Below, piece after piece: positions 1 through 64,000 of a stretch of 64,000 nucleotides of DNA. How positions within the stretch are numbered: the first letter of the stretch is position 1; the number at the start of each line of letters is the position of its first letter. The stretch comes from a virus. The DNA is taken from positions 3,738 to 67,737 of IMG/VR virus record IMGVR_UViG_3300042503_001396; one strand, given 5' to 3'. The notes below the pieces were generated by a model. It was not told where the DNA came from, searched no databases, and was given only the letters and a program-made list of their open reading frames with translations. The position numbers and the translations under genes are program-made.

Positions 1-272
1 AGTGAACGATGATATCTATAAAATTGATTTTGTTTATTGTAATATTCTTCCCACAAATGTCTAAAGTGTTCCACATCTTCTTTATTTACAGAAATCTTAA
101 ACTCAAGATTTGGAATAAAAGTATCCGAATTTACACAGGAAGTATGTTCAATTTGAATTGATTTGTGTAGATGAAAATTGGGTTCTTTTATTTTTATATT
201 TTGAATATAATCATTAATATCATTTCGATGTTGAAGTAACTCTTCGTCTGTAAGTTTTGTAAAGTCAATCAT
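1..272 (-). CDS. hypothetical early protein (runs off the window edge)
   Basis: ATG at 272 (MIDFTKLTDEELLQ...), open to the edge, just downstream of repeat element 1. Confidence 0.6.
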   Translation of the reverse strand, partial: MIDFTKLTDEELLQHRNDINDYIQNIKIKEPNFHLHKSIQIEHTSCVNSDTFIPNLEFKISVNKEDVEHFRHLWEEYYNKQNQFYRYHRS

Positions 273-283
273 AAGGTTTCTAT

Positions 284-352
284 GTGTATGAAGTCATTAT
301 AGACCAAAAAGGGCACCTGTGGAGATGCCCTGTGCCAGTTCTTCAAGTGGTC
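284..352 (-). promoter_or_regulatory. early promoter/stem-loop repeat, copy 1
   Basis: GACCACTTGAAGAACTGGCAC box, 30 nt containing hairpin GGGCATCT-CCAC-AGGTGCCC-TTTTT, then TATAAT. Confidence 0.75.
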
Positions 353-718
353 TCAAACAAGACCACTTATCACATCATCAAGTGGATATGTTTTATCATT
401 AGTCAAATCAACAACAACAAATTTACTAAATTTACCCAAAGAATTTCCCTGCACCAAAACCTCAAAGTTAAGCAAAACTGGAGAAGCAGGAAGGATTTTA
501 ACAACGGTTTCTTTGTTACAACATCTAAGAGAACGACGAATTTCATCAGTGGATGAAAATACTCTCCGTCGTTTTTCAGAAACTCCCATCCTTAATACAC
601 ATTCCATAGTTTCTTTTTCTGGTTTAAGTGTGAAACGAGCATCGTCTGTTATAAAGTAAGAAAGATTTTTTTTACCCAACCACAAATCAAAATCTTTCAG
701 TTTGATGGCAAAAAACAT
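353..718 (-). CDS. hypothetical early protein
   Basis: ORF 353..793; the ATG at 718 lies downstream of repeat copy 2. Confidence 0.65.
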   Translation of the reverse strand: MFFAIKLKDFDLWLGKKNLSYFITDDARFTLKPEKETMECVLRMGVSEKRRRVFSSTDEIRRSLRCCNKETVVKILPASPVLLNFEVLVQGNSLGKFSKFVVVDLTNDKTYPLDDVISGLV

Positions 719-730
719 AATGTGTTTGTT

Positions 731-800
731 GTGTATGAGAGTATTATAGGGCAAAAAGGGCACCTGTGGAATGCTCTTGTGCCAGTTCTTCAAGTGTCCT
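731..800 (-). promoter_or_regulatory. early promoter/stem-loop repeat, copy 2
   Basis: GGACACTTGAAGAACTGGCAC-N30-TATAAT. Confidence 0.75.
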
Positions 801-984
801 CCGAAAATTCTGTAATAATAACCACATTTTCCATAGAACCTAGGTCATAAGCAATAAGAGCAATTCGGTGAGCAAAAGCGATTAGTTGTTCTTTAGTTGC
901 AGTATAATCATCTGGAAACACATCCATATACTGTTCAGCAAGTTCAAGGATTTCTTCATCTGCAATAATGTCCTGTTCAGTCAT
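790..984 (-). CDS. hypothetical acidic early protein
   Basis: 64-aa ORF whose stop lies inside the repeat box. Confidence 0.7.
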   Translation of the reverse strand: MTEQDIIADEEILELAEQYMDVFPDDYTATKEQLIAFAHRIALIAYDLGSMENVVIITEFSEDT

Positions 985-995
985 CAGTCCTTTGT

Positions 996-1066
996 GTGTA
1001 TGAGAGTATTATAGGGCATCAGGAGGCATCTGTGGAATGCTCTTGTGCCGGTTCTTCAAGTGTCCT
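996..1066 (-). promoter_or_regulatory. early promoter/stem-loop repeat, copy 3
   Basis: GGACACTTGAAGAACCGGCAC-N31-TATAAT. Confidence 0.75.
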
Positions 1067-1232
1067 TCTTTATACAAGTAATAAATCCACAACCTTCCTC
1101 AGCACACCCACACACAACATAAGCAGTATGCGCTGGTGCTTCAATCTCTCCTCGTTTTACTCTTGAGTTGAGAATATTCTGTGCTCTTATGGCAGCAGAA
1201 AGGTCTTTAGGTGTCATCCAACGAAAACTCAT
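1056..1232 (-). CDS. hypothetical protein (58 aa, Cys-rich C-terminus)
   Basis: manual translation MSFRWMTPKD...CGCAEEGCGFITCIKKDT; start overlaps the upstream stop. Confidence 0.6.
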   Translation of the reverse strand: MSFRWMTPKDLSAAIRAQNILNSRVKRGEIEAPAHTAYVVCGCAEEGCGFITCIKKDT

Positions 1233-1471
1233 TTTACTACCTCACATAGGGGGAACACTCTTACTTTTGAAATAAATCCCGGTTTTGTGTATTTGTCTCT
1301 ATAATCTGCTGCGAATACCCGTGCTTCATTTTGAGTTTCAAAAACTCCAAAGTATCGGTGAAGTGCTTCTACACCTTCATATTTGTTATAAAGTCCCACT
1401 ATCCACTTATGGTTGTGCGTTGGATAAGTATCGTTTTCAGCAATCCAGTCGTAGTATGCGTCCTTATTCAT
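1229..1471 (-). CDS. hypothetical protein
   Basis: 80-aa ORF coupled to its neighbours. Confidence 0.7.
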   Translation of the reverse strand: MNKDAYYDWIAENDTYPTHNHKWIVGLYNKYEGVEALHRYFGVFETQNEARVFAADYRDKYTKPGFISKVRVFPLCEVVK

Positions 1472-1742
1472 ACTTCTCTTCTATTTCTTTGACACGTTCC
1501 ATGAAACTATCCTCACCATGATCACCCGAATAAAGGTAATCAATATGCCTCATAATCTCTGCCATCTTACGCATCTTAGTAACCTGCTCTAACAGATATT
1601 CACAAACTTCTGGTGAATATTCGTGAGCAAAACCATACTCATCTTCCTCAAAGTTGTTACTAACTTCTGCTTCAAGTTCATCAGCAAATTGTGCTACATT
1701 GTAGTATTCGTAACCGCAGTCGTTGAAGTGTCCTCCCGAAAT
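1464..1742 (-). CDS. hypothetical protein (possible ATT start)
   Basis: AGGAGG 7 nt before ATT-TCG-GGA-GGA-CAC-TTC; acidic 92-aa product. Confidence 0.6.
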   Translation of the reverse strand: MSGGHFNDCGYEYYNVAQFADELEAEVSNNFEEDEYGFAHEYSPEVCEYLLEQVTKMRKMAEIMRHIDYLYSGDHGEDSFMERVKEIEEKYE

Positions 1743-1766
1743 GGTTCTTCCTCCTTTCTTTATAAG

Positions 1767-1827
1767 ACTATAATACCATAAACACAAAACAAAATCAAGT
1801 CCGTATGTGCCAGTTGTTCAAGATTCT
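1767..1827 (-). promoter_or_regulatory. early repeat, degenerate copy 4
   Basis: CTTGAACAACTGGCAC-N31-TATTAT. Confidence 0.55.
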
Positions 1828-1976
1828 TCTCCATATTCAGTAATAATACTATCAATCACATAATCTCCGTAAGCAATCAGAAGATTAGCAGTTGCGATTG
1901 CCATTGGCATAGTTTTATGCCTTTGATATCGTTTCTCTAAATCATTCTTGTAGTAGAAGGTAATAAGATAGGTCAT
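1818..1976 (-). CDS. hypothetical protein (52 aa)
   Basis: manual translation MTYLITFYYKND...; stop lies inside the repeat box. Confidence 0.55.
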   Translation of the reverse strand: MTYLITFYYKNDLEKRYQRHKTMPMAIATANLLIAYGDYVIDSIITEYGEES

Positions 1977-2170
1977 TTTTCTGCTCCAATTTCATCAAGT
2001 TTTTCATTCATAAAACCAGTCATATCAAGTGTTCGTGGATCTACACCTTCATCAAGACAATCAAGGTTAAATTCCATCACAGCACCAAGGATTAGACATG
2101 CTTTACGCTTATCATCCAGTGGTTGAGCAACATAACCAAGAATGTGCTCGTAGAGTTGGTCGTAGGTCAT
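1973..2170 (-). CDS. hypothetical protein
   Basis: 65-aa ORF with ATGA overlaps on both sides. Confidence 0.7.
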   Translation of the reverse strand: MTYDQLYEHILGYVAQPLDDKRKACLILGAVMEFNLDCLDEGVDPRTLDMTGFMNEKLDEIGAEK

Positions 2171-2361
2171 TGTTGTGCCTCAATAATGGATTTGATTTGT
2201 TTAAGGTCTTCTATTCGTTGTTTTGCTTCATCATACTGTTCACAATACCAATCAATGTCATTGTTCTCATAATTGGTTTCTTCCCTAATGTCCCATTCAA
2301 GGCATTGTAGGTGCCCTTCTTGGTCTTGTATGAAGTAGTTGAGAGTATCAAGGAGTGACAT
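2167..2361 (-). CDS. hypothetical protein
   Basis: 64-aa acidic coiled-coil-like ORF. Confidence 0.7.
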   Translation of the reverse strand: MSLLDTLNYFIQDQEGHLQCLEWDIREETNYENNDIDWYCEQYDEAKQRIEDLKQIKSIIEAQQ

Positions 2362-2629
2362 CTGGAACAGGAGGAGGGGGTGTTGGAGCAGGAAGTACGT
2401 TAGGTTGTGGTGCTACTGTTTGAACTGTAGGTTGTGGGAGATTTACAGGTTCTGGAGCAACTTGAGGTTGTTGTGCTTGATCCAGTTTCTTTTCCAGTTC
2501 CATTACCTTTTGATCCAGTGGACTCAAAGGAACTTCTTTCTGAGAATCTGCCAGTTTCCAACCAGTTGCTCCCGCAGCAAAGATACTTGCAAGAGCAGCA
2601 AAAACAGAAACAGTTTTAGAGAAACTCAT
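2348..2629 (-). CDS. membrane/exported proline-rich protein
   Basis: hydrophobic N-terminus and Pro/Gln-rich tail. Confidence 0.7.
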   Translation of the reverse strand: MSFSKTVSVFAALASIFAAGATGWKLADSQKEVPLSPLDQKVMELEKKLDQAQQPQVAPEPVNLPQPTVQTVAPQPNVLPAPTPPPPVPDVTP

Positions 2630-2841
2630 TCAATAACCTCCCAATGTGCGTCAGATTTGTCACCAAAACGGTTAGTACCAGTACGAGTACTAACCCAGAA
2701 GAAGTACTTGCGATTTTCAGAAGCAAGGAACAATTCACCACCAGTGTCCTGTTCTACAATACAAACAGGATTGTTGTCCATAGTATTAGCAAGACGGTTC
2801 TTCGCTTTGCTGGACTTGGGTTTTACGATTACTCGTCGCAT
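2626..2841 (-). CDS. hypothetical protein
   Basis: 71-aa ORF in operon. Confidence 0.7.
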   Translation of the reverse strand: MRRVIVKPKSSKAKNRLANTMDNNPVCIVEQDTGGELFLASENRKYFFWVSTRTGTNRFGDKSDAHWEVIE

Positions 2842-3233
2842 TGGTCTTTCTCATCAGTCAGAACAGTTCCCATAGGACCTTTTTTAAGTCGTGCCCACTC
2901 TTCTTCTGCTTCTCGCATATCATCAAACTTCTTCTTCAGGTCTTCACCCAAAGTCAGTTCAAACTCATCAGCAACCTTACGCATATTTTCTACACTTTTC
3001 TCTTCACCAAATGCAAGACCACAACTACCTTTCATAATGCTGATTTCACTGTGACCCATTGCACGAGCAACAGTCTCAAAGAAGCGAAACAGTTGATAAA
3101 TGTTAAGGTCTTCGGCAGGAACCTGAAAAGTATAATGCTCTTCAGGGAGCACCGTATCATCAAAACCACTACTATAATTGGTGGAAGTCCATTCAGAATC
3201 AAACTGAACTTTCAGGGTTGCTTTGTAAGTCAT
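2829..3233 (-). CDS. hypothetical protein
   Basis: 134-aa ORF directly downstream of repeat copy 5. Confidence 0.75.
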   Translation of the reverse strand: MTYKATLKVQFDSEWTSTNYSSGFDDTVLPEEHYTFQVPAEDLNIYQLFRFFETVARAMGHSEISIMKGSCGLAFGEEKSVENMRKVADEFELTLGEDLKKKFDDMREAEEEWARLKKGPMGTVLTDEKDQCDE

Positions 3234-3245
3234 TGGTCTGTTGTT

Positions 3246-3313
3246 GTACGAGAGTATTATAGGGCATCATAGGAAACTTTGAAGTGTCCTTGTGCCAGTT
3301 CTTCAAGTGTCCT
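3246..3313 (-). promoter_or_regulatory. early promoter/stem-loop repeat, copy 5
   Basis: GGACACTTGAAGAACTGGCAC-N30-TATAAT. Confidence 0.75.
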
Positions 3314-3471
3314 CACTTATCCCCCAACTTTACACCTATGTCTTTATCAGTTAGGTCATTATATAAAAGTCTAGCAAAAATAAGGTGTGGTTTTTCTCTT
3401 GTTTCTATTGCGGAACTAGTTGCCACTGCCCAAATTATATCCAGTTCTCTTTTATCAGGTAAAGTCTTCAT
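3313..3471 (-). CDS. hypothetical protein (52 aa)
   Basis: manual translation MKTLPDKRELD...; fills the gap in the operon. Confidence 0.55.
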   Translation of the reverse strand: MKTLPDKRELDIIWAVATSSAIETREKPHLIFARLLYNDLTDKDIGVKLGDK

Positions 3472-3790
3472 CATTTAACTCCACATCATCAGTAAGTTCT
3501 TTAATTCTATCAAAGAAATCTTCATCAAGAGGATATACTTTTTCTTCACCACGATCGATTCTGTCGCACATTTCCATCAGGTACTCAAGAAACTCTTTGG
3601 GAAGGGTTTCATCAAGGTTGATAGAAGTCCAGAACCAATTATAACATTCTTCATATGGGTCATCATTTTTTAAAAGAGCATAGTCCTTATAGTTTCCACT
3701 GATGAGATCTCGCCACATCTTGAAATTGTTTCCAATCTCACGCCAACCAGTTTGCAGGCAGTGACCGAAATAATACTCAAACCAATTCAT
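3455..3790 (-). CDS. hypothetical protein
   Basis: ORF; probable ATG at 3790 (MNWFEYY). Confidence 0.7.
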   Translation of the reverse strand: MNWFEYYFGHCLQTGWREIGNNFKMWRDLISGNYKDYALLKNDDPYEECYNWFWTSINLDETLPKEFLEYLMEMCDRIDRGEEKVYPLDEDFFDRIKELTDDVELNDEDFT

Positions 3791-4049
3791 TTTTTTGACC
3801 ATAAAATAACTCATCACGCCAGTTACGACCAGCAATATCAAAAGTAAATCCTACTCTACCAATAGAGAACAGGCAGGAGAACAGTTTACCATATCCCATA
3901 GAGATTTGCAAATAAGGAAACTCAATCCATTTTCCATATTCACCACAATCAATTGCAAATTGAAGAAGCGAATAATGTTTTGTGGTACAGAGAGTAAAAT
4001 AATACTCTTTACCATAATCATCTCTCACTCCATAGTTAAAAAGTTTCAT
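3777..4049 (-). CDS. hypothetical protein
   Basis: 90-aa ORF. Confidence 0.7.
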   Translation of the reverse strand: MKLFNYGVRDDYGKEYYFTLCTTKHYSLLQFAIDCGEYGKWIEFPYLQISMGYGKLFSCLFSIGRVGFTFDIAGRNWRDELFYGQKNELV

Positions 4050-4357
4050 CAGTCTCTCCTCATATCATCATCAGTTCTAAAAAAATCTGCAATATCATCC
4101 GGACCATCAAACCTTGTACGGTGCTCTGATGGGTCAGGATGCCCCAAATCCATAATATTTAAAAATTCATCCAGACTTCCTTCTTTCATATTGGGATTTG
4201 ATGCCTTTCGTCTTGCCTGACGGAGTATTGTAGCGGCAGAACGATTTGCTTTTGCAAGTTTTTCTGCCCAGATCATATCTTCCAGAGTTACTTCCCCACC
4301 ATTTACAATTCTGTCACAAATAAATTCAAGGCGAAAACGATATTTTGTAGAAAGCAT
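4049..4357 (-). CDS. conserved cyanophage hypothetical protein
   Basis: 102-aa ORF (MLSTKYRFRLEFIC...). Confidence 0.75.
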   Translation of the reverse strand: MLSTKYRFRLEFICDRIVNGGEVTLEDMIWAEKLAKANRSAATILRQARRKASNPNMKEGSLDEFLNIMDLGHPDPSEHRTRFDGPDDIADFFRTDDDMRRD

Positions 4358-4376
4358 AAGTTTTTTTAGATTTGAG

Positions 4377-4616
4377 TTATTTATTTTTAAATTCTATCTC
4401 TTTTTGCATCTCTTTTGCAAGTTTATATGCTCGTCTCCACATTAAATACTTCACAATCGGATTTGCAGGATTGTGAAGTATCCACCACTTTGTTTTTTCG
4501 TATTGAACTCTAGCAAGTTGAGTCAGCATATAAAATGCTCTCGCTACTGATTGGTCTGTAACAATCAAATATCCAATACAAAAGAATATAATGAAGTAAA
4601 TGTATAGAGGAGTCAT
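4377..4616 (-). CDS. hypothetical membrane protein
   Basis: 79 aa with an N-terminal hydrophobic helix. Confidence 0.7.
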   Translation of the reverse strand: MTPLYIYFIIFFCIGYLIVTDQSVARAFYMLTQLARVQYEKTKWWILHNPANPIVKYLMWRRAYKLAKEMQKEIEFKNK

Positions 4617-4617
4617 T

Positions 4618-4782
4618 TTAATCTTTTTTAATCTTCACGGGACAGGTTGGAATTACTTTTTTTATTTCTTCAATAAGTTCAGTTTTAATATAATTTGGCA
4701 AATTTCTTTGAGATTGAATGCGACTCAAAATGTTTTGTGCTTGACTACAAGTAATCGTTGTAGTAAGAAATAGAGCAATCAT
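4618..4782 (-). CDS. hypothetical protein (54 aa)
   Basis: manual translation MIALFLTTITCSQ... Confidence 0.5.
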   Translation of the reverse strand: MIALFLTTTITCSQAQNILSRIQSQRNLPNYIKTELIEEIKKVIPTCPVKIKKD

Positions 4783-4808
4783 CGATCTCTTTGATTCTTA
4801 AAGATTAT

Positions 4809-5015
4809 TTATTGGGCAAATCCCTTACTCTTAACTTTTTGTTTATCTTTGACGATTATAACATCTAAAAAATCTGGAATCTGACTGTTTTGATACCAAT
4901 ACACCTGAGTGTCCTCCCAATTGTCGAAAAATACCTTTTTGCTATTTTTCAGCACAACTTCATAGTCGTGCTTATCATAAGGAGCATCAGAGGTGCAAGT
5001 GAATAGTTGAGTCAT
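4809..5015 (-). CDS. hypothetical protein
   Basis: 68-aa ORF with a KSKGF-type C-terminus typical of cyanophage proteins. Confidence 0.7.
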   Translation of the reverse strand: MTQLFTCTSDAPYDKHDYEVVLKNSKKVFFDNWEDTQVYWYQNSQIPDFLDVIIVKDKQKVKSKGFAQ

Positions 5016-5236
5016 AGAAACTTATCCAGTGAAGAAAGCGATGCACCTTTTGCGGACTTTTGAATGTAGGTTTTTGCGGACTTATAATTGTTGCAAGTGT
5101 GAACTTGTTGCCCTTCGTGAAGAATTACAAACTTCTTTCCACAGGGAACTGCTACCCATTCACCATTTTTGGTTACATATCCATTAGGATCTCCTGGTGT
5201 TGGATTTAGAAGAGTTTCATTTTGTACATTATTCAT
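5012..5236 (-). CDS. hypothetical protein
   Basis: 3' part of ORF 5012..5509; ATG at 5236 is coupled to the upstream stop. Confidence 0.65.
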   Translation of the reverse strand: MNNVQNETLLNPTPGDPNGYVTKNGEWVAVPCGKKFVILHEGQQVHTCNNYKSAKTYIQKSAKGASLSSLDKFL

Positions 5237-5376
5237 TAAAACACAATTGTAGAGGACATTACACGGGCATTTGGATATTGAGAAAGAGCAACCTGAATTG
5301 CTTCTTGACGATTGCGAGCATAACATTCCACATAGAATGTTTGACCACTGACCATACAGGTGACACGATGTTTCAT
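5236..5376 (-). CDS. hypothetical protein (46 aa)
   Basis: manual translation MKHRVTCMVSGQ...; GAGG SD upstream. Confidence 0.55.
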   Translation of the reverse strand: MKHRVTCMVSGQTFYVECYARNRQEAIQVALSQYPNARVMSSTIVF

Positions 5377-5387
5377 AATTAAATACC

Positions 5388-6626
5388 TCAGCGTTTGATG
5401 GTGGAGATTGCAGGTTCGCCTTGAACAAAAATTGTCTCAGCGACACTCTGCAATCGTTTGGCGGTTGCAATACCAGTATTACTATACACGGGAACATGAA
5501 TGAAACCATAGGACTTCACATAATCTTCCGTTTTACCAGGAGTCAAAGTCCCTTCTGAGAGGCGCTTAGAATCGTCTGGATGGAGGCGAATCACCCTACC
5601 GATGGTCTGTGCCATAGCAATGTAATCCATGTTCCTCATGAGGACACAGGAGGTCAATCCTGGGCAGTTGATACCTTCAGAAAGAATACTATAGTGAAGA
5701 ATGATGAACTTCTTTGCAGGATCCTTACCCCATGCAGTCAAAGTGTCAAAGAATACTTCACGGGAAACCTTTTGATTGTTGATGAATGCACCATACTTAG
5801 CAGTCACCCACAGTACATCATAACCATAAGACTGAACCTCTGACATAAAATCAGTTTCTGCAAGCATACGAATCAATACTTTGGTATTCGGTGCTGCCAC
5901 CAGAACCTTCTGCATGTTATCTTCATTAAGAATCGTGTCCAGAAGAGTCATGCAATCACGTTCTGCTGCATCATCTTTGTCACGAATCGAATCAATCTTC
6001 TGAACATTGATTTGAGGTTGAACAATAAATCCACCCTCTACAAGTTCAGGAGCAGGAACATTGCAGATCACCTGACCATACACTGATCCATCATTCATAC
6101 CAGGTTTGGAAATCGTAGCAGAATGCTTAGGAGTAGCAGTGAAGAAATAGCAACGATCAGCAGTAGCAGAGAAGTGTTTTGTAGCAGGGAAAAAGTGATT
6201 CTTAACGCTGTTGTGTGCTTCATCAAAGTAAATAGTATCAACGTGAATATCTGCTTGCTGAAGACGTTGCAGAGAGTTGTAGGTAGTGAAGATCAGTTTG
6301 TGACCTTTGACCTGATAATTCCAAGCAAAGATCTTACTGGGATTAGTCGTGCTAAAGTGATGTGTCTCACCAGAGTGTACATGCATCACAGAAGCATTGG
6401 TGATGTGCTCCAAGAATTCTGCAGACAACTGCTCTGCAAGCATGATACGTGGAGCAACCACTACAATTGTTTGAGGATCGCTATTGGAAAACTCTCTGAT
6501 AGCATCAGCAATCATGGTCAGAGTTTTACCAGAACCGGTTGGCATGATTAGTTGACCAATGCAATACTTGATCATGGCATCAAGACCACGTTGCTGGTGA
6601 GGTCGGAGTTGGATCACTGGTTTCAT
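5388..6626 (-). CDS. superfamily 2 (DEAH/ResIII-like) helicase
   Basis: Q motif LRPHQ, Walker A PTGSGKT, DEAH, TAT motif III, QTIGRVIR motif VI. Confidence 0.9.
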   Translation of the reverse strand: MKPVIQLRPHQQRGLDAMIKYCIGQLIMPTGSGKTLTMIADAIREFSNSDPQTIVVVAPRIMLAEQLSAEFLEHITNASVMHVHSGETHHFSTTNPSKIFAWNYQVKGHKLIFTTYNSLQRLQQADIHVDTIYFDEAHNSVKNHFFPATKHFSATADRCYFFTATPKHSATISKPGMNDGSVYGQVICNVPAPELVEGGFIVQPQINVQKIDSIRDKDDAAERDCMTLLDTILNEDNMQKVLVAAPNTKVLIRMLAETDFMSEVQSYGYDVLWVTAKYGAFINNQKVSREVFFDTLTAWGKDPAKKFIILHYSILSEGINCPGLTSCVLMRNMDYIAMAQTIGRVIRLHPDDSKRLSEGTLTPGKTEDYVKSYGFIHVPVYSNTGIATAKRLQSVAETIFVQGEPAISTIKR

Positions 6627-6627
6627 T

Positions 6628-6699
6628 GCGTATGAGGATATTATAGCATCAAAAAACCCCCTATGCAGGGGGTGGAGTGGACGGTCTCTTAAGTGTCCT
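6628..6699 (-). promoter_or_regulatory. early promoter/stem-loop repeat, copy 6
   Basis: GGACACTTAAGAGACCGTCCAC, hairpin CCCCCT-GCAT-AGGGGG-TTTTTT, TATAAT. Confidence 0.6.
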
Positions 6700-6752
6700 A
6701 TGAAGCTTTAGATTCTCATCTTCAACCGGGACAAAGGTAGTCTATATGGTTT

Positions 6753-8552
6753 TTAGTAGAGTGTCAAGCTTGTAGATCCAACACCAACAACTGTGAATGT
6801 TAGAGTGTTTCCAGATACTGTAATTTTTACTGGATTTGTAACTCCAATACCACTTGTAAATCCATTTTGTGATGTAGTTACACCAGTAACATTCAGTTGT
6901 GTTAGAGATCCTGTACCACCATTTACATTTGTTGCTGTTGTTGCAGTTCCTGTTAGGTTTCCAACAAAAGTTGTTGCTGTTACAATACCAGTGCTATTGA
7001 TATTAGTAATGTTGGCATTTGTAGCAATGAGATTTGATCCTTGAATAGTTCCAGATGCTCTTAGTCCACTTGCGGTGATAGCAACACCTGGACCAAATAC
7101 AGGATCTCCACCAACAAAGAATTCATATGAGTTGCTGGAAATTGTACTTGTGGATATTCCTAATCTTGATAAAGTTGTGATTCCAAGGTTTCCTGTGAGA
7201 GATCCATTGAATGTAATATCTCCAGTTACATTCAAATTGTTTGAAACAATTAGATTACTACTAATCGTTGTAATTCCAGTAATATAAGAAGTTCCTACTA
7301 CATATAATTTACTCGTTGGGTTAGTGATACCTAGTCCCAGATTTCCATTATAAGTAAGAGACATTACTGGACTTGAAGGATTTTGTCCATAAATCCAATG
7401 GAAAGCACCAGTTCCTAATCCTGCAGTTCCATAGTCAAGATAATAGTTGACATTTCCAGCAGTTGAGTTTATAATATCTAAAGATGTTGGAGTACTATAC
7501 AAATAGAATGTATCTGTATTTCCAGTTCTTACTTCTGCACTTCTACCTATACCAATTGTAGCAATATTATTTCTACTGATTACACGGATTGAAGAAATGC
7601 CTAATTTATTAACTTCAATATCTGCTTCTGGTTCTGAGGTGGTTCCTACCCCAACTTTTGCAGGGAAACCAACAACATAAAGTGCTTGTGTTACTGTTGC
7701 AATTCCAGTTGATGTAAATCCACTATTTACCGATCCAACTGAAACAGTACCTCCAGAAGTTAAAGTTGTTGCTGTCGTTGCGGTTCCTGTTAGGTTTCCT
7801 TCAAATGTAGTGGCGGTTATAACTCCAACAGAGATATTAGAAGGAAGTCTAGAATTACTTAATGTTCCAGATGTAATGTTATCTGCACTAATAGCGGTTA
7901 GACCTGCACCAGATCCAACAAAAGATGATGCTGTAATGATACCTGATAATCTAATACTTGATGGGAAGAATGAAGTGCTTAAAGTTCCCGATGTTATATT
8001 AGAAGCATTAAGTGCTGATAAATTAACACCACTTCCAGAAAAAGATGTTGCAGTAACTATTCCATTACTATAAACATCACCTGTAGAATTGATACCAATA
8101 CCCGAAGAATATACAAGAGGATTTGCTCCGACTTGTAAAGAAAATGCAGGGTTTGTGGTTGCTATTCCCACATTTCCTACAGCGTAAATTCTAGAAAAAC
8201 CTGCTCCTGGATTTGCATCTACCCACTGTGATGTTGGTAGGTTTGATAATTTAGAACCGTCTCCATAATAAGTTACAACTCCAGAAGTGGCAGTTATAAT
8301 TCCTGAAGTTATTGATGTTATACCAATGTTTATTGTTGTAAATGAGGAAATTCCAGATAGATTGAAAATTTGAGTTTTTATTTCTGTAGCACTCAAAATT
8401 CCAACTACTCTTGCGTCTCCGTAGACATTTAACAAGTAGTCTTTTGGTATAGTTGTTCCAATACCAACTAGACCATTTTCATTGACAATAAAATTATCAT
8501 TATCAACTTGAACTCCATTCCTAAAATTAAATGATTTGTTATAATTTGCCAT
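6753..8552 (-). CDS. tail fibre/virion structural protein
   Basis: G/T/S/N-rich with repeated [10 protein letters not shown]-type and GIVTATSF motifs. Confidence 0.75.
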   Translation of the reverse strand: MANYNKSFNFRNGVQVDNDNFIVNENGLVGIGTTIPKDYLLNVYGDARVVGILSATEIKTQIFNLSGISSFTTINIGITSITSGIITATSGVVTYYGDGSKLSNLPTSQWVDANPGAGFSRIYAVGNVGIATTNPAFSLQVGANPLVYSSGIGINSTGDVYSNGIVTATSFSGSGVNLSALNASNITSGTLSTSFFPSSIRLSGIITASSFVGSGAGLTAISADNITSGTLSNSRLPSNISVGVITATTFEGNLTGTATTATTLTSGGTVSVGSVNSGFTSTGIATVTQALYVVGFPAKVGVGTTSEPEADIEVNKLGISSIRVISRNNIATIGIGRSAEVRTGNTDTFYLYSTPTSLDIINSTAGNVNYYLDYGTAGLGTGAFHWIYGQNPSSPVMSLTYNGNLGLGITNPTSKLYVVGTSYITGITTISSNLIVSNNLNVTGDITFNGSLTGNLGITTLSRLGISTSTISSNSYEFFVGGDPVFGPGVAITASGLRASGTIQGSNLIATNANITNINSTGIVTATTFVGNLTGTATTATNVNGGTGSLTQLNVTGVTTSQNGFTSGIGVTNPVKITVSGNTLTFTVVGVGSTSLTLY

Positions 8553-8572
8553 CTTGGAGACTTTTTAAGTAT

Positions 8573-9067
8573 TTATGAAACTCTCATAATGAAAGCAAGA
8601 GCATAGTATGGAGGTCTGTTTTCGTGTGCTTCTCCTCCACCTTGTGCATTAAATGTTATTCCTGTAGTGTTAGGTCCGCTCTGCGAATCAGACGTATTGC
8701 TACCACCACCTCCAACAGAATTTCCAGGACCTCCGATCTGGTTATAAAGTTGGTGAGAGTGTCCAGGATCATTAAAATTGTGATTGTGAGAAGGAATTTG
8801 TGCTATTGTAAGACCAACACTATTAGCACCACCATTATCTCCTGGACTATATCCTGTTGTTCCTGCTACAGTGGGATTATCTCCACCAGCACCAACGATA
8901 AATCTTTCTCTTAAATCTGGAGTTCCTCCAGAACCATTGCAAAGTGCCCATCCAGTTGGAATGGTTGCAATGGATCCAGACCACATAATAATTCCACCAA
9001 TTGGAATTGTTCCTGATGCCTCGTTTCCAAAAGTATCGCCTAATAAAGTTGCTTGTGTAACTGACAT
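8573..9067 (-). CDS. tail collar-domain protein
   Basis: IPIGGIIMW...GWALCNG...PDLRERF, HxH motifs, ENRPPYYALAFIMR. Confidence 0.8.
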   Translation of the reverse strand: MSVTQATLLGDTFGNEASGTIPIGGIIMWSGSIATIPTGWALCNGSGGTPDLRERFIVGAGGDNPTVAGTTGYSPGDNGGANSVGLTIAQIPSHNHNFNDPGHSHQLYNQIGGPGNSVGGGGSNTSDSQSGPNTTGITFNAQGGGEAHENRPPYYALAFIMRVS

Positions 9068-9085
9068 AATTCTTATCTCCTTATA

Positions 9086-12000
9086 TTAGTATTTAATCAC
9101 TGGAAGCATTCCAACATATGGTGGAAGGTTTGCATTTGTTGTATTACCTGCAGTTCCTTCGTAATTAACTGTGATGTTTGCATATCCAGTACTTGTATTT
9201 CTCGTAAACTCAAAATTTGTTCGATCATCTGGGCTTCCACTTTGATTCTGTTCTGGACCACTACCTGATGGCCATTGCGATCCAACAAAATTGTGTGTAT
9301 GTCCTGAATCACTAGCAGTATGATTGTGATAAGGAATAATCGCGTCCTTATTACCACCAGTAACACCAGGAACTGCAGAATAACCGGCAAAATTATTAAC
9401 TAGATTTGGAAGTCTTCCTGCAGCACCATAAGTTGAACCTAAGAAACTGCGAAGAGATTGTAAAAGAGAAGCATTGACTCCTTGGAATGTGCCACTTGTA
9501 GGGATATCTGCACCGTTACAGATTAGATACCCTTCTGGAGCATGATATGTTGTTGCTCCAATTGTTGCGCTACCTCCTGTTGCAGTGTCTGCAGAAGACG
9601 CTGCCATATAGAAGAAAGAACCAATTGGAGTACCAGGTGCCCATTTAACACCAGTTGCTTGAGTATCATCTGCAGTTAATACTGTACCATTTGCACCAAC
9701 CGTAAGTCTTGCAGCAGTGTTATTTTCAGTTGCAACAAGAATCTGACCCTTTGTATCCCAATCAATATTAGAAACCAGAGATCCTTGTCCACCAAGAGCA
9801 ACAATAAAGCAATTGACACCAGATGCGGGAGGAGTTGTGAATCTAATTGTACTTGTATTTGCACCAGCAGAAGTTACAATTAAGAAGTCTGCACCAGGTT
9901 TTTGGATAACACCTCCTACAGATACAATTAAGTTTGCAGAACTTCCAGCAGGAATATATGCTGTTCCAGCAATACGAAGAGTGAAGTCTGTTGTAGACCC
10001 ATTAAAAGATCCGGAAATATCATCACAAATCAGAGAGTTTCCAAGTGGAAAATCTCCAGTAACTGATGCAGAGTCTGCAGGAATATATCCTAGAGCATTC
10101 TGAACTTCACGGAAAGTAATAAAGTCCTGTTCCCCATCAGCACGAAGCATTTTAAATGTTGGTGTTCCATTTAAAGAAACACTTTGGGGAGTAGTTGCCT
10201 TAAACTTGGGAGATGTGATTCCTTCAGAACCCAATACAGTAAGGGTACTTCCAATACTTGCATTTCCAGTTACAGTCAAACCAAGAGAAGTAACAGTCTT
10301 AGCAACTCCAACTCCACCTAATACTCTTAATGCACCTGTTGAAGTTGAAGTTGAATCTGTGAGATTTGATAGTAAAACACTTCCAGTAAATGCAGTGTTG
10401 CCAGCAACATTTAAGTTTTCACCAACTCCAACTCCACCCTTAACAGTCAGAGCACCTTTACCAGTTGAGTCTGATGAGGTAGTGTTTGTAACTCTGACTT
10501 GCCCACTAAAAGTGGAAGTATCTTTGCTTCTGATTTGTCTGTTAAATGTAACCGGACCATCAAACTGAGAGAGTACAGTACCAGAATCTCCACCTTCAAC
10601 GAGAAGTCTTTCCTTAACAGTTACTTCGTCATAAACAACGCTTGACTTAGAAGGATCTTCACCAGTGACAGTTGGTGATGGAATATCATAAGAAGTAACC
10701 TCACCAGATGATGAAGAAGTCTTTGTATTTCCACTAAAGAAGTCACCACTGTTATTCATTCCAGTGTATACAACAATACCACCCGATCTTTCTTGAGACT
10801 GAACTAAGAAATCTTCTCTTTCTGTGAGCGACTTGACTTGAACTTGTGGTAAACCTGTGGAGTAGTTGCCTGGGCCATATCCAAGATATTCAAAAGTATG
10901 TCCCGAAGCACGAAGAATCGAAGGTCTGCGGAATTCAACTGCAATTGGATTGATTTTACGAATCAAAGATCCTGCGTCGTGAGACTCTTTACGAGTTCCA
11001 AGAGAACCACGAATCACTGTAAATTGAGAATTATTACTTGAAGAGGTAATTCTCATAATTTCATTATCAACCTGAATATAAGATCCTAATGGGAATCTTG
11101 CATCAGTGCCAATTCCAGAGTTAATTGATGAAACTACTAAAGTATTTGCAGAGGAGTCATCTGAAATTGCCGTGGTCAGTCTTATAAATTCATTGCCATA
11201 GAATGAAACTTGACGAATACCAAAGTTTTCTTCTCTTACATCGGAAATCGCATCATTTGAAGAGAATCCGTGCTTGAGAATATAACCATCTACAGCACTC
11301 AAGGACTTATTAGTAATAGCAGTAAATGTGGTTACACCTACTCTTTCCTTTACTACGTAATCGCCAAGATTATTATTTGTAGAATTGATAACTCTAAACT
11401 TATTACCTTTCAACAATCCGTGAGGAGTTGCTGTTGTAAAGGTAGTAATACCTGTTGCAGAAATATAAGGTGAAGTACTAATTTTAGACGATGATCCAAC
11501 TACAAATGCATATTGCCCTGCGGTTGGTGTTGGGTCTCCAGAAGTCTTAGCAACTGAAATTTGTGTTTGGGAGTTAATTGCACTAATTCTATAATATCCA
11601 TCAGTTACTGTACCAACACCAGTAACTTGAACTACGTCACCAATATTTGTGGAGATTCCTGCTGTTGCAATTGTATATGTTGCATTTCCATTTCCAGCAC
11701 CAACTCTTGAAGAATCCAGATAGAGAACTTCACCATTTGTGTATCCAGAACCACCAGAAATAACTACTACAGAACTTACATTTCCTCCAGATTCTACAAC
11801 TACTTTTGCAGTTGCTCCCTTCCAAGTTCCTACAGAAGGATTTGCATCAGTGTTTAATAGTTTTACATCATAGTGAGTTCCAGGAATATAGTTTGTGTTG
11901 GGAGTATATAAAGTTCCTGTGACGACACTACCAAGTCCATGTCTTCTTCCAAATGTAAGAGTTGCACTTGTTGATGATACTGAAGAAACAGAAGAAATTG

Positions 12001-15000
12001 TTTGTCCAATTCCAAGAGCAATTGAAAGTTTATCTACAGTTTCTCTAGTAATACTTTTCTTCAAGTCACTTGTATTTGTGTCACCAATTGGAGCACGAAG
12101 AGAAAATGTCTTTGCAGATTGTGGATTTGCTTCAACATTATCTCTATCCAACTGAGGATAAAGATCTACAGGACTTTGAGAATACTCAAGGTTTGTAAAT
12201 TCATTTGTAATTTTATTACTTGCATTTAAGACATAAAGATGATAGATTCCATCTTGAGATCCTTGCACATAAGGAGAGATGACTTCATTACGATAAACAT
12301 ATAGATTTGATTGCCAATCATTTCTTTCAAATCTTGGCAGATCTCTAATTTGATCTGGTGTGGTTCTGGAATTAATATTGTTTGTGCTTGATGCTCCAGG
12401 AGTATGTGCTTTTCCATTTACATCTGTTGTCGAATGTGTAAATGACATATCATTTACAATTGATGCAACTGCAAACTTACCGTTATATCCACGATCATAT
12501 AAACCACTTGGGTTGCTACTGTCAGTTACATTGCGAATGATTACTAGATCACCAACATTTAAATTATGTGGTAATGAAGTTAATACTGTAACAGTAGTAG
12601 ACGCTAATGTGCAAGTAGTAATAAATCTTGGATTCTTATTATACTCAAAGTCAGTACTTGCAATACTTGTTCTAGTAAAATCATCTGATCTTGCGCCGGT
12701 TGTACTAGACTCCTGAATAATGAATCCATCTTCTGGATCCTTTGCACCATTAAGTTCTTTTGGAATGACGACTCTTACTTTATAAATCTTTTCATCCAAA
12801 CTTCTATCATCAACAATTCTCTTAACATAAGTAAGATCAGTTGTTTCAGATAGTCCTGCAACACCAAGAGTATTAATTTGACCATAGATTTGGTTTGTAG
12901 AATTGACAGTAATATACCAGTTTCCTGCTGTAGTATCAAACTGAATTGGAGATCCAATATCTCCTGCAGATTTATCAGAAACTCTACTATAAACTTTGAG
13001 TTGCTCTCCTCCATAAATTGTTAATGCTTCATTATTGAGAGCATTGGTAGATGAGGTTGCTAACTTGATTTGATTTGCAGATAAACCAGAAGTGATCGCA
13101 TATCCAACAGTATGTGGAGTTACATTTTCTGGCAAATCTCCAGTTTCACTGTTGATAATGATTTTTTCACCAGTTTGTAGTGTATGATTACTTGTAAAAG
13201 TTAGAGTAGAACTTGCTACAGTTGAAACATCATAAACTTTATAAGCACTTGTCACACCATCCTGCATATAAATGTCTGCAGAATATTCGGTGTTGTTGAT
13301 TGAAAGATAGAGTTTATCTCCGTTACGAGCACCAACACGATAACCCTGAGTGACACTGACTGGTAAACTATCTGTAGCGTTTAATCCATAAAGATATAAC
13401 TTATTTCCACTTGGATTGTATGTTGAATTAGTGGTTAGACCAACATCAATTGATAACCATTCAATATCCTCTTCTGTCGTTGTGTCAATATCTCTTGGTG
13501 GAATGATGGAAGTAATAAAGGCATTGTTGTCCTTATCAAATGCCTCTGCTTTGAATCCATCAGAGTTAAGTGATATCTGACCAAAGTTTGAGTTTGAGTT
13601 GGTAATAGAGGCGTCTGCACCCGACTCAAGATCAAAATGCTTATTAAAACCAATTGCAAAGACCGATACTATCTGAATAAAGGAGTCATTCGAAACCTTA
13701 ATATGACTGGTTTCCCATCCTTGTCTATAAATTGCATCAGGATCCAGGTGATAGACTTTTGTAGTATCTGTCTGCGATGCTCCTGTTGGTAGATCTCCAC
13801 CAATGACTGTTGTGTAATTTACACCATTATACTCTCTAGTGGAAGGATTATATTTTACAAAAGCACGATCGTCTTTTTGTAGAGACACAGCAGTAAACTG
13901 TGCAACAACCATTGAGCGGAAACCTGATGCTTTGCTACCATCAGCGTGCATTCCATTCATACCCCAGACGGATCTGAGAGAGCAGTTAAAGATATAAGGA
14001 GATGCTCCAGATACTGTATCTGTTTCTACCGTCACAGTTGCTCCAGTCACTAGTGGAGTTGGATCCATCGTGATTGGGAAAGATTCGAGTAAATATGTAA
14101 ATCTAGTTGCACTCAGAACATTTTGTACTTTTGTTGAAACATTATATGTTGATGTACTTACTCCTTTGATTTTAATTGGTGTTCCTGAAGTTAGATTATG
14201 ATCTTCTGTTGTTGTAACTGTAACTAAAGTAGTTGCAGTGGTACCATTTCCAGAAATAACTGATTGAATCTCAATTGGGTCAGAAGCAAACGCACCAACA
14301 ATTTCCCATTCTGGTGCCATTTTTGCAAAGTCTTCGTCACTTGCAGGAAACTTTGCGTCTACTGGAATTGGGCGATATGAATTGAAAGCATTTGAGAGTT
14401 TGCTGTAATACATATCAAGGTCAGTGAGACCATATGTACCAACTTCATTTACACCATCAGCATACTCAAAACAAGTCAGTTTATGGTGAGAAAATCTTGG
14501 AGTTGACTGATAATTACTTGTGAAGAATGATGGGTGAGTATAGACTAAACCAGACTCATCAGCATCAAAGAATGAAAACTGCCAGAAGTAACAAGCGCCA
14601 GTAACTCTAAAAATTGCAGATTTTTGTATTAGAGGATCTGTTGGATTTGGAACATACTTTGGTCTGACTTTTGTTTTTCTTAAATCGAGACCAACAATCG
14701 AAGTGCCTCTAGGTATAATGACACCACCATTGACACTATTAAACTTATAGAGAATATTATCGTCTTGTGTTAGATCAAAGTTAGAATCTAATTCTAATGA
14801 TAATGTAGTAAGTGCTGGATCTCCTGTACCACCAGATGGAGGAACAGCATATGCAACACCACTATTATTATAAATTGCATATCCAGGTCTATTATCAATT
14901 AAGTGCTCACCTGGCCAAACTAAAATTGTTGTTTTTTCGACTAAATCATTACCCTTTCCATTCACAAAAGAGAATCTTGCCGCTTCTAAAAGTGCTCTCT

Positions 15001-15136
15001 GAATGGTTTTAAAAGGTTGTGCAAGAGAATTACCAGTATTAGTAATCGAATCTGTAGCGTCTAAATCGTTAGGGTTGACATATAGTGTGCGCCCATCAGT
15101 ATTCTTAATGAAATTCGATAATTTGTTCAGAGGCAT
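9086..15136 (-). CDS. large tail fibre/structural protein with beta-helix and C-terminal collar domain
   Basis: 2016 aa; N-terminal PFKTIQRA and ASGHTFEY motifs shared with 22842 and 52596; C-terminal GYLICNG...NLPPY. Confidence 0.8.
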   Translation of the reverse strand: MPLNKLSNFIKNTDGRTLYVNPNDLDATDSITNTGNSLAQPFKTIQRALLEAARFSFVNGKGNDLVEKTTILVWPGEHLIDNRPGYAIYNNSGVAYAVPPSGGTGDPALTTLSLELDSNFDLTQDDNILYKFNSVNGGVIIPRGTSIVGLDLRKTKVRPKYVPNPTDPLIQKSAIFRVTGACYFWQFSFFDADESGLVYTHPSFFTSNYQSTPRFSHHKLTCFEYADGVNEVGTYGLTDLDMYYSKLSNAFNSYRPIPVDAKFPASDEDFAKMAPEWEIVGAFASDPIEIQSVISGNGTTATTLVTVTTTEDHNLTSGTPIKIKGVSTSTYNVSTKVQNVLSATRFTYLLESFPITMDPTPLVTGATVTVETDTVSGASPYIFNCSLRSVWGMNGMHADGSKASGFRSMVVAQFTAVSLQKDDRAFVKYNPSTREYNGVNYTTVIGGDLPTGASQTDTTKVYHLDPDAIYRQGWETSHIKVSNDSFIQIVSVFAIGFNKHFDLESGADASITNSNSNFGQISLNSDGFKAEAFDKDNNAFITSIIPPRDIDTTTEEDIEWLSIDVGLTTNSTYNPSGNKLYLYGLNATDSLPVSVTQGYRVGARNGDKLYLSINNTEYSADIYMQDGVTSAYKVYDVSTVASSTLTFTSNHTLQTGEKIIINSETGDLPENVTPHTVGYAITSGLSANQIKLATSSTNALNNEALTIYGGEQLKVYSRVSDKSAGDIGSPIQFDTTAGNWYITVNSTNQIYGQINTLGVAGLSETTDLTYVKRIVDDRSLDEKIYKVRVVIPKELNGAKDPEDGFIIQESSTTGARSDDFTRTSIASTDFEYNKNPRFITTCTLASTTVTVLTSLPHNLNVGDLVIIRNVTDSSNPSGLYDRGYNGKFAVASIVNDMSFTHSTTDVNGKAHTPGASSTNNINSRTTPDQIRDLPRFERNDWQSNLYVYRNEVISPYVQGSQDGIYHLYVLNASNKITNEFTNLEYSQSPVDLYPQLDRDNVEANPQSAKTFSLRAPIGDTNTSDLKKSITRETVDKLSIALGIGQTISSVSSVSSTSATLTFGRRHGLGSVVTGTLYTPNTNYIPGTHYDVKLLNTDANPSVGTWKGATAKVVVESGGNVSSVVVISGGSGYTNGEVLYLDSSRVGAGNGNATYTIATAGISTNIGDVVQVTGVGTVTDGYYRISAINSQTQISVAKTSGDPTPTAGQYAFVVGSSSKISTSPYISATGITTFTTATPHGLLKGNKFRVINSTNNNLGDYVVKERVGVTTFTAITNKSLSAVDGYILKHGFSSNDAISDVREENFGIRQVSFYGNEFIRLTTAISDDSSANTLVVSSINSGIGTDARFPLGSYIQVDNEIMRITSSSNNSQFTVIRGSLGTRKESHDAGSLIRKINPIAVEFRRPSILRASGHTFEYLGYGPGNYSTGLPQVQVKSLTEREDFLVQSQERSGGIVVYTGMNNSGDFFSGNTKTSSSSGEVTSYDIPSPTVTGEDPSKSSVVYDEVTVKERLLVEGGDSGTVLSQFDGPVTFNRQIRSKDTSTFSGQVRVTNTTSSDSTGKGALTVKGGVGVGENLNVAGNTAFTGSVLLSNLTDSTSTSTGALRVLGGVGVAKTVTSLGLTVTGNASIGSTLTVLGSEGITSPKFKATTPQSVSLNGTPTFKMLRADGEQDFITFREVQNALGYIPADSASVTGDFPLGNSLICDDISGSFNGSTTDFTLRIAGTAYIPAGSSANLIVSVGGVIQKPGADFLIVTSAGANTSTIRFTTPPASGVNCFIVALGGQGSLVSNIDWDTKGQILVATENNTAARLTVGANGTVLTADDTQATGVKWAPGTPIGSFFYMAASSADTATGGSATIGATTYHAPEGYLICNGADIPTSGTFQGVNASLLQSLRSFLGSTYGAAGRLPNLVNNFAGYSAVPGVTGGNKDAIIPYHNHTASDSGHTHNFVGSQWPSGSGPEQNQSGSPDDRTNFEFTRNTSTGYANITVNYEGTAGNTTNANLPPYVGMLPVIKY

Positions 15137-15172
15137 CGGATTATAACTTCTTAAGATATTGCTATCTTTTAT

Positions 15173-15478
15173 TTATGAAGTCAAATCTTCCTCATCATAC
15201 TGATATTCTACGTCTGGTGGCATATCTTCAGGGTTTTCTAAATCCACCATAAACAAGCAGGGATGTACCTCTTCGTCTATCAGATAGAATGAGGATTTAT
15301 ATAAGTCTTCTGGTTCAAAGGTTCTCTCTTTGTCTGCTAACCTACAAAGATCTTGATCGTACAAATGACCGTCCGGAAGTTCATCGAACGTGAAGGGAAT
15401 ATGATTGATAAAATACATCTTCACAATCATACTGCCATTATTGTACCAGCAGTATGCGTGATCGATACGATAAGACAT
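15173..15478 (-). CDS. conserved cyanophage hypothetical protein
   Basis: 101-aa ORF preceded by a TAAATA late-promoter core. Confidence 0.7.
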   Translation of the reverse strand: MSYRIDHAYCWYNNGSMIVKMYFINHIPFTFDELPDGHLYDQDLCRLADKERTFEPEDLYKSSFYLIDEEVHPCLFMVDLENPEDMPPDVEYQYDEEDLTS

Positions 15479-15510
15479 AGGAAATTCCCATATCTTATAT
15501 TTATTTTTAA

Positions 15511-15583
15511 TAGGCGTGGTCGGATTCGAACCGACCCTGGAGGAGTTTTAAGCTCCCTGTCTCTGCCGCTGGACTACACGCCC
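15511..15583 (-). tRNA. tRNA-Leu(TAA), short variable loop
   Basis: acceptor GGGCGTG/CACGCCT, anticodon loop CTTAAAA, T loop TTCGAAT. Confidence 0.9.
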
Positions 15584-15594
15584 GTGTATGAGAC

Positions 15595-15624
15595 TATTAT
15601 AACTCAAAGAATCATAATAGTCAA
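15595..15624 (-). promoter_or_regulatory. sigma70-type promoter inside an inverted repeat
   Basis: TTGACT-N17-TATAAT; GACTATTAT/ATAATAGTC arms. Confidence 0.75.
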
Positions 15625-15625
15625 G

Positions 15626-15698
15626 TGCTCGTTACTGGGATCGAACCAGTCTATCAGGTCTTATGAGGACCGCGCTTTCGCCAGAGAGCTAAACGAGC
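15626..15698 (-). tRNA. tRNA with CAT anticodon (Ile2 or elongator Met)
   Basis: acceptor GCTCGTT/AACGAGC, anticodon loop CTCATAA, T loop TTCGATC. Confidence 0.85.
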
Positions 15699-15727
15699 AT
15701 TCGCTATTCGCAAATAGCAAATAGTTT

Positions 15728-16141
15728 TTATTCATTTAATTGTTTTCTTTTTTTATGATACCCAATTTTTTTATTTAAAGTTTTGTAAGTATCAGTTAAA
15801 GTATGACAATTTGGACATAGTACTCTTAAATTTTCCTTATATCCATTATCTCGGGAACCATTAATGTGATCAATTTCAAGATAAACAATTCCATTTATTG
15901 GATTTGGTTTTCCCCACCCACATTCTGTACATTTATAATTTGCTTCTTCAAGCAAATATTTTCTCACAAAATCACTTGGTCTACCATCTCCCTGTTTTCC
16001 AGTTATTTTTTTAGATAACCAATCAGTGATATTTTGTTTGTAGTAATCTTCTTGCTGGCATTTATTTGAACAATAAAATCCTTTTCCTTGAGATGGGAAA
16101 AAATCGAATGATTTACTGCAGTTTTTACATTGTCCTTGCAT
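15728..16141 (-). CDS. free-standing HNH endonuclease within the tRNA cluster
   Basis: N-terminal Zn-finger CxxC...CSxxC; CTECG...EIDHING...NLRVLCPNCH. Confidence 0.9.
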   Translation of the reverse strand: MQGQCKNCSKSFDFFPSQGKGFYCSNKCQQEDYYKQNITDWLSKKITGKQGDGRPSDFVRKYLLEEANYKCTECGWGKPNPINGIVYLEIDHINGSRDNGYKENLRVLCPNCHTLTDTYKTLNKKIGYHKKRKQLNE

Positions 16142-16195
16142 AATAGTTAGATCACTCTACACTTTTATTTATACTCTAAGTGTAGTTTAGAGTAA

Positions 16196-16283
16196 TACGA
16201 GTGCCTGGATTCGAACCAGGTCAAAGCCGCTAATCTGGCGGAAAGAGTTTATAAGACTCCTCTGACTACCAAGTCTCACTCGC
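16196..16283 (-). tRNA. tRNA-Ile(TAT) with long variable arm
   Basis: acceptor GCGAGTG/CACTCGT, anticodon loop CTTATAA, V-arm CCGC-CAGATTA-GCGG, T loop TTCGAAT. Confidence 0.8.
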
Positions 16284-16296
16284 TTGAACCAGATCA

Positions 16297-16325
16297 ATTA
16301 TAGAGGATCTGGAACTCTTTGTCAA
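16297..16325 (-). promoter_or_regulatory. sigma70-type promoter for tRNA-Ile
   Basis: TTGACA-N17-TATAAT. Confidence 0.8.
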
Positions 16326-16495
16326 GGTGCTTCGTTGTTTAACTCAGTGTGTATTCGTATGAGTTCTTCATCGGCGGGCATCATCACTGCCGCCTGCCCA
16401 TTCTCATTGACAATACCTAACTGTTCTCCATTTTCGACTCGTTCCATAAGTTCGTCGAATCTTTCTTGAAACTCTTCTACTGTAAAAACTTCCAT
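16322..16495 (-). CDS. Phd/YefM antitoxin-like small protein (57 aa)
   Basis: MEVFTVEEFQERFDELMERVENGEQLGIVNENGQAAVMMP matches the Phd/YefM pattern by eye. Confidence 0.6.
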   Translation of the reverse strand: MEVFTVEEFQERFDELMERVENGEQLGIVNENGQAAVMMPADEELIRIHTELNNEAP

Positions 16496-16498
16496 TTT

Positions 16499-16684
16499 TC
16501 AAAGGGGATCGGTGTAAGCAAGACAATCATCACTTACCTGAGTGCGAACTACTTCCAGCACATTCATAAACTGGTCAACACTCTCACATTCTACCATTCG
16601 TTCTGAACCTTCGCTAGAATACAGGTAAAATTTACGCGCAAGAGTATCGACAACGCAACGACTCAGGAACTCTTCGGTTTGCAT
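16499..16684 (-). CDS. hypothetical protein
   Basis: 61-aa ORF; TTGACA-N17-TATAGT upstream at about 16710-16738. Confidence 0.7.
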   Translation of the reverse strand: MQTEEFLSRCVVDTLARKFYLYSSEGSERMVECESVDQFMNVLEVVRTQVSDDCLAYTDPL

Positions 16685-16734
16685 TCGGTCTTTGATTGAT
16701 TACCTAGGTACTATAGGGCATCTGGGGCGGGTTG

Positions 16735-17331
16735 TCAAGCACTATGATCTGTTACATAATACCAAGTAACTGCGACTCTCTTTTTTCCACTCAAAACTTT
16801 TTGACCAGAATGCGGAAAACACCAATTTGATGGAAAAAATAATCCATATCCTGTCGGTGGTTTGAAAGTCTTATGTGGAAATTCAGTTCCTCCACCTTCA
16901 AAATCATCATTCAAATAAACAACAACAGATATTTGGCGGTGATATTCTTTTGAGTTTGGATCATTTGAAATATCGTGATGAAATTTATATTCTTGATTTG
17001 GGTGATATTCCAAAACTTGAATTGCTTCTCTATTTGAAGTAGTTTCATATCCACCAGGAACTGGATAATATTCAAATATTGAATTAATTTTAGTTATTTC
17101 CTCTTTATATGTTAAAAGAGATTCATTGATTCTTTGATGAAGAATTTGAGTTGCTTTATGGTTTTCGTCCATTGTTGCACCTAAACTCGATCTAATGGAA
17201 GTATCAATTCTTGATTTTCCGGCAGAATCAAATACTGTAGTTTTCTGAAAATATAAAGAATCAAGGTATTCGTTTATTATTTTTGATTCTTCTTCATTAA
17301 TGACTTTAATGGTTTTGATCAAATCATTCAT
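16735..17331 (-). CDS. 2OG-Fe(II) oxygenase (prolyl 4-hydroxylase-like)
   Basis: HHD, YLNDDFEGGGTEF, FPSNWCFPH, KRVAVTW. Confidence 0.9.
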   Translation of the reverse strand: MNDLIKTIKVINEEESKIINEYLDSLYFQKTTVFDSAGKSRIDTSIRSSLGATMDENHKATQILHQRINESLLTYKEEITKINSIFEYYPVPGGYETTSNREAIQVLEYHPNQEYKFHHDISNDPNSKEYHRQISVVVYLNDDFEGGGTEFPHKTFKPPTGYGLFFPSNWCFPHSGQKVLSGKKRVAVTWYYVTDHSA

Positions 17332-17492
17332 AAAAAATTTGTAAAATATCTGAATATAAAAATGCTAATGAATTGGAACTGATCTCAGAAATAAATTCTC
17401 CGTTTACAGAAATACTATTATTTGTAGTATCAAAAAAATAAAGAGATATTTTTACTGATTATTATCTATGATATTTATTTATTAGAAGGTAT

Positions 17493-17762
17493 TTAAATAT
17501 TTTCTGCAATCACATCTGTTACGATTGGGTCAGTTTCCAAAGACTCATTTTTATGCTCCCATGCATCAATCAAAGGTTGAATATATGAAATATCTTCAAA
17601 TTTTTCGTTATTTCTTTCTTGGCGATTGATAAATTCAATTTCTCCCCAAGTTTCATACCATTGAATAGCATCAACTTCTTGATCAAACGTTGAGTTATCA
17701 ATATTTAAGAATTTTCCACCAATTCCCACAACCTTATCATCTTTTATATAAGTAAATCTCAT
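17493..17762 (-). CDS. putative tail fibre assembly protein
   Basis: 89 aa with AIQWY...GEIEF motif, downstream of a fibre gene. Confidence 0.6.
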   Translation of the reverse strand: MRFTYIKDDKVVGIGGKFLNIDNSTFDQEVDAIQWYETWGEIEFINRQERNNEKFEDISYIQPLIDAWEHKNESLETDPIVTDVIAENI

Positions 17763-18100
17763 TGTTCTTCTCCTGGTAATAACGTATTAATTGGTTGATT
17801 AAGCGGTGTAACTTGTGTTGGAACAATGCCTTGTTGAAGTGCTTGAACGTACAGTTGTTGATTTTCTTGATTTGCCTTTATGGTTTCATTTCTGAAAGAT
17901 TCAATAGCAGCACCGGTTTGCCTTTGTTGTTGTGAGTTTTCGATTGTAAGCATTGGCAACCAAGTAATTGCACATCCCCATTCATCAACTGGTTCTCCAG
18001 TATTTGGATTCATCCCCCGAATTTGAGTAAACCAAGAACACTGAAGTCCTATACAATCTTTTTTAATCAGGGGACAATATTTTCCTTGTTCAAGTTTCAT
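17759..18100 (-). CDS. fibre-associated Cys-containing protein
   Basis: CPLIKKDC...CSWF...WGCA; translationally coupled to the fibre gene. Confidence 0.7.
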   Translation of the reverse strand: MKLEQGKYCPLIKKDCIGLQCSWFTQIRGMNPNTGEPVDEWGCAITWLPMLTIENSQQQRQTGAAIESFRNETIKANQENQQLYVQALQQGIVPTQVTPLNQPINTLLPGEEQ

Positions 18101-21100
18101 TAATTTTTACTGCAAAGTATGATATCTATGTATTGGACTGCAAAGTCCATTGCTGTTCCAGTGAATCCGTGATCGTGAGATCCACCACCTCCTGAAGCAT
18201 TAGTAGTAAAGGTGTGACTGTGAGCACCCGCACCACCTGTTGTCAAAGAGTAAAAGGGTTCTGAGATTGTACCATTACCAGGGCCAAGAGTTTCTCCCCC
18301 TCCACCATAACTATGAGCGTGATCTCCTACTCCATCAGTAGTTCCACTGTGAGTATGACTCGGTATCTGAGCAGTAGTCAAAGTGGTAGATCCAACAGTT
18401 CCTGAAGGAGTTCTGGAGGCAAATACTGTTGTAAATGCAGTAGAACCACCAGATCCACCACCAGTTCCACTTACAACTCTAAGTGCTTTATTGTTATGAG
18501 TAGTTACTTGTGTCCATCCTGTAGGTGCTGATGCTTGATAGAATAATAAAGTTGTTCCAGTAACAAAAGTTTCTGGTGAAGTTCCTGGTGGACCAGGAGG
18601 ACCAGCTGGTCCTGTGGGTCCAGTAGGTCCAGTAGGTCCAGTAGGTCCAGTAGGTCCAGGAGGACCAGTAACACTAGGACCAGGAGGTCCTGTGGGTCCA
18701 GTAGGTCCAGTAGGTCCAGTGGGTCCAGTAGGTCCTACTTGCTGAACAAATGTTACATTTGCAGTTCCACTTGGTCCTGCAGTTGCTGTAACTCCTGGAC
18801 CAATAAAATTGATCGTTTTAGTTCCTAAAGTTGAACCTACTATTGTACCTTCTTCTTGTACCGTAACACCATCAATAGCAAAAGATGAAATATTTGATGA
18901 TGTTACAACTTCAGACCAAGCAGTAGTTCCATTTCCATTTGTGGATCTATAATAAAGATTTTGTGAGTAAAATGGCGCTGCTAATTGTAGGGCATAATAA
19001 TTTGCTTCATTAGAATGTGTGGAAGTAATTAAATGATACCAAGTATTAGTCGTTGTTGGCCAACCCTCTGCGGTTGTTGCATCATCTGTTTGCCAGAATC
19101 CCGAATTAAGTCGAGTAGTTATATCATCTCTATCAGAAGAACTTTGAGCAGTATTTAAGTAGGTTGCAGTAGTTGCAGAAGTTGCATTACCAGTAATAGT
19201 ACCAACAAATGTATTTGCGTAGACATTATTCCACTTATTAGAAGTACCACCTAAATTTAATGTTCCATCAGTAGAAGGTAGTACACTAGAATTAATTCTA
19301 GAAGTAAAAGTAACTGTATCTGTACTAGCATTACCTAAAAATACATTACCATTAACAGTAAGATTGTTTCCAACAGTAAGATTATTTGAGGTACTTACGT
19401 CAGTTGCTTCAAGATAAATGTCATCATCAGCATCATTTTGAATACCTATATGCAATCTTGTGTTTTCTCCAGATTCCACATAATACCGAATAAATGCCAC
19501 ATCACCCGAACCACCTCCAGGATCGGGTTGCCAATAAATTCCTTTATCTGTACCAGAACCAAAAGAAGGTCTAAAGAATCCATTAACAGTAGCAATACCA
19601 GTAACTAATAAGTTACCAGTTTGAAGATCTGTGGTAGTAATATTATTTAAACCATCAAAAGTCTTTGCATAAACTGTATCCCAACGATTAGAAGAACCGC
19701 CAAGATTTAAAGTTCCATTTGCACCTGGTATTATTGCGGTAGAATTTACGGTTCCAATTTTAGTGTTAGCAATGTAAAAATCATGAGTAACATTTGAATG
19801 ATATTGAATGTCACCAACATTGCCAACACCAAATCCATATTTTTCATTATTATCGTTATAAAGATAAATTTTTAGTTTATCTCTTGTTGTTCCATTAGAA
19901 AAAGTATTTCCAAGATTAATATTATATGGTGTTGCTGTTTGACCAGAAGAATCGGTTCCTAGATTTATATTTCCGCCAATACTCAGTAAATTAGTACTTG
20001 GATTATAAGAAATTCCAGCATCAGTATATAAACTTTCATATGCAGCAGGACTATTATCAGAATCTACAAATGTTGGATAAAATGTATTATCCGTAGAGGT
20101 TCTGATTGTTTTTATGTTGTCGGCATTTGTAGCGGTTCCAGAAAATGCTCCATTAAAAGTATTTGCCCAAACATTATCCCACCTATTATCAGAACTACCT
20201 AAGTTTCTGGTTCCAGTAGGAATAACATTTGTATTGATTGATCCATTAACGGATATGGTATCAGTGCTAGCATCACCTAAAGTTACATTACTCTTAAATG
20301 TTACATTAGAATCAAATGTAGCAATTCCAGTGACACTTAATTGATCATCGATTATTGTAAGTCCACCAGCAGAGTCAATTGTTAAATTTCCTGTTGTGGT
20401 ATCAATTTCATTGTCGCCCGTAATACCGATTTGAATATTATCAATATAAGCACCACCATTAGCATCAATATAACTTGTAAAGGTGCTAATACCAGAAACA
20501 AATAACTGAGATATGCTAGTAACACCTAATGTAGCAATACCAGTAACAAGTAAATCTCTTGTAGATACAATTCCAGTAAAAAACCCATTTCTAGCAAAAA
20601 TTTCATCTTGATAGATATCTTGACTTAAATATAAATTTCCACCAACATATAAATCCCCACCTGTTGTTGTAATACCACCTGCGGAGGCAAGAGTTGTAAC
20701 TCCGACAATAGATACTGAACCTCCAACATTGAGATTTTTTTCAATTCCTACACCACCTTCAGTGATAATTGACCCAGTATTCTTACTTGTAGATTCGGTT
20801 GCATCATTAATATAAACTGCATCATTAATCTGAGTAGTTCCTCCAGAGGAATCTAAAATGAGATTACCAGTATTCGTACTAACGGTATTTGTATCAATTT
20901 TAATATTATCAAATGTTCCGACACCAGTAACATTTAAATTGTTAATGATAACTTGAGTATCAAATGTAGAAATTCCAGATACTTTGAGTCGATTTAATGT
21001 TGTAGATTGATAAACTTCAAGATTTTGAGTTGTAGTAAGTCCAGTTACACCTAAATCACTATTAATATTAACTTTTTGTAAGAATGTTGAAATACCAGTT

Positions 21101-22161
21101 ACATAAAGTTGAGATACATCAATTGCACCATTAAACTTGGATGCGGTTACGATTCCTGTAAAGAATGCACTTGTTCCTGTTACAAATCCAATAGTAGTAA
21201 CACCAGTAACTACAAGATTGCGAGTTGTTGAAGTTCCAGATACTGCAAGAGTTGAAGTTGTCGTAACACCAGTTACATTGAGATTATCAATAGTTGTGCC
21301 ACCCTTAAAGGATGATATTCCTAAAACATCAAGTAAAACTTTTGGTTGAGTACTACCAATACCAACTCTACTATTAACCTCATCAAAAACAAAATTAGGA
21401 GCACCATCTACTAATCCCACATTATTATGAAACTGTATGTTCTGATAGGTTCCTCCAGCACCAGATCTAATTGAACTTTGATTGATCCAAGTTAATCCAC
21501 CAAAATTATTTTTTACTAAAACTTCATTAGTATTTCCAGGTTGATTATTATAATCATAAATTGTGCCAGTAAGTCTTAAATTACCTCTAACATCAAGTTT
21601 TTGTGTTGGATTTGTGGTTCCAATACCGACAGAACCAATATCAGTCGTAGTAATTACGGTTCCACCAGCACCTACAATAATCCTATCACCAGCAGATAAA
21701 AGACCTATAGAGGAGTCAAACTTTAATTTTGATGATGTTGAAAATTCATTCGCAGTGTTAAATATTATTTCTTGATTATTTCCTGGAGCAAACACTCTAA
21801 TTGTAGAAAGATTGCTAGATGCTACTGAAACCGATGCTGTTATTGCCGCACCAACAAAATTAAGTTGAGTTATACTACTTAATGTTCCTACAAGAACTCC
21901 ATCATCAAAAACACTAATTGAACCAGGTATAATTCCACCTTGACTAGGAATCCAATATCTTTCTCCAGAATTACTTCCTTGAACAGAAACAATAATGTAT
22001 TGTTGCCCTGGAGGAACAGATTTAGCACCAATTGAAGAAGGTCCTACTAGTGGATCTCCAAGATTCGGTTCTGCATTTTCAATAGATAAGTACCTATATC
22101 TATCTGATTGTAACTTGGACTGTGATGTTACTCTAGTGCGTCCAGAAAGATACTTTGGCAT
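18100..22161 (-). CDS. tail fibre with collagen-like segment
   Basis: 1353 aa; beta repeats, (GPT/GPP)n, C-terminal APTGW...HxH tip. Confidence 0.85.
18583..18735 (-). repeat. 9-nt collagen-like repeats (Gly-Pro-Thr/Pro)
   Basis: tandem GGACCTACT-type units. Confidence 0.9.
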
Positions 22162-22163
22162 AA

Positions 22164-22838
22164 TTAAGTCGTGCTATTTTCTAGAATACTGCAAATAAAT
22201 TCCATTTGGAGTGGTCCTACTAAACCTCCACTTACATATGTATGGGCAATTCCAGTGACTGTTCCCGAATTAGTTACGAAGGTTTTGGAGGTTCCAACAG
22301 GATCAACAATTGAAGTAACTGTAAAAGATTGTTGAGGTGATGGAAAAATTGTAGTAGTAATTCCATAATTTCCTGCCGCACAAGTGAACGCAAGACCACT
22401 CATTGTCACTTCATCGCCAACATTAAAGTTATGGGCACTGAAAGTGGTAACTGTTGTGACTCCAGTAGTATTATCATATAAACAGTTAGTTACTGAAACA
22501 ATTCCTGATTGAGTTCCTTCAATGACAATAGAATCTGTAATAATAGCAGTTCTTTCTAACACCAATCTACCGTCAATAATTACAAGAGAATCATTTGGTG
22601 GAATTTCAGCACCTTTTATGATTCTATTGTTTCTTGTATTACCAAAAGTTCTCTGGGAAGTACTCTTTCTTCGATGTGTAAAAGTAAATTCTGGATAAGT
22701 TTCTCCAATTCCAACATTAGATACTTGAGCGTAAAGAACAATAGCAGACACTCCAGTAGGTGCTGTGTATACAGTCTGCTCCCCTGGAGCAACGGGAACT
22801 GCGATTGTTAAAAATTTATTAAGTGGTGCGACTGCCAT
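22164..22838 (-). CDS. small virion adaptor protein (paralogue of 52250..52591) with an inserted domain
   Basis: YTAP.G...VL.AQ..N motif shared; ends SILE. Confidence 0.7.
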
Positions 22839-22841
22839 ATT

Positions 22842-25727
22842 TTACCTCAACGCAAGTATGAGTGGTGTAACTTCTGCCTGTATTGCTTTACTGAAATCTC
22901 TACCTCTAATTGTAGAGGTAGGTTGGTTAATTTGAAATCCTTCGCCAATGTCAAAATTACCTTTTTGATCTGTACTTGTAAATGGAATTTGTGCTCCATC
23001 TAAAGCAACAATTTCATTTGCTTTAATTGGAACACCCCCAGTAAAGGGTGTTGCAGTATTTATGTCAGTGCCCGTACCAATATATTCGAATGAGTGCGAA
23101 CTTGTTAAAATTCTACTTATTCTTCTAAATGAAACTTGTTCTCCACCAAACAATTGATAAGGAATAAATTCGGTGAATGTAACAGTTGTAATTCCTGCGG
23201 AGGTTTCTGTTGCAGAATCAACTGCATAATAAATTGGTCGTGTAATTACTTCTGCAGTTGCAGTTCCACCATCAATAACAACCTCCAAATTTTGCGATGC
23301 AAGATAATTTCTACCACTATTTACAACATCAATTGCAGTAATTGCACCACTGACTTCATCAATGGTTGGACTTAACTCTGCAATAATACCTTGTGGACCT
23401 TTTGGTTGTTGGGAGTCATCTGCAGTATCACGGATAAAAACATTTGGTGGAGAAGCAGCACTATATCCACTTCCCCCATCAATGATTACTATTTCTTGAA
23501 TATCGACCATGGGTTCAGTAATTACACCAGATCCAACAGCGTCTGGATAATTACTTAGGTTTATTTTAAAGAATAATGTTTGACCGTCATAAGGTCTCCT
23601 ATTATTTCCAATGCCTGTAAATGTAACAGTATCACTACCAGCATCAACACCTGTTTGTCCTCTTGTTGGAGGATATGTCCCTACTGTTCCTGTAAATTCC
23701 GTAGATCCAATTCCAACTGCTTTTAAACCAATATTACCAAATGAAGAGTTGGAGTTTGTTAAGTCGCAAGATCCACCAGTATCACAGTAAATTGCGATAT
23801 CACAATTAATAGTGAAGATAGAAACTAACTGAGCATAACCATTATTTGTAATTGAAACACCAATACCATTTTCATTGTACTGAGTGAATGAATCACACAC
23901 CATACACTTCAAATCATTACCTCGGTTAGCAGCAGTAGCATGATCCCCATTGATTTTCATTCCAATACTGCCCGTCATAAAGTTGGTACAGTTTCTGATA
24001 TATGGACTTCTCCACCTACCTGTTGGTCCTTCAGTTGCTGGTCCTGGAGCAATGTATCCAGAGACCGCATAATCTGACGGATTGATTGGAGGGAATGCTA
24101 CAGCACCACAACCAGTATGTGCAATAGAAACACTCGATCCAGCAAAGTTTATATTTTCAATCAGACATCCTCTTCTGACGTGGAAAACATCTTTAGTAGC
24201 ATTAAGTGGTCTAATAGTGACAAGTCTTATATCCTGCCCTGTTACTGTAACATCAGTGCGAAGACCAATTGGATTATTTTCAGGATAAACACCAGGTCTA
24301 ATTACAATTGTATCTCCAGGTTCTGCTACTGCTGCAGCACCTCCTACAGTTGCCTTTGCATCACCTTCAAGTAAACCAGTGTTTAAGTCATTACCATCTT
24401 TTGTAACCCAAATTGTATTTTGAGTCTCAACTCCAGATGGTCTCCAGGATACACCAGTTCCCACAGAAGCAAGTCTATAATCAAATTTTCCAGTTGCAGT
24501 GCTATTGTTTATATCAATTAGAGATGAATTGAGTTCAACTGTATTGTTAAAAACTGAAGTACCATCAACATTCAATGTTGTGTCTAAATCAGTTGCACCT
24601 TTTACATTTAAAGTTGTTTGAAGTGTTGTAGCACCGTCAACATTTAAAGTAGAATCTAAATCAGTTGCACCTTTTACATTTAAAGTTGTTTGAAGTGTTG
24701 TAGCACCATCAACATTTAAAGTAGAATCTAAATCAGTTGCACCTTTTACATTTAAAGTTGTTTGAAGTACTGATGCACCATCTACATTGAGAGTTGAATC
24801 AAAATCAACTGCTCCAGTAGCATGGAGAGTACCGTTAATATCTAAAGTTGATGTTGGATTATTATTTTGAATACCAACATTTGTCATTCTGTAAATATTT
24901 CCACCTGCAGTAAATCCCCAAAAATCAAAAGATTGTATATCAGCAATGAAGTTTGGATTACTTGGATTTGGTATTGGAATAATTGTATCAGTACCTACTC
25001 CAAGACTATTGAGTTGCTTAAAATTAAGTGCAGTAAATGACTGAGCAATACCTGTTGTTGGTATATAAACTCCCTCATCCTGTATAAAAATTCCCTCAGT
25101 AAAACTTGGTTCAAAGGCAGTCCAACGAATACCTTCTTCATCCATACTCAAATAATAACCATTTGCACCAGGAGAATTTACTGAATCATAAATAAATTCA
25201 TCGATTTTAACGCTTCCTATTACGTCAAGTTTTTGTTCTGGTTGCGTACTTCCAATTCCAACCTTTTCACTAACTATTGTTGTTCCTCTAACATCTAATG
25301 TTTGTTGAGGGTTTGTTGTGGCAATACCTACACGAGTTGTTAAACTGCTAGCAGTTAAAGTAGTTCCTCCACAACCAACATCCAGTTGTTGCCTTGCAGT
25401 AACTATTCCAGCAACATTTAAGTTATCATCAATATAAACACCATCATAAAAATCAGCAAATCCAAAAAAAGTTGAAACTCCAAGTACAACTAAATTTCCA
25501 AATACTGCGTTTGGACTTTTGATAAAATTATAATTTAACTCACCATGAATAGTAACATCCTTATAAAAAATGACATCATTATTAAAATGAGATTCTAATC
25601 CATAAAATTTACTATTTTCGGATGGAGTTTTATATAATGAAGACGTAGATTTTTCTAGACTTTCTTCAATAGTCTGAAGTAATTCTTTTTCATTATTTTT
25701 TTTACAAGTCCCAATACCTTCTGACAT
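22842..25727 (-). CDS. virion structural/fibre-base protein with beta-helix
   Basis: shares SPYIxNCTNF, SHSFEYIG, TSTDQxGNF and TPxILAL with 52596..54449. Confidence 0.8.
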   Translation of the reverse strand: MSEGIGTCKKNNEKELLQTIEESLEKSTSSLYKTPSENSKFYGLESHFNNDVIFYKDVTIHGELNYNFIKSPNAVFGNLVVLGVSTFFGFADFYDGVYIDDNLNVAGIVTARQQLDVGCGGTTLTASSLTTRVGIATTNPQQTLDVRGTTIVSEKVGIGSTQPEQKLDVIGSVKIDEFIYDSVNSPGANGYYLSMDEEGIRWTAFEPSFTEGIFIQDEGVYIPTTGIAQSFTALNFKQLNSLGVGTDTIIPIPNPSNPNFIADIQSFDFWGFTAGGNIYRMTNVGIQNNNPTSTLDINGTLHATGAVDFDSTLNVDGASVLQTTLNVKGATDLDSTLNVDGATTLQTTLNVKGATDLDSTLNVDGATTLQTTLNVKGATDLDTTLNVDGTSVFNNTVELNSSLIDINNSTATGKFDYRLASVGTGVSWRPSGVETQNTIWVTKDGNDLNTGLLEGDAKATVGGAAAVAEPGDTIVIRPGVYPENNPIGLRTDVTVTGQDIRLVTIRPLNATKDVFHVRRGCLIENINFAGSSVSIAHTGCGAVAFPPINPSDYAVSGYIAPGPATEGPTGRWRSPYIRNCTNFMTGSIGMKINGDHATAANRGNDLKCMVCDSFTQYNENGIGVSITNNGYAQLVSIFTINCDIAIYCDTGGSCDLTNSNSSFGNIGLKAVGIGSTEFTGTVGTYPPTRGQTGVDAGSDTVTFTGIGNNRRPYDGQTLFFKINLSNYPDAVGSGVITEPMVDIQEIVIIDGGSGYSAASPPNVFIRDTADDSQQPKGPQGIIAELSPTIDEVSGAITAIDVVNSGRNYLASQNLEVVIDGGTATAEVITRPIYYAVDSATETSAGITTVTFTEFIPYQLFGGEQVSFRRISRILTSSHSFEYIGTGTDINTATPFTGGVPIKANEIVALDGAQIPFTSTDQKGNFDIGEGFQINQPTSTIRGRDFSKAIQAEVTPLILALR
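24562..24816 (-). repeat. 72-nt tandem repeat (GATDLDSTLNVDGATTLQTTLNVK, ~3.5 copies)
   Basis: near-identical nucleotide repeats. Confidence 0.85.
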
Positions 25728-25728
25728 A

Positions 25729-26304
25729 TTAAATTACCGCGTCAATTACAGTATCTATAACATTACCAACAATTCCACTAACTGCACTATTAATAAAATC
25801 AAGTCCAACAAAACTACCCTCAAAAACTCTACTTGTAAAATCCATATTTAATAAGGATGGAATATTTCCACTAGTTCCTTTTAAATCAACTCTTTGACCT
25901 TTGACTACAACACGACCATCACCACCCATCATTGAAATATTTCTTCCTGCCTTAAAGTGAATATCTTCCTCTGCTTCAATCATAATATTCGTAGCATACA
26001 AACGAATCATTCCATTTGCTGAAATAGAAACATTTCCATTGTTTCCAATAATAACTACATCCTCTCTTCCTTCCTCGTGATTTGCTCCACCAGAAATTTG
26101 TATTGTGCGGTCATTATAAAGACCTAGAAGACCACCACTACTTAAACTAATTGAAGACTGATTATCACCACTGTCCGTTACACCATATATTTTATAGACA
26201 TCAGTTCCAGTCAAACCCATTTGAGGATTTGCAGTATCAATCCTGAAGTTTGGATTGAAACTGATTAACTGCCTTTTGTAAATATTTTTGTTTCTTTCTG
26301 CCAT
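25729..26304 (-). CDS. gp5 C-terminal-like beta-helix spike protein
   Basis: alternating I-x-I-x-A strands; follows gp5. Confidence 0.5.
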   Translation of the reverse strand: MAERNKNIYKRQLISFNPNFRIDTANPQMGLTGTDVYKIYGVTDSGDNQSSISLSSGGLLGLYNDRTIQISGGANHEEGREDVVIIGNNGNVSISANGMIRLYATNIMIEAEEDIHFKAGRNISMMGGDGRVVVKGQRVDLKGTSGNIPSLLNMDFTSRVFEGSFVGLDFINSAVSGIVGNVIDTVIDAVI

Positions 26305-26305
26305 T

Positions 26306-28288
26306 TTATGTTGGGCAATCTATGGATACTTGAACTTTTTGTGAGAAGAGATTTGCTGAATTTGCATCTGGAGAAGCAGGTATATTTCCAGACTCTTTAA
26401 GAGCACCTATAACAGGACGCAATATTGCACCAAATCCATTATCAGATTCTATGGTGAGACTGGGGAGACTATCAACAATATTATTTAGAGGTGTGACCTG
26501 ATAGATACTTCCATCAACAATCTGATAATCATATTCATTTCCAAGATCATCAGTTACAACAGTTGTTAAGTCATCATATCCACTTCCACCTTCTTCGACT
26601 AATACTTTTAGAACTGAGAATTCTGCAATGTTTCCGATAGAATAATTTTCACCTTCAGATACCATATAAATGGATTCAACTTCTCCATCAGAATTAATAA
26701 GTGCTCTTGCAACCGCACCATATCCTTGATCATTATCATCTACAATTTCTATAAATGGTGGAAATTTATATCCAGATCCTGGATTTGTTAATTGTACCCC
26801 AATCACACTTGCTGTTGTATTTCCATCTGGATTTGTAACAATATTTCCAAAAATTGGGATTGCAGTTGCACCCGATCCTCTTCCACCAAAAATATTTACT
26901 ACTGGTGGACTTGCAAATTGCAAAGCCCCAGTAAAACATTCCGTTACTGATTCAACGCCAGAGTTAATAGTGTTTGTGATATCACGAATATTGGCATAAT
27001 TGCTGACTAGTGAAGTTGCCAGTGTTGATACCGATCCAGATGGTCCTCCTCCAACAGTCCATTCATTTACAAGACCCTTATAATTATCCAAACTTTGATT
27101 ACAAGCAAAACCTACACCAAATTCAGAAAGTATTCCGATTGCTTCACGTAGTAAGTTGCCAACATTAAAATCAGAAAAGAATTGTAAAATATTTGCAACT
27201 GCACCTAAAGGTCCTTCGAATGATGTTTCTAGTACTCCAATTATTGAATTCATGAGAGTACCTGCAAATTGATCTGCTGCACAACTTACAAAACGCTCCA
27301 CATTCCCAATAGTTGAATCTAAAATATCATAAACTAATTTTTTCATAGTTTCAATTGCTTCACCTGCAATACACGCAAATTCTTCTTCAAGTGCCTTTAC
27401 AGGTATAACCATTGCTTCTTGGGCAGCAACTCCTGCCAAATGTGCTATGACTGGATTTCCAGTTGCTGCCAAAAATTTAGCGTAAACTAATTTATAAAGA
27501 AGATTTAATCCATTTTTTAACAAATCAATTAATTTCTCAATTAAAAAACTAAATACACCACCAATTAAATCATTACACAAGGTAACAATTTTGTCCGCTG
27601 CTTGGCGAATTACTTGATTTATTTTTTCAACACTTCCCTGAAGATTTTTTATTTTACGAATAAGATTTTTTACTATAGATTGAATCTTATCAATCCTTGT
27701 ATTTTTGATAGTATTTGCTAAAGGGACTTTATTTCCAATTGCAAAGTTTTCTGAAAAAACTTGATATCCTACTTTTTGAGATATTGCTTCTGCTTGTTGT
27801 TGAGTAACACTAGGAGGAGATGGATTTGAATCTACTCTAACTTCATTCGTTTGATTTTGAGATACTTTTGTAGGTTGAATTTTTTCAGAGTACCCAGTAA
27901 AAGGAACAAAAGGAGATTGATAAGTCGTTGAAGGAACAGAAAAAGTTCTTCCAAATGTTGCTAGAATAACTGGGATTTGAGCGTTATCACCATCTAAAAA
28001 GAATCCAAGAACTGTGTCGCCTGGTTGTAACTGCACACCAGTCATCACATTTGCTGCTCCACTTCCTGCTGTGGTTGGAATCAAACACTGTGCCCAAGGA
28101 AGATCCTCATTTGGAAGTTCTTCTTCACTATAGGGATGATATCCAATAATCCTTACCTTAAATCTATTACCCCATCCTTTACCATCTACTTGACCTCCCA
28201 TATCAGAGATGGGTGGAATCTGTCCAATCCACCATCTAAAACCATCTCTGCCGATAAAATTACTTTTAAGAAGTGACTCGTCTATCAT
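26306..28288 (-). CDS. gp5: baseplate hub/spike gp5-like (OB-fold N-terminus)
   Basis: FRWWIG...RFKVRIIGYHP...LPWA...VLGFFLDG motif of the T4 gp5 OB fold. Confidence 0.8.
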   Translation of the reverse strand: MIDESLLKSNFIGRDGFRWWIGQIPPISDMGGQVDGKGWGNRFKVRIIGYHPYSEEELPNEDLPWAQCLIPTTAGSGAANVMTGVQLQPGDTVLGFFLDGDNAQIPVILATFGRTFSVPSTTYQSPFVPFTGYSEKIQPTKVSQNQTNEVRVDSNPSPPSVTQQQAEAISQKVGYQVFSENFAIGNKVPLANTIKNTRIDKIQSIVKNLIRKIKNLQGSVEKINQVIRQAADKIVTLCNDLIGGVFSFLIEKLIDLLKNGLNLLYKLVYAKFLAATGNPVIAHLAGVAAQEAMVIPVKALEEEFACIAGEAIETMKKLVYDILDSTIGNVERFVSCAADQFAGTLMNSIIGVLETSFEGPLGAVANILQFFSDFNVGNLLREAIGILSEFGVGFACNQSLDNYKGLVNEWTVGGGPSGSVSTLATSLVSNYANIRDITNTINSGVESVTECFTGALQFASPPVVNIFGGRGSGATAIPIFGNIVTNPDGNTTASVIGVQLTNPGSGYKFPPFIEIVDDNDQGYGAVARALINSDGEVESIYMVSEGENYSIGNIAEFSVLKVLVEEGGSGYDDLTTVVTDDLGNEYDYQIVDGSIYQVTPLNNIVDSLPSLTIESDNGFGAILRPVIGALKESGNIPASPDANSANLFSQKVQVSIDCPT

Positions 28289-28294
28289 TTATTT

Positions 28295-29623
28295 TTACTT
28301 TTTAACTCCGAAAGTATCTCTTATCAGTTTCATAGATGTATATGAATTATTTACATCAAAATGATGACACAGTTCCTTAATCATATATAGTCCACTAGTT
28401 TCGGTGTCATATTCTTTTGCATCAGATTGAGTGATTTTTGGAAATTGGCACTCAATCACATCACCTGCTCTTAAGTTCGTATTTGATGGTACGACAACAT
28501 TTAAAGTTTGAGTGAACAGAATATTATATCTCATTAAGGACTGTGATTGATACAATGATTGATCAGAATTAATAGCAGTTGAAACACCAGGATTTATTGT
28601 ACCAACATCATAAACTGCAGTTATGATTCTTGTTGGCACATCACCTAATGTTAAATCAGATCCTTCAGATAAGGGTGGTAGTTTAATTTGACTGCCAAGA
28701 TTATTAGTTTTTCCAGCATAATCTTCAAGTTTAAACTTTCCTTCTTCTGGATTAGAAAAAGAAAAATCTAATGGATTAAAAAACATCCTATGACTTGCAT
28801 AAGTGCCAAGTTTTAATTTTTCAAGTAAATTTTGATTTTTTTCAACATGATAATTCAAAATTTTAAAATCATTGTTTACTTTCAACTCCTTATCATCATA
28901 CGAATCTTGAGATTGTGTATAAGTATATGTTGCCTTTGGACTTTGTTCCAGCAAATCATCGATAGATCTAAATTGAAATCCGTCTTGAGTTTGATAGAAT
29001 AAAAATCCTGCAGTTCCACTTCCAGATTTTTCTGGAACTGCCTTTGATGCTAACCAAATTAGAAGAGTAAAAGGTTTTCTTAAATTTCCAATAAATCCAT
29101 ACTTATTTGAAGACTTATCTATCTTTCCTACTTTATTTGTCTTTAAATAATCTTTTAAAATATTTTCTACAGAATCACTAATTTTATTTTCAACTTTAAA
29201 TTTTTTACCTACTCTTACAGTTTCATTTGTGATTGCTTCTCTTGAAACCAAATGAAGTGTAAAAGTTTCCCTATTTGTTTCTGCAATTACATCAGTAATA
29301 CTAGAGACATAAAAGTAATCTTCTACTCTTTTGGAAAAATTTAATCCTGGATTTGTTGCAGAATTTCCTGCAATTTTTAATGAAAGTCTTTCTCCACCTC
29401 TAAGAGGCAATCCATTATATATTGACTGTTTATCTCCATCTTGATTGCTTTCTGGAGCAATAACATTTCCATTGTCAACTATTTTGATTTTTGCAGTAAT
29501 TGTGGGGGAAAATATATCTTCATAATATTCGAAAAGAATTGCACCACCTATGAGACCAATAGACCTAGATCTATCATTTGATTCTAAAGTTAACTCATCG
29601 TATAAGGACTTTTTAATTGACAT
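28295..29623 (-). CDS. baseplate hub protein (gp27-like)
   Basis: YYEDIFSP...FYQTQDGF...SGLYMIKELCH; synteny with gp5. Confidence 0.6.
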   Translation of the reverse strand: MSIKKSLYDELTLESNDRSRSIGLIGGAILFEYYEDIFSPTITAKIKIVDNGNVIAPESNQDGDKQSIYNGLPLRGGERLSLKIAGNSATNPGLNFSKRVEDYFYVSSITDVIAETNRETFTLHLVSREAITNETVRVGKKFKVENKISDSVENILKDYLKTNKVGKIDKSSNKYGFIGNLRKPFTLLIWLASKAVPEKSGSGTAGFLFYQTQDGFQFRSIDDLLEQSPKATYTYTQSQDSYDDKELKVNNDFKILNYHVEKNQNLLEKLKLGTYASHRMFFNPLDFSFSNPEEGKFKLEDYAGKTNNLGSQIKLPPLSEGSDLTLGDVPTRIITAVYDVGTINPGVSTAINSDQSLYQSQSLMRYNILFTQTLNVVVPSNTNLRAGDVIECQFPKITQSDAKEYDTETSGLYMIKELCHHFDVNNSYTSMKLIRDTFGVKK

Positions 29624-31488
29624 TATAGGTATGCTAAGTCGAGTAGAAGTTTATTCTTAATAAAATTATTTAACAGTTTAAATTCACTTATTGTTGGTGT
29701 GACAGATGGTTGCTGTTGAGATGGGTAAGATGTCTGAGGTGCTTGTGGTTGAGTAGCATCAATGAAAAGCATTTGAGATCCTTTTCTCTCAGGTGTAATT
29801 GTAGAAGGTTGTGATGATTTTGGTTGTGCTGAGATTTGTGCAGGTGTTTCTTTACTTGCTTGAGTATTAAATGGTGCAAATTTGCTATATTTTGTAAGTG
29901 CATCAAATCTTCCGGATAATTGATACTTATCCCATCCAGTTCCTGCTTCCCAATGAAGATGAGGTCCTGTTGTTCTTCCAGTCATACCAACTTTTCCTAT
30001 TACTTCACCTTTCTTGACTGGACCTCCACGCTTATATCCAGATTGCATGTGCCCATATAAATGATAAATTCCAAGATTATCTTTCATTACTAAAAAGTTA
30101 CCCCAACCAGATTGGTAATCAGAATCAACAATAACACCATCAGAAATTGCTTTCAATGGAGTTCCCATTGCAACTTGCAAATCTACTCCACCATGATTTC
30201 TTCCAGCACCAAGACGATCACCAACTTTTGGATTTACAGGAATAGATGGTGTGGGTGGTGGTGATGCCTGAGGTTTTGGTGATGATATTATTGTATTAGA
30301 TGGTTGATTGTTTTTTTCTTTAGTAGGTGATCTAAATGATTTAATAAAAGCATTATGGGTTCTTCTTCTTTGGCCATAAACTGCTTTATCTGGGTTTTCC
30401 CACTGTATCATCCAATTATCTGCTGCTTCTTCTGGACTGCTAAATTGTTTTTTTAGATATAATGGGGTATTCTCATCATTTTTTATAGCATAATCTATTT
30501 GTGCTTTCCAATTATTTCTCCAATCAGGGACTGCTTGTAAAAATCTTCTTTTTCTTGATGGGTATGTATATTGAAATAATCCAATACCTGCAGATCCATT
30601 ACCACTTTCATCTGCTCCAATTCTAAAACTACTTTCACCTTGAATATTTGCCAAAATTCCCAAAGCATGTATATGTGAAATTCCCATTTGCCTTAAATGA
30701 GAGTAAGCTGCTTGAGGATTAAGAACCCCTGATGATGTTGTTTCTGGTCCAGTAAAAGGAGTGATAGGAGATGTACCTCTTTCCTGAGGAATTGGAGGGA
30801 ACATTGTATCTGGTTGCTTTTCATCGAGTGCTGGTGCCTGCTCACCAGTTTCTAGTGATTCTGTCAGTGGTGTTGTAAAAAGTTTAAAGGTATCGGTAAT
30901 ATTAGTTCCTAAATCCTTAATAGAAAGATTTAATTCTTCAAAGGACCTTGCAACAGTTCCTTCTCCAGCAAATTCATCAAAATCTAAACGAACAATTGCA
31001 TCTAATGAATATCCCAAAGTCTGACCAAAAGATTTAATTATAACTTGCATACTATTCACCATACCATACATGGATCTTCCAAAAGAATAAATTCTAGATA
31101 TAAATTCTTGACCCATAAAAATCCACCTTGGTAGATTTTCTACAATCCAACCAGCAGTAATAAAACCTAAAAATCCCAACAATCTTCCCAAAGGTCCCTT
31201 TTCACTTCTAGATAAAAATGAAAGTCCTGCTTGTGGAGATGTTGATACTCTTGTAGATTCAATTCTATCCTCAAGTTCTTGCCTTTTAGATGCTTCTTCT
31301 CTTCTAGAACTTAAAATATCAGATCTTGCAAATAACTCTCTCTTAACTCTAGTATTTGTAGCAACGATTCTTGAAATATTATCTACAGATTCATTTACTG
31401 ATGATGTACTTTTCTTAGTGTCAGATAAAGTCTTAGAAATATTTTGAATATTAATAGATGAATTTCTAAGAGATTCTAGTAATGCCAT
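29623..31488 (-). CDS. tail-associated lysozyme plus M23 peptidase
   Basis: GILANIQGES...GIGLFQY (tail lysozyme); HGGVD...YGHM...GPHLHWE (M23). Confidence 0.85.
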   Translation of the reverse strand: MALLESLRNSSINIQNISKTLSDTKKSTSSVNESVDNISRIVATNTRVKRELFARSDILSSRREEASKRQELEDRIESTRVSTSPQAGLSFLSRSEKGPLGRLLGFLGFITAGWIVENLPRWIFMGQEFISRIYSFGRSMYGMVNSMQVIIKSFGQTLGYSLDAIVRLDFDEFAGEGTVARSFEELNLSIKDLGTNITDTFKLFTTPLTESLETGEQAPALDEKQPDTMFPPIPQERGTSPITPFTGPETTSSGVLNPQAAYSHLRQMGISHIHALGILANIQGESSFRIGADESGNGSAGIGLFQYTYPSRKRRFLQAVPDWRNNWKAQIDYAIKNDENTPLYLKKQFSSPEEAADNWMIQWENPDKAVYGQRRRTHNAFIKSFRSPTKEKNNQPSNTIISSPKPQASPPPTPSIPVNPKVGDRLGAGRNHGGVDLQVAMGTPLKAISDGVIVDSDYQSGWGNFLVMKDNLGIYHLYGHMQSGYKRGGPVKKGEVIGKVGMTGRTTGPHLHWEAGTGWDKYQLSGRFDALTKYSKFAPFNTQASKETPAQISAQPKSSQPSTITPERKGSQMLFIDATQPQAPQTSYPSQQQPSVTPTISEFKLLNNFIKNKLLLDLAYL

Positions 31489-31489
31489 A

Positions 31490-33088
31490 TCACATCACCA
31501 CATTATAATTTAACTGAGAATATAAGACATAAAAATTATCAGGATTTGCAGAATTGATTAAAGGAACATCTGTCAGTGCCCCATTAGTTAAAGGAGGATT
31601 GGGTTGTTGTTGAGCACTTGATGTCTTAATCATTGTCAAAGATGGTTTTGGTTCTGGTAACTGACCAACTTGCTGAGGTTCTTTAGGTGGCATTGTCACT
31701 TGTGCAGAAGTTATTTTTGCCTCCTCAGTTTTTGATGGTTGATTCATACTAGCAGAATCTTTCAATTTCATTTCATTCCAATCATAACCCTTTGTCTGTG
31801 CCCAAGTTTTTGCTTGTTGTTGTTGATCTGGTGTCATTTTGTTCCAAGATTCTTCAATTCTCCCTCGTGCCATTGGATTATTGCGATATTGCCATGCCTG
31901 CTCAAATTTCTTTTCCATATCTTGAGATGGAGCAGGAGTTGATGGTTGTTCACCCATCATGGGAGTTTGTGGTTGAGCAGGAGGAGGAGGTGCTGGTGGT
32001 GTTGGTGAAGGTGTTGGTTTTGTGGAAGCAACAGGTGATTTTTTTAATTGTTCTTTTCTTTTTGCATCTTCAAATTCTTTTTTCTTCTCCTGTAATAATT
32101 TTGGATCTGCTCCAGTAAGATTTGAACCAAATAATTCTGCAATTTGATCTAATGTATAAGTTGCACCCGCAACTGCCCTAATTCCTCTAAATATTCCACC
32201 ACCAGGAACAAAAGTTAAAGCTGATAATATAGCATCAACTTTTTCCCCGTTCATCCAGTTCATCCATCCAGTTAGACCATTAATTAAACCACCAATTAAT
32301 CCTGGACCTCCCCCTCTAGGTTTTGGTCCTCCGCTTGGTGGAGCACCACCAGGTTTTGGTCCTTTAGGTAACAACGCTGCAGCAAGTGCAAGAGGTTTTG
32401 CGATTAATAATTTTGTCAATCCTGAAGCAATACCTGCAATCGTTCTTGTAATTAATGAAAATCCTACTTTAACAGCAATTAATCCACCAACTGCTATTCC
32501 AACATTTTTAAGAATGTTAAATCTAATTTCATTAAAAAGTTTTGTATTTCCTTCTTCAGATGCCTTTATTGCATCTACTGTTTGTTTAGTTAACCAACCA
32601 CCAAATAAAATTCCAAGGGCTGCTCCTATTCTACCAAAAATATCATTTACTTGTGGAACTAATTTTTGTACAGGTTCAGCAACTGCATTTTGAATTTTTT
32701 GTTCTATTTCATTCTCTTTTCCAATTCTAATTTGTCTTTCTGCTAATAATCTTTCCTTTTCTTGATCTACTCTAACTTTATTCCGATCTTCTGTTGCATC
32801 TTGTTGGAGAAGAAGAGCAATACCAGAAAGACCAGTTCCTAATTTTACAATATCGGTTCTTATCGCTTGGAGAGTCGAATTGAATCCTAAGAGGGCTTGC
32901 TCCTGTCCTCTGGATAATTCTGCATTTTGTGCATCAGATTGTGCTCTTCTGTTCTCAATATTTTGAAAAACTGATGCATCAATAGTAGATTTTTTTAAAA
33001 GAGCAGTTCGAACTTCTTGAGACAAAGGAGATCCCGTAACTGGATCAACACCAGATCTACCAACTTTTTCGGGATCTAACTCAGCCAT
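31490..33088 (-). CDS. putative tape-measure/hub-like protein
   Basis: coiled-coil, hydrophobic segments and Pro-rich tail, downstream of gp26/gp51. Confidence 0.5.
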   Translation of the reverse strand: MAELDPEKVGRSGVDPVTGSPLSQEVRTALLKKSTIDASVFQNIENRRAQSDAQNAELSRGQEQALLGFNSTLQAIRTDIVKLGTGLSGIALLLQQDATEDRNKVRVDQEKERLLAERQIRIGKENEIEQKIQNAVAEPVQKLVPQVNDIFGRIGAALGILFGGWLTKQTVDAIKASEEGNTKLFNEIRFNILKNVGIAVGGLIAVKVGFSLITRTIAGIASGLTKLLIAKPLALAAALLPKGPKPGGAPPSGGPKPRGGGPGLIGGLINGLTGWMNWMNGEKVDAILSALTFVPGGGIFRGIRAVAGATYTLDQIAELFGSNLTGADPKLLQEKKKEFEDAKRKEQLKKSPVASTKPTPSPTPPAPPPPAQPQTPMMGEQPSTPAPSQDMEKKFEQAWQYRNNPMARGRIEESWNKMTPDQQQQAKTWAQTKGYDWNEMKLKDSASMNQPSKTEEAKITSAQVTMPPKEPQQVGQLPEPKPSLTMIKTSSAQQQPNPPLTNGALTDVPLINSANPDNFYVLYSQLNYNVVM

Positions 33089-33122
33089 TTGATTGGTCTT
33101 CTATTATTCTTATTTATTACTA

Positions 33123-33228
33123 TATAAATAAAATTGCCTGAAGTTGACTGCAATCTCTACGGGTCGGAGAGGAGAAATCCTCTCCTTTGTAATATAAATA
33201 CAAATGCAGTCAACTAAAGAGTAAATTT
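33123..33228 (+). ncRNA. dual late-promoter small-RNA/leader cassette A
   Basis: TATAAATA 33123, TGCCTGA, 11-nt box, GAAA hairpin plus T run, TATAAATA 33193, complementary 11-nt box, AAGAG, ATG. Confidence 0.6.
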
Positions 33229-33312
33229 ATGGTAAATCCTAACAGATTTTATACCTATGTCCCGGAGAAGGTTGGGATCTTGGGTTTAAAAAATCTAAAA
33301 AATCAACGTTGA
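33229..33312 (+). pseudogene. internally deleted homing endonuclease remnant
   Basis: MVNPNRFYTY (compare the YTYAYLRED genes at 42516 and 59736) joined out of frame to CPGEGWDLG. Confidence 0.65.
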
Positions 33313-33325
33313 TTTTTTAGATTTT
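33290..33325. repeat. perfect 36-bp palindrome
   Basis: AAAATCTAAAAAATCAAC/GTTGATTTTTTAGATTTT. Confidence 0.9.
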
Positions 33326-33479
33326 CCTCTTCAATATATTGTTTTAGAAGAGCAATATAAATTTCTCTTTCCCATGGAATCATTTCATTAATTTCAGTAA
33401 GAGACCAACCGTGATGCTGAATCAAAGAAAAGTTTGTCTTATAAAATGATTCAAGATTCTCATGTGAAAGAACTAGGCG
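33303..33479 (-). CDS. gp51-like baseplate chaperone ORF with no start codon (probable -1 frameshift extension of gp26)
   Basis: RLVLSHENLESFYKTNFSLIQHHGWSLTEINEMIPWEREIYIALLKQYIEEEN in the -1 frame after T TTT TTC. Confidence 0.75.
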   Translation of the reverse strand, partial: RLVLSHENLESFYKTNFSLIQHHGWSLTEINEMIPWEREIYIALLKQYIEEENLKNQR

Positions 33480-34192
33480 AAAAAACTTGATAGTCCTTCC
33501 AGCAATACTTCACTTTCTACACCGGTATTAGGATTTTTAATTTTTAGAGTATGAGAAAGTTTAGGCATTGTTGAAAAGAAACTTTCAAGATGCTTAAATT
33601 GTTTTGAACTCAATTGTTCAATAAACTCAGACAATTCTTTTTGAGTACAATCTGATGCAGACCAAGACTCTTCTTCATTATATACTTGTTCCATGCAAGA
33701 AATAATAAGATTGAATGTGTCATCAACACTCATAGTAAACTCATTTCCAAAGTTAGATTTAATAAACTCATTCATTGATGGATATTTCATTCTCAAAGAT
33801 AAATTATCATCAAGTTTAATATCCCTTGAATGATTTTCATCAACACTAATTTGAATATCGTCAAGATTAACACTTATTGGAACCTGTGTTGTTCCATCAT
33901 CTGGACAGGTAATTAAAACGTCAACCGTTTCTCCAACAGATTTTCCACGAATGTTAAGAAACAAATATTCAATATCAAAAGTTGCAAGTTGTTCAACTTT
34001 AATTCCTTTAGTTAAAATGCAATTATTAATTACAGTTTTAACAGCGTTTGCAATTTGCTTAGGATCTTCACTCTCCATTGCAATGATCAGAATTTTTTCT
34101 TCTTTTACAAGAAAAGGGCGATATTTAATTTCTTTTTTAAGAGATGGAATTTCTAAAGAATACGAAGGAGTTGCAATTTTTGGAAGAACCAT
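33473..34192 (-). CDS. gp26: baseplate hub assembly protein (gp26-like)
   Basis: LPKI.TP...YRPFLVKEEKIL...IRGKSVGE...LEGLSSFF. Confidence 0.85.
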   Translation of the reverse strand: MVLPKIATPSYSLEIPSLKKEIKYRPFLVKEEKILIIAMESEDPKQIANAVKTVINNCILTKGIKVEQLATFDIEYLFLNIRGKSVGETVDVLITCPDDGTTQVPISVNLDDIQISVDENHSRDIKLDDNLSLRMKYPSMNEFIKSNFGNEFTMSVDDTFNLIISCMEQVYNEEESWSASDCTQKELSEFIEQLSSKQFKHLESFFSTMPKLSHTLKIKNPNTGVESEVLLEGLSSFFA

Positions 34193-34220
34193 TTTTTTAA
34201 TTCAAATCATTTAAACATAT

Positions 34221-34988
34221 TTAGTCTTCAATTTTAATTCGCAATATAGTATCAATATTTCTTTTTCTTTGATAATTCGAAAGTCCAGGAGCATTTGAAA
34301 TATAACCAGTAACCAAACACTTCCATTTTTGCTTTCCTATATTTTGCCTCTGTTCCTTTGAAAATGCATGAATACCTGTTTTATTTTCATATGCTTTATT
34401 TCCACTAATCTTTCCACCTTTACTTCTTGCTTTATATTTTTCTTCCTTACCTATTCCAAACATTCCTGCATTATTTTCATACAATAATTTTCCATATTTT
34501 TTTCCAAGATTTTGTATATGACCACTTTCAACATTTTTTTGTGCTAATTTTTTACCATTTTTCTGCCTAATTTCTGTAGATACCCCATATATACCAAGTC
34601 CTAATCTTTTTTGAGTTTCTCTACCTTTATTACCATCTTGTACAATTTGTTCTTTTGTTCTTGAATGTATTCCTAACTTATTTTCAACTAATATTTTTGC
34701 TCCCTTTTTACACATTTCTATTGAAATTATTCCTCCACAATTTTCATTCAAACAATTTGGATCATTAATTACCTGTTTAATTAATCTGTTTTCTACATTA
34801 TTTGCATGTTCTCTAGAATCAAATAATTCCAATATTTGTTTTTTTGGTGTATAAAATTCCCAACACCATTTATGAGTTACTGCAGAACCCATATAATACT
34901 CTTCATACTTTTTTTCAGTATGACTACCATAGTAATAATAAGGGACTTCTTCAAAAGTAATTTTATATGTGTATATACGAGGTTGCAT
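34221..34988 (-). CDS. free-standing GIY-YIG (Seg-like) homing endonuclease
   Basis: IYTYKIT...YYYGSH...YMGS...E..LI...CLNEN; basic repeated C-terminal modules. Confidence 0.8.
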   Translation of the reverse strand: MQPRIYTYKITFEEVPYYYYGSHTEKKYEEYYMGSAVTHKWCWEFYTPKKQILELFDSREHANNVENRLIKQVINDPNCLNENCGGIISIEMCKKGAKILVENKLGIHSRTKEQIVQDGNKGRETQKRLGLGIYGVSTEIRQKNGKKLAQKNVESGHIQNLGKKYGKLLYENNAGMFGIGKEEKYKARSKGGKISGNKAYENKTGIHAFSKEQRQNIGKQKWKCLVTGYISNAPGLSNYQRKRNIDTILRIKIED

Positions 34989-35092
34989 AACTGCTCTTAA
35001 ACTGGTGGTTAATATTATTTATATTAGGAAAGGAGCATTTCTGCTCCCATTCTTCCTGAAAAGAACCACCAGTTCAGGCATTAATATTTATA
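34989..35092 (-). ncRNA. dual late-promoter small-RNA/leader cassette B
   Basis: same architecture as cassette A with a different 11-nt complementary pair. Confidence 0.6.
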
Positions 35093-35120
35093 ATAACCAT
35101 TACAAATATGATAAAATTAT

Positions 35121-35930
35121 TTATCTGTTATTTGTCGATCCATAAAGAGATTCTGTCAAAGTTTTGTCAAAAGGAAATAGTTCTACTCCATTTGATGGAA
35201 TAGATCCAGGAGATCTTGGAACTAATCTTGGTCTCGGTTGAGAAACTGGTTGTGGTTGTGGTTGAGAAGGAAGTTTATTACCATCTTCATTTCTATTAAA
35301 GTTCACACTATAAGATTTTCCAATTACATAACGATCAATTTTGAATGTTACTTGCATCTTTAATACATCAGATTGTCCATAAGAAACTGGCATGGATGCA
35401 ATATTATATGGATATAATCCAATAAAAGTATATTCTATTTCTCTTTGATAGTCACGATCAAATTTAATAATTCTAGTTTTATTTGACTTATAATATTCTG
35501 GATACTGCATCCTTATGAAATAACCTCTATCAACATTACTATTAATTGGTAAATTATTTCCATTGATTGGATTTGATGATCCACTCGCAATGAATTCCAT
35601 CCAATGCTCCAAGAATTTTAATGTATTGTAATTCTTGTCAACATAGAATTCAAGACTTATATCCTGATAGATTCTTTTATGAGCAAAAGTTTCAGTAATA
35701 CCAATATAATTTCCAGAAATATCTACAGTTGCAAGTTGAGTTGTTGGAAGAACTGCATTATGGCACAAAAGTCCAGCATCTTCAGCAATAAATCTTGATG
35801 ATACTCCCCTAGTTCTCAAATAACTTATTAATTCTCCAGGAAGTCCACCAAACTTAACCTCATAATGAGAAGTTTGTGCTAAATTTGTAAATAGTGGTTT
35901 GATATCTGATATTCTACGTGGTTTTGCCAC
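35121..35930 (-). CDS. tail tube initiator (gp54/gp19-like)
   Basis: LC..A.LP...LEFYVD...FLEHW; synteny with gp4/gp48. Confidence 0.7.
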   Translation of the reverse strand: MAKPRRISDIKPLFTNLAQTSHYEVKFGGLPGELISYLRTRGVSSRFIAEDAGLLCHNAVLPTTQLATVDISGNYIGITETFAHKRIYQDISLEFYVDKNYNTLKFLEHWMEFIASGSSNPINGNNLPINSNVDRGYFIRMQYPEYYKSNKTRIIKFDRDYQREIEYTFIGLYPYNIASMPVSYGQSDVLKMQVTFKIDRYVIGKSYSVNFNRNEDGNKLPSQPQPQPVSQPRPRLVPRSPGSIPSNGVELFPFDKTLTESLYGSTNNR

Positions 35931-35970
35931 TCTAAATACCTATTATGAGTTTCTTGTTGTAAGTATTTAG

Positions 35971-36408
35971 ATGTCATATAAAGGAAAATATAAACCATCC
36001 TTTCCAGATAAGTATCATGGAGATGTAACTAACATTATATACAGATCTTTATGGGAGAGAAAGTTTTGTGTTTACTGTGATACAAATGAAAAAATAATTG
36101 AATGGTCATCGGAAGAAAAATGTGTCCCCTATCGTTCCCCATTAGACGGAAAGATTCACAGATACTTTCCAGACTTCCTCATCAAAGTCAAAGAGTCCGA
36201 TGGTAGTATCAAAAAATATATGATTGAGATTAAACCATCCAAGCAAACTGTTCCACCTCCAAAACCAAAAAGACAAACTCAGAAGTATATTTCTGAAGTC
36301 TATGAGTACGCTAAAAACCAATCAAAATGGGAATCTGCAAGAGAATGGTGTGCTGATAATGGATATGAGTTCAAAGTAATCACCGAGCATGAATTAGGTA
36401 TCAAGTAA
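35971..36408 (+). CDS. gp4: head completion nuclease
   Basis: YKGKYKP..P.KY.GD...YRSLWE...HRYFPDF...IEIKP. Confidence 0.9.
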   Translation: MSYKGKYKPSFPDKYHGDVTNIIYRSLWERKFCVYCDTNEKIIEWSSEEKCVPYRSPLDGKIHRYFPDFLIKVKESDGSIKKYMIEIKPSKQTVPPPKPKRQTQKYISEVYEYAKNQSKWESAREWCADNGYEFKVITEHELGIK

Positions 36409-36989
36409 TGGCACTCACAGGATACGAAAAAAGATTAGAAGATTATACTAAAAATGAATTAGTTGAAATTGCTGAGAAATACAGCATATATTATACGACA
36501 GCAACTGGTCAAGGTCGAATTGATGGGTATCAAAGATTAAACAAAACTCAACTGATTAGTTTAATCAAAAATGACCATGACTATAAAAGTTCCAATCCAA
36601 ATTCTCCCAAATTACCAGGAACTAATCGTGGAGGAAATAGATTTTCAAAATTTAAAGAATCTCTATTTGGAAATGAAACTCCTGAAGAATTAATGGATGA
36701 AATTCTAACAATTGCAAGTGATACAAAAAGAAATTTTCCAGTTCCAGGTAAGTATTACACTTACGTCTATTATGCTGCAACTCCAAAAATACGCTATGAT
36801 CGCCACCCATTAATTATTGCTGGAGACATATTACCAAAAGGATTCCGCGCTTTTAATTATCATTGGGGAAAAATAAGACAATATAATACTGTAGATGGTG
36901 ATAGATTAGTAAGTGGTTTGTATGAATTGACACCACAAGAATATAATACTTTAAAATCAGTTCCTTATGGAAAAATTGTAAGAAATTGA
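36408..36989 (+). CDS. gp2: DNA end protector-like protein
   Basis: PGKYYTYVY...YDRHPLI...NYHW; synteny. Confidence 0.55.
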   Translation: MALTGYEKRLEDYTKNELVEIAEKYSIYYTTATGQGRIDGYQRLNKTQLISLIKNDHDYKSSNPNSPKLPGTNRGGNRFSKFKESLFGNETPEELMDEILTIASDTKRNFPVPGKYYTYVYYAATPKIRYDRHPLIIAGDILPKGFRAFNYHWGKIRQYNTVDGDRLVSGLYELTPQEYNTLKSVPYGKIVRN

Positions 36990-37011
36990 CAATAAATAGT
37001 TAAAAAAGTAA

Positions 37012-37911
37012 ATGGCAGGAACATTAAGATATCCTCTTAGTAATATTGGGCCACAAGATGATTATTTTAAAATTCAAGTCCTAAAATATGAATATCCTAG
37101 TTTAAATTTAACTGGAGGATTTGCTTTAAGAACAACAGAAGAAGCATTAAGACAAACTGGAAGCATTAAAACCTCATTGGCAACTATTATTCTACCAATG
37201 CCAGCAACAATTCAAGATAACAATGCTGCTGAATGGCAATCTGGAACTTTGAATCCAATTACTGCTGGACTTGCTGCCGGAGCAAATGCTGCCGTTTTAA
37301 GCAATAATGTCGCAGCATCACTCGGACAATCTATTACTAAGTTACTTCAAAATATAGGATCTGTTACTGAAACTGGAGAAGGACAATCAGCGATTGCTGC
37401 AGGAACTGCTGCGGCTGCAGTTCAAGCAGCAACAGGGCAAGGAAACATTAATCAAATTATTTCAAGAGCAACAGGACAAGTATTTAATGAAAATGTAGAA
37501 TTGTTATTTAATGGCGTAACAATGCGTCCAGCATTTAATTTTACATTTGACATGGTTCCAAGGTATAAAAATGAATCAGATACAGTTAAAACCATAATTC
37601 GAACTTTGAAAAAGAACATGACTCCTCAAAAAGGAAGACCAGATGTAAATGGAAGTGGTCTTTTTGTCTCAGCACCAAATGTTTTTAAATTAGAATATAT
37701 GAGTGGAGGAAAGCATCATCCATTTTTACATCGTTTTAAACCATGTGCTCTAACGCAAATGAGCGTTAATTATAATGGTTCTGCACAATATGCAACATAT
37801 GCAGATGCAACTCCAGTTCATATGCAATTGACTTTACAGTTCCAAGAACTGAGTCCGATTTATGCAGAAGATTACGAAACAGAAGAAGGCAAATACGGAG
37901 TTGGATACTAA
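37012..37911 (+). CDS. gp48: baseplate tail tube cap
   Basis: IILPMP...NVELLF.G...F.F.M.P...LTLQFQEL. Confidence 0.8.
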   Translation: MAGTLRYPLSNIGPQDDYFKIQVLKYEYPSLNLTGGFALRTTEEALRQTGSIKTSLATIILPMPATIQDNNAAEWQSGTLNPITAGLAAGANAAVLSNNVAASLGQSITKLLQNIGSVTETGEGQSAIAAGTAAAAVQAATGQGNINQIISRATGQVFNENVELLFNGVTMRPAFNFTFDMVPRYKNESDTVKTIIRTLKKNMTPQKGRPDVNGSGLFVSAPNVFKLEYMSGGKHHPFLHRFKPCALTQMSVNYNGSAQYATYADATPVHMQLTLQFQELSPIYAEDYETEEGKYGVGY

Positions 37912-38603
37912 TGACTTACTTCAGAGAACTTCCAAACTTAGAATATCAATCATTCTTATCAGATTCTAATTCATCGGATCAATATTTGATTGTTAAGAAT
38001 CTGTTCCGTAGAGTAAAACTTCGTGATGACTTACAAAATGTCTTTACTGTTTTTGATAAGTATCAGATTCCAGATGGGTCAAGACCAGAATTAGTGTCTC
38101 AAGAACTTTATGGTAGTGTTCAATATGATTGGGTTGTAATTGTATCAGCGGGAATCACAAGACTCAGAGATCAATGGCCACTTTCTGATAAACAAGTATA
38201 CGATTATGCAGAATCAATCTATGGCAATGACTTAAATGCAATTCATCATTATGAGACTAAAGAAGTTAGAGATTCAGAAGACCGATTAATTCTTCCTGCA
38301 GGTCAAATTGTTGATGCTGACTTTAACATTTATTACTATGACAATCAAACTCTGTACACAAATGATGCTACAAGACTGGGAGAAGATGTGATTCTTATTG
38401 CAGATCCTATTGTAGGAGTAAGTAACTATGAATACGAAGTGCTAAAGAATAATGAAAAAAGAAGTATCTATGTATTAAAACCGAGATACCTACAGCAAGT
38501 TATCAATGATACAAGAAAAGCGATGATTTATGATAAATCATCGCAATATGTAAATGATACATTAATTAAGACAGAAAATACTAAGGTCTCAATTCCATTT
38601 TAA
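37911..38603 (+). CDS. gp53: baseplate wedge subunit
   Basis: YFRELP...RPELVS..LYG...DWV...HHYET...NYEYE..N..KR.I. Confidence 0.85.
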   Translation: MTYFRELPNLEYQSFLSDSNSSDQYLIVKNLFRRVKLRDDLQNVFTVFDKYQIPDGSRPELVSQELYGSVQYDWVVIVSAGITRLRDQWPLSDKQVYDYAESIYGNDLNAIHHYETKEVRDSEDRLILPAGQIVDADFNIYYYDNQTLYTNDATRLGEDVILIADPIVGVSNYEYEVLKNNEKRSIYVLKPRYLQQVINDTRKAMIYDKSSQYVNDTLIKTENTKVSIPF

Positions 38604-38622
38604 GGGAGGAGATTTCCTCCCT
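38603..38622. terminator. hairpin between convergent gp53 and gp32
   Basis: AGGGAGGA-GATT-TCCTCCCT. Confidence 0.7.
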
Positions 38623-38629
38623 ATACACA

Positions 38630-39550
38630 TCACTCAGCAAGTTTTGCAAAGTAACTTAGAGTATCATCTTCATCGTCTTCATCATAAGAAGAAGAACGAG
38701 TAGGAGTTAGATTCTTGAGTTCAGAACGAAGATCATCGGTAAGTTCCTTGGTAGAACCACGAGTGTATTCTTCTTCAGACTCAACTTCCTCATCAAGACG
38801 GGCAGACCCTTTAGATCCAAGCACAGAATGAAGACGTGCTTTCAGTTCTTCATAAGTCTTGAACTGATCGGGAGAAACAAACTCAGTGAGAGAATACTGC
38901 TTCTTCCACAATGCTTCCAGAGCGTCATCATCATCCAGAAGAGCACCCTGAGGAGCAAACTCACTGGAATCATAGTTACGATAACCAGCAACGTTCTTTG
39001 CCTTCAGTTTGAAATTAGCACCCTGCCAGAAGTCAAACGGATCGATTGCTTCCTCGTCCTCAAACTCAGGTTGCATTGCTTCAGTAAGTTTATCAAAGAT
39101 CTTTTTACCATACTTGAAGAGAAAGACTTTACCTTCGTTCTCAGGATTGGCAGGATCTTTCACAACATAGACATTACTCACATAAGTCAGTTTGCGTTTC
39201 TGCTTACGAGCAACTTCTTTACCAGCATCAGTACCATTATTCCAGAGACCAGAGTTATGCTCACACACTGGGCATTTCTGATTTACAGTAGTCAAGCATT
39301 GGTCGATCAACCAACCACCAGGACCTTGGAATGCGTGACTATAAACCTTCACAAATGGTAGATCTTCACCATCAGGAGCAGGGAGGAAACGAATTACAGC
39401 ATAACCATTGTTTGCTTTATCACACTCAAGTTTCCAGAAACGTTCGTCAGAAGAACCTGACCCACTTGTATTCATTTTTTCAACTTCTTTCACCAGTTTT
39501 GCGGTGAGAGAACCAAGTTTAGACTGTTTTTTAAGATCGGCAAATGCCAT
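38630..39550 (-). CDS. gp32: single-stranded DNA-binding protein
   Basis: AVIRFLP, HAF...C...CPVC Zn site, acidic tail. Confidence 0.95.
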   Translation of the reverse strand: MAFADLKKQSKLGSLTAKLVKEVEKMNTSGSGSSDERFWKLECDKANNGYAVIRFLPAPDGEDLPFVKVYSHAFQGPGGWLIDQCLTTVNQKCPVCEHNSGLWNNGTDAGKEVARKQKRKLTYVSNVYVVKDPANPENEGKVFLFKYGKKIFDKLTEAMQPEFEDEEAIDPFDFWQGANFKLKAKNVAGYRNYDSSEFAPQGALLDDDDALEALWKKQYSLTEFVSPDQFKTYEELKARLHSVLGSKGSARLDEEVESEEEYTRGSTKELTDDLRSELKNLTPTRSSSYDEDDEDDTLSYFAKLAE

Positions 39551-39622
39551 TTGGATACCTCGGATAAATTTGGATTTGTTGGATTACTCGGATAGTATAA
39601 CAGGGATTTCCTCAATTGTCAA
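39551..39622 (-). promoter_or_regulatory. gp32 promoter and ATCC-repeat leader
   Basis: TTGACA-N17-TATACT followed by five ATCC(A/G)A units. Confidence 0.65.
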
Positions 39623-39944
39623 TGTAATCTTTGAGGGATTGAATCGTTTTGGTCATACTACCAAATAATATACTCATATCAGTCTCTGGTGGAAATCCCA
39701 TCAGGGCAACTGACTTGCGTAGGTTCTCTTTCATCTCAACCGCTTTGGGGTCGTCTGAAAGAGACAACCTAGTATACATCACTCTTTGCTTTTCTAGCAA
39801 GAGTTCAAGTTTTTCAATGTGTTCCAGTTTAGTTTCGCGGGACATCATACCAAAAGTCAAAATACTTCCGTAAATTTGCTCTTGTAACTGATTGATTTCT
39901 TTCAGTTCATCTTGAATAATATCAGAATCAAAAAAGTTACTCAT
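39612..39944 (-). CDS. DUF1825-like cyanobacterial/cyanophage protein
   Basis: FFDS.I.Q.E...KQRVMY.RL.LSDD. Confidence 0.7.
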   Translation of the reverse strand: MSNFFDSDIIQDELKEINQLQEQIYGSILTFGMMSRETKLEHIEKLELLLEKQRVMYTRLSLSDDPKAVEMKENLRKSVALMGFPPETDMSILFGSMTKTIQSLKDYIDN

Positions 39945-40527
39945 TTACAATTTCCCGTAAAATTTTTTTATAAGAGAACACGTCAATATTTAGAAATGGA
40001 TTGTACTTGCGAATTTTTAAACTTACGGTTTCCCACACTGGATCCAAAAGTTTTTTATCAAAAGTTTTTGAGAAACCAAATATTTTGTCGTAAATTACTA
40101 AGGTTTCTAGTGATAATTGCCCGCTTAGAAACTTTTTGAGGACTGGTGGATGTCCCTTGGAACAATTCAAGGCATCCTCTAATTTGGTCTCCAAGAAGAA
40201 TTCGTTGCTTTGTTCCTTGAATAAGTAAGTCAAACTCTGTTGTCTTCGCATCCACTCTGTATAAACTTGCTCTCCGCCATTTATTAAAGAACCAATCCAT
40301 AAGTTACCAGGGGTGTCTGCTGCTACAAAGTTTGATACAAGAAAATCTACGACTTCTTTATCAGAATACTTTCTCGAAGTTTTTTCGAACCAGTATTTGT
40401 CACGACGTTTGTTGAACGAAGTGATACTAGCACGGGTTTTCGCACCGTATTTAAAGAAGTCGTATTTTGGGTTTGTGAAATGATTTTTGAGTGACAAATA
40501 ATGTTGATAAGTTTCAAATGGACTCAT
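39937..40527 (-). CDS. gp59: helicase loader
   Basis: Y..YLSLK.HF...YDFFKY; synteny. Confidence 0.85.
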   Translation of the reverse strand: MSPFETYQHYLSLKNHFTNPKYDFFKYGAKTRASITSFNKRRDKYWFEKTSRKYSDKEVVDFLVSNFVAADTPGNLWIGSLINGGEQVYTEWMRRQQSLTYLFKEQSNEFFLETKLEDALNCSKGHPPVLKKFLSGQLSLETLVIYDKIFGFSKTFDKKLLDPVWETVSLKIRKYNPFLNIDVFSYKKILREIVNE

Positions 40528-40787
40528 AGAATAGGCAAACGAGCGCGAGAAGTGCGTTTCATAAAATTCAAATTAATCGCATCATTTTTAAGTTTTTCTT
40601 TAAGTGGTTTGGAAATGAGTTTCGTTACCGAGTCTACTTCAAGACTATTGATTTCGCAATAGTGGCAAATAGCATCAATATAGTTAAAGTTTTCAGTTGC
40701 GACAATATGTTCAATCTCAAGAGCAAACTTGGAAGGCGTTAAAAACTTATTTTCTATAACTTGTTCTAATTCTTTATTTTGTTCCAT
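40524..40787 (-). CDS. gp33: late transcription coactivator
   Basis: F..EIE.IV...YIDAI..YCE...ISKPLKEKL; ATG at 40787. Confidence 0.85.
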   Translation of the reverse strand: MEQNKELEQVIENKFLTPSKFALEIEHIVATENFNYIDAICHYCEINSLEVDSVTKLISKPLKEKLKNDAINLNFMKRTSRARLPIL

Positions 40788-41514
40788 ATGATTCCAGTTT
40801 ATCTCTAACAAACTCTCTAATGTATTCGGTGAGTAGTTTGATGTATTTTGTTTTGTCTCTTTCTTCATAGACGACGCATTCTCCATTTTCGCAAGCCATA
40901 ATGATTACAAGTTTTTTAACTGGAATACCAGTCAGTTCGTAAAGCATACAACCATATGCCATACATTGAACAAAATAGTGTTCGATCCACTCGCGTGGTT
41001 TTGGTTTTTTAGAAGTCTTGAAGTCTATGATTGCTAATTCACCATCGAATTCTGCTATACAGTCAACAGTTCCAGCAATACCTAGTTGTTTACTATATAG
41101 AGACCCCTCAAGGGCGTGAATATTATTTATACGATTGAGAGTTGACTTAGAAATCTTGAATAAGAACTCAGAAAGTGGTTGAACTTCTGGAAGATTCTCA
41201 TTCTTAAGATGATGTTCAACTAGCGTATGCATGTCAGTGCCACGACTTGTTGATTGGCGTGTAATCTTGTCTGCCTTTTCTTCCCCAATCTTTTTTCGCC
41301 AGTTAATAAATATCTGGCGATTTTTATGACTGGTTACAGAAGTAATAGAAACAAGTTTAAGCAGTTCTTCATCATCAGGAACTTTATAATAACGAATACC
41401 ATCGATAGTTTCCCTTTCAAGTTTTGGAAGATTTACATCTATATGTGTAAATCTTCCTTGCTTAGTAACTTCAGGATGCAACTCATAATATTTTTCAATT
41501 AACGGATTCGACAT
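40774..41514 (-). CDS. PD-(D/E)XK exonuclease
   Basis: RGT.MH, AGTVD, IIDFKTS, Q..AY. Confidence 0.85.
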   Translation of the reverse strand: MSNPLIEKYYELHPEVTKQGRFTHIDVNLPKLERETIDGIRYYKVPDDEELLKLVSITSVTSHKNRQIFINWRKKIGEEKADKITRQSTSRGTDMHTLVEHHLKNENLPEVQPLSEFLFKISKSTLNRINNIHALEGSLYSKQLGIAGTVDCIAEFDGELAIIDFKTSKKPKPREWIEHYFVQCMAYGCMLYELTGIPVKKLVIIMACENGECVVYEERDKTKYIKLLTEYIREFVRDKLESYGTK

Positions 41515-42272
41515 TAAAAACCTGCTTCTAGTTTTGCAATAATATATTCCTTGACAAGTCCAGAACGAACAATATCATCAACACCAAACTCTATTATATC
41601 AATAGATGGCATTTTACGCAAGATGCTCATAAAATCAACAATTCCATTACGGTCATTAGTCTTCTGTAGGTCTGACTGAGTAGCATCACCACAAAACATA
41701 ATTTTAGAGTTCTCACCAACACGAGTAATAATAGAATCTAATTCGTGGCTCGTACAGTTTTGGAACTCATCTACGATAATAATTGAATTATCAAGAGTGG
41801 TTCCTCTTAAGAATGAGGTACTCCAGAACTTAATGGTCTCCTGAGACTTAAGATTACCATAGAGCATCTCAAACTCAGCATCAGAAGGCATCTGGAACAT
41901 ATACTTCACCATATTCTTATAAGGAATCTGGTAGATGTCTGACTTATCCTCATAGGAACCAGGAAGGAAACCAATCTCTCTGGTTGCAACTAAAGAACGA
42001 ACCAGATAGATTTTCTCATAGGGAGTTCTTTCATCTAGAACTTCACGAAGAGCATTATAAAGAGTAATGAAAGTCTTACCAGTTCCTGCACATCCATAGG
42101 CAACAAGGTGTTTTCCTTTGGCATATGCATCAAAAAGTTTTCTCTGATTGTCTGTAAGTGGGTCAATATCTAATAGATATTCACTTCCAAGTGCCTTCTT
42201 TCTTTTCATCTGACGGGTTGTAAGACCAACACCGATTGGTTGGTCATTCGTCGTTCTTTTTCTTCTTGCCAT
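41514..42272 (-). CDS. phoH: PhoH-family ATPase
   Basis: GCAGTGKT, GFLPG, RGTTL, DEFQN, GDATQSD. Confidence 0.95.
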   Translation of the reverse strand: MARRKRTTNDQPIGVGLTTRQMKRKKALGSEYLLDIDPLTDNQRKLFDAYAKGKHLVAYGCAGTGKTFITLYNALREVLDERTPYEKIYLVRSLVATREIGFLPGSYEDKSDIYQIPYKNMVKYMFQMPSDAEFEMLYGNLKSQETIKFWSTSFLRGTTLDNSIIIVDEFQNCTSHELDSIITRVGENSKIMFCGDATQSDLQKTNDRNGIVDFMSILRKMPSIDIIEFGVDDIVRSGLVKEYIIAKLEAGF

Positions 42273-42273
42273 A

Positions 42274-42516
42274 TTAGAGTTTCTTTACGGTTGATTTTGG
42301 GGCTTTGCTTGCTTTCTCTAAAACCTCATTCCATCCAGGATTTCTTGCAATTAATTTGTCCCTCCACTCACCAACCTCTCCTGGTGAAGCACATCCTTGT
42401 GACCAATCACGGGACCAAGGTTTATTATTTTCATACCAATCCATAATATCATGGACACTCATTTCAATAACTTTTTTTTCACCCGTTTCCGGATTATAAA
42501 CTGGATATATTGCCAT
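42274..42516 (-). CDS. conserved cyanophage hypothetical protein
   Basis: ATG at 42516 is coupled to the upstream stop. Confidence 0.7.
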   Translation of the reverse strand: MAIYPVYNPETGEKKVIEMSVHDIMDWYENNKPWSRDWSQGCASPGEVGEWRDKLIARNPGWNEVLEKASKAPKSTVKKL

Positions 42517-43067
42517 TAAACCAATCTCCATCCTTTATGTTGTTGTTGTCTTCCTCTACGCAAATCATATATGCAAGAGGGTTTTAAATTGTGTAGTTCA
42601 CAAAATTCATTAATATTGTCACCATTATATATTTCCCCCTTTGGAGACATCAATTTAAACGATTTAACATGTAAGGGAGGTTTTATTCCCATATCTTTAT
42701 TTCGTTTAGAAAGACGATTTTTCGCATCTTCACTCATACCTGGACCCAATACTCTACCCTTGCAGGAATTTCGTATCTTTTCTTTACTTTTTTCAGTATG
42801 TCCAGTAAAGATAGGAGGAGCATCTCCACCATTTGATTTATTGCGAAGAATTCCAGTTCCCAAATCTTTTCTACCAAAAACATTAATCATATAAATTTCA
42901 TGTTTATATGCAGCATCTTCTGTAAGATTATTTTTAAGAATGAGTATTCTGTCTTTTGGTGGAGGAGAAAAGAAATCATGTTTTTGATATGCTCTTCTAC
43001 CTTTACCTTTACCAATATACCATGGAGTTTTATCTTCTCGTAAATAAGCGTAAGTATAATACTCCAT
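42516..43067 (-). CDS. free-standing GIY-YIG-like homing endonuclease (NUMOD3-type modules)
   Basis: YTYAYLRED..P.YIGKG...E..I..FGRKD...L.N...GG; HTEKSKEKI. Confidence 0.8.
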   Translation of the reverse strand: MEYYTYAYLREDKTPWYIGKGKGRRAYQKHDFFSPPPKDRILILKNNLTEDAAYKHEIYMINVFGRKDLGTGILRNKSNGGDAPPIFTGHTEKSKEKIRNSCKGRVLGPGMSEDAKNRLSKRNKDMGIKPPLHVKSFKLMSPKGEIYNGDNINEFCELHNLKPSCIYDLRRGRQQQHKGWRLV

Positions 43068-43094
43068 AAAATTACAAAATCAACACAAAAATAT

Positions 43095-43847
43095 TTAGGG
43101 ACTCAGACGTGCTTTATGCAGTCTCTTCTCTTCATAGTAGTTCCAAACATTTGGTGCCCATAGTTTCAGTTCGGGAGCAATTGCATCGCATAGTGCTTGA
43201 ATTTCAAGTTGAGCATCAAGTTTAGAACGAAGATCCATAAAGTGAAGTACAGAACGTAAATTAAAAGATACTACAAAGTTCTGACGAATTGCTTGAGGAA
43301 GATAATCCCGAATATGCTCTTCACACATACCCTGCTCATAGTAATCAGCATACTCCTCACACTCACTCAAAATGCGCTCTAACTTGCGTTGTCGGTGCTC
43401 TTCGGTCCATTCATACTTCTTACCATTACGGTTAGTGTAGAACCCCTCAGGGCGCACGTAGAAGACTTCCTCAACATCAAGTTCACGCTTGGCAACTTTA
43501 AGAACACGCTTTCCAGTGTAACGTTGAGACTGAACATCCCAACTGGTTCCAATACGGTGAGTTCTTGCCTGAACGATAACATTATGAACAAATCCAGCAC
43601 AAGAAAAAGTAATGCCAGGGTGCTCAATTGGACCCCAATGCCCTCTCTCATTAGCAAGCAATTGTTCAACAATCCACTGACCACATTCGTGATGGTTAGG
43701 AACTGGAACGTTATGAATTGGAACTTCAGAATAATCGCCCTTTCCTGCTTGCCAAATAACTTGTTCTGGGATTGGATAACCCTGAAGTTTTACAACTTCA
43801 AGTCTTTTATCCAATTCAAGAAGATCTTTTGCTTTAATTGGTTTCAT
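43095..43847 (-). CDS. thyX: flavin-dependent thymidylate synthase
   Basis: H..P.EH, RTHR......QSQRY, NLRS..HF..LR...AQ.EI. Confidence 0.9.
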   Translation of the reverse strand: MKPIKAKDLLELDKRLEVVKLQGYPIPEQVIWQAGKGDYSEVPIHNVPVPNHHECGQWIVEQLLANERGHWGPIEHPGITFSCAGFVHNVIVQARTHRIGTSWDVQSQRYTGKRVLKVAKRELDVEEVFYVRPEGFYTNRNGKKYEWTEEHRQRKLERILSECEEYADYYEQGMCEEHIRDYLPQAIRQNFVVSFNLRSVLHFMDLRSKLDAQLEIQALCDAIAPELKLWAPNVWNYYEEKRLHKARLSP

Positions 43848-44017
43848 TTCTTTCCAAATCCTTTTGATGTTTGTACTTCTAGATGTGCAATTTCTTCTTT
43901 TACAGCACGAAGTTGTGCTTTCATTTCTTTTATTTTATCATCTGTATAAAGATGATCTTGATTAATTAACCTCTCAAGAAGTTTTACAAGTTTCTTTGCT
44001 CTTGTGGTCTCAGTCAT
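43844..44017 (-). CDS. hypothetical protein (57 aa)
   Basis: manual translation MTETTRAKKL...SKGFGKK. Confidence 0.65.
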   Translation of the reverse strand: MTETTRAKKLVKLLERLINQDHLYTDDKIKEMKAQLRAVKEEIAHLEVQTSKGFGKK

Positions 44018-44180
44018 CTAAATCAGAATCCTCAAATATTTCGTCGTAATCTAAAATTGGTTTTTTTCTCATTGGTTTCATAGGAGTATAAGCAGAGACA
44101 TCAGAATAGATTTCTGCCTTTAGAGAATCAACCAACAATTCAAGATTACGGACAATTAGTTTTAGTTTTTCTCTGTCCAT
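44010..44180 (-). CDS. hypothetical protein (56 aa)
   Basis: manual translation MDREKLKLIVRNLELLVDSLK... Confidence 0.65.
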   Translation of the reverse strand: MDREKLKLIVRNLELLVDSLKAEIYSDVSAYTPMKPMRKKPILDYDEIFEDSDLDD

Positions 44181-44201
44181 ATTTTATAGTTCTCTCAACT
44201 C

Positions 44202-44238
44202 ATTTTACATAAAAAAAGGGAGGATGTCAATCCTTCCT
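44202..44238 (-). promoter_or_regulatory. terminator hairpin overlapping a sigma70 promoter
   Basis: GGAAGGAT-TGAC-ATCCTCCC-T7; TTGACA-N17-TAAAAT. Confidence 0.7.
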
Positions 44239-44319
44239 TACAATCAAAAACGTATTATATTTTATAAAATCCTATGGAGTCAAAAAAATTGCCGGAATTT
44301 TTTTCCAGTATTTTTGAAA

Positions 44320-44688
44320 TCACTTTCTCTTTTTCTTTTCGGGTGCCTTATAACCCCAGAGTTTTGGATTAATTCGCCCATATCCAAAGTCAATACTCTT
44401 TAGGTTCTCACGAAACTTATCCCAATACATATCAAATAGTTTGATTTTACTTCCTCTTGTGAGGTCAAAACAAATTTTATCGTCGATCATATATTTTACA
44501 ATATGAGCATCATTAGGACAGTCTTTAGTGCATACCTCAGAATAGGACCCACCCTGAATCATAATTTCACATCCGTAGCGTGACTTACAGGTTTCCTTTT
44601 CTGCGGGTGTCCAAGAGTCCATATGTTTTTCTGTATTTTGTGCTCTTTCAATTACATCACCAAGTTTACTCACGAACGACCTCCCCAA
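44320..44688 (-). CDS. conserved cyanophage hypothetical protein
   Basis: ORF; true start uncertain. Confidence 0.7.
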   Translation of the reverse strand: MGRSFVSKLGDVIERAQNTEKHMDSWTPAEKETCKSRYGCEIMIQGGSYSEVCTKDCPNDAHIVKYMIDDKICFDLTRGSKIKLFDMYWDKFRENLKSIDFGYGRINPKLWGYKAPEKKKRK

Positions 44689-45275
44689 CTAATATCAGGA
44701 TATGCTTCTGCAACAATTTCCTTTGTAATCTTATACTTTGTTTGAAGTTTTTTATCTTTAGTGAGAATAAGAATCTCTGCTTCAAGTGGATGAAGTCCTT
44801 GAAGAACATTGATAAACATAGTTTCTCTACGAAGAGAACTTAGTCCATCATTTCCACCTTTTACAAAATTGTAGAACCTCTCATATTCTTTGCGAATCGA
44901 AGATCTTCCTTGATCTTGGGATCCTAATGAATTAGAACCAAGTTCTCCCATTTTTCCTACAGCATCAGAAATTTTTTCACTCAGAGTTCCCTTGAATGAA
45001 TCCATTTCATCTACAGCAGCGTAAGGAACATCACCAGGAGGAAGTGCTGAAATCACCGATTCATCAAAATTCCAAATGAATAGTGCTTTAAGTGAGGGAT
45101 GCTCAAATTTTTTCAACGCTTCAATTTTTTTGGCATTAGTCCTTTGCTTTACGACAATATTCAGAATCTCAAAAACAAAAGGATTTGCAGGAAGATCGGG
45201 AATTGATACTTCTGCTACTTTTGGTTTTTGTACAGTCTTTTTTGTAGTCGTTTTTGCTTTTGTAGTCGTGGTCAT
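44670..45275 (-). CDS. conserved T4-like hypothetical protein
   Basis: WNFD...LP.G..PY...RRE.MFI..L.GLHP.EA. Confidence 0.75.
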   Translation of the reverse strand: MTTTTKAKTTTKKTVQKPKVAEVSIPDLPANPFVFEILNIVVKQRTNAKKIEALKKFEHPSLKALFIWNFDESVISALPPGDVPYAAVDEMDSFKGTLSEKISDAVGKMGELGSNSLGSQDQGRSSIRKEYERFYNFVKGGNDGLSSLRRETMFINVLQGLHPLEAEILILTKDKKLQTKYKITKEIVAEAYPDISWGGRS

Positions 45276-45320
45276 AGTTTTACAAGATATTGAATACTAT
45301 TAGTGATATTTATTTTGATA

Positions 45321-45566
45321 TTATTCTTCGTCTTCTGCGTCTTCCATTTCATAATCATCAAAGTATCCTTGCTCAAATCTGACGGATACAATCTCTTCAT
45401 CAATGAGGTCTCCATCCTTATTATAAAACTCAGGATGATATGCAATTTGCTTTGGACCTTCTTGATGAGTCATCATATATTCGCGGGCAACCCAACCTGT
45501 TATAAGTCCCACTATAAGAAACAATATGGTTAAAAAGGAACCTAAGACTAAACTAACTGCTAACAT
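45321..45566 (-). CDS. membrane protein
   Basis: N-terminal TM helix and HPE..D..G motif. Confidence 0.7.
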   Translation of the reverse strand: MLAVSLVLGSFLTILFLIVGLITGWVAREYMMTHQEGPKQIAYHPEFYNKDGDLIDEEIVSVRFEQGYFDDYEMEDAEDEE

Positions 45567-45584
45567 TTCTTTTTCTCCGGGAAA

Positions 45585-45767
45585 CTACTTTTTCTTCCTT
45601 GACTTAAAGGAAAATTCAAAATAGATAGTTACTTCCCGATTCAGAAAGCAAACTATCTTCTCAAATATGAGATGGAATGGTTGAGTCTGCTTTCTTTTTC
45701 CCCCATTAAGAATTAAATCAACGCCACGATTCTTGTGGTTGAAGTTATTTATGTTACTATCAGACAA
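45585..45767 (-). CDS. hypothetical protein
   Basis: 60-aa ORF. Confidence 0.55.
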   Translation of the reverse strand: MSDSNINNFNHKNRGVDLILNGGKRKQTQPFHLIFEKIVCFLNREVTIYFEFSFKSRKKK

Positions 45768-45996
45768 TTTGCTTTTCTTTCAGATATTTAACGGTATCAT
45801 TACATCCACCTAGTTTTTGATCATCACAAAGAACCTGTGGAAATGTGGATCCTTCACCAAATTCTGAATAAAATTCATCTTTGGTGAAGTGCTCATCAAG
45901 ATTATACACCACAAAGTTGCTTCCCGTCAATTCAAGAACTTGTTTGACTTTGTAGCAATATGGACAATTTTCTTTACTATACACTGCAAAATTCAT
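45760..45996 (-). CDS. nrdC: glutaredoxin
   Basis: CPYC, TFPQV, GG. Confidence 0.9.
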   Translation of the reverse strand: MNFAVYSKENCPYCYKVKQVLELTGSNFVVYNLDEHFTKDEFYSEFGEGSTFPQVLCDDQKLGGCNDTVKYLKEKQIV

Positions 45997-46033
45997 ATTT
46001 CTCCCAAATAAAATTTATATGTCTATATATCAA

Positions 46034-46753
46034 TTATCGTGCCATATCATTTGCATAATGAGATCTCTGACCATCGGCAAGAACATAATGAAAGAAAATT
46101 TGATGATAATAAAGACCTTCTTTTTCCAATCTTTTACCATATAATGTTCTCTCATATTCAGTAGGCATTGGATCTCTCCAATGAGGTCTTTCACACCCCT
46201 TATAAATCATCCCATCACCGGCAGACAAAATCACAGAATGATTTTCACCTCTTTTTGAGATGGTTGTTTTGTTTTTATCTACATAAGTATCTGGAGTTTT
46301 AATCCAAATTTCCCAGGGTTCTGTGAGATTTGTACTAATATGAACTGTTACAGAAATTTCACAAGCATCGCGGTCAGCATGACGTGCTAGTGCTTGTCCT
46401 GGAAAATAAAAACGATCATAATAATAAGTATTGTAAAGTTGTCTTCCAAGAATTTTTTCTAGTTTTAAACGAATGCTCGAATGAATTGAGCGATATTGTG
46501 GATGCCAATAACACGCAAGAGATCCTTCAACTTGCATTTCAAGTTCAGTATAAGTAAATTGATCTATTTTTTTCCCCCAATAATTAATTTGCCCTCTTTC
46601 TTCTGGAACGGAACGATAAAGTTCTTGAGAATTCCACAAATCTTTTACAACCAAATATCCATCTTTCTCAAATTTTTCATTGCGAGTCCAAGAAGTTCCA
46701 GTATTCAATCTTTCTTGGTATAAGAGTTGCTCTTCTGTCATTTGCTCTGCCAT
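46034..46753 (-). CDS. 2OG-Fe(II) oxygenase
   Basis: HADR..CEISVT...GD...Y.G....HWR...Q.F.HY. Confidence 0.85.
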   Translation of the reverse strand: MAEQMTEEQLLYQERLNTGTSWTRNEKFEKDGYLVVKDLWNSQELYRSVPEERGQINYWGKKIDQFTYTELEMQVEGSLACYWHPQYRSIHSSIRLKLEKILGRQLYNTYYYDRFYFPGQALARHADRDACEISVTVHISTNLTEPWEIWIKTPDTYVDKNKTTISKRGENHSVILSAGDGMIYKGCERPHWRDPMPTEYERTLYGKRLEKEGLYYHQIFFHYVLADGQRSHYANDMAR

Positions 46754-46761
46754 AATTTACC

Positions 46762-47382
46762 TCATTTCCAACGTGGTCCAACAACCCAACCAACAAGACT
46801 CTTTCTTACTCCTTTAGTCACCTTAAGAACTCGATGTTGAGTTCGTGAGTCAAATACAATCACAGTTCCTCTCTTTCTTGGAGCAAAATAAGACTTACCA
46901 TCTTCAGCAAGAAGTTGAAGATTTCCTCCCTCATAATCATCAGGATCTGAAAGTTGAATTACAAATGAAAGTTTTCTTACAAGTTCTAGATTTTCATTTA
47001 GATAATCTTGTGCTCTTCCTTCGTGATGATTGCCAACACTTACTGGTTTATAATGACCCGAAATACCAGCATCATTATGCCATCCATAAAATTCACCAAT
47101 ACCATATTGAGTGAATTGCATTGATTCACCATCAATATTTCTTATATCATAAAGAAAATTTTCACGATTTGCTCTTTCGACATAGTGCCAAACAAATCCT
47201 GCTGTCCAATGATTTGTTGGAACCCAAGAATTTTTCGAATTCCTTTTATCACGATTAAGAGAATCTCCCATCAATCTGGAGTCACCCATTTGATCTTGAA
47301 ATTTATCTGTCAAATCTTCTTCAATTGTTTCTACCATTTTTTCTGGGATATCTGAAAAGTACCAAATTGATTGGAATGCCAA
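46762..47382 (-). CDS. 2OG-Fe(II) oxygenase (PKHD-type)
   Basis: WHND, RKLS...QLS...YEGG, FDS...HRV..VTKG.RKSLV.W..GP. Confidence 0.9.
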   Translation of the reverse strand: MAFQSIWYFSDIPEKMVETIEEDLTDKFQDQMGDSRLMGDSLNRDKRNSKNSWVPTNHWTAGFVWHYVERANRENFLYDIRNIDGESMQFTQYGIGEFYGWHNDAGISGHYKPVSVGNHHEGRAQDYLNENLELVRKLSFVIQLSDPDDYEGGNLQLLAEDGKSYFAPRKRGTVIVFDSRTQHRVLKVTKGVRKSLVGWVVGPRWK

Positions 47383-47438
47383 ATTTCAATCTCCGTATAA
47401 ATTACTCATCACCATTATATATTAGTTTTATAAAAACC

Positions 47439-47831
47439 TCAAGTTTCCGTTTTCAATTCCCATTCTTGAGTTTCTTCATTCCAGTTATAATAACTTCCAG
47501 ATTCTTTTTGTTCTTCTGTAAGTTCTGGTTCTGAAACTGGTGGTTGCCATTCATAAGTTTCAGTATTTAAAGTCCAAGAAGGGTATGGTTGTGGTGCTAA
47601 GAATACATCATATTGATTATTATAAACCATTCCAATTCCAGCAAAACGATGTCTAAAGTTGTTGTTATAAGAAGTTTGTTTCCATTTTGTTGTTTGTCCA
47701 TGTATTGATTGAAGAAATTGTATTCCTATTTCTTCACTTTCATTTCCATTTTTATCAAGAATATCAACATTTCTTACAACAGAAACTCTCAAAACATTAT
47801 CTTCATAATCAAGTTGAGCAAAATGTGCCAT
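47439..47831 (-). CDS. putative fibre/adhesin chaperone
   Basis: MAHFAQLD...WKQTSYN...FAGIG..Y...PYPSW; follows the glycine-rich gene. Confidence 0.65.
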   Translation of the reverse strand: MAHFAQLDYEDNVLRVSVVRNVDILDKNGNESEEIGIQFLQSIHGQTTKWKQTSYNNNFRHRFAGIGMVYNNQYDVFLAPQPYPSWTLNTETYEWQPPVSEPELTEEQKESGSYYNWNEETQEWELKTET

Positions 47832-47842
47832 ATTTTACCTCC

Positions 47843-49750
47843 TTATTCTGGATATTGAATAATGACAATTCCTGAACCGCCATTTCCTCCAGTTGAAGGA
47901 GTAGAAGCTCTTGCTCCACCGCCTCCTCCACCTGTATTTGTTGTTCCAGATGTTGCTGGATTTATTGATGGTGGAACTGTAGGCATGTTAGATCCAGCAC
48001 CTCCTCCTCCTGCTCCCCCTGCACCACCAGCTTTTGCGGTTGGTCCAGGAGAAAGACCTCCTCCACCTCCTCCACCACCAGCAAAATATCTTTGTCCAGA
48101 AACAGGACCAGGAGTTCCATATGAAGATGGTGATAATACAGAATACCATCCACTACCACCAGCAGTTCCTGTTCCTCCAGGAGTACCAGCATCTCCCAAA
48201 TCACCTGCTCCACCGCCTCCTGCACTACCACCGTTGGCAAGAGGACCCATTGGTCCGCCTGTATTTCCTTGAATGAAAGGTGATGGAGTTGCAGTTCCTC
48301 CAGAGAAGGTTCCTGGGACTGGAAATCCTTTAGATGCTCCTCCACCAGATCCTCCGTTAGAACCATTAGATGCACCACCACCAGCTCCTCCTCCACCACC
48401 ATAAGCAATAATTTGTGATGCACCTGGAGACCCTATTGTTGTATTATTGCCAGTATTTCCTGTATTAATTCCAACTCCACCAGTTCCTCCTGTCCCTATT
48501 CCAATAGGATAAGTTCCAGCACTCACTGGATATTGTTCACCAACTTCTACAGAATATCCAGGATTCCAAGGATATGCTTCAGGAATAGCAGTTGGAGTTG
48601 TTGTTGAAGTATGAATAGATGATACAAAACCTCCTGCCCCTCCTCCACCACCAGCACCAAGGGTGCCTGTGCCACCTCCACCACCTCCACCACCTCCACC
48701 AACAGCAAGATAATCAATCCATTGAAGTGTTGGGTCAGTAACAGTAAAATCTCCAGGAGAAGTGAAGATATGTCTCCATACACCTGGGTGTTCTGGATGA
48801 GTATTGGGTTCTATTGTTCCACCAGTTGCTCTTGAATATGTTACATTTTTCTTATATCTCACGCAGACAATTCCAGAACCACCACCAGCATAAGTAGTAA
48901 TACCACTAAATCCATCTCCACCACCATATCCAGAGTTAGATGGAGCAGGTCTTTGTGCTGGTCCTGGAAAAGGACTACCTACTCCACCAGCAGCATATCC
49001 CCCAGAACTAACCAATGGATACCATGTAGAATAAACTGGAGATGAAATTGCTTTTCCAACTATGTCTGCAGGAAAATTTGGATCAATTCTACCAGGACCA
49101 GTAACACCTCCAGGAGCACCGATGCCGCCTGCACCACCTCCAGATGCACCTCCTCCAGGATAACCTTGTCTAGGTATCGTTGCTGGGCTGTTGCCAGTGC
49201 CAGCTGGGGCGGATGGACTTCCACCACCAGATCCTCCTGGGACTCCTGTATTACCAGGAGCTGCACCACCTCCACCACCTGCAGATACAACACCAGATAA
49301 TCCATCAAAATAAGAATCGGACCCACTTCTAACAGTACCAGGCGGTCCACTCGGAGCACTTGGTCCTCCAGCTCCAACTCCAATTGGATATACGCCAGGA
49401 GCATTACTTACACCATAATTACCAAATCTAAATCCACCTCCACCTCCACCACCTCTTGGCGGAGCATTAGATGCAGGCATAGCACCACCACCAGCAACAA
49501 CCAAATAATCAACACTATTAATTGCTGCAGGTGGGCGATTAACTGTAAAGGTTCCATCACCAGTAAAAATATGATAAATGTAACCGTCACCACCATCTAT
49601 AATCGTTCCACCAGTTGCATATGCACCTATACCAGGAGCATTTTCAAAGGTATAAAACTCACGATTCTTTCCACTTACATTATATCGTGTTGCTGGTGAA
49701 TTTGGTGCCCAATTTTTTGCACCAAATGAATTTGCACTTTTTCCCGCCAT
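47843..49750 (-). CDS. glycine-rich adhesin-like virion protein (two repeated modules)
   Basis: ATGG...HIFT..G.F...DYL.V.GGG...GGSGIV occurs twice; GGGGG motifs. Confidence 0.8.
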   Translation of the reverse strand: MAGKSANSFGAKNWAPNSPATRYNVSGKNREFYTFENAPGIGAYATGGTIIDGGDGYIYHIFTGDGTFTVNRPPAAINSVDYLVVAGGGAMPASNAPPRGGGGGGGFRFGNYGVSNAPGVYPIGVGAGGPSAPSGPPGTVRSGSDSYFDGLSGVVSAGGGGGAAPGNTGVPGGSGGGSPSAPAGTGNSPATIPRQGYPGGGASGGGAGGIGAPGGVTGPGRIDPNFPADIVGKAISSPVYSTWYPLVSSGGYAAGGVGSPFPGPAQRPAPSNSGYGGGDGFSGITTYAGGGSGIVCVRYKKNVTYSRATGGTIEPNTHPEHPGVWRHIFTSPGDFTVTDPTLQWIDYLAVGGGGGGGGGGTGTLGAGGGGGAGGFVSSIHTSTTTPTAIPEAYPWNPGYSVEVGEQYPVSAGTYPIGIGTGGTGGVGINTGNTGNNTTIGSPGASQIIAYGGGGGAGGGASNGSNGGSGGGASKGFPVPGTFSGGTATPSPFIQGNTGGPMGPLANGGSAGGGGAGDLGDAGTPGGTGTAGGSGWYSVLSPSSYGTPGPVSGQRYFAGGGGGGGGLSPGPTAKAGGAGGAGGGGAGSNMPTVPPSINPATSGTTNTGGGGGGARASTPSTGGNGGSGIVIIQYPE

Positions 49751-49753
49751 ATA

Positions 49754-50113
49754 TTATACCTCCTTATCACCAAGAACTAATACATTAACTGCGTCCGTAC
49801 TGCTTGAATTATAAACTTGAATCGTGTCATTATTACTTGATAATGTAATGGGATATGCAAGTTCAAAGAAATAAGTGTCTGTTGGTTGAATTGAAAGTTG
49901 TGCAAGTTGATTAATAGAACTTGCAGTTCCAGCAGATCCCCCAGAGTTTGGAACTACATGTATTCTTATAGTGCTCGAATTAACCGTATCAATATTATGG
50001 ACTATTACTGAACGAATATAACAAGTTTTTGTAGAATCCACTGTCAAAACAGGTACAGTAGACCCAATTGCAACTCTTGTAACTGTTCCTAATCCTACCT
50101 TTTGCAATGCCAT
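49754..50113 (-). CDS. small virion adaptor protein
   Basis: 119-aa beta-sandwich-like protein, similar in size and pattern to 52250..52591. Confidence 0.6.
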   Translation of the reverse strand: MALQKVGLGTVTRVAIGSTVPVLTVDSTKTCYIRSVIVHNIDTVNSSTIRIHVVPNSGGSAGTASSINQLAQLSIQPTDTYFFELAYPITLSSNNDTIQVYNSSSTDAVNVLVLGDKEV

Positions 50114-50137
50114 AATATGTTTATTGTTTTTAAGTAT

Positions 50138-52240
50138 TTATGCAAATAACATAACTTCTAATAGATCAACTCCAGCAGAAATGCCTGAAAGTTGAGAACC
50201 ATCCCCACTAAAACTTACTGCAGTTATAGTACCATTAACATCAAGTTTAGATACTGGATTTGTAGTTCCTATACCAACAGAACCAGAAACATAAGCACCA
50301 CCAGTGACTTGAAGATCTTGATCCACAGTTCCTGTGGAAGTTCCAGAACCAATTAATACTGGTCCGTTGGTGAACGTTGAGACACCAGTGACTTGAAGTT
50401 GTGTTATAGAACCTATACCACCTATTACATTAGTTGAAACGCCAGCATTGGAAACATAATCCAGGATTGTAATTGTTGCAATACCAGCAGTAGAAACAAT
50501 AGATACTATAGGACCAACAAAATTTAATACAGTTATACTATTAGCACCACCAACAATAGTTCCCTCATCACGAATTGTCAGTCCCGTAATTGCATCAGCA
50601 GGTGCAGGTGTAACCCAAGTTGGAACATTACCGATGCCATTAGATTGAAGTATTGTTCCAGGAGAACCATTTGCTAAAAACGTAGTAGTGTCAAGTGCAG
50701 ATTGATAAGGAATATTGCCAACAAGACCACCTTTGAGATTTGTTGACACACCAGCATTAGGAGCATAAGTAGCAACACCAGCATTGGTTGCATAAGTGGC
50801 AATACCACTTGTTGTTGCATAAGTAGCAATGCCAGCATTAGTAGCATAAGTTGCTATACCAGCACTAGGAGCATAAGTGGCACTTGAAGCATTACCACTA
50901 AATCCAGAAGTAGCAGTTATGACACCAGAAGCATTAATATTTCTTACAACTGCTAGGTCTCTTTCTGTGAATTGAACTGAACCCGCAGCAAGTCTTGTTC
51001 CATTAGGGAACTGTGTTGATCCAATACCAACAGCATAATTAATTAACCAAGCATCAGTTCCAAGTCCAGCAAACTCACCTGCCTTAAACCACATAATTTT
51101 CTTATATGTGGGAGGAAGAGTTTCAATACCAGCAATATTAAAATTGACAAGTGGATTTCCTTCCGTTGAAGCAACAGCAACACCACCATGACTTGCGGTT
51201 GTGTCATTTGAAATATCATTACCACTTCCATCTGTTCTAACTCCAAGAATAATATCCGGGTCAGAAATTTTTAGTTGTTGAGCATTAATAAATGCGGTTG
51301 TTCCACCAAGTGTAATATTACCAGTTACATTTAAGTTTCTATTGACTTGCAAATCCCTAGTAACTGTTGCATCTTGAGGAATAGTAAATTGAATAGGAAG
51401 ACTTAATGTGGGTGTTGAACCTTCACCAGAAGTTACACTTACACTAATCTGGTTTGAAGTTCCAGTAACTGACTGAACATAATCTCCAGTAGTATCACTA
51501 CCAAGAGCAACAGAATTGGGTTGAATTGTTGCTGCTAATGATACATTACCTGTTCCATTAAAACTAATTGGTGAAGCAACAATATCACCAGTGATTTCAA
51601 AAGTTCTTGAGTTTTTTAGTTCTGTTGCTATACCAGCATTGGTTGCATAAGTTGCAATACCACTTGATGTGGCATAAGTTGCTATACCAGCATTGGTTGC
51701 ATAAGTTGCAATACCAGCATTAGTAGCATAAGTTGTTATACCAGCATTAGTAGCATAAGTTGCTATACCAGAATTAGTAGCATAAGTTGCTATACCAGCA
51801 TTAGTAGCATAAGTTGCTATACCAGAATTAGTAGCATAAGTTGCTATACCAGAATTAGGAGCATAAGTAGCAATACCACTTAAAGTAGCATAACCATTTA
51901 AAGTTCCATCAAAAGTATTAGCAGTTATAACTCCAACAAAACTTGCTTGAGTACCAAATAAAGATGTAGTGTGAGTTGTAATGCCAGCAAAAGTAGAAAT
52001 ACCAGAAACATAAAGTTGTGCAAAAGAACTTCCGCTGCCAATTAAGGAATTTCCGACATAAAAATTGGATGCAGTAACCACCCCTGCAAAATATCCATCC
52101 CCAACAACATAAAGTTTTGAGGTCGCATTGGTGGTTGCAATACCAACGTTTCCAATAACTTCCAGTGAAGTAAGATTTTCACTATAAGAAGATACTCCTA
52201 CCTTCAGATCTTTTTGTCTACCGCTGGTATATTTTGCCAT
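50138..52240 (-). CDS. tail fibre protein
   Basis: MAKYTSGR N-terminus (compare MPKYLSGR at 22161); GIATYATNA repeats. Confidence 0.8.
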   Translation of the reverse strand: MAKYTSGRQKDLKVGVSSYSENLTSLEVIGNVGIATTNATSKLYVVGDGYFAGVVTASNFYVGNSLIGSGSSFAQLYVSGISTFAGITTHTTSLFGTQASFVGVITANTFDGTLNGYATLSGIATYAPNSGIATYATNSGIATYATNAGIATYATNSGIATYATNAGITTYATNAGIATYATNAGIATYATSSGIATYATNAGIATELKNSRTFEITGDIVASPISFNGTGNVSLAATIQPNSVALGSDTTGDYVQSVTGTSNQISVSVTSGEGSTPTLSLPIQFTIPQDATVTRDLQVNRNLNVTGNITLGGTTAFINAQQLKISDPDIILGVRTDGSGNDISNDTTASHGGVAVASTEGNPLVNFNIAGIETLPPTYKKIMWFKAGEFAGLGTDAWLINYAVGIGSTQFPNGTRLAAGSVQFTERDLAVVRNINASGVITATSGFSGNASSATYAPSAGIATYATNAGIATYATTSGIATYATNAGVATYAPNAGVSTNLKGGLVGNIPYQSALDTTTFLANGSPGTILQSNGIGNVPTWVTPAPADAITGLTIRDEGTIVGGANSITVLNFVGPIVSIVSTAGIATITILDYVSNAGVSTNVIGGIGSITQLQVTGVSTFTNGPVLIGSGTSTGTVDQDLQVTGGAYVSGSVGIGTTNPVSKLDVNGTITAVSFSGDGSQLSGISAGVDLLEVMLFA
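50745..50890 (-). repeat. 27-nt repeats (GIATYATNA, ~5 copies)
   Basis: tandem units. Confidence 0.85.
51624..51893 (-). repeat. 27-nt repeats (GIATYATNA, ~10 copies)
   Basis: tandem near-identical units. Confidence 0.9.
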
Positions 52241-52249
52241 TTTTGGATA

Positions 52250-52591
52250 TTAGTTGAGTGTCTCTAAGATGCTTCCGATAAATTTAATATCAGTTCCACT
52301 CGTTGCAGAAAAAACAAGAACATCACCAGACTCAAGAACAAGTTTTCCTGATAAGAGATTTGCACTATCACTTGGAGAAATTGGGAAAGTTTTTAAAATT
52401 TCTGTAGTAACTGCAATTCCTGTAACTGTTCTTTGATGAGAAAAGGAAACTGTTTGAGTATTATTTCCAATATTTGTTGCTTGTGCTAAAAGAACAACGC
52501 CAGTATATCCTACAGGAGCAGTATAAATCCCTACAGCATTTGTTGTTGCTACTTTGGTGACTGTTTTAAATACATTAAGTGCTAGTGCCAT
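52250..52591 (-). CDS. small virion adaptor protein
   Basis: paralogue of 22164..22838. Confidence 0.7.
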   Translation of the reverse strand: MALALNVFKTVTKVATTNAVGIYTAPVGYTGVVLLAQATNIGNNTQTVSFSHQRTVTGIAVTTEILKTFPISPSDSANLLSGKLVLESGDVLVFSATSGTDIKFIGSILETLN

Positions 52592-52595
52592 TCTA

Positions 52596-54449
52596 CTATT
52601 CTCCTCCTAGTGCTAAAATGAATGGTGTCATTGCCGAGAATAAACTCTTCGAATAAAATGCTCCAGAAATTGTTCCTGTAGTTTGATTAACAACTACACC
52701 ATCACCGATTCTAAAGTTTCCTGATTGATCCGTACTTGTGAAAATAACCAGACCACCATTTCTCATATCAACTTCATTATCTTGAATTGGAACACCACCT
52801 TGAGCAGGAAGAGCACCATTAATGTTTGTACCAGAACCAATGTATTCAAAAGAATGTCCAGATGCTAATACTCTACTTTGCTTAAAGAATGGAACAGTCG
52901 AACCAACACCAACTGCATAAGGAACATTATCACTAACAGTAATTGTACAAATACCAGAAGAAACTGGAGTTGAACTTATGACAGAATAATATGCTGGAAG
53001 TAATTCTAAAGTTGCTGTTGATGTATTTATTCCCACATCAGGACCAGCAATTCTAATTGTTGGTGCTGTCGTATAACCTCTTCCACTTGAGACAATTTCA
53101 ATTCTAGTTACAGAACCATTTGAAACTTCTGCGACTGCTGTTGCCTGAACTCCCCAATCAGTTGAAGGTGCAGAAATTGTAACGACCGGACTTGAATTAT
53201 ATCCAGTTCCACCAGAACTTACTTGAATCTTATTAACGTTATAATATAGACTATCAAAGTACACAACCTGACCATCAAAAGGTCTTGTCACATTAATTTT
53301 TGCAGTACCACCAGAAACATAAGTATGAGGCAACGTTGAAGAACCAACGTTGACCACCAGTTGATTTGCTGTAGGAACTGACTGAACTTCAAAAATATAA
53401 CCATAAGCACCACTTGGATATGTAACAATTCCTGGTCCAGATGGACAAGTAAAACCAAGTCCAGCAATCGTGACTCCCATACCAACAGAAAAGTTATGAT
53501 TCGCAGAAGTAGTGATTGTCGTAACGCCACTTACATTGTCATAAACTGCGTTTGATACATTATAAGTTGGAACATTCAAATCAAGAATAAAAGTATCACT
53601 ATTTGCTTCTGATGTTTGAGTTATAATTCCAGTATACTTTCTTGGTCCAACACCATCAGCAACAAGACCATAATTACCGAAAGAGGCATTTGAGTTCGTA
53701 AGATCACAAGCACCACCAGTTCCACAAAAGACTGCAGTATCTGGGCAAATTGTGAAAAGTGAAACCAACTGAGCATATCCTTCGTTGGTAATTGAAACTC
53801 CAATACCACCTTGATTGTATTGAGTATATGAGTCAAGAACCATTGACTTGGTTGGTCCAATCGAATGCTTACCATCAATCTTCATTCCAATACTATTAGG
53901 AATGAAGTTGGTACAGTTCTGAATATAAGGTGACTGATTATTAAAAACTGGTTTGTTAGGATTGAATGCAAAAATAGCACCAGTGTTTGCAGAACCTACA
54001 AAAGACATTTCAGCAATATAGTTTCCATTCCCAACATAAAAGAGGTCTCCTTGATTTTGTGGAGTGATGGAGACCTCTCTTAAACTATCACCAACAATAC
54101 TAACTTGATTGGGAATATCAATTGGATTATTTTCTACATAAGATCCAGCACTAACTCTAATAACGGAACCTGCTGTTGAGATTGCAACTGCTCCTGCGAT
54201 GGTTGCTTTTGCGTCTCCGAGTTTGAGTCCTGTGTTTGTATCGTTTCCGTCTCTTGTGACATAGATTACATTTGTAACTGTTGCGCCTGCACCGATGCGA
54301 ATAATATCTGTGCCGATTCCAAGACGTTCTCTTTTGGCAGTTAACTCACCATCATAAGTGTTGTATGCTAATTCTGCACTTAATAATTGATCTACTGTAG
54401 GTCTCTTGCCAGGAACAGCAGAGCGTTTAATCCTGATCGGAGTTGACAT
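52596..54449 (-). CDS. virion structural/fibre-base protein with beta-helix
   Basis: N-terminal IRIKRS..PG..P...ELAYN..DG.L fibre motif; paralogue of 22842..25727. Confidence 0.8.
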   Translation of the reverse strand: MSTPIRIKRSAVPGKRPTVDQLLSAELAYNTYDGELTAKRERLGIGTDIIRIGAGATVTNVIYVTRDGNDTNTGLKLGDAKATIAGAVAISTAGSVIRVSAGSYVENNPIDIPNQVSIVGDSLREVSITPQNQGDLFYVGNGNYIAEMSFVGSANTGAIFAFNPNKPVFNNQSPYIQNCTNFIPNSIGMKIDGKHSIGPTKSMVLDSYTQYNQGGIGVSITNEGYAQLVSLFTICPDTAVFCGTGGACDLTNSNASFGNYGLVADGVGPRKYTGIITQTSEANSDTFILDLNVPTYNVSNAVYDNVSGVTTITTSANHNFSVGMGVTIAGLGFTCPSGPGIVTYPSGAYGYIFEVQSVPTANQLVVNVGSSTLPHTYVSGGTAKINVTRPFDGQVVYFDSLYYNVNKIQVSSGGTGYNSSPVVTISAPSTDWGVQATAVAEVSNGSVTRIEIVSSGRGYTTAPTIRIAGPDVGINTSTATLELLPAYYSVISSTPVSSGICTITVSDNVPYAVGVGSTVPFFKQSRVLASGHSFEYIGSGTNINGALPAQGGVPIQDNEVDMRNGGLVIFTSTDQSGNFRIGDGVVVNQTTGTISGAFYSKSLFSAMTPFILALGGE

Positions 54450-54505
54450 TTATCGCATTCGGTATTTACCAAAGAAGCAGTATTTACTGCCTTTCATTTA
54501 TTTAT

Positions 54506-54877
54506 TCAAGATGCATTATTGCGCCTTGGACGATATGCAAATAAGTTTACAGGAGGGTCTGGTTTCATCCATTCTTCTATTTTATTAAGTTTTTCTTCAC
54601 TATAAAAATCTTGTTGGACATACCACAGTTTCCAGTGCTCGTGCCCCTTTGACTGATTACAAGAATGGCAGCAGGCAACTACATTTGTCTTAATATCTAG
54701 ACCACCTTTGCATTGTGGAATGATGTGATCCAGTGTGATATTTTCTTCTGACTCACAATAGGCACATTGGTTTTCCCATTTTTCCTTTATTTCTTTCCTC
54801 CATAATCGTTTTGCTTCCGATGAACTTGTAGTTCTTAAATTAAACAAGTATTCTGAAGGCGAATGGAGGAGTTCCAT
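54506..54877 (-). CDS. HNH endonuclease
   Basis: CAYC...TLDHIIP..KGG...NVVACC..CN..K. Confidence 0.9.
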   Translation of the reverse strand: MELLHSPSEYLFNLRTTSSSEAKRLWRKEIKEKWENQCAYCESEENITLDHIIPQCKGGLDIKTNVVACCHSCNQSKGHEHWKLWYVQQDFYSEEKLNKIEEWMKPDPPVNLFAYRPRRNNAS

Positions 54878-54896
54878 AAGTTAATGCAACTTATGT

Positions 54897-55019
54897 TTAT
54901 TTATTGTGAGTTTTTATAACTTTTACGAGTTCTTTTAGAGTAATATAGATGTAGTGAAACTCTTCATAATAAGTAATATCAGAGTCTCTTTGTAGAAAAT
55001 GTTGAAGATTTTTAATCAT
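54897..55019 (-). CDS. hypothetical protein (40 aa)
   Basis: manual translation MIKNLQHFLQRDSD...; ATGA coupling. Confidence 0.5.
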   Translation of the reverse strand: MIKNLQHFLQRDSDITYYEEFHYIYITLKELVKVIKTHNK

Positions 55020-55300
55020 ACTTTTACTGGTTCTTTCTGATCTTCTGGCAACCATACTTGCTGTTGCAATTCAATTGGTGGCAATTGTTCTTTTGCTGAA
55101 GGAAGTCCAATCTGACCAGGTAGTTGTTTATCAGTTGTGGAAGTTACTGTAATTACCTGGTCTAGAATGAATCTTTGGCGACTATAAGAACGATTTTCAG
55201 AATCAAATGCAACCATCATTATTGCATCATTAATGTCTCCACAATGAGCAATAATCCTTCCAGTCTTATTTTCTGTTACGATCCAGTATTCGTTCATCAT
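55016..55300 (-). CDS. hypothetical protein
   Basis: 94-aa ORF; TTTACA-N17-TATAAT upstream. Confidence 0.7.
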   Translation of the reverse strand: MMNEYWIVTENKTGRIIAHCGDINDAIMMVAFDSENRSYSRQRFILDQVITVTSTTDKQLPGQIGLPSAKEQLPPIELQQQVWLPEDQKEPVKV

Positions 55301-55407
55301 TTAATTGCTTTTCTACATTATAAGGCACCTGGGGTGATCTGTAAAGACCAGGCCAGGTGTCTCTAATAACTTCTGATAGTTTATAAGGTGTTTCTGAACT
55401 AATCATA

Positions 55408-56430
55408 TTATCTTGTTAAATGACCCCCAAACATATACCGCATTCCGTTTAAGATCTTTGCTCCGAACGATCCGAGATTGCGTGAGTTAAATCTTTCAAA
55501 TAGTGCTGTAGTAATAACAGGAGCGGGAACCCCCAAGTCCACAGCGGCAGAAACAGTCCAACGACCCTCACCGCTGTCGGATACGCCTCCAGAGAACTGT
55601 TTAAGGATACCATCCCTGCGTAGCACATCAGCAGTAAGGTCAAGTAACCAAGACCCAACCACACTACCACGACGCCATAACTCAGCAACCTCAGCAACAT
55701 CAATATCATAACAATAACTTTCGGGATCTGCCATTGGGGCAACCTCTGCATCTCCTTCTCTAACATACTGGGCACCTGCATTGGCGTTCTTAATGATGTT
55801 AAATCCTTCTGCATATGCCTGCATAATACCATACTCAATACCATTATGCACCATCTTTACAAAATGCCCTGCACCTGGACCACCACAATGCAACCAACCG
55901 TGTTCTGCAGAAGTTATGTCTGAGTCAAACTGAGTCCTGGGGGCAGCGCCAATTCCTGGGGAGAGTGCATTAAAAATGCGCGAACAAGTGGCGACTGCAG
56001 TATCTCCACCTCCAACCATAAGACAGTATCCACGATCCAGACCGTAAACACCACCACTAGTGCCGCAATCAATATACTGGATGCCCTGCTTTGCAAGTCG
56101 TTCTGCTCTCTTCCGACTGTCTTTAAAATTGCTATTGCCATGATCAATAATAATATCTCCTTCACCACAATATCGTAGTAACTCATTAATCGTCTCCTCT
56201 ACTGTTTCTGCAGGTACAACCATCTGAAAAATACCTGGTTGACCATTCTTTTTAACTACTTTGACAAGATTTTCAATAGTAGTCACAACTCCATTCACAT
56301 ATCCTTTTTCATATGCCTCATTTGCCTTCTCATAATTTCTTCTATAACCCCAGACTTCTATTCCTGCCTTCATCATACGACGAGACATACCTTCGCCCAT
56401 TCTACCCAATCCAATTAATCCTACTCTCAT
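55408..56430 (-). CDS. gnd: 6-phosphogluconate dehydrogenase
   Basis: GLIGLGRMG, IIDHGNS, SGGVYG, GHFVKMVHNGIEY, FGGH. Confidence 0.97.
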   Translation of the reverse strand: MRVGLIGLGRMGEGMSRRMMKAGIEVWGYRRNYEKANEAYEKGYVNGVVTTIENLVKVVKKNGQPGIFQMVVPAETVEETINELLRYCGEGDIIIDHGNSNFKDSRKRAERLAKQGIQYIDCGTSGGVYGLDRGYCLMVGGGDTAVATCSRIFNALSPGIGAAPRTQFDSDITSAEHGWLHCGGPGAGHFVKMVHNGIEYGIMQAYAEGFNIIKNANAGAQYVREGDAEVAPMADPESYCYDIDVAEVAELWRRGSVVGSWLLDLTADVLRRDGILKQFSGGVSDSGEGRWTVSAAVDLGVPAPVITTALFERFNSRNLGSFGAKILNGMRYMFGGHLTR

Positions 56431-56439
56431 TTTTTACTC

Positions 56440-57771
56440 CTATTTTAATTTGAGTGGATAGTCCCACTTAGTAATCAGTTCTGTTTTTTGCCAAGGACCC
56501 CAAACACCTTCATTATAAAGATATGGCATTGTCATAATACGACATTGATCTCCAGTACATAAAAGATCATCAACAATTCTCCAAGATTCCAACACTTCAT
56601 CTGCGTGAACAAAGTGTGATTGGTCTTCATTGATTGCATCATAAAAAAGTTTTACATAACCATCAATTGCTTTTTCTACTGGATAATGATACTGAAGAAT
56701 TGCCGTTTCTACCTTATCATTTAGTCCAGGAGATTTAATATCAATACTCATATCCAAATGTGGATCTGGTTGCAATCTCATTACAATTCTATCATTACAA
56801 TCGTGCCCATCAAATAATTGTTGTGGTGGTGACTTGAATTTAATCACAACCTCAACACAATTTACAGGCATTTTTTTACCCGTCATAAAGTGAAACGGAA
56901 CTCCTTTCCATCTCCAATTATCAACATACAACTCACCAGCAACAAAGGTTGGAGTTTGTGAACCTTGAGTTACTCCTTCCTCATTTTTATAATCATCATA
57001 TTGTCCAAGAACTACATTATCACCCAGTCTAGTCGCAGCAAGAACCTTAACCTTTTCTCTGCGAATTTCTTTAGCATCATTTTTACAAGGAGGTTCCATT
57101 GCAATTAGTGCAAGCACCTGAAGCATATGGTTTTGAAGCATATCTCTGACGGCACCAGCAGTATCATAATACTGGGCACGACCTTCACAACCAATGGTTT
57201 CAGTTGCAAAGATCTGAACTTCTTCTACAAAGTTCCTGTTCCAAAGTGGTTCAAGTAAAATATTGCTAAAACGGGTGGCAAGGATATTATTAACAGTATC
57301 TTTACCGAGATAGTGATCAATGCGATATACTTGTTTCTCGCGTAAATATCCAGCCACCACAGATTGTAAATGATTAGCAGATTGAAGATCGGTGCCAAAA
57401 GGTTTCTCAATAATGACTCTTGATTTTTCTGCGTCATCTAACTTACCTGCCTCTTTTAGATTGGTAATTGCATCAACATATCTTTCTGGAGGAACTGATA
57501 GAAAATAAGTGGTGTCATCATAAGAATCTATCAGTTTTAAAGATTCTAAATCACTCAGGTCACAAGAAACATAATCAAGTCTTTTAATAAACTCTTGAGA
57601 ATAATGCCCTAAAATCTCAACCCAACTCTCCTTACTATGTTTGGTTCTGGAAGCACCAATAATTTTAAATCCTTTTGGTAAAAGATTTTTCTTATGAAGA
57701 GAATAAAGTGCTGGTATAAGTTTCCTTTTGCAAAGGTCTCCAGTTGCTCCAAATATAACTATTGATTTCAT
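56440..57771 (-). CDS. zwf: glucose-6-phosphate dehydrogenase
   Basis: GATGDL, IEKPFG, RIDHYLGK, RDMLQNH. Confidence 0.97.
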   Translation of the reverse strand: MKSIVIFGATGDLCKRKLIPALYSLHKKNLLPKGFKIIGASRTKHSKESWVEILGHYSQEFIKRLDYVSCDLSDLESLKLIDSYDDTTYFLSVPPERYVDAITNLKEAGKLDDAEKSRVIIEKPFGTDLQSANHLQSVVAGYLREKQVYRIDHYLGKDTVNNILATRFSNILLEPLWNRNFVEEVQIFATETIGCEGRAQYYDTAGAVRDMLQNHMLQVLALIAMEPPCKNDAKEIRREKVKVLAATRLGDNVVLGQYDDYKNEEGVTQGSQTPTFVAGELYVDNWRWKGVPFHFMTGKKMPVNCVEVVIKFKSPPQQLFDGHDCNDRIVMRLQPDPHLDMSIDIKSPGLNDKVETAILQYHYPVEKAIDGYVKLFYDAINEDQSHFVHADEVLESWRIVDDLLCTGDQCRIMTMPYLYNEGVWGPWQKTELITKWDYPLKLK

Positions 57772-58430
57772 TCTTTTTGATTATCAATAACGGTTTCCCA
57801 ATCCTTCTGAAAGAGTTCTAGACCCTTATCAGTCATAATGTTCTTATACATTGCCCAGAATACAACTGGAGGAATTGTAACTACATCAGCACCAGAAAGA
57901 GCAGATTGTTCTACCTGTCTTACATCACGAAGAGATGCGGCAAGAATTTGTGTTGATGTTCCCGAATAATCAAATGCCTTACGAATGTTCTTGATAAGTT
58001 CAATTCCATCAATTGAATTATCCATCCAACGACCAACGAAAGGTGAGATGAATGTTGCTCCTGCTTTAGATGCAAGAATTGCTTGTGCTACTGAGAACAC
58101 TAGGGTTACATTGACTTGAATTCCTTTATCAGAAAGAAACTTGCAAACCTTAAGTCCTTCTACGGTACAAGGAACTTTAATTGTAACTGCTGGTGCAATT
58201 GTATAAAATTTTTGTGCTTGTGAAAGCATTTCTTCGGCAGTATCTGCAACAACCTCTGCTGAAATGCTTTCTAAATTTGTAAATGTTGTGGAAATTTCTT
58301 CAATAACTTCTTGGAGTTGTCTACCACTTTTAAGAATCAAAGTGGGATTTGTAGTAACTCCATCTAATAGTCCAGTCTCATATGCTGGACTAATCATTGA
58401 AACATCTGCTGTATCTAAAAAGATCTTCAT
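57768..58430 (-). CDS. talC: transaldolase (TalC/MipB type)
   Basis: FLDTAD, GVTTNP, IKVP, NVTLVFS, SPFVGR; ATG at 58430. Confidence 0.95.
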   Translation of the reverse strand: MKIFLDTADVSMISPAYETGLLDGVTTNPTLILKSGRQLQEVIEEISTTFTNLESISAEVVADTAEEMLSQAQKFYTIAPAVTIKVPCTVEGLKVCKFLSDKGIQVNVTLVFSVAQAILASKAGATFISPFVGRWMDNSIDGIELIKNIRKAFDYSGTSTQILAASLRDVRQVEQSALSGADVVTIPPVVFWAMYKNIMTDKGLELFQKDWETVIDNQKE

Positions 58431-58482
58431 AAAAAAGTAAGAACTCATTTGTAATTATAATGAGTTCTTACTAAGGTGTTAA
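58431..58482 (-). promoter_or_regulatory. talC promoter inside a 14-bp hairpin with U-tail
   Basis: TTAACA-N17-TATAAT; arms AGTAAGAACTCATT/AATGAGTTCTTACT. Confidence 0.65.
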
Positions 58483-58508
58483 ATTTTGTTATGAATTGAA
58501 AACATTAT

Positions 58509-59213
58509 TCAATATTTTTCAAGGGCATAGATTCCATTTTTTTCCACAATTGCAGAGCAAGTATCACACCAATCACCACAGCACATATACAAAAGTTTAT
58601 TAAAGTATCTAATGTTGCCGTGATGTATATGCCCACAGATTACACCATCATATTTCTTATCTCTTTGAATACAATATGATGCAATATCAGTCTCATATTG
58701 GTTAATATAATTTTTTCCTCTCACCGTATTCTTTAACGCATAGACTAAAGAAAATTTAAAGAACTTCTCTAACCAAAAACTGAGTGGTGTGATGAATTCA
58801 TACCCTTTATTAAAGATAAGTTGTTTCCAAGACCCAGAAGAATACTCCGAATACTTATCTCCATGAATACACAAAAACTTATTACCTTTTGAATCTTTAT
58901 GAGTATATTCGTCTACCATTCGGAAGTTCTTGTGTTCAAAATTAGTATAACGACGAATTTCTGCTTCGTGATTTCCAAGAATATAAATGACTTCTGTTCC
59001 TTTCTTTGCCAGGTTTAGAATCTGATGAACACATTTTGTATGTTCTTTTGTCCAACGAGTATTATATTTTTCCATACAGTGAATATCAATAATATCACCA
59101 ACCAATACTAACTTTTTGGTTTTTAAGTTTTTAAGAAAATTATAGAATTTTTCCGTATTACATCTAGGAGTCCCAAGGTGAACATCAGAAATAAAAACTG
59201 TATCGTAAGTCAT
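58509..59213 (-). CDS. metallophosphoesterase (LpxH-like)
   Basis: SDVHLG, GDIID, GNHE, HGD, GHIH, GDW. Confidence 0.85.
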   Translation of the reverse strand: MTYDTVFISDVHLGTPRCNTEKFYNFLKNLKTKKLVLVGDIIDIHCMEKYNTRWTKEHTKCVHQILNLAKKGTEVIYILGNHEAEIRRYTNFEHKNFRMVDEYTHKDSKGNKFLCIHGDKYSEYSSGSWKQLIFNKGYEFITPLSFWLEKFFKFSLVYALKNTVRGKNYINQYETDIASYCIQRDKKYDGVICGHIHHGNIRYFNKLLYMCCGDWCDTCSAIVEKNGIYALEKY

Positions 59214-59215
59214 AA

Positions 59216-59377
59216 TCAGAATCTTGATGGAGTGTATTCCATATCTTCAAGAATATTATCTAGTATCTCCCCATATTCTTTGAATCGTTTGTCTCCTGCA
59301 ATAAAACGACGCTGACGCATCCATACTGCATCAGCAAGAAGTTTGATTTGCTCTTCTGTAAGAGTTAAGGTTTTCAT
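59216..59377 (-). CDS. hypothetical protein
   Basis: ATG at 59377 (MKTLTLTEEQ). Confidence 0.65.
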   Translation of the reverse strand: MKTLTLTEEQIKLLADAVWMRQRRFIAGDKRFKEYGEILDNILEDMEYTPSRF

Positions 59378-59418
59378 AAGTAAGAAGTAACTGTTGTATG
59401 TATTAGAGATTTTTTTTC

Positions 59419-59538
59419 TCATTCATAAATCATCCCAACAGTCAGTAAGACAAAGCAAAGTACGGTGAATACCATCATACCTACACCTGCCCAGATTATC
59501 CAGTTAGGCATAGGTTCGTTTTGGGTATTATGACTCAT
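59419..59538 (-). CDS. single-helix membrane peptide (39 aa)
   Basis: MSHNTQNEPMPNWIIWAGVGMMVFTVLCFVLLTVGMIYE. Confidence 0.55.
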   Translation of the reverse strand: MSHNTQNEPMPNWIIWAGVGMMVFTVLCFVLLTVGMIYE

Positions 59539-59539
59539 A

Positions 59540-59689
59540 TTAAGGAATCCAAATTCCTTTGCCTTTCAACCACTTCATTGCACTTTCCAAATCACCATTT
59601 GTTTTTTGGAGTGCCACACAACAATCCATTCTTCCCACTCCAGTTTCCCACTGAAGTTTTTTTACTAGTTTATAAGTAATTGCAGTCAT
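59540..59689 (-). CDS. EF-Ts N-terminal (UBA-like) domain mini-protein (49 aa)
   Basis: MTAITYKLVKKLQWETGVGRMDCCVALQKTNGDLESAMKWLKGKGI aligns without gaps to the EF-Ts N-terminus; TTGACA-N17-TAAAAT upstream. Confidence 0.7.
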   Translation of the reverse strand: MTAITYKLVKKLQWETGVGRMDCCVALQKTNGDLESAMKWLKGKGIWIP

Positions 59690-59735
59690 AATTCTTTGCG
59701 GTTTATGAGTATTTTAGTGGGGTTGGGGTCTTATG

Positions 59736-60458
59736 TCAAGGTGTGTTGGATTTTGTTTTGCCAGTATTAACTTCCTTAGTTCTCTCTATAATTTTATCTC
59801 TACAAATACCTTCACCATAATTTGGATTATTTTCTCCAGACCAAGCACCCCTTTCTTTTGCTTTTTGAGATACTTTGTCCCTTACTTCTGGATTTTCCAT
59901 AGGATTTCCATAATCATTCCTATGCCTTATACCAACATTCATTTCATCTAAAGATTTTCTAATCCAAACCATTCCACATCCAAGAATTGATTTTATTTCT
60001 CTTAGTGTTTTACCCTCAGTATAAAGTAGAGCAATTTTTTCTGGTGGGTATTTTTTTCTCAACTCCTTTATTTTATTTTCATTCACTACTTGTAAATGAT
60101 TTTTCGCTTTCATTATTTTACTATGATTTGGTCTCTTCTTTCCTCTACGCATATCTCCCATTTTTTTCCTTTGTTCTTCCGTATAAACATATCCAGAGGG
60201 ACCATCTCCACCATCAGTTAAATTATACAGAATACCAGTTCCCAAATCTTTTCTACCAAAGACATTAATCATATAGATTTCGTGCTTAAATGCTTCTTCT
60301 TCTGTAAGATTTTTCTTTAAGATTAAAATTCTATTCCTTGATGGAACATAAGCACTATGTCTTTTTCTATCATATGCTCTTTTGCCTTTACCCTTACCAA
60401 TATAATAAGGAGTTCCATCCTCTCTCAAATAAGCATAAGTATAAAATACATTTTTCAT
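59736..60458 (-). CDS. free-standing GIY-YIG-like homing endonuclease (NUMOD3/HTH modules)
   Basis: YTYAYLREDG.PYYIGKG; paralogue of 42516; GENNPNYG module; TATAAATA late promoter. Confidence 0.85.
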   Translation of the reverse strand: MKNVFYTYAYLREDGTPYYIGKGKGKRAYDRKRHSAYVPSRNRILILKKNLTEEEAFKHEIYMINVFGRKDLGTGILYNLTDGGDGPSGYVYTEEQRKKMGDMRRGKKRPNHSKIMKAKNHLQVVNENKIKELRKKYPPEKIALLYTEGKTLREIKSILGCGMVWIRKSLDEMNVGIRHRNDYGNPMENPEVRDKVSQKAKERGAWSGENNPNYGEGICRDKIIERTKEVNTGKTKSNTP

Positions 60459-60496
60459 TACTTCTATCCCAAAGTTAGTTCTATACTTATTTATAC

Positions 60497-60521
60497 AAAA
60501 AAGGAACCCCGAAGAGTTCCC
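60497..60521 (-). terminator. psbA terminator
   Basis: GGAACTC-TTCG-GGGTTCC-T6. Confidence 0.85.
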
Positions 60522-60548
60522 TTATTATACCATTATTTTGATTTTATA

Positions 60549-61628
60549 TCAACCGATAGTTGGTGCAGTTAGAGCAACAGGAGTTGCTTCAACGGCTGCC
60601 AAATCCAAAGGAAAATTATGTGCGTTTCTTTCGTGAATTACTTCAAATCCCAAGTTTGCTTTTCCAAGAACATCTGCCCAGGTTGGAATTGGACGACTTT
60701 GTGTATCAAGAATGCTTTGTTGGAAATTAAATCCGTTCAGGTTGAACGCCATCGTAGAAACACCAAGAGCGGTGAACCAGATGCCTACAACTGGCCAGGC
60801 AGCAAGGAAGAAGTGCAGACTACGACTATTGTTGAAGGAAGCATATTGGAAAATAAGACGACCGAAATAACCGTGAGCAGCAACGATGTTATAAGTCTCT
60901 TCTTCTTGACCGAACTTATAACCGTAGTTCTGTGACTCATTCTCAGTGGTTTCACGAACCAGAGAGGAAGTAACCAGAGAACCGTGCATAGCACTGAACA
61001 GAGAACCACCGAACACACCAGCAACTCCAAGCATATGGAAGGGGTGCATCAGAATATTGTGCTCTGCCTGGAACACAAGCATGTAGTTAAAAGTACCAGA
61101 GATACCCAGAGGCATTGCATCAGAGAAAGAACCTTGACCGAAAGGATAGACCAGGAACACTGCACTCGCAGCAGCAACAGGTGCGCTATAAGCAACCATA
61201 ATCCAAGGACGCATACCTAGACGGTAAGATAGTTCCCATTCACGACCCATATAGCAGTAGATGCCGATGAGGAAGTGGAAGACAACAAGTTGGAAAGGTC
61301 CACCATTGTAAAGCCATTCATCAAGACTTGCTGCTTCCCAGATGGGATAGAAGTGAAGTCCGATTGCGTTAGAAGAAGGAATAACAGCACCAGAGATGAT
61401 GTTGTTTCCGTACATTAGAGAACCAGCAACTGGTTCACGAATGCCATCAATGTCCACAGGGGGAGCACCGATGAATGCGATGATGAAACAAGTAGTTGCT
61501 GCAAGAAGGCAAGGCACCATCAATACACCAAACCACCCCACATAGATGCGGTTGTCTGTTGAAGTAATCCAAGAACAGAATTGTTCCCAAGTATTTGATT
61601 GTCGTTGTTGTGAAAGTGTAGCAGTCAT
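60549..61628 (-). CDS. psbA: photosystem II D1 protein
   Basis: full-length D1; Y161, D170, E189, H190, H332, E333 and D342 present; no intron. Confidence 0.99.
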
Positions 61629-61639
61629 TTTTGTTAAGA

Positions 61640-61800
61640 GAGTTAGATAAAAGTTCGGGGGGACGAACCGTTAGTATTATTCCCCACAGCACCCTCCACT
61701 GTGGGTATGAGAGACATCTTTTACTTGCCTAGTCTCGGTGAGGAGTTTCGTCCCTTTTCGGCAAGAACTTGTGTTAAGAACCTGTTACATTTCTTAACCC
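61640..61800 (-). ncRNA. structured psbA leader (PhotoRC-II-like), copy 1
   Basis: CTTGCC/GGCAAG stem, GAGAC/GTCTC pseudoknot, CCCACAG...CTGTGGG hairpin. Confidence 0.65.
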
Positions 61801-61807
61801 GTTGTTG

Positions 61808-61841
61808 TATTTATCATAACACTTCTCCTTTGGGAAGTCAA
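61808..61841 (-). promoter_or_regulatory. psbA sigma70 promoter overlapping a late promoter
   Basis: TTGACT-N17-TATGAT merged with ATAAATA. Confidence 0.75.
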
Positions 61842-62323
61842 GTGGTATATTGATTAACTCCTCTTATGTTTCCACCTCTTTGCTCACACCCCTTTTTTGG
61901 TCCTGATTTGAGATGTAGTTCATAACCAAACTTTGAGCACTCACTAATTGCTCTTTTTACTTGGTGTTCTTTTAGACCAAGTAAATCAGCAACTTCTTTT
62001 CTTGATAATCCTGATTGACGATATTTAAGAATAGAAAGTTCTTGTTGTGTTGGTTCAGTTTTCTTTGGAGGTTTGCCTCTTTTTTCAGTTGAGTTTCCTT
62101 TGCTTTTCTTTGCCCAGTTGATTGCTTGTTTATCGTGAATGAGTTTATGAGTTGCTGGATGATAAACATAAAGATGCTCTGGAATGTTTCTACCACCTTC
62201 ACATCTTGGTGGATTATGATGAACATCAATACACTTCATCTGTTCATCAGTAAGTCCATAATGTTCTTGGGCAACCTTGCGATAGTTATACTTATCAGTA
62301 GAAAGAACAATAGCAGAGCACAT
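61838..62323 (-). CDS. HNH endonuclease with C-terminal HTH
   Basis: DVHH..P...GG.N...HL...H...H; LSRKEVADLLGL; likely ATG at 62323. Confidence 0.75.
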   Translation of the reverse strand: MCSAIVLSTDKYNYRKVAQEHYGLTDEQMKCIDVHHNPPRCEGGRNIPEHLYVYHPATHKLIHDKQAINWAKKSKGNSTEKRGKPPKKTEPTQQELSILKYRQSGLSRKEVADLLGLKEHQVKRAISECSKFGYELHLKSGPKKGCEQRGGNIRGVNQYTT

Positions 62324-62327
62324 AAAA

Positions 62328-62365
62328 AACTCCAAACCTACTATTATTTAGGTAGGTTTGGAGTT
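62328..62365 (-). promoter_or_regulatory. RBS-sequestering hairpin with a late promoter in the loop
   Basis: AACTCCAAACCTAC-CTAAATAATA-GTAGGTTTGGAGTT. Confidence 0.8.
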
Positions 62366-62397
62366 GTAATGAAGTTTATGTTAATATTTTGTAATAA

Positions 62398-62565
62398 TCA
62401 AAAATTTAACCCCTTAAATCCATCAATAATAGTTTTTAAATGTCCCTCGGCACTTTCTATATTAGAACCGGTTTTCTTTATTAATTCCATCAATTCATCA
62501 TAACTTCTTCCAGATATTTCTGGGTCAAGAGGAACAGATTTGATAAATTCTTCTCTAGTAATCAT
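62398..62565 (-). CDS. hypothetical protein (55 aa)
   Basis: manual translation MITREEFIKSVPLDPE... Confidence 0.5.
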   Translation of the reverse strand: MITREEFIKSVPLDPEISGRSYDELMELIKKTGSNIESAEGHLKTIIDGFKGLNF

Positions 62566-62592
62566 AAGTATTAAAAAATTATTTTAGTAAGA

Positions 62593-62862
62593 TTAATGTT
62601 TCATCCATTCACCATTTTCAACATCCCAATGCCTTCTATCATAAACTTGAAAATTAACAGTTGTGAAAAATAGTGAAATACTAGTCCAAAGTCCTGCGTG
62701 GTCTGTTTTGATAGTATATTTAAAATCAACTCCAAACAAAATATTATCTCTATTTACTTCAAATTCCCAGAACTTATGTTTAAGTGGAGTTTTGCCAGAA
62801 ATAAAATAAATGTTTTTAAAGTTGTCTATTGGCAGTTCAATTTTAAAATTTACTATAATCAT
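62593..62862 (-). CDS. hypothetical protein
   Basis: likely ATG at 62862; the upstream extension overlaps the RNA motif. Confidence 0.6.
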   Translation of the reverse strand: MIIVNFKIELPIDNFKNIYFISGKTPLKHKFWEFEVNRDNILFGVDFKYTIKTDHAGLWTSISLFFTTVNFQVYDRRHWDVENGEWMKH

Positions 62863-62889
62863 TATTTTTATAAATAAATGACGGTTATA

Positions 62890-63043
62890 ATATTCCCACA
62901 ACACCCTCCATTGTGGGTATGAGAGACGTTCTTATACACCCATAGGTCTCGGTTAACGGGTGTTTGACAATGTTAAGAATTATGAGGAATCCTTAACATT
63001 TGTTTACCTATTTATCATAGCACTGCTCGATTTCCCTGTCAAG
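62890..63043 (-). ncRNA. promoter plus PhotoRC-II-like leader, copy 2
   Basis: TTGACA-N17-TATGAT/ATAAATA; ACACCC/GGGTGT stem, GAGAC/GTCTC, CCCACAA...TTGTGGG. Confidence 0.65.
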
Positions 63044-63203
63044 CCCTGTACTCATCGATTTTATCCAAGACTTTATTGAGATACTGGTGAGCAAGATGCT
63101 TTGGATCATAACCAGATTTATCCATCCACTCTTTATCCAAGTCTCTTTTTATTTTAAGAACCTCACACTTTATAATTTCCTTACTCAAATATCCTTTGGA
63201 CAT
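63039..63203 (-). CDS. hypothetical protein (54 aa)
   Basis: manual translation MSKGYLSKEIIKCEVLK... Confidence 0.6.
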   Translation of the reverse strand: MSKGYLSKEIIKCEVLKIKRDLDKEWMDKSGYDPKHLAHQYLNKVLDKIDEYRA

Positions 63204-63261
63204 ACAAAAAAAAAAACTCTGCCCCTTATTTAGAGACAGAGTGAAAATATGTTAAGTGTTA

Positions 63262-63381
63262 TCAAAAAATTCCAGGAATTACTTGCCCAGTAACAAGATA
63301 TGAACCGACAGCAGCAACGAATCCAATCATTGCAGCCCAACCATTAATACGTTCCGCTTTTTCAGTAAAAAGATTTTTCAT
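63262..63381 (-). CDS. hli: high-light-inducible protein
   Basis: AERINGWAAMIGF...TGQVIPGIF. Confidence 0.9.
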   Translation of the reverse strand: MKNLFTEKAERINGWAAMIGFVAAVGSYLVTGQVIPGIF

Positions 63382-63542
63382 TTTGTTTCTCCTCTTTTAG
63401 TTGTGTTTTGAATAACAATAAATTTGTCTTTCTTTAAGGTTCCTGCGATGCAAACTTTAAGTTCATCATCATTAGACCAGGCACCTTCTTCTACAAGTTG
63501 TTGAAGGGCAAGACTAAGTTGCCCAAGCATTCCAGCACTCAT
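63378..63542 (-). CDS. hypothetical protein (54 aa)
   Basis: manual translation MSAGMLGQLSLALQ...; coupled on both sides. Confidence 0.6.
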   Translation of the reverse strand: MSAGMLGQLSLALQQLVEEGAWSNDDELKVCIAGTLKKDKFIVIQNTTKRGETK

Positions 63543-63628
63543 CAGTAAGTTTCTGCGACTTTCTCTACAGCATAACCCAGAAGTACGAAAAATGCAACTG
63601 CAGTGAGTGTGAAGATTACTTCAGTCAT
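63542..63628 (-). CDS. small membrane peptide (28 aa)
   Basis: MTEVIFTLTAVAFFVLLGYAVEKVAETY; TGATG coupling. Confidence 0.55.
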   Translation of the reverse strand: MTEVIFTLTAVAFFVLLGYAVEKVAETY

Positions 63629-63837
63629 CAGAATACACCGAAGAAGAAGTTACCAGTAGCAACATAAGACACAATACCAGCAATAAACCCTAGCATTGCC
63701 CAACGTCCGTTTGCAAGTTCTGCACGTTCGCTGTGTGTCATCATACCATATTTGATGGCATCTTCATCAGAGATGTACATCTTGGGTTCGCGAGCAAACA
63801 TATTCATTTGCCCACGCTCATTGGTCGTTACAGTCAT
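63628..63837 (-). CDS. hli: high-light-inducible protein
   Basis: AELANGRWAMLGF. Confidence 0.92.
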   Translation of the reverse strand: MTVTTNERGQMNMFAREPKMYISDEDAIKYGMMTHSERAELANGRWAMLGFIAGIVSYVATGNFFFGVF

Positions 63838-63862
63838 TATCTTTTGTAAAGATTTACAACAG

Positions 63863-63899
63863 AATTATATAGCAAAAAGAAAGGGGTGTCAAGCACCCC
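63863..63899 (-). promoter_or_regulatory. terminator hairpin overlapping the hli promoter
   Basis: GGGGTG-CTTGA-CACCCC-TTTCTTTTT; TTGACA-N17-TATAAT. Confidence 0.75.
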
Positions 63900-64000
63900 C
63901 CCTCCTCATTCATTTACCCTCAAATCCTGGCGGTAGTGTCCCAAAGTACGGATCATAATCAAAGATTGAATTCCAATCTTGAATATTTGGAGAATCGTTT

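What the first reader, a model, noticed from the sequence alone, without database searches (positions are those of the whole stretch)
33123..35092. Conserved two-promoter small-RNA cassette antisense to the leaders of two unrelated homing endonucleases
Seen in both copies (A, + strand 33123-33231; B, - strand 35092-34986): TATAAATA, 4 nt, TGCCTGA, an 11-nt box, a CT-rich stretch, C(A/G)GG, a GAAA-tetraloop hairpin plus TTT, a second TATAAATA, 4-5 nt, the exact reverse complement of the box, AAGAG, ATG. The boxes differ (AGTTGACTGCA versus AACTGGTGGTT) yet each pairs perfectly with its own partner, which is full covariation on a fixed scaffold. The two downstream genes belong to different nuclease subfamilies. 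Inference: promoter 1 makes a ~55-nt terminated RNA with a constant scaffold and variable guide. It would pair with the 5' end of the nuclease mRNA from promoter 2, like a type I antitoxin, or alternatively act as an RNA cofactor. This differs from the known single-promoter T4 hairpin, and I do not recognise it as a described system.
Basis: partly seen in the sequence, partly recalled or inferred. Interest (0 to 1): 0.85.

Follow-up and report, generated by a model that had tools for sequence, protein, structure and literature searches.

The report
Portable RNA control module of cyanophage nucleases
Two copies of a movable ~110-base control unit that selfish DNA-cutting (homing endonuclease) genes carry in freshwater T4-like cyanophages; it extends a known phage T4 way of hiding the ribosome site until late, and may also make a small antisense RNA that nobody has observed.

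Summary
The two cassettes are real and stand at the stated coordinates. They belong to a large family: 59 distinct full copies were aligned, more divergent ones turned up, and the isolate S-SRM01 has six.

Both copies are insertions relative to S-SRM01. Only copy B precedes an intact nuclease gene (255 aa). Copy A precedes a 27-codon remnant, and a near-identical contig still has that gene whole.

- **Main helix.** The 11-nt boxes are the variable part of a longer helix. Its constant part, GCCUGA, pairs with the Shine-Dalgarno region, and the helix covaries strongly.
- **Known mechanism.** The second TATAAATA lies between the two arms, so its transcripts lack the masking arm. This is the T4 I-TevI / Aeh1 mobE mechanism. 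Dassa et al. 2009 reported such hairpins before endonuclease genes in cyanophage-like metagenome loci.
- **What goes beyond the known.** There is a conserved upstream late-promoter-like box, an internal terminator-like hairpin, and a second, mutually exclusive helix that also covaries. These fit a roughly 55-nt antisense RNA, but no RNA evidence exists.

Verdict: a new variant of a known kind. This scan found the same module before on other DNA.

The parts
33098..33313 (+). Insertion A as a whole, relative to S-SRM01: cassette A, the nuclease remnant and the left palindrome arm, lying between gp51 and the 532-aa gene
   Evidence: The pairwise alignment with S-SRM01 has a clean gap here.
33123..33130 (+). 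P1-A, late-promoter-like TATAAATA
   Evidence: In the family this position reads NATAAATA in 46 of 59 copies (one with a 5-nt spacer) and xCTAAATA in 12 of 59.
33135..33152 (+). 5' arm A: constant anti-Shine-Dalgarno TGCCTGA (33135-33141) plus variable box1 AGTTGACTGCA (33142-33152)
33160..33163 (+). 3' strand of the alternative helix S1 (CGGG), which pairs with CCUG of the arm and leaves box1 in the loop
   Evidence: Pairable in 59 of 59 copies. Forms in the fold of the short form. Covaries in divergent copies.
33166..33188 (+). S2-A: 8-bp GAAA-loop hairpin plus TTT, terminator-like
   Evidence: Listed as terminator-like. About -15 kcal/mol.
33193..33200 (+). P2-A, late promoter TATAAATA between the two arms
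   Evidence: P2 reads TATAAATA in 57 of 59 copies.
33205..33231 (+). 3' arm and leader A: box2 TGCAGTCAACT (33205-33215), AAAGAG Shine-Dalgarno (33216-33221), ATG (33229-33231)
33229..33312 (+). 27-codon ORF, the remnant of a NUMOD3-type homing endonuclease gene (the first 10 codons are shared with the intact gene)
   Evidence: The intact form continues after 33259 in an RNA-library contig.
33290..33325 (.). 18-bp perfect palindrome between the remnant ORF and gp51; a likely two-way terminator, and it marks the deletion scar
   Evidence: (I4).
33111..33118 (-). AATAAATA on the minus strand inside insertion A, 22 nt upstream of the ATG of the 532-aa gene; a possible replacement late promoter brought by the insertion
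   Evidence: Read. It lies inside the insertion. Its function is inferred.
34986..35092 (-). Cassette B: P1 35092-35085, arm TGCCTGA 35080-35074, box1 35074-35064, CAGG 35058-35055, hairpin S2 35047-35032, P2 35023-35016, box2 35010-35000, TAAGAG 34999-34994, ATG 34988-34986
   Evidence: (117.3 bits).
34221..34988 (-). Intact free-standing homing endonuclease gene (255 aa) driven by cassette B
   Evidence: phrog_314 'homing endonuclease', E 5.6e-12. No Pfam hit. Absent from S-SRM01 and from a contig that joins 34180 to 35101.

Best explanation
Both copies are instances of a portable 5' control module that free-standing homing endonuclease genes carry in freshwater T4-like cyanophages.

**Core of the module (shown by sequence and covariation).** A long-range RNA helix joins two arms. 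One arm is a constant anti-Shine-Dalgarno stretch (GCCUGA) followed by a variable 10-12-nt box. The other arm is the reverse-complementary box followed by the Shine-Dalgarno region (UUAAGAGC), and it forms the first about 20 nt of the nuclease mRNA.

**How it would work.**
- The strong late promoter P2 lies between the arms.
- RNA that starts upstream carries both arms, so its ribosome site is masked.
- RNA that starts at P2 begins at box2 and is open.
- Nuclease translation is therefore confined to P2 transcripts late in infection. This is the T4 I-TevI / Aeh1 mobE mechanism; here it is inferred by analogy, not shown.

**Three additions.**
- A GC-rich hairpin with a T-rich tail lies between the arms. 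It probably stops most incoming transcription.
- A late-promoter-like box P1 sits 5 nt before the 5' arm.
- A short helix S1 (CCUG:CAGG) competes with the long helix and puts the box in a loop.

Together these would release a roughly 55-nt RNA made of S1 plus the hairpin, complementary to the whole leader. Whether this RNA exists and acts in trans is open.

**In this genome.** Module B serves an intact nuclease gene inserted between gp48 and gp26. Module A is a leftover whose nuclease has been deleted.
For: **Family.**
- 59 distinct full copies were aligned.
- The covariance model R1 finds both window copies (117.3 and 81.9 bits).
- It finds six copies in S-SRM01, each ending at the ATG of an endonuclease-like ORF.
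- In a gp26-centred sample of 80 loci that was not chosen for the cassette, R1 finds 8 copies.

**Long helix.**
- 10-14 contiguous pairs in 59 of 59 copies, with 25 distinct box pairs.
- 86.6% of cells are paired against 72.5% in shuffles (0 of 500 shuffles as high).
- 160 cells show two-sided change against 62.8 in shuffles.
- 9 of 16 pairs show compensatory change.
- Slid controls give 23-43% paired (all).

**Masking.**
- Minimum-energy folds of the long forms pair GCCUGA with the Shine-Dalgarno region (-39.3 and -37.6 kcal/mol, z -6.0 and -5.7). The P2 forms are unstructured there.
- The mean unpaired probability from Shine-Dalgarno to AUG is 0.40 in the long form against 0.56 in the P2 form. 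It is lower in the long form in 53 of 59 copies.

**P2.**
- TATAAATA in 57 of 59 copies, placed 4-5 nt before box2 in 52 of 59.
- By my count of the sequences printed, TATAAATA in 20 of 21 divergent copies found by the model.

**Mobility.**
- Both copies are insertions relative to S-SRM01.
- A contig from an RNA library joins 34180 to 35101 without the B unit.
- The downstream genes belong to NUMOD3/GIY-YIG, HNH-like and PD-(D/E)XK-like families.

**Literature.** The same logic is described for I-TevI/II/III, segB and Aeh1 mobE, and for cyanophage-like metagenome loci.
Against: - No transcript start, transcript end or translation measurement exists for any copy. The RNA-library contigs say nothing on this.
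- In copy A the contiguous box helix stops short of the Shine-Dalgarno sequence. Predicted masking there is weak: unpaired probability 0.65 against 0.72.
- At the A site the upstream gene is divergent, so only P1 could supply the masking arm. A purely 'early read-through' rationale does not explain that site.
- The hairpin tail meets a strict terminator rule (at least 5 T in 8) in only 37 of 84 copies by my rough script. Copy B's hairpin is not listed as a terminator on its own strand.
- P1 is less canonical than P2 and is missing in one degenerate copy (L127:4-110).
Confidence: 0.75

Rival explanations
1. One reading: P1 makes a discrete, terminated RNA of about 55 nt (5' stem-loop S1 with box1 in its loop, plus the hairpin). 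This RNA pairs in trans with the first about 17 nt of the P2 mRNA, including the Shine-Dalgarno sequence, and damps nuclease translation in the manner of an antisense regulator. It can coexist with the cis mask.
For: - **P1 is kept at a fixed distance from the arm.** TAAATA is invariant in the 59-copy alignment apart from one TATATA variant.
- **S1 is pairable in 59 of 59 copies and is mutually exclusive with the long helix.** It keeps pairing through different sequences in divergent copies, for example CCUUAA:UUAAGG, CCUAA:UUAGG, UGCUUA:UAAGCA and CUCUAA:UUAGAG (read by eye).
- **Partner-swap test.** In 17 of 20 distinct copies whose arm is not CCUG, the cognate 3' strand pairs better than 95% of foreign ones.
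- **A helix that forms only when the long helix is absent argues for a functional short or nascent form.**
- **The short forms fold as S1 plus hairpin** (-20.5 and -20.1 kcal/mol, z -3.0 and -2.3).
- **Predicted binding favours the cognate leader.** -13.8 and -15.0 kcal/mol for own leader against -6.2 and -0.6 for the other copy's leader.
- **Boxes differ within a contig.** No two cassettes on one contig share a box: 0 of 48 pairs against 3.0 expected, permutation P about 0.05.
- **At the divergent A site, P1 is the only plausible source of arm-bearing RNA.**
Against: - No RNA evidence of any kind. No paper was found that reports such an RNA.
- By my count of the sequences printed, P1 is the perfect octamer in only 1 of 21 divergent copies and xCTAAATA in 7 of 21. 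P2 is perfect in 20 of 21.
- S1 could serve co-transcriptional folding, or 5'-end protection of a read-through RNA.
- Box diversity is also expected from neutral compensatory drift of a cis helix, and from selection against long identical repeats.
- The within-contig test is marginal, and the contigs are related to one another.
- Remnants left after nuclease loss do not always keep the P1-S1-hairpin unit. L279 and L280 lack it.
Confidence: 0.3
2. Cis-only insulator. The hairpin simply terminates incoming transcription and the long helix silences what reads through. P1 is then an inactive or irrelevant relic, for example a recombination-prone promoter box at the edge of the mobile unit. S1 only aids folding.
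For: - P1 is degenerate compared with P2 (my count of the sequences).
- One copy lacks P1 altogether.
- Known T4-family masks need no upstream promoter.
- Endonuclease insertions are known to bring their own terminators and promoters.
Against: - TAAATA at a fixed 4-nt spacing is kept in copies that sit in unrelated genomic contexts.
- xCTAAATA also stands where other phages have xATAAATA upstream of gp26 in junctions without an insertion. It may therefore be an accepted late-promoter variant.
- At divergent sites such as A, no incoming transcription is expected, yet the arm, S1 and the hairpin are intact.
Confidence: 0.2
3. RNA cofactor or guide: the short RNA binds the nuclease and directs or licenses DNA cleavage through its variable box.
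For: Only the fixed-scaffold, variable-box layout supports this.
Against: - The same scaffold precedes unrelated nuclease folds.
- The box is always complementary to the gene's own leader.
- The box of copy A has no other match in the window beyond chance: 3 matches, 16 of 100 shuffles as many.
- Homing endonucleases of these families recognise DNA through their protein domains (established knowledge, recalled).
Confidence: 0.03

Closest known systems
Late promoter nested in a ribosome-site-sequestering hairpin: T4 I-TevI, I-TevII, I-TevIII, segB; Aeromonas phage Aeh1 mobE; also T4 genes e and soc (reviews PMC2988022 and PMC3014915; passages read)
   Same: - A helix hides the Shine-Dalgarno sequence on RNA that starts upstream.
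- TATAAATA lies between the arms, so late transcripts lack the 5' arm.
- The regulated genes are homing endonucleases in T4-like phages.
   Different: - Here the helix is long-range, with 55-70 nt between the arms, and encloses a separate terminator-like hairpin.
- A second late-promoter-like box stands just upstream of the 5' arm.
- The 5' arm has a conserved, covarying alternative partner (S1).
- The module is one sequence family shared by several nuclease families.
Hairpins in the 5' UTRs of free-standing endonuclease genes in 'fractured gene' metagenome loci (Dassa et al. 2009, PMC2677866; section 14 read in full and other passages; figures and supplement not seen)
   Same: - Cyanophage-like loci.
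- Hairpins in 15 of 16 UTRs, 10 of them with TATAAATA.
[quoted passage not shown]
- One locus keeps the hairpin after losing the endonuclease gene.
- Interpreted as an Aeh1-type translational control.
   Different: - The text I read does not mention an upstream promoter, an internal terminator, an alternative helix or a small RNA.
- I could not compare sequences, so identity with this family is likely but not shown.
Antisense RNAs made from the same region as their target, with exchangeable specificity boxes, for example c4 RNA of phages P1 and P7, and type I antitoxins such as Sok
   Same: - A short structured RNA whose loop is complementary to the translation start region of a neighbouring, potentially harmful gene.
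- Specificity is set by covarying short boxes.
   Different: - Here no RNA has been observed.
- Both promoters face the same way.
- The target is a site-specific nuclease, not a small membrane toxin.
- This is a functional analogy only.
CfrI antisense RNA of cyanophage S-PM2 (mentioned in PMC2984593; passage read)
   Same: A non-coding RNA linked to a homing endonuclease gene in a T4-like cyanophage.
   Different: CfrI is about 225 nt and is transcribed from the opposite strand across the endonuclease gene and psbA. The architecture is unrelated.

Membership tests
T4-type translational mask with nested late promoter | An RNA helix includes the Shine-Dalgarno sequence of the regulated gene | tested here: met
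   - Folds pair GCCUGA with UUAAGAGC.
- Covariation.
- The effect is weaker in copy A, whose contiguous helix ends 1 nt before AAAGAG.
T4-type translational mask with nested late promoter | The late promoter TATAAATA lies between the arms, so late transcripts lack the 5' arm | tested here: met
   - By sequence only: P2 is TATAAATA in 57 of 59 copies and lies 4-5 nt before box2 in 52 of 59.
- The start-site spacing of T4 late promoters is recalled, not tested.
T4-type translational mask with nested late promoter | The masking arm is supplied by transcripts from upstream early or middle promoters | tested here: inconclusive
   - B follows the co-oriented gene gp48.
- A has a divergent upstream gene.
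- A crude context call gave 48 co-oriented, 8 divergent and 24 unclear of 80.
T4-type translational mask with nested late promoter | Measured repression of translation that is relieved late in infection | not testable with these tools
   Needs reporter or infection experiments.
Trans-acting antisense small RNA (c4-like, or type I antitoxin-like) | Own promoter and a defined 5' end | tested here: inconclusive
   - The motif is conserved: NATAAATA in 46 of 59 (one with a 5-nt spacer), xCTAAATA in 12 of 59.
- No 5'-end data. The RNA runs were kept only as contigs.
Trans-acting antisense small RNA (c4-like, or type I antitoxin-like) | Intrinsic terminator giving a discrete 3' end | tested here: inconclusive
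   - A stable hairpin is present in 59 of 59 copies (-11 to -21.6 kcal/mol).
- The strict T-run rule is met in 37 of 84.
- Copy A is listed as terminator-like; copy B is not listed on its own strand.
Trans-acting antisense small RNA (c4-like, or type I antitoxin-like) | Complementarity to the target's translation start region, shown in an accessible loop | tested here: met
Trans-acting antisense small RNA (c4-like, or type I antitoxin-like) | The RNA is detected and has a box-dependent effect in trans | not testable with these tools
   - No informative public reads.
- No paper found.
Any Rfam family | A match at or above the gathering score | tested here: not met
   - No match at the cassettes at gathering thresholds.
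- With E up to 1, only far-sub-threshold eukaryotic snoRNA and miRNA models matched.

The most novel reading that the evidence does not exclude
The P1-S1-box-hairpin unit is a real late small RNA gene of about 55 nt.

- Each homing endonuclease gene then travels with its own cognate antisense brake, which binds the 5' end of the P2 mRNA through a loop-to-leader contact and then unzips S1 to cover the ribosome site.
- The module would be a three-state riboregulator: short RNA, masked read-through RNA and open P2 RNA.
- It would be the first trans-acting small-RNA family dedicated to homing endonucleases.
- Units left behind after nuclease loss (L012/L016, L067, L038/L043/L103) could even blunt an incoming cognate nuclease during co-infection.
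Probability: 0.3. Interest if true: 0.75.

Novelty: new variant of a known kind. Interest (0 to 1): 0.5.

Why it matters
**What is at stake.** Homing endonucleases must be expressed enough to spread, yet not enough to harm the phage or disturb neighbouring essential genes. This module shows a compact, transferable answer that several unrelated nuclease families share in an abundant group of freshwater cyanophages.

**If the upstream unit makes a small RNA.** It would add a cognate antisense layer to the classic T4 mask. It would also give a natural set of orthogonal RNA pairs: at least 25 box pairs were seen.

**Practical points.**
- The module marks nuclease insertions and their remnants.
- It corrects start-codon annotation. 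Two S-SRM01 endonuclease genes are annotated as starting inside the cassette.

**A testable system exists.** S-SRM01 is an isolate with six copies.

Tried and rejected
**Public RNA runs.**
- Only small shares (0.05-0.08) were held, and all runs were kept as contigs.
- They give no transcript starts, ends or strand, and no cover over either cassette except one contig that begins at 33212.
- This is no evidence for or against a small RNA.

**Rfam.** Nothing relevant.

**BLAST of the cassettes against isolate phages.** Only S-SRM01 gave meaningful hits. Other short hits were AT-rich noise.

**RNAalifold on the raw MAFFT alignment.** It found only S1, because boxes and hairpins were out of register. 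I therefore gave the long helix by hand and parsed the hairpins by script.

**Greedy search for S1 against shuffles.** It did not discriminate: with G-U pairs allowed, 95% of shuffles reached 4 bp. I replaced it with the partner-swap test. The first anchor was partly mis-set and was corrected.

**Do remnants after nuclease loss preferentially keep the 5' unit?**
- Three deletion types that keep it (L012/L016; L067; L038/L043/L103) came from searches that required the 5' unit, so they are biased.
- The gp26-centred sample took the best 80 of 222 loci. The junction could be measured in 67. Of these, 3 have the full unit plus nuclease gene. Two loci (L279, L280) have a remnant that lacks the 5' unit. 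None has a 5'-unit-only remnant.
- No preference is shown.

**P1 quality against upstream context.** 'Other' octamers occur in 0 of 8 divergent and 12 of 48 co-oriented contexts. I ran no formal test, the contexts were called crudely, and 24 were unclear.

**Box B as a guide.** It has 9 matches at up to 1 mismatch in the window against 1.6 expected. The motif contains GGTGGT, which is common in glycine-rich structural genes, so I did not take this as targeting.

**Inverted-repeat or transposon-end reading of A and B.** Rejected. The two copies are separate insertions at two junctions, each present without the other in relatives.

**Papers.**
- PMC1913452 (Gibb and Edgell 2007) is not held. It is cited only through the reviews.
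- The supplements of Dassa et al. 2009 (motif figure S4) could not be seen and may bear on whether their motifs are these.
Full report
**Setting.** The window is part of a 67.7-kb viral record, about 28% complete. It comes from a T4-like cyanophage. The closest isolate is the freshwater Synechococcus phage S-SRM01 (Kyanoviridae), at 87% identity over 67% of a 3.4-kb query.

The local genes all lie on the minus strand:
- a gp48-like tail-tube/baseplate gene (35121-35930);
- a 255-aa homing endonuclease gene (34221-34988; phrog_314, no Pfam family);
- the gp26 baseplate hub (33473-34192; PF12322);
- a gp51 fragment (33303-33425);
- a 532-aa gene (31490-33088).

**The observation.** The 19-nt head motif occurs only at these two places in the window. 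With up to 2 mismatches allowed, 0.33 matches are expected.

One part does not hold. Copy A is followed by only a 27-codon ORF and an 18-bp perfect palindrome, not by a nuclease gene.

**Both copies are insertions.** Aligned with S-SRM01, the window has two clean extra blocks.
- *Block A* is 33098-33313. It lies between gp51 and the 532-aa gene and points against the operon.
- *Block B* is cassette B plus the endonuclease gene, between gp48 and gp26. A contig from a riverine RNA library joins 34180 to 35101 without this block, so the empty allele exists in nature.
- *The A nuclease was deleted here.* A near-identical contig (L087) has cassette A, with one base different, followed by an intact gene of about 206 aa (my reading of the alignment). 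The window shares its first 10 codons and then diverges into about 55 nt that create the palindrome. A relative with the same N-terminus, L064, carries NUMOD3 motifs. A contig in another RNA library also continues with the intact gene after 33259.
- *Frequency.* In 80 loci fetched through gp26, without regard to the cassette, the model finds the B-site unit in 3 and the A-site unit in 5. The spacing in all five fits a full-length gene.

**A large family.** With the two window copies that makes 59. Scan 1 required TATAAATA at P1, and scan 2 required it at P2.

A covariance model built on these (R1) gave the following.
- It found further divergent copies in the same loci (104 matches; with the window and S-SRM01 copies added, 87 distinct sequences).
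- It found six copies in S-SRM01. Each ends at the ATG of an ORF of roughly 180-250 aa, annotated as HNH endonuclease (twice), NUMOD3 protein, homing endonuclease, hypothetical, or 'translation initiation factor 2'.

Representative downstream proteins carry NUMOD3, GIY-YIG, HNH-like (phrog_655) or PD-(D/E)XK-like signatures. The scaffold is therefore shared by unrelated nucleases.

**The long helix.** The 11-nt boxes are only the variable part.
- With G-U pairs allowed, the contiguous helix is 10-14 bp in 59 of 59 copies, with 25 distinct box pairs.
- Minimum-energy folds extend it, across two single-base bulges, through GCCUGA pairing with UUAAGAGC. That stretch is the Shine-Dalgarno region.
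- On the alignment, 86.6% of cells pair against 72.5% in shuffles (0 of 500 as high). 160 cells show two-sided change against 62.8 in shuffles. 9 of 16 pairs show compensatory change. Slid controls reach only 23-43%.
- Even the outermost constant pair switches from G:C to A:U in S-SRM01 copies (UACCUGA with AGAGU, read by eye).
- P2 lies between the arms, 4-5 nt before box2 in 52 of 59 copies. By the usual spacing of T4 late promoters (recalled), P2 RNA starts at about the first base of box2 and lacks the masking arm.
- The predicted unpaired probability from Shine-Dalgarno to AUG is 0.40 for the long form against 0.56 for the P2 form. It is lower in the long form in 53 of 59 copies. The effect is clear for B (0.26 against 0.59) and weak for A (0.65 against 0.72).

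**What is already known.** This is the logic described for T4 I-TevI, I-TevII, I-TevIII, segB and Aeh1 mobE, and for T4 genes e and soc. Dassa et al. 2009 reported hairpins in 15 of 16 endonuclease 5' UTRs of cyanophage-like metagenome loci. Ten of these had TATAAATA, and two conserved motifs complemented each other on the stem. One locus kept the hairpin after losing the gene.

**What goes beyond the known design.**

*1. A stable hairpin between the arms.* It is present in every parsed copy (-11 to -21.6 kcal/mol) and is followed by a T/C-rich run. Copy A's hairpin is listed as terminator-like; copy B's is not listed on its own strand. By a strict rule, 37 of 84 copies pass (a rough script).

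*2. The upstream box P1.* TAAATA is kept 4 nt before the arm.
- Among the 59 copies the octamers are TATAAATA 23, GATAAATA 11, AATAAATA 9 (one with a 5-nt spacer), CATAAATA 3, xCTAAATA 12 and other 1. The count of 23 is inflated by scan 1.
- By my count of the 21 divergent copies printed, which were found by the model: P1 is TATAAATA in 1, another NATAAATA in 12, xCTAAATA in 7 and absent in 1. P2 is TATAAATA in 20.
- P1 is thus conserved but less canonical than P2.
- NATAAATA is the reported cyanophage late-promoter form.
- xCTAAATA alternates with xATAAATA upstream of gp26 at junctions without an insertion. It may be an accepted variant; this is an inference.

*3. The alternative helix S1.* CCUG of the arm pairs with CAGG just after box1 in 59 of 59 copies, with U-A alternating with U-G. 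Box1 is then left in a loop of roughly 13-19 nt (the range allowed by the scan pattern). S1 and the long helix cannot both form.
- In divergent copies the arm, its S1 partner and the Shine-Dalgarno region change together. Examples are CCUUAA:UUAAGG, CCUAA:UUAGG, CCUGUA:UAUAGG, UGCUUA:UAAGCA with UAAAGCA, and CUCUAA:UUAGAG with UUAGAAGC (read by eye).
- In a partner-swap test, the cognate S1 3' strand beats 95% of foreign ones in 17 of 20 distinct non-CCUG copies. The copies are related, so this is not a formal probability.
- A helix that can form only when the long helix is absent argues that a short or nascent form matters.

**How it most likely works.**
- *Shown:* the sequence architecture, the covariation of both helices, the nesting of P2, the insertion status and the link to nucleases.
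- *Inferred by analogy:* RNA that carries both arms is translationally masked. P2 RNA is open, so the nuclease is made only from P2 transcripts late in infection.
- *Inferred from sequence:* the hairpin stops much of the incoming transcription, while P2 re-supplies the downstream genes (here gp26 and gp51).
- *Open:* whether P1 fires and releases a roughly 55-nt RNA made of S1 plus the hairpin. The short forms fold that way. Predicted binding is -13.8 and -15.0 kcal/mol for cognate leaders, against -6.2 and -0.6 for the other copy's leader. I put this at about 0.3.

**Points bearing on cis against trans.**
- *For trans:* S1 covaries. At the divergent A site only P1 can supply arm-bearing RNA. 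No two cassettes on one contig share a box (0 of 48 pairs, 3.0 expected, permutation P about 0.05).
- *Against, or neutral:* the box result is marginal, the contigs are related, and avoidance of recombination between repeats would explain it too. P1 is often non-canonical. Box diversity is expected for any cis helix.
- *Remnants after nuclease loss.* Three deletion types keep P1-S1-box-hairpin, but they were found by searches that required that part. The unbiased gp26 sample yielded only a remnant without it (L279, L280).

**Comparison and novelty.**
- The module works like the T4 / Aeh1 masks. It meets their two sequence-level defining features; the functional ones are untestable here.
- It is probably the element seen by Dassa et al. 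2009.
- My searches found no paper describing the upstream promoter, the internal terminator, S1 or a small RNA. The S-SRM01 genome paper does not use the words late promoter, hairpin or terminator.
- It matches no Rfam family.
- This scan has noted the same module before on other DNA: 88 notes in at least 52 genomes, and the follow-up reports reached the same reading. Those notes are not independent evidence.
- I rate it a new variant of a known kind, of moderate interest. It would be clearly more interesting if the small RNA is real.

Noticed in passing
window 61669-61776 and 62882-62975 (- strand): Two PhotoRC-II RNA motifs (RF01717; 54.8 and 80.7 bits, gathering score 39).
   Followed up: no
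window 15511-15583 and 15626-15698 (- strand): Two adjacent tRNA genes found by Rfam (50.8 and 42.7 bits).
   Followed up: no
window 33290-33325: An 18-bp perfect palindrome with no loop lies between the remnant ORF and gp51. Its right arm is the gp51 3' end as seen in L087, and its left arm is new sequence. The nuclease deletion therefore seems to have involved an inverted duplication.
   Followed up: partly
window 33303-33425 (- strand): Insertion A changes the end of gp51. In S-SRM01, gp51 overlaps the start of the next gene. Here it ends inside the inserted sequence.
   Followed up: partly
window 47535-47545 (+), and 18444-18466, 53352-53362, 53711-53721 (-): The 11-nt box of copy B has 9 matches at up to 1 mismatch in the window against 1.6 expected. 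One is an exact copy inside a minus-strand ORF (47439-47831). This probably reflects GGTGGT-rich coding sequence.
   Followed up: partly
window 34351-34807 (- strand gene): Three or four diverged direct repeats of about 40 nt lie inside the 255-aa endonuclease gene (D1-D3). They suggest repeated DNA-binding modules, although Pfam finds no NUMOD3 in this protein.
   Followed up: no
L121 992-1050, L227 567-622 and L238 15016 (S-SRM01 record): The annotated starts of gp075 and gp297 lie inside the cassette, upstream of the ATG that the module points to. gp114, annotated 'translation initiation factor 2', is preceded by a cassette and is probably an endonuclease gene.
   Followed up: partly
L012 2981-3088, L016 558-665, L067 253-334, L038 3011-3119, L279/L280 (gp48-gp26 junction): At least four different nuclease-loss alleles occur at the B site. 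Two keep P1-S1-box-hairpin plus the last 7-15 codons of the gene. One keeps the cassette through P2, which then faces gp26 directly. One keeps only about 100 nt of the gene's 3' end.
   Followed up: yes
L127 (14.4-kb locus): Six cassettes lie within 14 kb of one contig, all with different boxes. One (4-110) lacks P1 and has an imperfect long helix.
   Followed up: partly

What the first reader, a model, noticed from the sequence alone, without database searches (positions are those of the whole stretch)
59540..59689. Stand-alone EF-Ts N-terminal domain mini-protein
Seen: a 49-aa ORF below the ORF-track cutoff with its own sigma70 promoter. It matches the EF-Ts pattern IT..LVK.LR..TG.GMMDC..AL....GD...A..WL..KG without gaps, but with R>Q and M>R changes. 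Known: this UBA-like domain contacts the G domain of EF-Tu. Inference: a captured host domain acting as an EF-Tu binder, competitor or shield against EF-Tu-targeting defence; it may instead be a decaying fragment.
Basis: partly seen in the sequence, partly recalled or inferred. Interest (0 to 1): 0.7.

Follow-up and report, generated by a model that had tools for sequence, protein, structure and literature searches.

The report
Stand-alone EF-Ts N-domain phage mini-protein
A freshwater cyanophage carries, just downstream of its photosystem gene psbA, a conserved 49-residue gene that is a remodelled copy of only the first, EF-Tu-touching domain of the bacterial translation factor EF-Ts; it is a real gene family of unknown function rather than a decaying scrap.

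Summary
Window 59540-59689 (-) is a 49-aa ORF that aligns without gaps, from Met1, to the N-terminal UBA-like domain of EF-Ts. A family profile hits E. coli EF-Ts residues 1-46 at E 6.6e-12, and the AF2 model superposes at 0.4-0.6 A. A TTGACA-17-TAAAAT site lies upstream, and its hexamers are conserved in two related loci.

It is not a decaying fragment. A profile search found 34 protein clusters of 48-52 aa, 51-98% identical, with 13 invariant positions. In all 5 loci with DNA the gene follows psbA or psbD and one intervening ORF, which is endonuclease-type in 4 of the 5. None of the 34 clusters has an NCBI source, it was not found in the cultured-phage collection, and no PHROG matches.

The gene cannot be an exchange factor, because it ends at the domain boundary. 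EF-Tu binding is untested, and the sequence data partly argue against the canonical mode. The positions nearly invariant in EF-Ts (R13, G19, M20, M21, D22, K24) are among the most variable here, while W14 and E15 are invariant and the net charge rises to about +3.6.

My best reading, at 0.4, is an exchange-dead EF-Tu-directed binder. Close behind, at 0.35, is a UBA-like module retargeted to another partner. I rate it a new variant of a known kind, of moderate interest.

The parts
59540..59689 (-). 49-aa mini-protein gene: a stand-alone, remodelled EF-Ts N-terminal (UBA-like) domain
   Evidence: ORF. Homology to EF-Ts N-termini. Predicted three-helix fold, pLDDT 85.8 and 87.2, matching EF-Ts chains at rmsd 0.4-0.6 A. 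Family of 34 clusters.
59711..59739 (-). sigma-70-type promoter-like site TTGACA-17-TAAAAT; it overlaps the stop codon of the upstream endonuclease ORF
   Evidence: Scan, 11 of 12 matches. Both hexamers are conserved in L001 and L002 while the spacer diverges. Function is inferred, not shown.
59419..59538 (-). 39-aa hydrophobic mini-ORF (phrog_7358) that starts 1 nt after the mini-gene's stop; likely co-transcribed
   Evidence: ORF. phrog_7358 E 3.8e-18. Same arrangement in L001. Co-transcription is inferred from spacing.
59216..59422 (-). 68-aa ORF (phrog_2064), next gene of the same-strand string, overlapping the previous ORF by 4 nt
   Evidence: Homologue follows the mini gene in L002. Present without the mini gene in S-SRM01.
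58509..59213 (-). 234-aa calcineurin-like metallophosphoesterase, conserved downstream neighbour
   Evidence: Pfam Metallophos E 3.1e-13. Same protein in L122. Annotated as UDP-2,3-diacylglucosamine diphosphatase in S-SRM01.
59736..60458 (-). 240-aa homing-endonuclease-type ORF between psbA and the mini gene (context)
   Evidence: phrog_314 homing endonuclease E 1e-10, phrog_15526 E 1.8e-33, NUMOD3 weak.
60549..61628 (-). psbA (photosystem II D1), the conserved upstream landmark (context)
   Evidence: 359-aa ORF. 85-89% identical to cyanobacterial psbA. megablast hits to cyanophage psbA.

Best explanation
The ORF is a genuine, conserved gene of freshwater T4-like cyanophages. It descends from the 5' end of a bacterial tsf gene and encodes only the three-helix UBA-like N-terminal domain of EF-Ts, from the original Met1 to just past K44-G45-I46. 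It lacks the whole core and coiled-coil of EF-Ts, so it cannot catalyse nucleotide exchange. That much follows from the sequence and from the established architecture of EF-Ts. It is probably made early, from a host-type promoter, as the first gene of a string of small ORFs downstream of psbA; this step is inferred. The mechanism I commit to is that it acts as an exchange-dead, domain-only ligand of the G domain of host EF-Tu, around helix D. That is the only known partner surface of this domain. By occupying it the protein would compete with EF-Ts, L7/L12 or helix-D-anchored enzymes, and so tune or shield EF-Tu during infection. This step is inferred and untested. The family has been remodelled: W14 and E15 are invariant, positions 11 and 39 have switched from acidic to basic, Y/W47 is gained, and net charge is about +3.6. 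Any EF-Tu contact would therefore differ from the canonical one. The confidence of 0.4 refers to the EF-Tu-binder mechanism; that the ORF is a real, conserved, EF-Ts-N-derived phage gene I hold at about 0.95.
For: Homology and fold: E 6.6e-12 to E. coli EF-Ts 1-46; pLDDT 85.8 and 87.2, the second from an alignment of 31 minis only; top 15 PDB rows are all EF-Ts chains, TMq 0.76-0.86, rmsd 0.4-1.6 A. Real gene: 34 clusters at 87-118 bits, then a gap to 58 bits or less for EF-Ts fragments. There are 34 unique sequences of 48-52 aa, pairwise 51-98% identical, with 13 invariant positions. The ORF is intact in an independent DNA run. Conserved position: in 5 of 5 loci with DNA the gene follows psbA or psbD and one intervening ORF, which matches a homing-endonuclease-type family in 4 of the 5. 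No exchange parts: the protein ends at residue 49, and no other EF-Ts_N match was found in the 67.7-kb record. Partial retention of the EF-Ts signature: K10 in 32/34, T16 34/34, G17 25/34, D22 27/34, C23 33/34, A26-L27 34/34, G32 34/34, K44 34/34. Several members keep the full G-A-G-M-M-D-C-K-K-A-L (P0168, P0182, L121; P0178 with S for A). Helix D of EF-Tu is the contact site for EF-Ts and L7/L12 and bears glutamates, and EF-Ts largely prevents EF-Tu ADP-ribosylation by a helix-D-anchored toxin (PMC9825190, passages read). The minis' higher positive charge (+3.6 against +0.27) would suit an acidic helix. Defence systems that cleave or use EF-Tu exist: Lit, type IV Thoeris, Avs7 (PMC12803255, passages read). 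Promoter-like site with conserved hexamers.
Against: No binding evidence of any kind was obtained. The positions nearly invariant in EF-Ts N-domains are among the most variable in the minis. R13 is 98% in EF-Ts and 0/34 in minis. M20 is 96% against 9/34. K24 is 96% against 13/34. Entropy is 0.11-0.31 bits in EF-Ts and 0.97-2.20 bits in minis at positions 13, 19-22 and 24. Host EF-Tu is highly conserved (28 cyanobacterial G domains, 87% mean column identity), so such variability is not what a fixed EF-Tu interface predicts. By recall only, E. coli R12, M19 and M20 are helix-D contacts. Pairwise dN/dS among the 4 intact genes with DNA is 0.30-0.99, on only about 28 synonymous sites, so whole-gene purifying selection is not demonstrated that way. 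One copy (L001) carries a 1-base deletion in the A7 run. An isolated N-domain may bind EF-Tu too weakly to matter (recalled, not checked). The Pfam EF-Ts_N score is below the cut-off.
Confidence: 0.4

Rival explanations
1. Retargeted UBA-like adaptor. The EF-Ts N-domain served only as a stable three-helix scaffold. The phage family has lost the EF-Tu interface and uses a new surface (W14, E15, K/R11, K/R39, Y/W47) to bind another host or phage protein, or possibly nucleic acid.
For: Constraint has swapped between the two families. Positions 13, 19-22 and 24 go from near-invariant to variable, while positions 14 and 15 go from variable (1.46 and 1.92 bits) to invariant. W14 and E15 are 34/34, K/R39 33/34, R/K11 32/34, Y/W47 30/34, against E/D, K, D/E, E/D and A/S in EF-Ts. 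Net charge is +3.6 against +0.27, and aromatics 3.1 against 1.1 per domain. UBA-like folds bind many partners: NAC, Mex67 and ubiquitin-binding UBA domains appear lower in the fold list.
Against: No alternative partner is indicated by any result. Some family-specific residues could be structural caps for a truncated domain rather than an interface (inference from helix geometry). A salt-bridge swap between positions 15 and 39 is not backed by covariation in EF-Ts: 11 of 12 EF-Ts rows with E15 keep D/E39. Several members retain the full EF-Ts G-A-G-M-M-D-C-K-K-A-L motif.
Confidence: 0.35
2. Passenger of the endonuclease hot spot. The mini gene persists because it holds or flanks the homing site of the variable endonuclease ORFs between psbA/psbD and itself, and has little function of its own.
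For: In 4 of 5 loci the ORF immediately upstream matches a homing-endonuclease-type family, and the families differ between loci: phrog_314/NUMOD3, NUMOD3, NUMOD3+HTH and Endonuclease_7. In L121 the mini gene's start overlaps that ORF's stop.
Against: The endonuclease ORFs differ while the mini gene stays. Length and 13 invariant residues are kept over 51-98% identity. The closest cultured relative, S-SRM01, has psbA, endonucleases and the downstream genes but no mini gene, so the endonucleases do not need it.
Confidence: 0.07
3. Translation booster. It acts like EF-Ts and speeds GDP/GTP exchange on EF-Tu, as was proposed in print for other phage EF-Ts fragments.
For: This idea was raised for Caulobacter phage Colossus gp247 and Lactococcus Ceduovirus gp21 (PMC3556154 and PMC7150918, passages read). 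EF-Tu level limits photosystem II repair in Synechocystis (PMC6800327, abstract seen in listing), and the gene sits next to psbA.
Against: The protein ends at residue 49 and has none of the EF-Ts core (subdomain N with the exchange-driving Asp/Phe, as described in PMC3556154) or coiled coil. No further EF-Ts piece is in the record.
Confidence: 0.03
4. Decaying, non-functional fragment of a captured tsf gene.
For: One copy (L001) is frameshifted in a homopolymer run. Pairwise dN/dS reaches 0.93-0.99 in 2 of 6 pairs. Expression is not shown.
Against: 34 clusters all keep the same start, 48-52 aa length and 13 invariant residues at 51-98% identity. The gene position is conserved in 5 loci. The ORF is intact in an independent DNA run. 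The L001 change is a 1-base homopolymer difference in a metagenome contig and may be an assembly error.
Confidence: 0.03

Closest known systems
N-terminal (UBA-like, 'TS-N') domain of bacterial EF-Ts (Pfam PF25025 EF-Ts_N / PF00627; E. coli EF-Ts residues 1-46 in PDB 1EFU, 4PC1-7)
   Same: Gapless alignment from Met1. About 48% identity to E. coli and up to 67% between family members and picocyanobacterial EF-Ts. Same predicted three-helix fold at rmsd 0.4-0.6 A. Shared residues: I4, L12, T16, C23, A26, L27, G32, W40, L41, K44, G45.
   Different: It stands alone and stops 3-7 residues after the domain, with no core, dimerisation or coiled-coil parts. EF-Ts-invariant R13 is absent in 34/34, and M20 and K24 are mostly replaced. 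W14 and E15 are invariant. Charges are reversed at positions 11 and 39, and there is an aromatic at 47.
Sinorhizobium phage phiN3 gp159, annotated 'elongation factor Ts-like protein' (59 aa, KR052482 96279-96458)
   Same: A roughly 50-60 aa stand-alone ORF in a T4-like phage, labelled EF-Ts-like, among small ORFs.
   Different: Very distant: 13.6 bits to PF25025, Foldseek E 0.35, rmsd 4.5 A, 29% identity. It was not found by tblastn with the window protein at E<=0.01. It lacks the W-E-T signature and has a different host and context (next to tRNA genes). I saw no functional study, and no search for one by name was made.
Caulobacter phage Colossus gp247 and Lactococcus Ceduovirus gp21 (phage-encoded truncated EF-Ts-like proteins)
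   Same: Phage genes made of a piece of EF-Ts, discussed as possible translation modulators (PMC3556154 and PMC7150918, passages read).
   Different: They hold other parts of EF-Ts. gp247 (98 aa) has core subdomain N with the F81 equivalent. gp21 resembles the C-terminal part. The cyanophage protein has only the N-terminal UBA-like domain.
UBA domains of NAC, Mex67/TAP and ubiquitin-pathway proteins
   Same: Same three-helix bundle class. They appear in the fold list from rank 17 down, with TMq 0.6-0.75. Pfam UBA E 2.1e-3.
   Different: Much lower sequence identity (20-37%) and weaker scores than every EF-Ts chain. The Pfam UBA score of 18.3 is below the cut-off of 22.4.

Membership tests
EF-Ts N-terminal domain (Pfam PF25025 EF-Ts_N) | Score over the curated Pfam cut-off (33.2 bits) | tested here: not met
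   20.9 bits, E 3.6e-4 for the window protein. Some relatives carry the precomputed PF25025 label.
EF-Ts N-terminal domain (homology in the wider sense) | Significant, full-length, gapless sequence similarity to EF-Ts residues 1-46 | tested here: met
   Family profile against PDB: E 6.6e-12 to E. coli EF-Ts 1-46, and 8 of 10 hits are EF-Ts. phmmer: 912 hits at E<=1e-3. tblastn: 8 of 8 hits are tsf genes.
EF-Ts N-terminal domain | Three-helix UBA-like fold | tested here: met
   AF2 models give H6-16, H20-29, H34-44, with pLDDT 85.8 (mixed alignment) and 87.2 (minis only). Foldseek top 15 rows are EF-Ts chains, rmsd 0.4-1.6 A. These are predictions, not solved structures.
EF-Ts N-terminal domain | Conserved L-R-x-x-T-G-A/V-G-M-M-D-C-K-K-A-L signature (motif as seen in 129 EF-Ts rows) | tested here: not met
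   Window: L-Q-W-E-T-G-V-G-R-M-D-C-C-V-A-L. In the family, R13 is 0/34, M20 9/34, M21 14/34, K24 13/34. T16, C23, A26 and L27 are kept.
Elongation factor Ts (tsf, NCBIfam TIGR00116), a functional exchange factor | Core domain (subdomains N and C) and dimerisation/coiled-coil parts | tested here: not met
   The protein is 49 aa and ends right after the N-domain. No other EF-Ts_N match in the record. Host-type EF-Ts is 218-219 aa counted from the Met within open frames of 234-283 aa.
Elongation factor Ts | Binds EF-Tu and accelerates GDP release | not testable with these tools
   Needs a binding assay and an exchange assay.
Ubiquitin-associated (UBA) domain, Pfam PF00627 | Score over the curated cut-off (22.4 bits) | tested here: not met
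   18.3 bits, E 2.1e-3, covering only residues 22-41.
Known phage protein families (PHROGs v4) | Match to any PHROG | tested here: not met
   0 families at E<=0.01. Its neighbours match phrog_7358 and phrog_2064.

The most novel reading that the evidence does not exclude
The family is a psbA-linked early phage factor that docks on helix D of host EF-Tu without exchanging nucleotide. This would shield EF-Tu from EF-Tu-directed defences (proteases such as Lit or type IV Thoeris, or helix-D-anchored ADP-ribosyltransferases), or bias elongation toward D1 synthesis in the light. Its variable patch (positions 13, 17-21, 24-25) would evolve in an arms race with such host factors. It would be the first domain-only mimic of a translation factor used by a phage as an anti-defence or translation-tuning device.
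Probability: 0.15. Interest if true: 0.8.

Novelty: new variant of a known kind. Interest (0 to 1): 0.55.

Why it matters
Phages are known to carry pieces of host genes. Scattered genome papers have noted truncated EF-Ts-like ORFs without testing them. Here the piece is exactly one interaction domain, and it is kept as a family of at least 34 sequence clusters in uncultured freshwater cyanophages. It always sits beside the photosystem genes, and its constraint pattern is clearly shifted relative to EF-Ts. If it binds EF-Tu, it gives a compact natural tool for blocking helix D, the site shared by EF-Ts, L7/L12 and some toxins. It would also link phage photosynthesis genes with control of elongation, which limits D1 repair in cyanobacteria (PMC6800327, abstract seen in listing). 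If it binds something else, it is a clean example of a translation-factor domain recruited as a scaffold. Either outcome is testable with a 49-residue peptide. No paper in the searched library links EF-Ts with cyanophages (0 papers each). Supplementary files of cyanophage genome papers could not be read and might list such ORFs.

Tried and rejected
(1) Complex prediction of the mini-protein (alignment A2) with the G domain (residues 1-215) of a Cyanobium EF-Tu (alignment A3 of 28 cyanobacterial sequences) scored 0.00 and 0.00. The verdict was 'no answer' and controls were not run. This is no evidence either way.

(2) Expression. Three RNA-library runs were laid. One contig of X18 (262 nt, 59364-59625) overlaps the last 86 nt of the ORF with no difference there; its 12 differences all lie at 59379-59485. 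X19 and X20 gave nothing over the ORF. All were assembled contigs and DNA carry-over cannot be excluded, so transcription is not shown.

(3) Related loci. The search for related loci in viral contigs with the 4-sequence alignment found none. With the 31-sequence alignment it found 2. The single metagenome scan found 2. DNA is therefore available for only 5 copies.

(4) Pairwise dN/dS on 4 intact genes was too noisy to use: 0.30-0.99 on about 28 synonymous sites.

(5) Donor lineage. Mean identity of 136 EF-Ts N-domains to the minis spans only about 0.53-0.56 at the top, and Cyanobium-type sequences rank 10-30. The question is not resolved.

(6) A compensating salt-bridge swap (K15/D39 to E15/K39) is not supported by covariation within EF-Ts.

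(7) Literature on which EF-Ts residues touch EF-Tu. Searches found nothing usable, and PMC2890729 is not held. The contact list R12/M19/M20 is recalled only.

(9) The antisense ORF 59521..59679 (+), 52 aa, was considered and dropped. L002 has only a 36-aa antisense ORF there, and 56 of 65 larger ORFs in the window are on the minus strand.

(10) The ESM Atlas listing shows 30 feature hits: clusters of 59-88 members of 49-53 aa, with EF-Ts_N on 10-17% of members. This is a lead only, without alignments.

Full report
WHAT IS THERE. Window 59540..59689 (minus strand) is a 49-codon ORF with an ATG start and a TAA stop. It lies in a string of minus-strand genes. In order these are: psbA (60549-61628); a 240-aa homing-endonuclease-type ORF (59736-60458; phrog_314 E 1e-10); the mini ORF; a 39-aa hydrophobic ORF starting 1 nt after its stop (phrog_7358, E 3.8e-18); a 68-aa ORF (phrog_2064); a calcineurin-like metallophosphoesterase; then talC-like and zwf-like ORFs.

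The window is part of a 67.7-kb virus record estimated 28% complete. It encodes gp32, gp59, T4 baseplate proteins, PhoH, ThyX, 6-phosphogluconate dehydrogenase and three tRNAs, so it is a T4-like cyanomyovirus. Its psbA is closest (89%) to a Cyanobium genome. In addition, 17 coded DNA runs, 16 of them labelled lake water metagenome, hold at least half of the sampled words of the 2-kb stretch.

CHECK OF THE OBSERVATION. The likeness to the EF-Ts N-terminal domain is real and gapless from Met1.
- Pfam EF-Ts_N alone is sub-threshold (20.9 against 33.2 bits).
- phmmer against 1.84 billion representatives gave 912 hits at E<=1e-3. The listed ones are EF-Ts N-termini, or plastid-type tandem EF-Ts proteins that score higher through 2-4 stretches.
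- tblastn against 50,697 phage records hit only true tsf genes in 8 records that evidently hold bacterial DNA, and no cyanophage.
- A profile of 31 family members hits E. coli EF-Ts residues 1-46 at E 6.6e-12.
- Two AF2 models give the same three helices at pLDDT 85.8 and 87.2. One used a mixed alignment and one an alignment of minis only. Their 15 best PDB matches are EF-Ts chains, with rmsd 0.4-0.6 A for E. coli. No Foldseek row reaches E 1e-3, as expected for 49 residues.

The promoter-like site TTGACA-17-TAAAAT at 59739..59711 is confirmed. The region has no excess of such sites. However, both hexamers are kept in L001 and in the 66%-identical L002 while spacer and leader differ.

A CONSERVED FAMILY, NOT A FRAGMENT. 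A first word-based search found 3 relatives. A profile of 7 found 49 proteins at E<=1e-3 among 288 candidates. Of these, 34 score 87-118 bits, and the remaining 15 (58 bits or less) are pieces of ordinary EF-Ts.

I trimmed four over-called N-termini to the conserved Met. The 34 clusters plus the window then give 34 unique sequences of 48-52 aa, 51-98% identical pairwise. M1, I4, L12, W14, E15, T16, A26, L27, G32, A37, W40, L41 and K44 are invariant. Ten of the 34 are auto-labelled 'elongation factor Ts' by one source. None has an NCBI source, and PHROGs has no match.

DNA was obtainable for five copies. In all five the gene follows psbA (window, L001, L121, L122) or psbD (L002) and one intervening ORF. 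That ORF matches a homing-endonuclease-type family in four loci, and the families differ between loci: phrog_314/NUMOD3, NUMOD3, NUMOD3+HTH and Endonuclease_7. The L001 ORF has no Pfam match.

The closest cultured phage by the neighbouring gene, S-SRM01, has psbA, endonucleases, the phrog_2064 homologue and the phosphoesterase, but no mini gene. An independent DNA run holds the ORF letter for letter.

Evidence on the other side:
- L001 has A6 instead of A7 and is therefore frameshifted.
- Pairwise dN/dS is 0.30-0.99 on about 28 synonymous sites.
- Expression is not shown.

HOW IT DIFFERS FROM EF-Ts. I compared the minis with 129 EF-Ts N-domains. These were all non-mini proteins then held that scored above 80 in a gapless BLOSUM62 match to the window protein, 129 of 148. 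The set was 132 after later searches.

| Position | EF-Ts N-domains | Minis |
|---|---|---|
| 13 | R 98% | never R (V, E, Q, M, K) |
| 20 | M 96% | M 9/34 |
| 24 | K 96% | K 13/34 |
| 14 | E/D 92% | W 34/34 |
| 15 | K 67% | E 34/34 |
| 11 | E/D 75% | R/K 32/34 |
| 39 | D/E 94% | K/R 33/34 |
| 47 | A/S 88% | Y/W 30/34 |

Column entropy at positions 13, 19-22 and 24 is 0.11-0.31 bits in EF-Ts but 0.97-2.20 bits in the minis. Positions 14 and 15 go the opposite way, from 1.46 and 1.92 bits to 0. Mean net charge is +3.6 against +0.27, and aromatics are 3.1 against 1.1 per domain. A subset (P0168, P0182, the L121 copy; P0178 with S for A) still has G-A-G-M-M-D-C-K-K-A-L.

MECHANISM. Shown: the protein is only the N-domain. 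It has none of the core that drives nucleotide release (described in PMC3556154), so it cannot be an exchange factor.

From the literature: helix D of EF-Tu is the docking site of EF-Ts and of L7/L12. A toxin that anchors there is largely blocked by EF-Ts (PMC9825190). Several defence systems cleave or use EF-Tu (PMC12803255).

Inferred: the mini-protein most likely still addresses EF-Tu, as a non-catalytic ligand that competes at or near helix D (confidence 0.4). The shifted constraint pattern is the main argument against this. It supports the rival in which the fold was kept and the partner changed (0.35). Which EF-Ts residues contact EF-Tu (E. coli R12, M19, M20) is my recollection of the 1996 structure paper and was not verified here. 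Lesser rivals are an endonuclease-site passenger (0.07), a translation booster (0.03) and a dead fragment (0.03).

COMPARISON AND NOVELTY. The domain is known, and phage-borne pieces of EF-Ts have been noted. Colossus gp247 holds core subdomain N. Ceduovirus gp21 holds the C-terminal part. phiN3 gp159 is a 59-aa 'EF-Ts-like' ORF, which is only remotely similar (13.6 bits; Foldseek E 0.35).

I found no paper linking EF-Ts and cyanophages (0 papers each) and none on a stand-alone EF-Ts N-domain. Supplements were closed. I therefore rate it a new variant of a known kind, with interest 0.55. It is a well-defined, abundant, untested mini-protein family with a clear and cheap experimental path. No function has yet been demonstrated.

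Noticed in passing
window 59736-60458; L001 4087-4797; L002 4266-4916; L121 2795-3424; L122 1462-1890: The slot between psbA/psbD and the mini gene holds a different ORF in each locus. Four match homing-endonuclease-type families: phrog_314/NUMOD3, NUMOD3, NUMOD3+HTH and Endonuclease_7. The L001 ORF has no Pfam match. The slot looks like an endonuclease insertion hot spot.
   Followed up: partly
L001 2628-4005; L122 157-1372; L121 1322-2190: psbA is whole in the window, but in the related loci it is split into pieces. LAGLIDADG-type ORFs lie between the pieces in L001 (weak match, E 0.0075) and L122 (E 8.2e-9), suggesting introns.
   Followed up: no
L001 4862-5011: This 98%-identical copy of the mini gene has six A instead of seven in the homopolymer run, which shifts the frame. 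It also carries one G-to-T change. It is either an assembly error or a true pseudogene.
   Followed up: partly
window 59419-59538 (-): A 39-aa hydrophobic ORF (phrog_7358) starts 1 nt after the mini gene's stop. L001 has the same pair. L002 has an unrelated 44-aa hydrophobic ORF at that place.
   Followed up: no
window 15511-16283 (-): Three tRNA genes: Leu(taa), Met(cat) and Ile(tat).
   Followed up: no
window 9086-15136 (-) and 18100-22161 (-): Very long ORFs of 2016 and 1353 aa. The first has no Pfam match at 1e-5. The second has only a collagen-repeat match. They are probably tail fibre or structural proteins.
   Followed up: no
window 35971-36408 (+): A 145-aa ORF with a TnsA-like endonuclease N-terminal domain (E 5.7e-24) sits among baseplate genes.
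   Followed up: no
L125 1480-1659 (KR052482 96279-96458): Sinorhizobium phage phiN3 gp159 is 59 aa and annotated 'elongation factor Ts-like protein'. It lies just upstream of tRNA-Asn and tRNA-Met. It is a far more diverged stand-alone UBA-like ORF.
   Followed up: partly
window 58500-60500 in coded runs: Near-identical DNA occurs in 17 coded runs, 16 of them labelled lake water metagenome, from different studies. In run X2 depth rises about fivefold over 59371-59504, which suggests that the small ORFs there are shared with other phages in that sample.
   Followed up: no

Follow-up and report, generated by a model that had tools for sequence, protein, structure and literature searches.

A psbA-like leader before a free-standing cyanophage nuclease gene as a putative target-mimicking operator

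Why does the leader of a nuclease gene that lies directly 3′ of psbA read like a piece of psbA itself? We addressed this question in a 64,000-nt stretch of viral DNA (hereafter, the window), in which a free-standing homing-endonuclease-like gene adjoins psbA on the minus strand (Table 1). An earlier note on this locus had proposed that the leader reveals the recognition site of the nuclease and works as an operator that is bound but not cut. The psbA gene, the presumed target of the adjoining nuclease, is uninterrupted, and the group I intron model RF00028 gave no match in 56000-64000 at E ≤ 0.1. Between the two genes stand a hairpin of the intrinsic-terminator type, equivalents of which occur 3′ of psbA in S-PM2 and many related contigs, and the motif TATAAATA, a putative late promoter so labelled from this motif and its position. 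Five bases further on begins the leader, which in frame reads RTNFGIEVM; its 21-nt core is AACTT..GAAGTAATG, and its psbA counterpart lies 180 nt away. The same arrangement is found, with zero differences, in the independent metagenome contigs X2 (60267-60669) and X3 (60229-60591). No RNA contig covered the leader among the metatranscriptome contigs, which cannot reveal a transcript start; a 188-nt contig from one metatranscriptome library lies within the nuclease ORF (59840-60027, depth 3) and may be DNA.

Table 1. Features of the psbA-nuclease locus in window coordinates
Feature	Position	Strand	Remarks
psbA (D1)	61628-60549	minus	359 aa, uninterrupted ORF; Pfam Photo_RC 3.9e-89
psbA nt 967-993 (codons 323-331, KANLGFEVI)	60662-60636	minus	reads AAAGCAAACTTGGGATTTGAAGTAATT; counterpart of the leader
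Tract from psbA nt 1000 through the stop codon and the intergenic region up to the promoter	60629-60490	minus	140 nt, identical to the nuclease-free relatives L097-L099
Terminator-like hairpin and T run, 3′ of psbA	60523-60500	minus	intrinsic-terminator type
TATAAATA, T4-type late-promoter motif	60495-60488	minus	left edge of the nuclease cassette
psbA-mimicking leader AGAACTAACTTTGGGATAGAAGTAATG	60482-60456	minus	27 nt; last three bases are the nuclease start codon; proposed operator
Nuclease cassette	60482-59543	minus	leader, nuclease gene and ~190 nt downstream including a 49-aa ORF
Free-standing homing-endonuclease-like gene	60458-59736	minus	240 aa; PHROG homing endonuclease match
GIY-YIG domain (residues 1-73)	60458-60240	minus	VIA-align of the predicted model
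NUMOD3-like stretch (residues 89-112)	60194-60123	minus	17.2 bits, under the 20.4 cut-off
HTH (residues 127-178)	60080-59925	minus	VIA-align of the predicted model; HTH DNA-binding folds, Z ~5-5.8

That the leader echoes psbA, as the earlier note had claimed, was borne out. Compared as a fixed 27-mer with both strands of the resident psbA, it matched its counterpart at 60662-60636 in 19/27 positions, its single best place; no other place in the gene reached 17/27, and 10 of 2000 shuffled leaders reached 19. The note had also described the leader as an echo of canonical RANLG(M/F)EVM. It is nearer to such alleles than to the resident one: the psbA of Prochlorococcus phage P-HM1, an allele chosen via psbA similarity and without use of the leader, is matched best at the same site, at 21/27 against 19/27 (0/2000 shuffles, maximum 20). 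Against 80 intron-free viral psbA alleles, four leader variants matched at 19-24/27, in a search whose pattern fixed 17 of the 27 positions. On a local +1/−1 score over a 14-allele panel, the window leader scored 13 (p ~0.11, 34/300 shuffles) and was the weakest of its family, whereas the leaders of the orthologues scored higher (p ~0.007, 0.003 and 0.02), always at nt 973-992. The gapped score of the window leader was reached by 54/200 shuffles, and in a scan of the whole 64-kb window the psbA site merely tied for the best non-self match (score 12). Gapped local alignment brought out no new mimics in the mimic-less families and lowered the significance of the window leader. A 51-nt query of promoter and leader, a length too short for blastn, retrieved neither psbA nor a related leader from isolated phages.

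Two further observations count against reading the leader as an operator. A second psbA place, nt 700-727, nearly equals the site for the leaders of the family (12-14 against 13-16), and for the L146 leader it scores higher (15 against 14). In addition, TATAAATA occurs eight times in the window, which is no enrichment (at least eight in 23/100 shuffles). Of the 39 distinct intergenic regions that belong to nucleases, 28 have the motif at most 58 nt from the start codon; of 8 non-nuclease regions, 2 do. The leaders of the other two TATAAATA-led nuclease-like ORFs of the window (34221-34988 and 15728-16141) had no convincing match in their adjacent genes. Judging from these alignments, the match between leader and psbA is real and beyond chance within psbA, modest by itself, and takes its weight from the related loci.

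According to its predicted structure, the nuclease is modular and I-TevI-like: a linker joins its GIY-YIG domain to an HTH/NUMOD3 DNA-binding part. The model has a mean pLDDT of 69, with low-confidence linkers at residues 73-89 and 110-124. In VIA-align, residues 1-73 gave middling Z scores with 9u75 (Z 6.4, rmsd 2.7, 68 aa), UvrC (1ycz, Z 5.2) and the I-TevI catalytic domain (1ln0, Z 5.2, rmsd 3.2, 67 aa). By sequence alone the GIY-YIG assignment is weak (PDB phmmer E 0.4; Pfam LEM-3_GIY-YIG E 0.047), and Foldseek with the model returned nothing at E ≤ 0.001; the fold call therefore rests on VIA-align. Across 50 relatives, Y6, Y8, Y18, Y19, G21, R27, H59, E60 and N79 either never vary or are conserved to 90% or more, and the window protein has all of them; they include candidates for the catalytic Tyr, Tyr, Arg, Glu and Asn of I-TevI-type enzymes. 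Scanning the translation by eye, we noted no zinc-finger motif in the linker. The earlier comparison with F-CphI failed as to the kind of nuclease: the protein has no PF02945 (Endo VII) match at E ≤ 0.01 or E ≤ 5, which rules out an F-CphI-like identity, and a GIY-YIG fold with HTH was found instead. Nine nucleases from the same psbA-adjacent slot match PF02945 at 4e-17 to 2e-26, and F-CphI relatives do so at 1e-17 to 1e-26.

The sequence around the nuclease gene is composite. The tract between psbA nt 1000 and the promoter has 0 mismatches to the nuclease-free relatives, its intergenic strings being identical in L097-L099, and the 90 nt upstream (60630-60719) have 35. On this comparison, the window psbA is a mosaic with a recombination break at nt 999/1000, 3 nt before intron site 1002. 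Homology to L097 stops at 60483-60489, and the cassette beyond occupies the place where the nearest relatives without the nuclease have a 65-aa ORF (blastn against L097, L003 and L008). Our search for a second psbA-like half-site 3′ of the nuclease gene found none, and the leader is absent from the nuclease-free slot of L097-L099; thus, the mimic belongs to the cassette.

The related loci tie the leader to introns and to the DNA-binding module. Close orthologues, with an 84-92% identical nuclease, lie directly 3′ of psbA with the same leader in 12/12 cases, comprising four sequence types. A group I intron interrupts psbA in all 12 of these loci, at nt 1002 in six (an S-PM2-type intron) and at nt 1011 in six, which is 9 or 18 nt beyond the copied psbA stretch. 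Since the window psbA is intron-less and the orthologue loci all have an intron, we regard the window as the nuclease-only state of a collaborative homing pair. In L143, L145 and L146, the DNA-binding module is all that the protein has in common with the window nuclease (43% identity over residues 141-235), and it is N-terminal here, followed by a 112-aa C-terminal part; these loci keep the leader as AACTTTGGTATAGAAGTTGTG, with a GTG start codon at the corresponding place, and have a psbA intron at nt 992. Other loci count against the operator reading: the nuclease of L015 is 80% identical and has the DNA-binding part in common, yet its leader is a different one, and the leader of L022 is also different. 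The idea that the leader reveals the recognition site is supported in that the copied stretch adjoins the introns in 12/12 orthologue contigs and the break in the window psbA; the alternative place at nt 700-727 counts against it. The resident allele is not obviously resistant, its site being the closest among 14 alleles to the leaders of the orthologues (18/20). If the leader marks the binding site, the window psbA, intron-less and with so close a site, would itself be expected to be cut, which counts against the operator reading.

Other nuclease families behind psbA show a comparable pattern. Among the free-standing families, the best leader match fell at most 20 nt from the intron site of the same locus in 5/9 (joint P = 4.6e-4, at a 20-nt tolerance picked after the data had been seen), and place and score were jointly reached in 0, 0, 0, 1 and 0 of 250 shuffles for these five. 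In the F-CphI family, the leader TTATGCACGAAAGAAA matches nt 989-1004, spanning site 1002, and the intron is present in 8/9 loci; the recognition sequence of F-CphI is described as interrupted by the intron in a passage of PMC5931967. The leader of the HTH family matches nt 746-765 inverted at 19/20, with site 750 occupied in 14/17 contigs, and that of the 173-aa Endo VII family is an inverted match to nt 873-890, where an intron occupies site 890 in 29/31. The 203-aa family has an exact inverted 13-mer at nt 1009-1021; site 1008 is occupied in 36/40 loci, the remaining 4 being too short to judge, and the leader TGGAAAGTTATG is found in 39/40 loci despite differing upstream terminators. Each mimic begins 0-7 nt after TATAAATA, and for eight non-nuclease genes in the psbA-adjacent slot the leader match had p values of 0.26-1.0. 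We found no mimic near the intron sites of families A2, F, G and L100 (4/9 tested), none for the HNH-type nucleases L167, L107, L148 and L139, whose psbA has no visible intron, and none in 5/6 intron-encoded ORF types. In the 173-aa family and the single mimic-bearing intron-encoded family, the mimic belongs to an inverted repeat, as one of the two arms that enclose the promoter, and an RNA hairpin also fits. The expectation that other nuclease leaders would resemble neighbouring genes held for four of the other slot families, each at its own psbA intron site, and not for 41 related GIY-YIG loci. There, leaders scored 11.6 against their own flanks and 10.3 against the flanks of other loci, and we rejected a general resemblance to neighbours, the excess coming mostly from an inverted repeat ~50 nt upstream.

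Overall, we provide a putative mechanism in which the leader is an I-TevI-type operator, bound but not cut, that also reveals the target, and we assign this reading a probability of roughly 0.58. The natural target would be an intron-less psbA around nt 967-1011, of which nt 967-993 would be the presumed binding part. The DNA-binding part of the nuclease would read the ANLG(M/F)EVM codons, and the cut would fall a few to ~20 nt downstream, close to the introns' sites at 992/1002/1011. That DNA-binding part would also recognise the 27-nt copy between the late promoter and its own start codon, and the protein on the leader would block initiation at its own promoter, resulting in autorepression. 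Directly past the ATG the leader and psbA part ways, psbA running on into the intron-site stretch; because the psbA-like part of the leader gives way to the nuclease ORF and not to the psbA sequence that would be cut, we propose that the protein binds there without cutting. The similarity, its conservation, its links to the DNA-binding module and to intron sites, and the recombination break are what we observed; binding, lack of cleavage, repression, the precise position of the cut and the homing site itself are predicted. More tentatively, with odds that we place a little short of even, many phage homing endonucleases, free-standing ones included, may carry a promoter-proximal copy of their own target, in either orientation and across unrelated folds (GIY-YIG, Endo VII, HTH-plus-T5orf172-like and the 203-aa type), with an indel of 1-3 nt relative to psbA in at least two families.

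The proposed operator has a precedent in phage T4. In the relevant passages of PMC2988022, an operator at the enzyme's own promoter is shown for I-TevI and proposed for I-TevII as well as I-TevIII, and the T4 review describes operators there only for intron-encoded enzymes. The earlier note had stated the I-TevI precedent correctly: the I-TevI operator matches the homing site at 15/20 and overlaps the late promoter (PMC2988022, same passages). Like I-TevI, the window protein combines a GIY-YIG nuclease domain and a DNA-binding part of its own and has a homing-site-like sequence at its own late promoter (15/20 in T4, 19-21/27 here), the copy in both cases coming without the sequence that is cut, a predicted one here. 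Unlike intron-encoded I-TevI, the window nuclease is free-standing, its copy does not overlap the promoter but follows closely downstream of TATAAATA and extends into the start codon, and the pattern recurs in unrelated catalytic families. F-CphI of S-PM2 offers a second comparison, as its free-standing nuclease and an ORF-less intron at its target form the partnership termed collaborative homing (Zeng, Bonocora and Shub 2009, via passages of PMC6083498 and PMC5931967). It too lies directly 3′ of psbA, preceded by TATAAATA and a terminator of the type seen here, and in six orthologue loci of the window nuclease the S-PM2-type intron occupies the same site. However, F-CphI is an Endo VII enzyme and not GIY-YIG, the copied codons are 330-337 there and 323-331 here, and the window itself lacks the intron. 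A target-like F-CphI leader goes unmentioned in PMC6083498, a text in which operator, autoregulation and repression do not figure; purified F-CphI and a band-shift assay exist, with a 60-bp substrate in the supplement of that paper. The locus also resembles the intronless homing of T4 Seg and Mob, where an optional nuclease gene sits between conserved genes and cuts the neighbour in genomes without it, and homology breaks at the cassette edges.

Several other origins of the leader were considered. For the window's family, it may be a relic of a psbA 3′ duplication, as the earlier note had offered as its alternative, which misfits the three families with an inverted copy. It is also conceivable, if unlikely, that the ORF once lay within psbA, for instance in an intron at site 992, was read from the upstream exon with a start at Met331, and moved out with ~27 nt of exon that now have no function. 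The copy indeed has the orientation of psbA and is in frame with the ORF, its ATG being the codon equivalent to Met331; an intron lies exactly at nt 992 in L143/L145/L146, and one intron-encoded family has exon-like sequence upstream of its ORF (L015, 17/19). Yet a neutral relic should have decayed, and at least 18/21 leader positions have stayed the same across proteins that are just 43% identical in the module they share. Moreover, the copies always abut the promoter, no second half-site follows the nuclease gene, and, since the copy is inverted relative to psbA in three other families, no co-linear exon remnant is present there. We consider it improbable that the copy primes copying of the nuclease gene from a broken psbA end, or that it is the scar of a gene that entered at a pseudo-target. 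The cassette edges do coincide with homology breaks, and invasion by endonuclease genes is an idea in print for I-TevII (in a passage of PMC3984707). However, full psbA homology already lies beside the break, and inverted copies would join DNA wrongly; the downstream flank lacks a matching half-site, the empty slot in L097-L099 has no pseudo-target, and the leader travels with the gene across differing intergenic backgrounds.

Control at the RNA level, in which the leader pairs with an upstream arm or with the psbA exon in read-through transcripts and so hides the ribosome site until a late start inside the structure, or in which an antisense RNA that covers the leader, like CfrI of S-PM2, cross-talks with psbA mRNA, seems to us slightly less likely than descent from an ORF once inside psbA. 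In T4, a translational hairpin has the late promoter between its arms, as for I-TevI. Similarly, of the 41 related cyanophage GIY-YIG loci whose leader comes with TATAAATA, many have as the best match in their own flanks an inverted repeat ~50 nt upstream, whose arms enclose the promoter. Such repeats also occur in the 173-aa family and in the family of intron-encoded ORFs of 219-225 aa. A mimic in inverted orientation has a sequence complementary to psbA mRNA, and CfrI in the S-PM2 record covers psbA exon 2 to the F-CphI start (part of PMC2984593). The window gene, however, has no upstream arm because the terminator fills the gap, and the copy has the same sense as psbA in the window and F-CphI families, so it cannot pair with psbA RNA. 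The leader of the 203-aa family is constant although the resident exon varies, a foreign allele matching at 13/13 (L101) and a typical resident exon at ~8/13 in a by-eye string comparison, and pairing gives no reason for copies at intron sites. Chance resemblance, aided by a ribosome-site-like GGA/GAAG run and AT-rich composition, is already disfavoured, and we hold it to be the least probable of these accounts. In its favour stand the p of ~0.11 for the window leader in the panel test, the mere ties in the whole-window scan and the second similar place at nt 700-727. Against it, 0/2000 shuffles reached the 21/27 with P-HM1, the leaders of the orthologues have p values of 0.003-0.02, and five families match their own intron site (P = 4.6e-4), one of them with an exact 13-mer.

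Should the leader prove to be an operator, repression of a nuclease by itself by way of a target mimic would not be confined to three T4 intron enzymes and would be common among free-standing nucleases of several folds. The cut target of an uncharacterised homing endonuclease would then be predictable from its leader, which would be useful for mapping phage gene flow and for finding new sequence-specific nucleases. On the more tentative reading that many such enzymes carry a copy of their own target, the sequence by itself could tell both where a nuclease acts and which intron is its partner, and cyanophage psbA would be contested at no fewer than 11 intron sites by eight or more nuclease families, every nuclease having a site of its own. 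An operator role would also tie the unusual nucleotide and amino-acid diversity of the D1 C-terminus, together with the many psbA introns, to competing selfish nucleases.

We confirmed that the leader of the nuclease gene directly behind psbA resembles a stretch of psbA, as the earlier note had observed; its coordinates, its translation and its count of 19/27 identical positions were all right. All genes of the locus lie on the minus strand, the psbA copy is located 180 nt upstream of the leader, and the group I intron model gave zero matches in window 56000-64000. A strong sigma-70-like promoter (60524-60552, minus strand; TTGATA, 17 nt, TATAAT; 11/12, with TG) lies across the stop codon of psbA and is directed straight into the terminator hairpin, and a TATAAT upstream of the hairpin was found again in many related intergenic regions. 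The first of two PhotoRC-II motifs lies just upstream of psbA and the second 1.1 kb further upstream, with an HNH-like/HTH ORF (61838-62335) and two small ORFs between them; the pair may be a duplication from another nuclease insertion. Across the whole window, besides the 240-aa nuclease, only the 137-aa and 255-aa ORFs have TATAAATA 5-45 nt upstream.

Features of the psbA-nuclease locus and related elements (window positions; nt, position in the psbA coding sequence)
Feature	Position	Strand	Details
psbA	61628-60549	minus	uninterrupted, 359 aa; Photo_RC 3.9e-89
psbA stretch resembling leader	60662-60636	minus	nt 967-993, KANLGFEVI
Terminator-like hairpin	60523-60500	minus	3' of psbA stop codon
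TATAAATA promoter motif	60495-60488	minus	after hairpin; five bases before leader
Leader AGAACTAACTTTGGGATAGAAGTAATG	60482-60456	minus	last three bases are the ATG of the nuclease ORF
Nuclease ORF	60458-59736	minus	240 aa
PhotoRC-II RNA motif (RF01717)	61669-61776	minus	54.8 bits
PhotoRC-II RNA motif (RF01717)	62882-62975	minus	80.7 bits
Nuclease-like gene	15728-16141	minus	Cys-rich 137-aa ORF, TATAAATA upstream
Nuclease-like gene	34221-34988	minus	255-aa ORF starting MQPRIYTYKITFEEVPYYYY, TATAAATA upstream
GIY-YIG paralogue	about 42699-43061	minus	59% identical; without TATAAATA

Taken by itself, the leader-psbA match is modest. When the 27-mer was tested as a fixed unit, the site was the sole best place on both strands of the resident psbA, and 10 of 2000 shuffles reached 19 identities. 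The psbA of the Prochlorococcus phage P-HM1, chosen via psbA similarity and independently of the leader, matched at the same site with 21/27, which none of 2000 shuffles reached. Among at least 120 IMG/VR contigs matching a search pattern that itself fixes 17 of the 27 positions, all 80 that were compared have an intron-free psbA that is 19-24/27 identical to leaders of this nuclease family. The local score against a panel of 14 alleles gave p of about 0.11, the gapped score was equalled or beaten in 54/200 shuffles, and in a whole-window scan the psbA site merely tied for the top non-self match.

The nuclease belongs to a large cyanophage family sharing the N-terminal motif YTYAYLREDGTPYYIGKG; of its relatives, 261 were confirmed and 80 kept. 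Structural alignment of an AlphaFold model built from 50 relatives (mean pLDDT 69) matched residues 1-73 with GIY-YIG domains, the catalytic domain of I-TevI among them (Z 5.2-6.4), and residues 127-178 with DNA-binding domains of the HTH type (Z about 5-5.8), both middling scores; the NUMOD3 score fell under the cut-off. The predicted architecture is that of I-TevI, which likewise joins a GIY-YIG domain to an HTH part and has a target-like sequence at its own promoter. Kinship with F-CphI, the free-standing Endo VII-type nuclease of S-PM2 that also sits behind psbA with a psbA-like leader, was ruled out because the window's protein gave no Endonuclease_7 match, whereas nine nucleases of the same slot scored 4e-17 to 2e-26.

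Twelve related contig stretches (L003-L014) encode a nuclease 84-92% identical, in four sequence types. All twelve have the gene immediately after psbA, preceded by a terminator of the same type, TATAAATA and the leader, in which few positions vary, and their psbA is split by a group I intron. Six carry it after nt 1002 (HER|NAH), near-identical to the S-PM2 intron, and the other six after nt 1011 (NAH|NFP), 9 and 18 nt beyond the end of the copied stretch. A further protein (L143/L145/L146) has only the HTH/NUMOD3 module in common with the window's nuclease (43% identity to residues 141-235), placed N-terminally and followed by a 112-aa part, yet it retains the leader as AACTTTGGTATAGAAGTTGTG with a GTG start codon at the same position; its psbA intron is at nt 992, right where the copied stretch ends. 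The leader therefore goes with the DNA-binding module and not with the catalytic domain. L015 is a counter-example: its nuclease is 80% identical including the DNA-binding module, but its leader is different, common to L022 and of the hairpin type seen in related GIY-YIG loci. As side observations, L003-L005 and L014 (locus 3237-3494) carry a second GIY-YIG N-terminal copy, 74% similar, right behind the first gene, and in L006/L007 a base change creates a 267-aa ORF that starts at an ATG upstream of the terminator and reads across the leader.

Our survey took in 76 loci that include the 3' end of psbA, with 47 distinct intergenic regions among them; psbA introns were mapped by spliced alignment and representatives confirmed by Rfam. 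Cyanophage psbA in the related contigs (L003-L265) is very rich in group I introns; L013 has five in a partial psbA, L015 has three crowded into the last 90 nt, and several long introns contain LAGLIDADG-like, HNH-like or other ORFs. Eleven site classes were found (nt 180, 318, 408, about 546, about 644, 750, 890, 992, 1002, 1008 and 1011). At least eight nuclease types occupy the slot, and four besides the window's show the mimic pattern. For the F-CphI family, represented by S-PM2 and eight further loci, the leader match covers nt 989-1004, spanning site 1002, and reaches as far as nt 1011 in more distant members; 8/9 loci have an intron at site 1002, and PMC5931967 describes the F-CphI recognition sequence as intron-interrupted. 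In an HTH family whose C-terminal part weakly resembles T5orf172, the leader AAAGTAACCGTGAGCAGTAA agrees at 19/20 positions with nt 746-765 on the opposite strand, and site 750 holds an intron in 14/17 contigs. The leader of a 173-aa Endo VII family corresponds to nt 873-890, again on the opposite strand, with site 890 occupied in 29/31. A 203-aa family has TGGAAAGTTATG in 39/40 loci despite differing upstream terminators; its leader contains ATGGAAAGTTATG, a 13-mer that exactly matches nt 1009-1021 of an intron-less allele on the opposite strand, and site 1008 is occupied in 36/40 loci, the remaining 4 being too short to judge.

In a joint test, the top leader match lay within 20 nt of an own-locus intron site in 5/9 families (P = 4.6e-4, with the tolerance fixed after the data were seen). 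When place and score were taken together, 0, 0, 0, 1 and 0 of 250 shuffles did as well in the five families. The remaining four families in that test, A2, F, G and L100, showed nothing at their own intron sites, and the leaders of HNH-type nucleases, which were left out of the joint test because their psbA shows no intron, gave no convincing psbA match. Eight non-nuclease slot genes gave leader p values of 0.26-1.0. Exon-like sequence immediately upstream of the promoter was seen in one of six intron-encoded ORF types, that of 219-225 aa at sites 548/556 (L015, 17/19, 1/500 shuffles; L112, 21/500), and in none of the other five. Separately, in a 142-144-aa Endo VII family behind psbA (L156, L125, L116), a perfect inverted repeat around TATAAT replaces TATAAATA; its arms hold GAAGTTATG, the same letters as the psbA E-V-M codons, although not significantly in tests, and it may be a candidate palindromic operator.

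The window's psbA is a mosaic. A 140-nt tract (60629-60490) that begins at psbA nt 1000, crosses the intergenic region and runs up to the promoter is identical to the nearest nuclease-free relatives (L097-L099), which have a 65-aa ORF in the slot. Immediately upstream (60630-60719), 35/90 positions differ, and homology stops again at 60483-60489, the start of the cassette. Therefore, one break falls between the copied stretch, which ends 6-7 nt before it, and site 1002, which follows 3 nt after it, and the other lies at the promoter. The divergent stretch (60630-60760), which could reflect nuclease escape or a foreign donor, reaches no more than 70-74% identity with any isolated phage, and some of the D1 residues it encodes are unusual (GK in place of NR, I in place of M); psbA nt 868-1050 are generally the most variable (8-11 mismatches per 30 nt vs 4-6 elsewhere). 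Contigs of two other lake metagenome runs reproduced the junction without difference (X2, 60267-60669; X3, 60229-60591), so the intron-less-plus-nuclease state is real and recurrent; 17 runs contain at least half of the sampled words. Near-identical DNA to 59700-60900 occurs in many lake-water runs from 2020-2024 under several study codes, so the phage looks like a freshwater cyanophage; its sample of origin may be among these runs.

Besides an operator, the earlier note had considered a relic of a psbA 3' duplication. Leftover exon sequence fits the window's family, in which the copy has the same sense, is in frame and has a shared ATG; however, it explains neither the conservation of the leader across a module only 43% identical nor the three families with inverted copies. 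Pairing of the leader as an RNA hairpin is real in related genes: in many of 41 related GIY-YIG loci (L016-L081), the leader has a complementary stretch about 50 nt further upstream and TATAAATA separates the two arms, the same arrangement as the T4 scheme in which the ribosome site is hidden in read-through transcripts. In the 173-aa family and the intron-encoded one, such hairpins and an operator may occur together, but the hairpins cannot account for the same-sense copies or the link to intron sites. Entry of the gene at a target-like site was not supported, as no half-site lies downstream of the gene, the empty slot has no pseudo-site and the leader moves together with the gene.

Self-repression of the I-TevI type through a target copy in the leader is the most likely reading of these sequence comparisons; the operator interpretation is partly supported, and the comparative data strengthen it. 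According to PMC2988022, the I-TevI operator is 15/20 identical to the homing site, is cleaved about 100-fold less well and represses; such operators are described there for the three intron-encoded enzymes of T4 and were proven by experiment only for I-TevI. The accessible text of PMC6083498, on F-CphI, has no mention of an operator, autoregulation or repression. For a free-standing homing endonuclease autoregulated via a homing site at its promoter, the partly accessible full-text literature yields only the T4 review; the listings and abstracts searched describe no target-like leader of psbA nucleases, and a remark in Zeng et al. 2009 or Millard et al. 2010 is possible.

We propose that the DNA-binding module would read the ANLG(M/F)EVM codons of intron-less psbA and that the catalytic domain would cut a short distance downstream. 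The same module would bind the leader copy where transcription of its own gene starts and would repress that gene, and cutting there should fail because the nuclease ORF, not the intron-site stretch, comes after the psbA-like part. With a cut slightly downstream of the bound stretch, introns at 992, 1002 or 1011 would protect their carriers. The window's psbA is intron-less, yet among 14 alleles its site comes closest to the leaders of the orthologues (18/20); its immunity, if any, must stem from the downstream part or from low expression.
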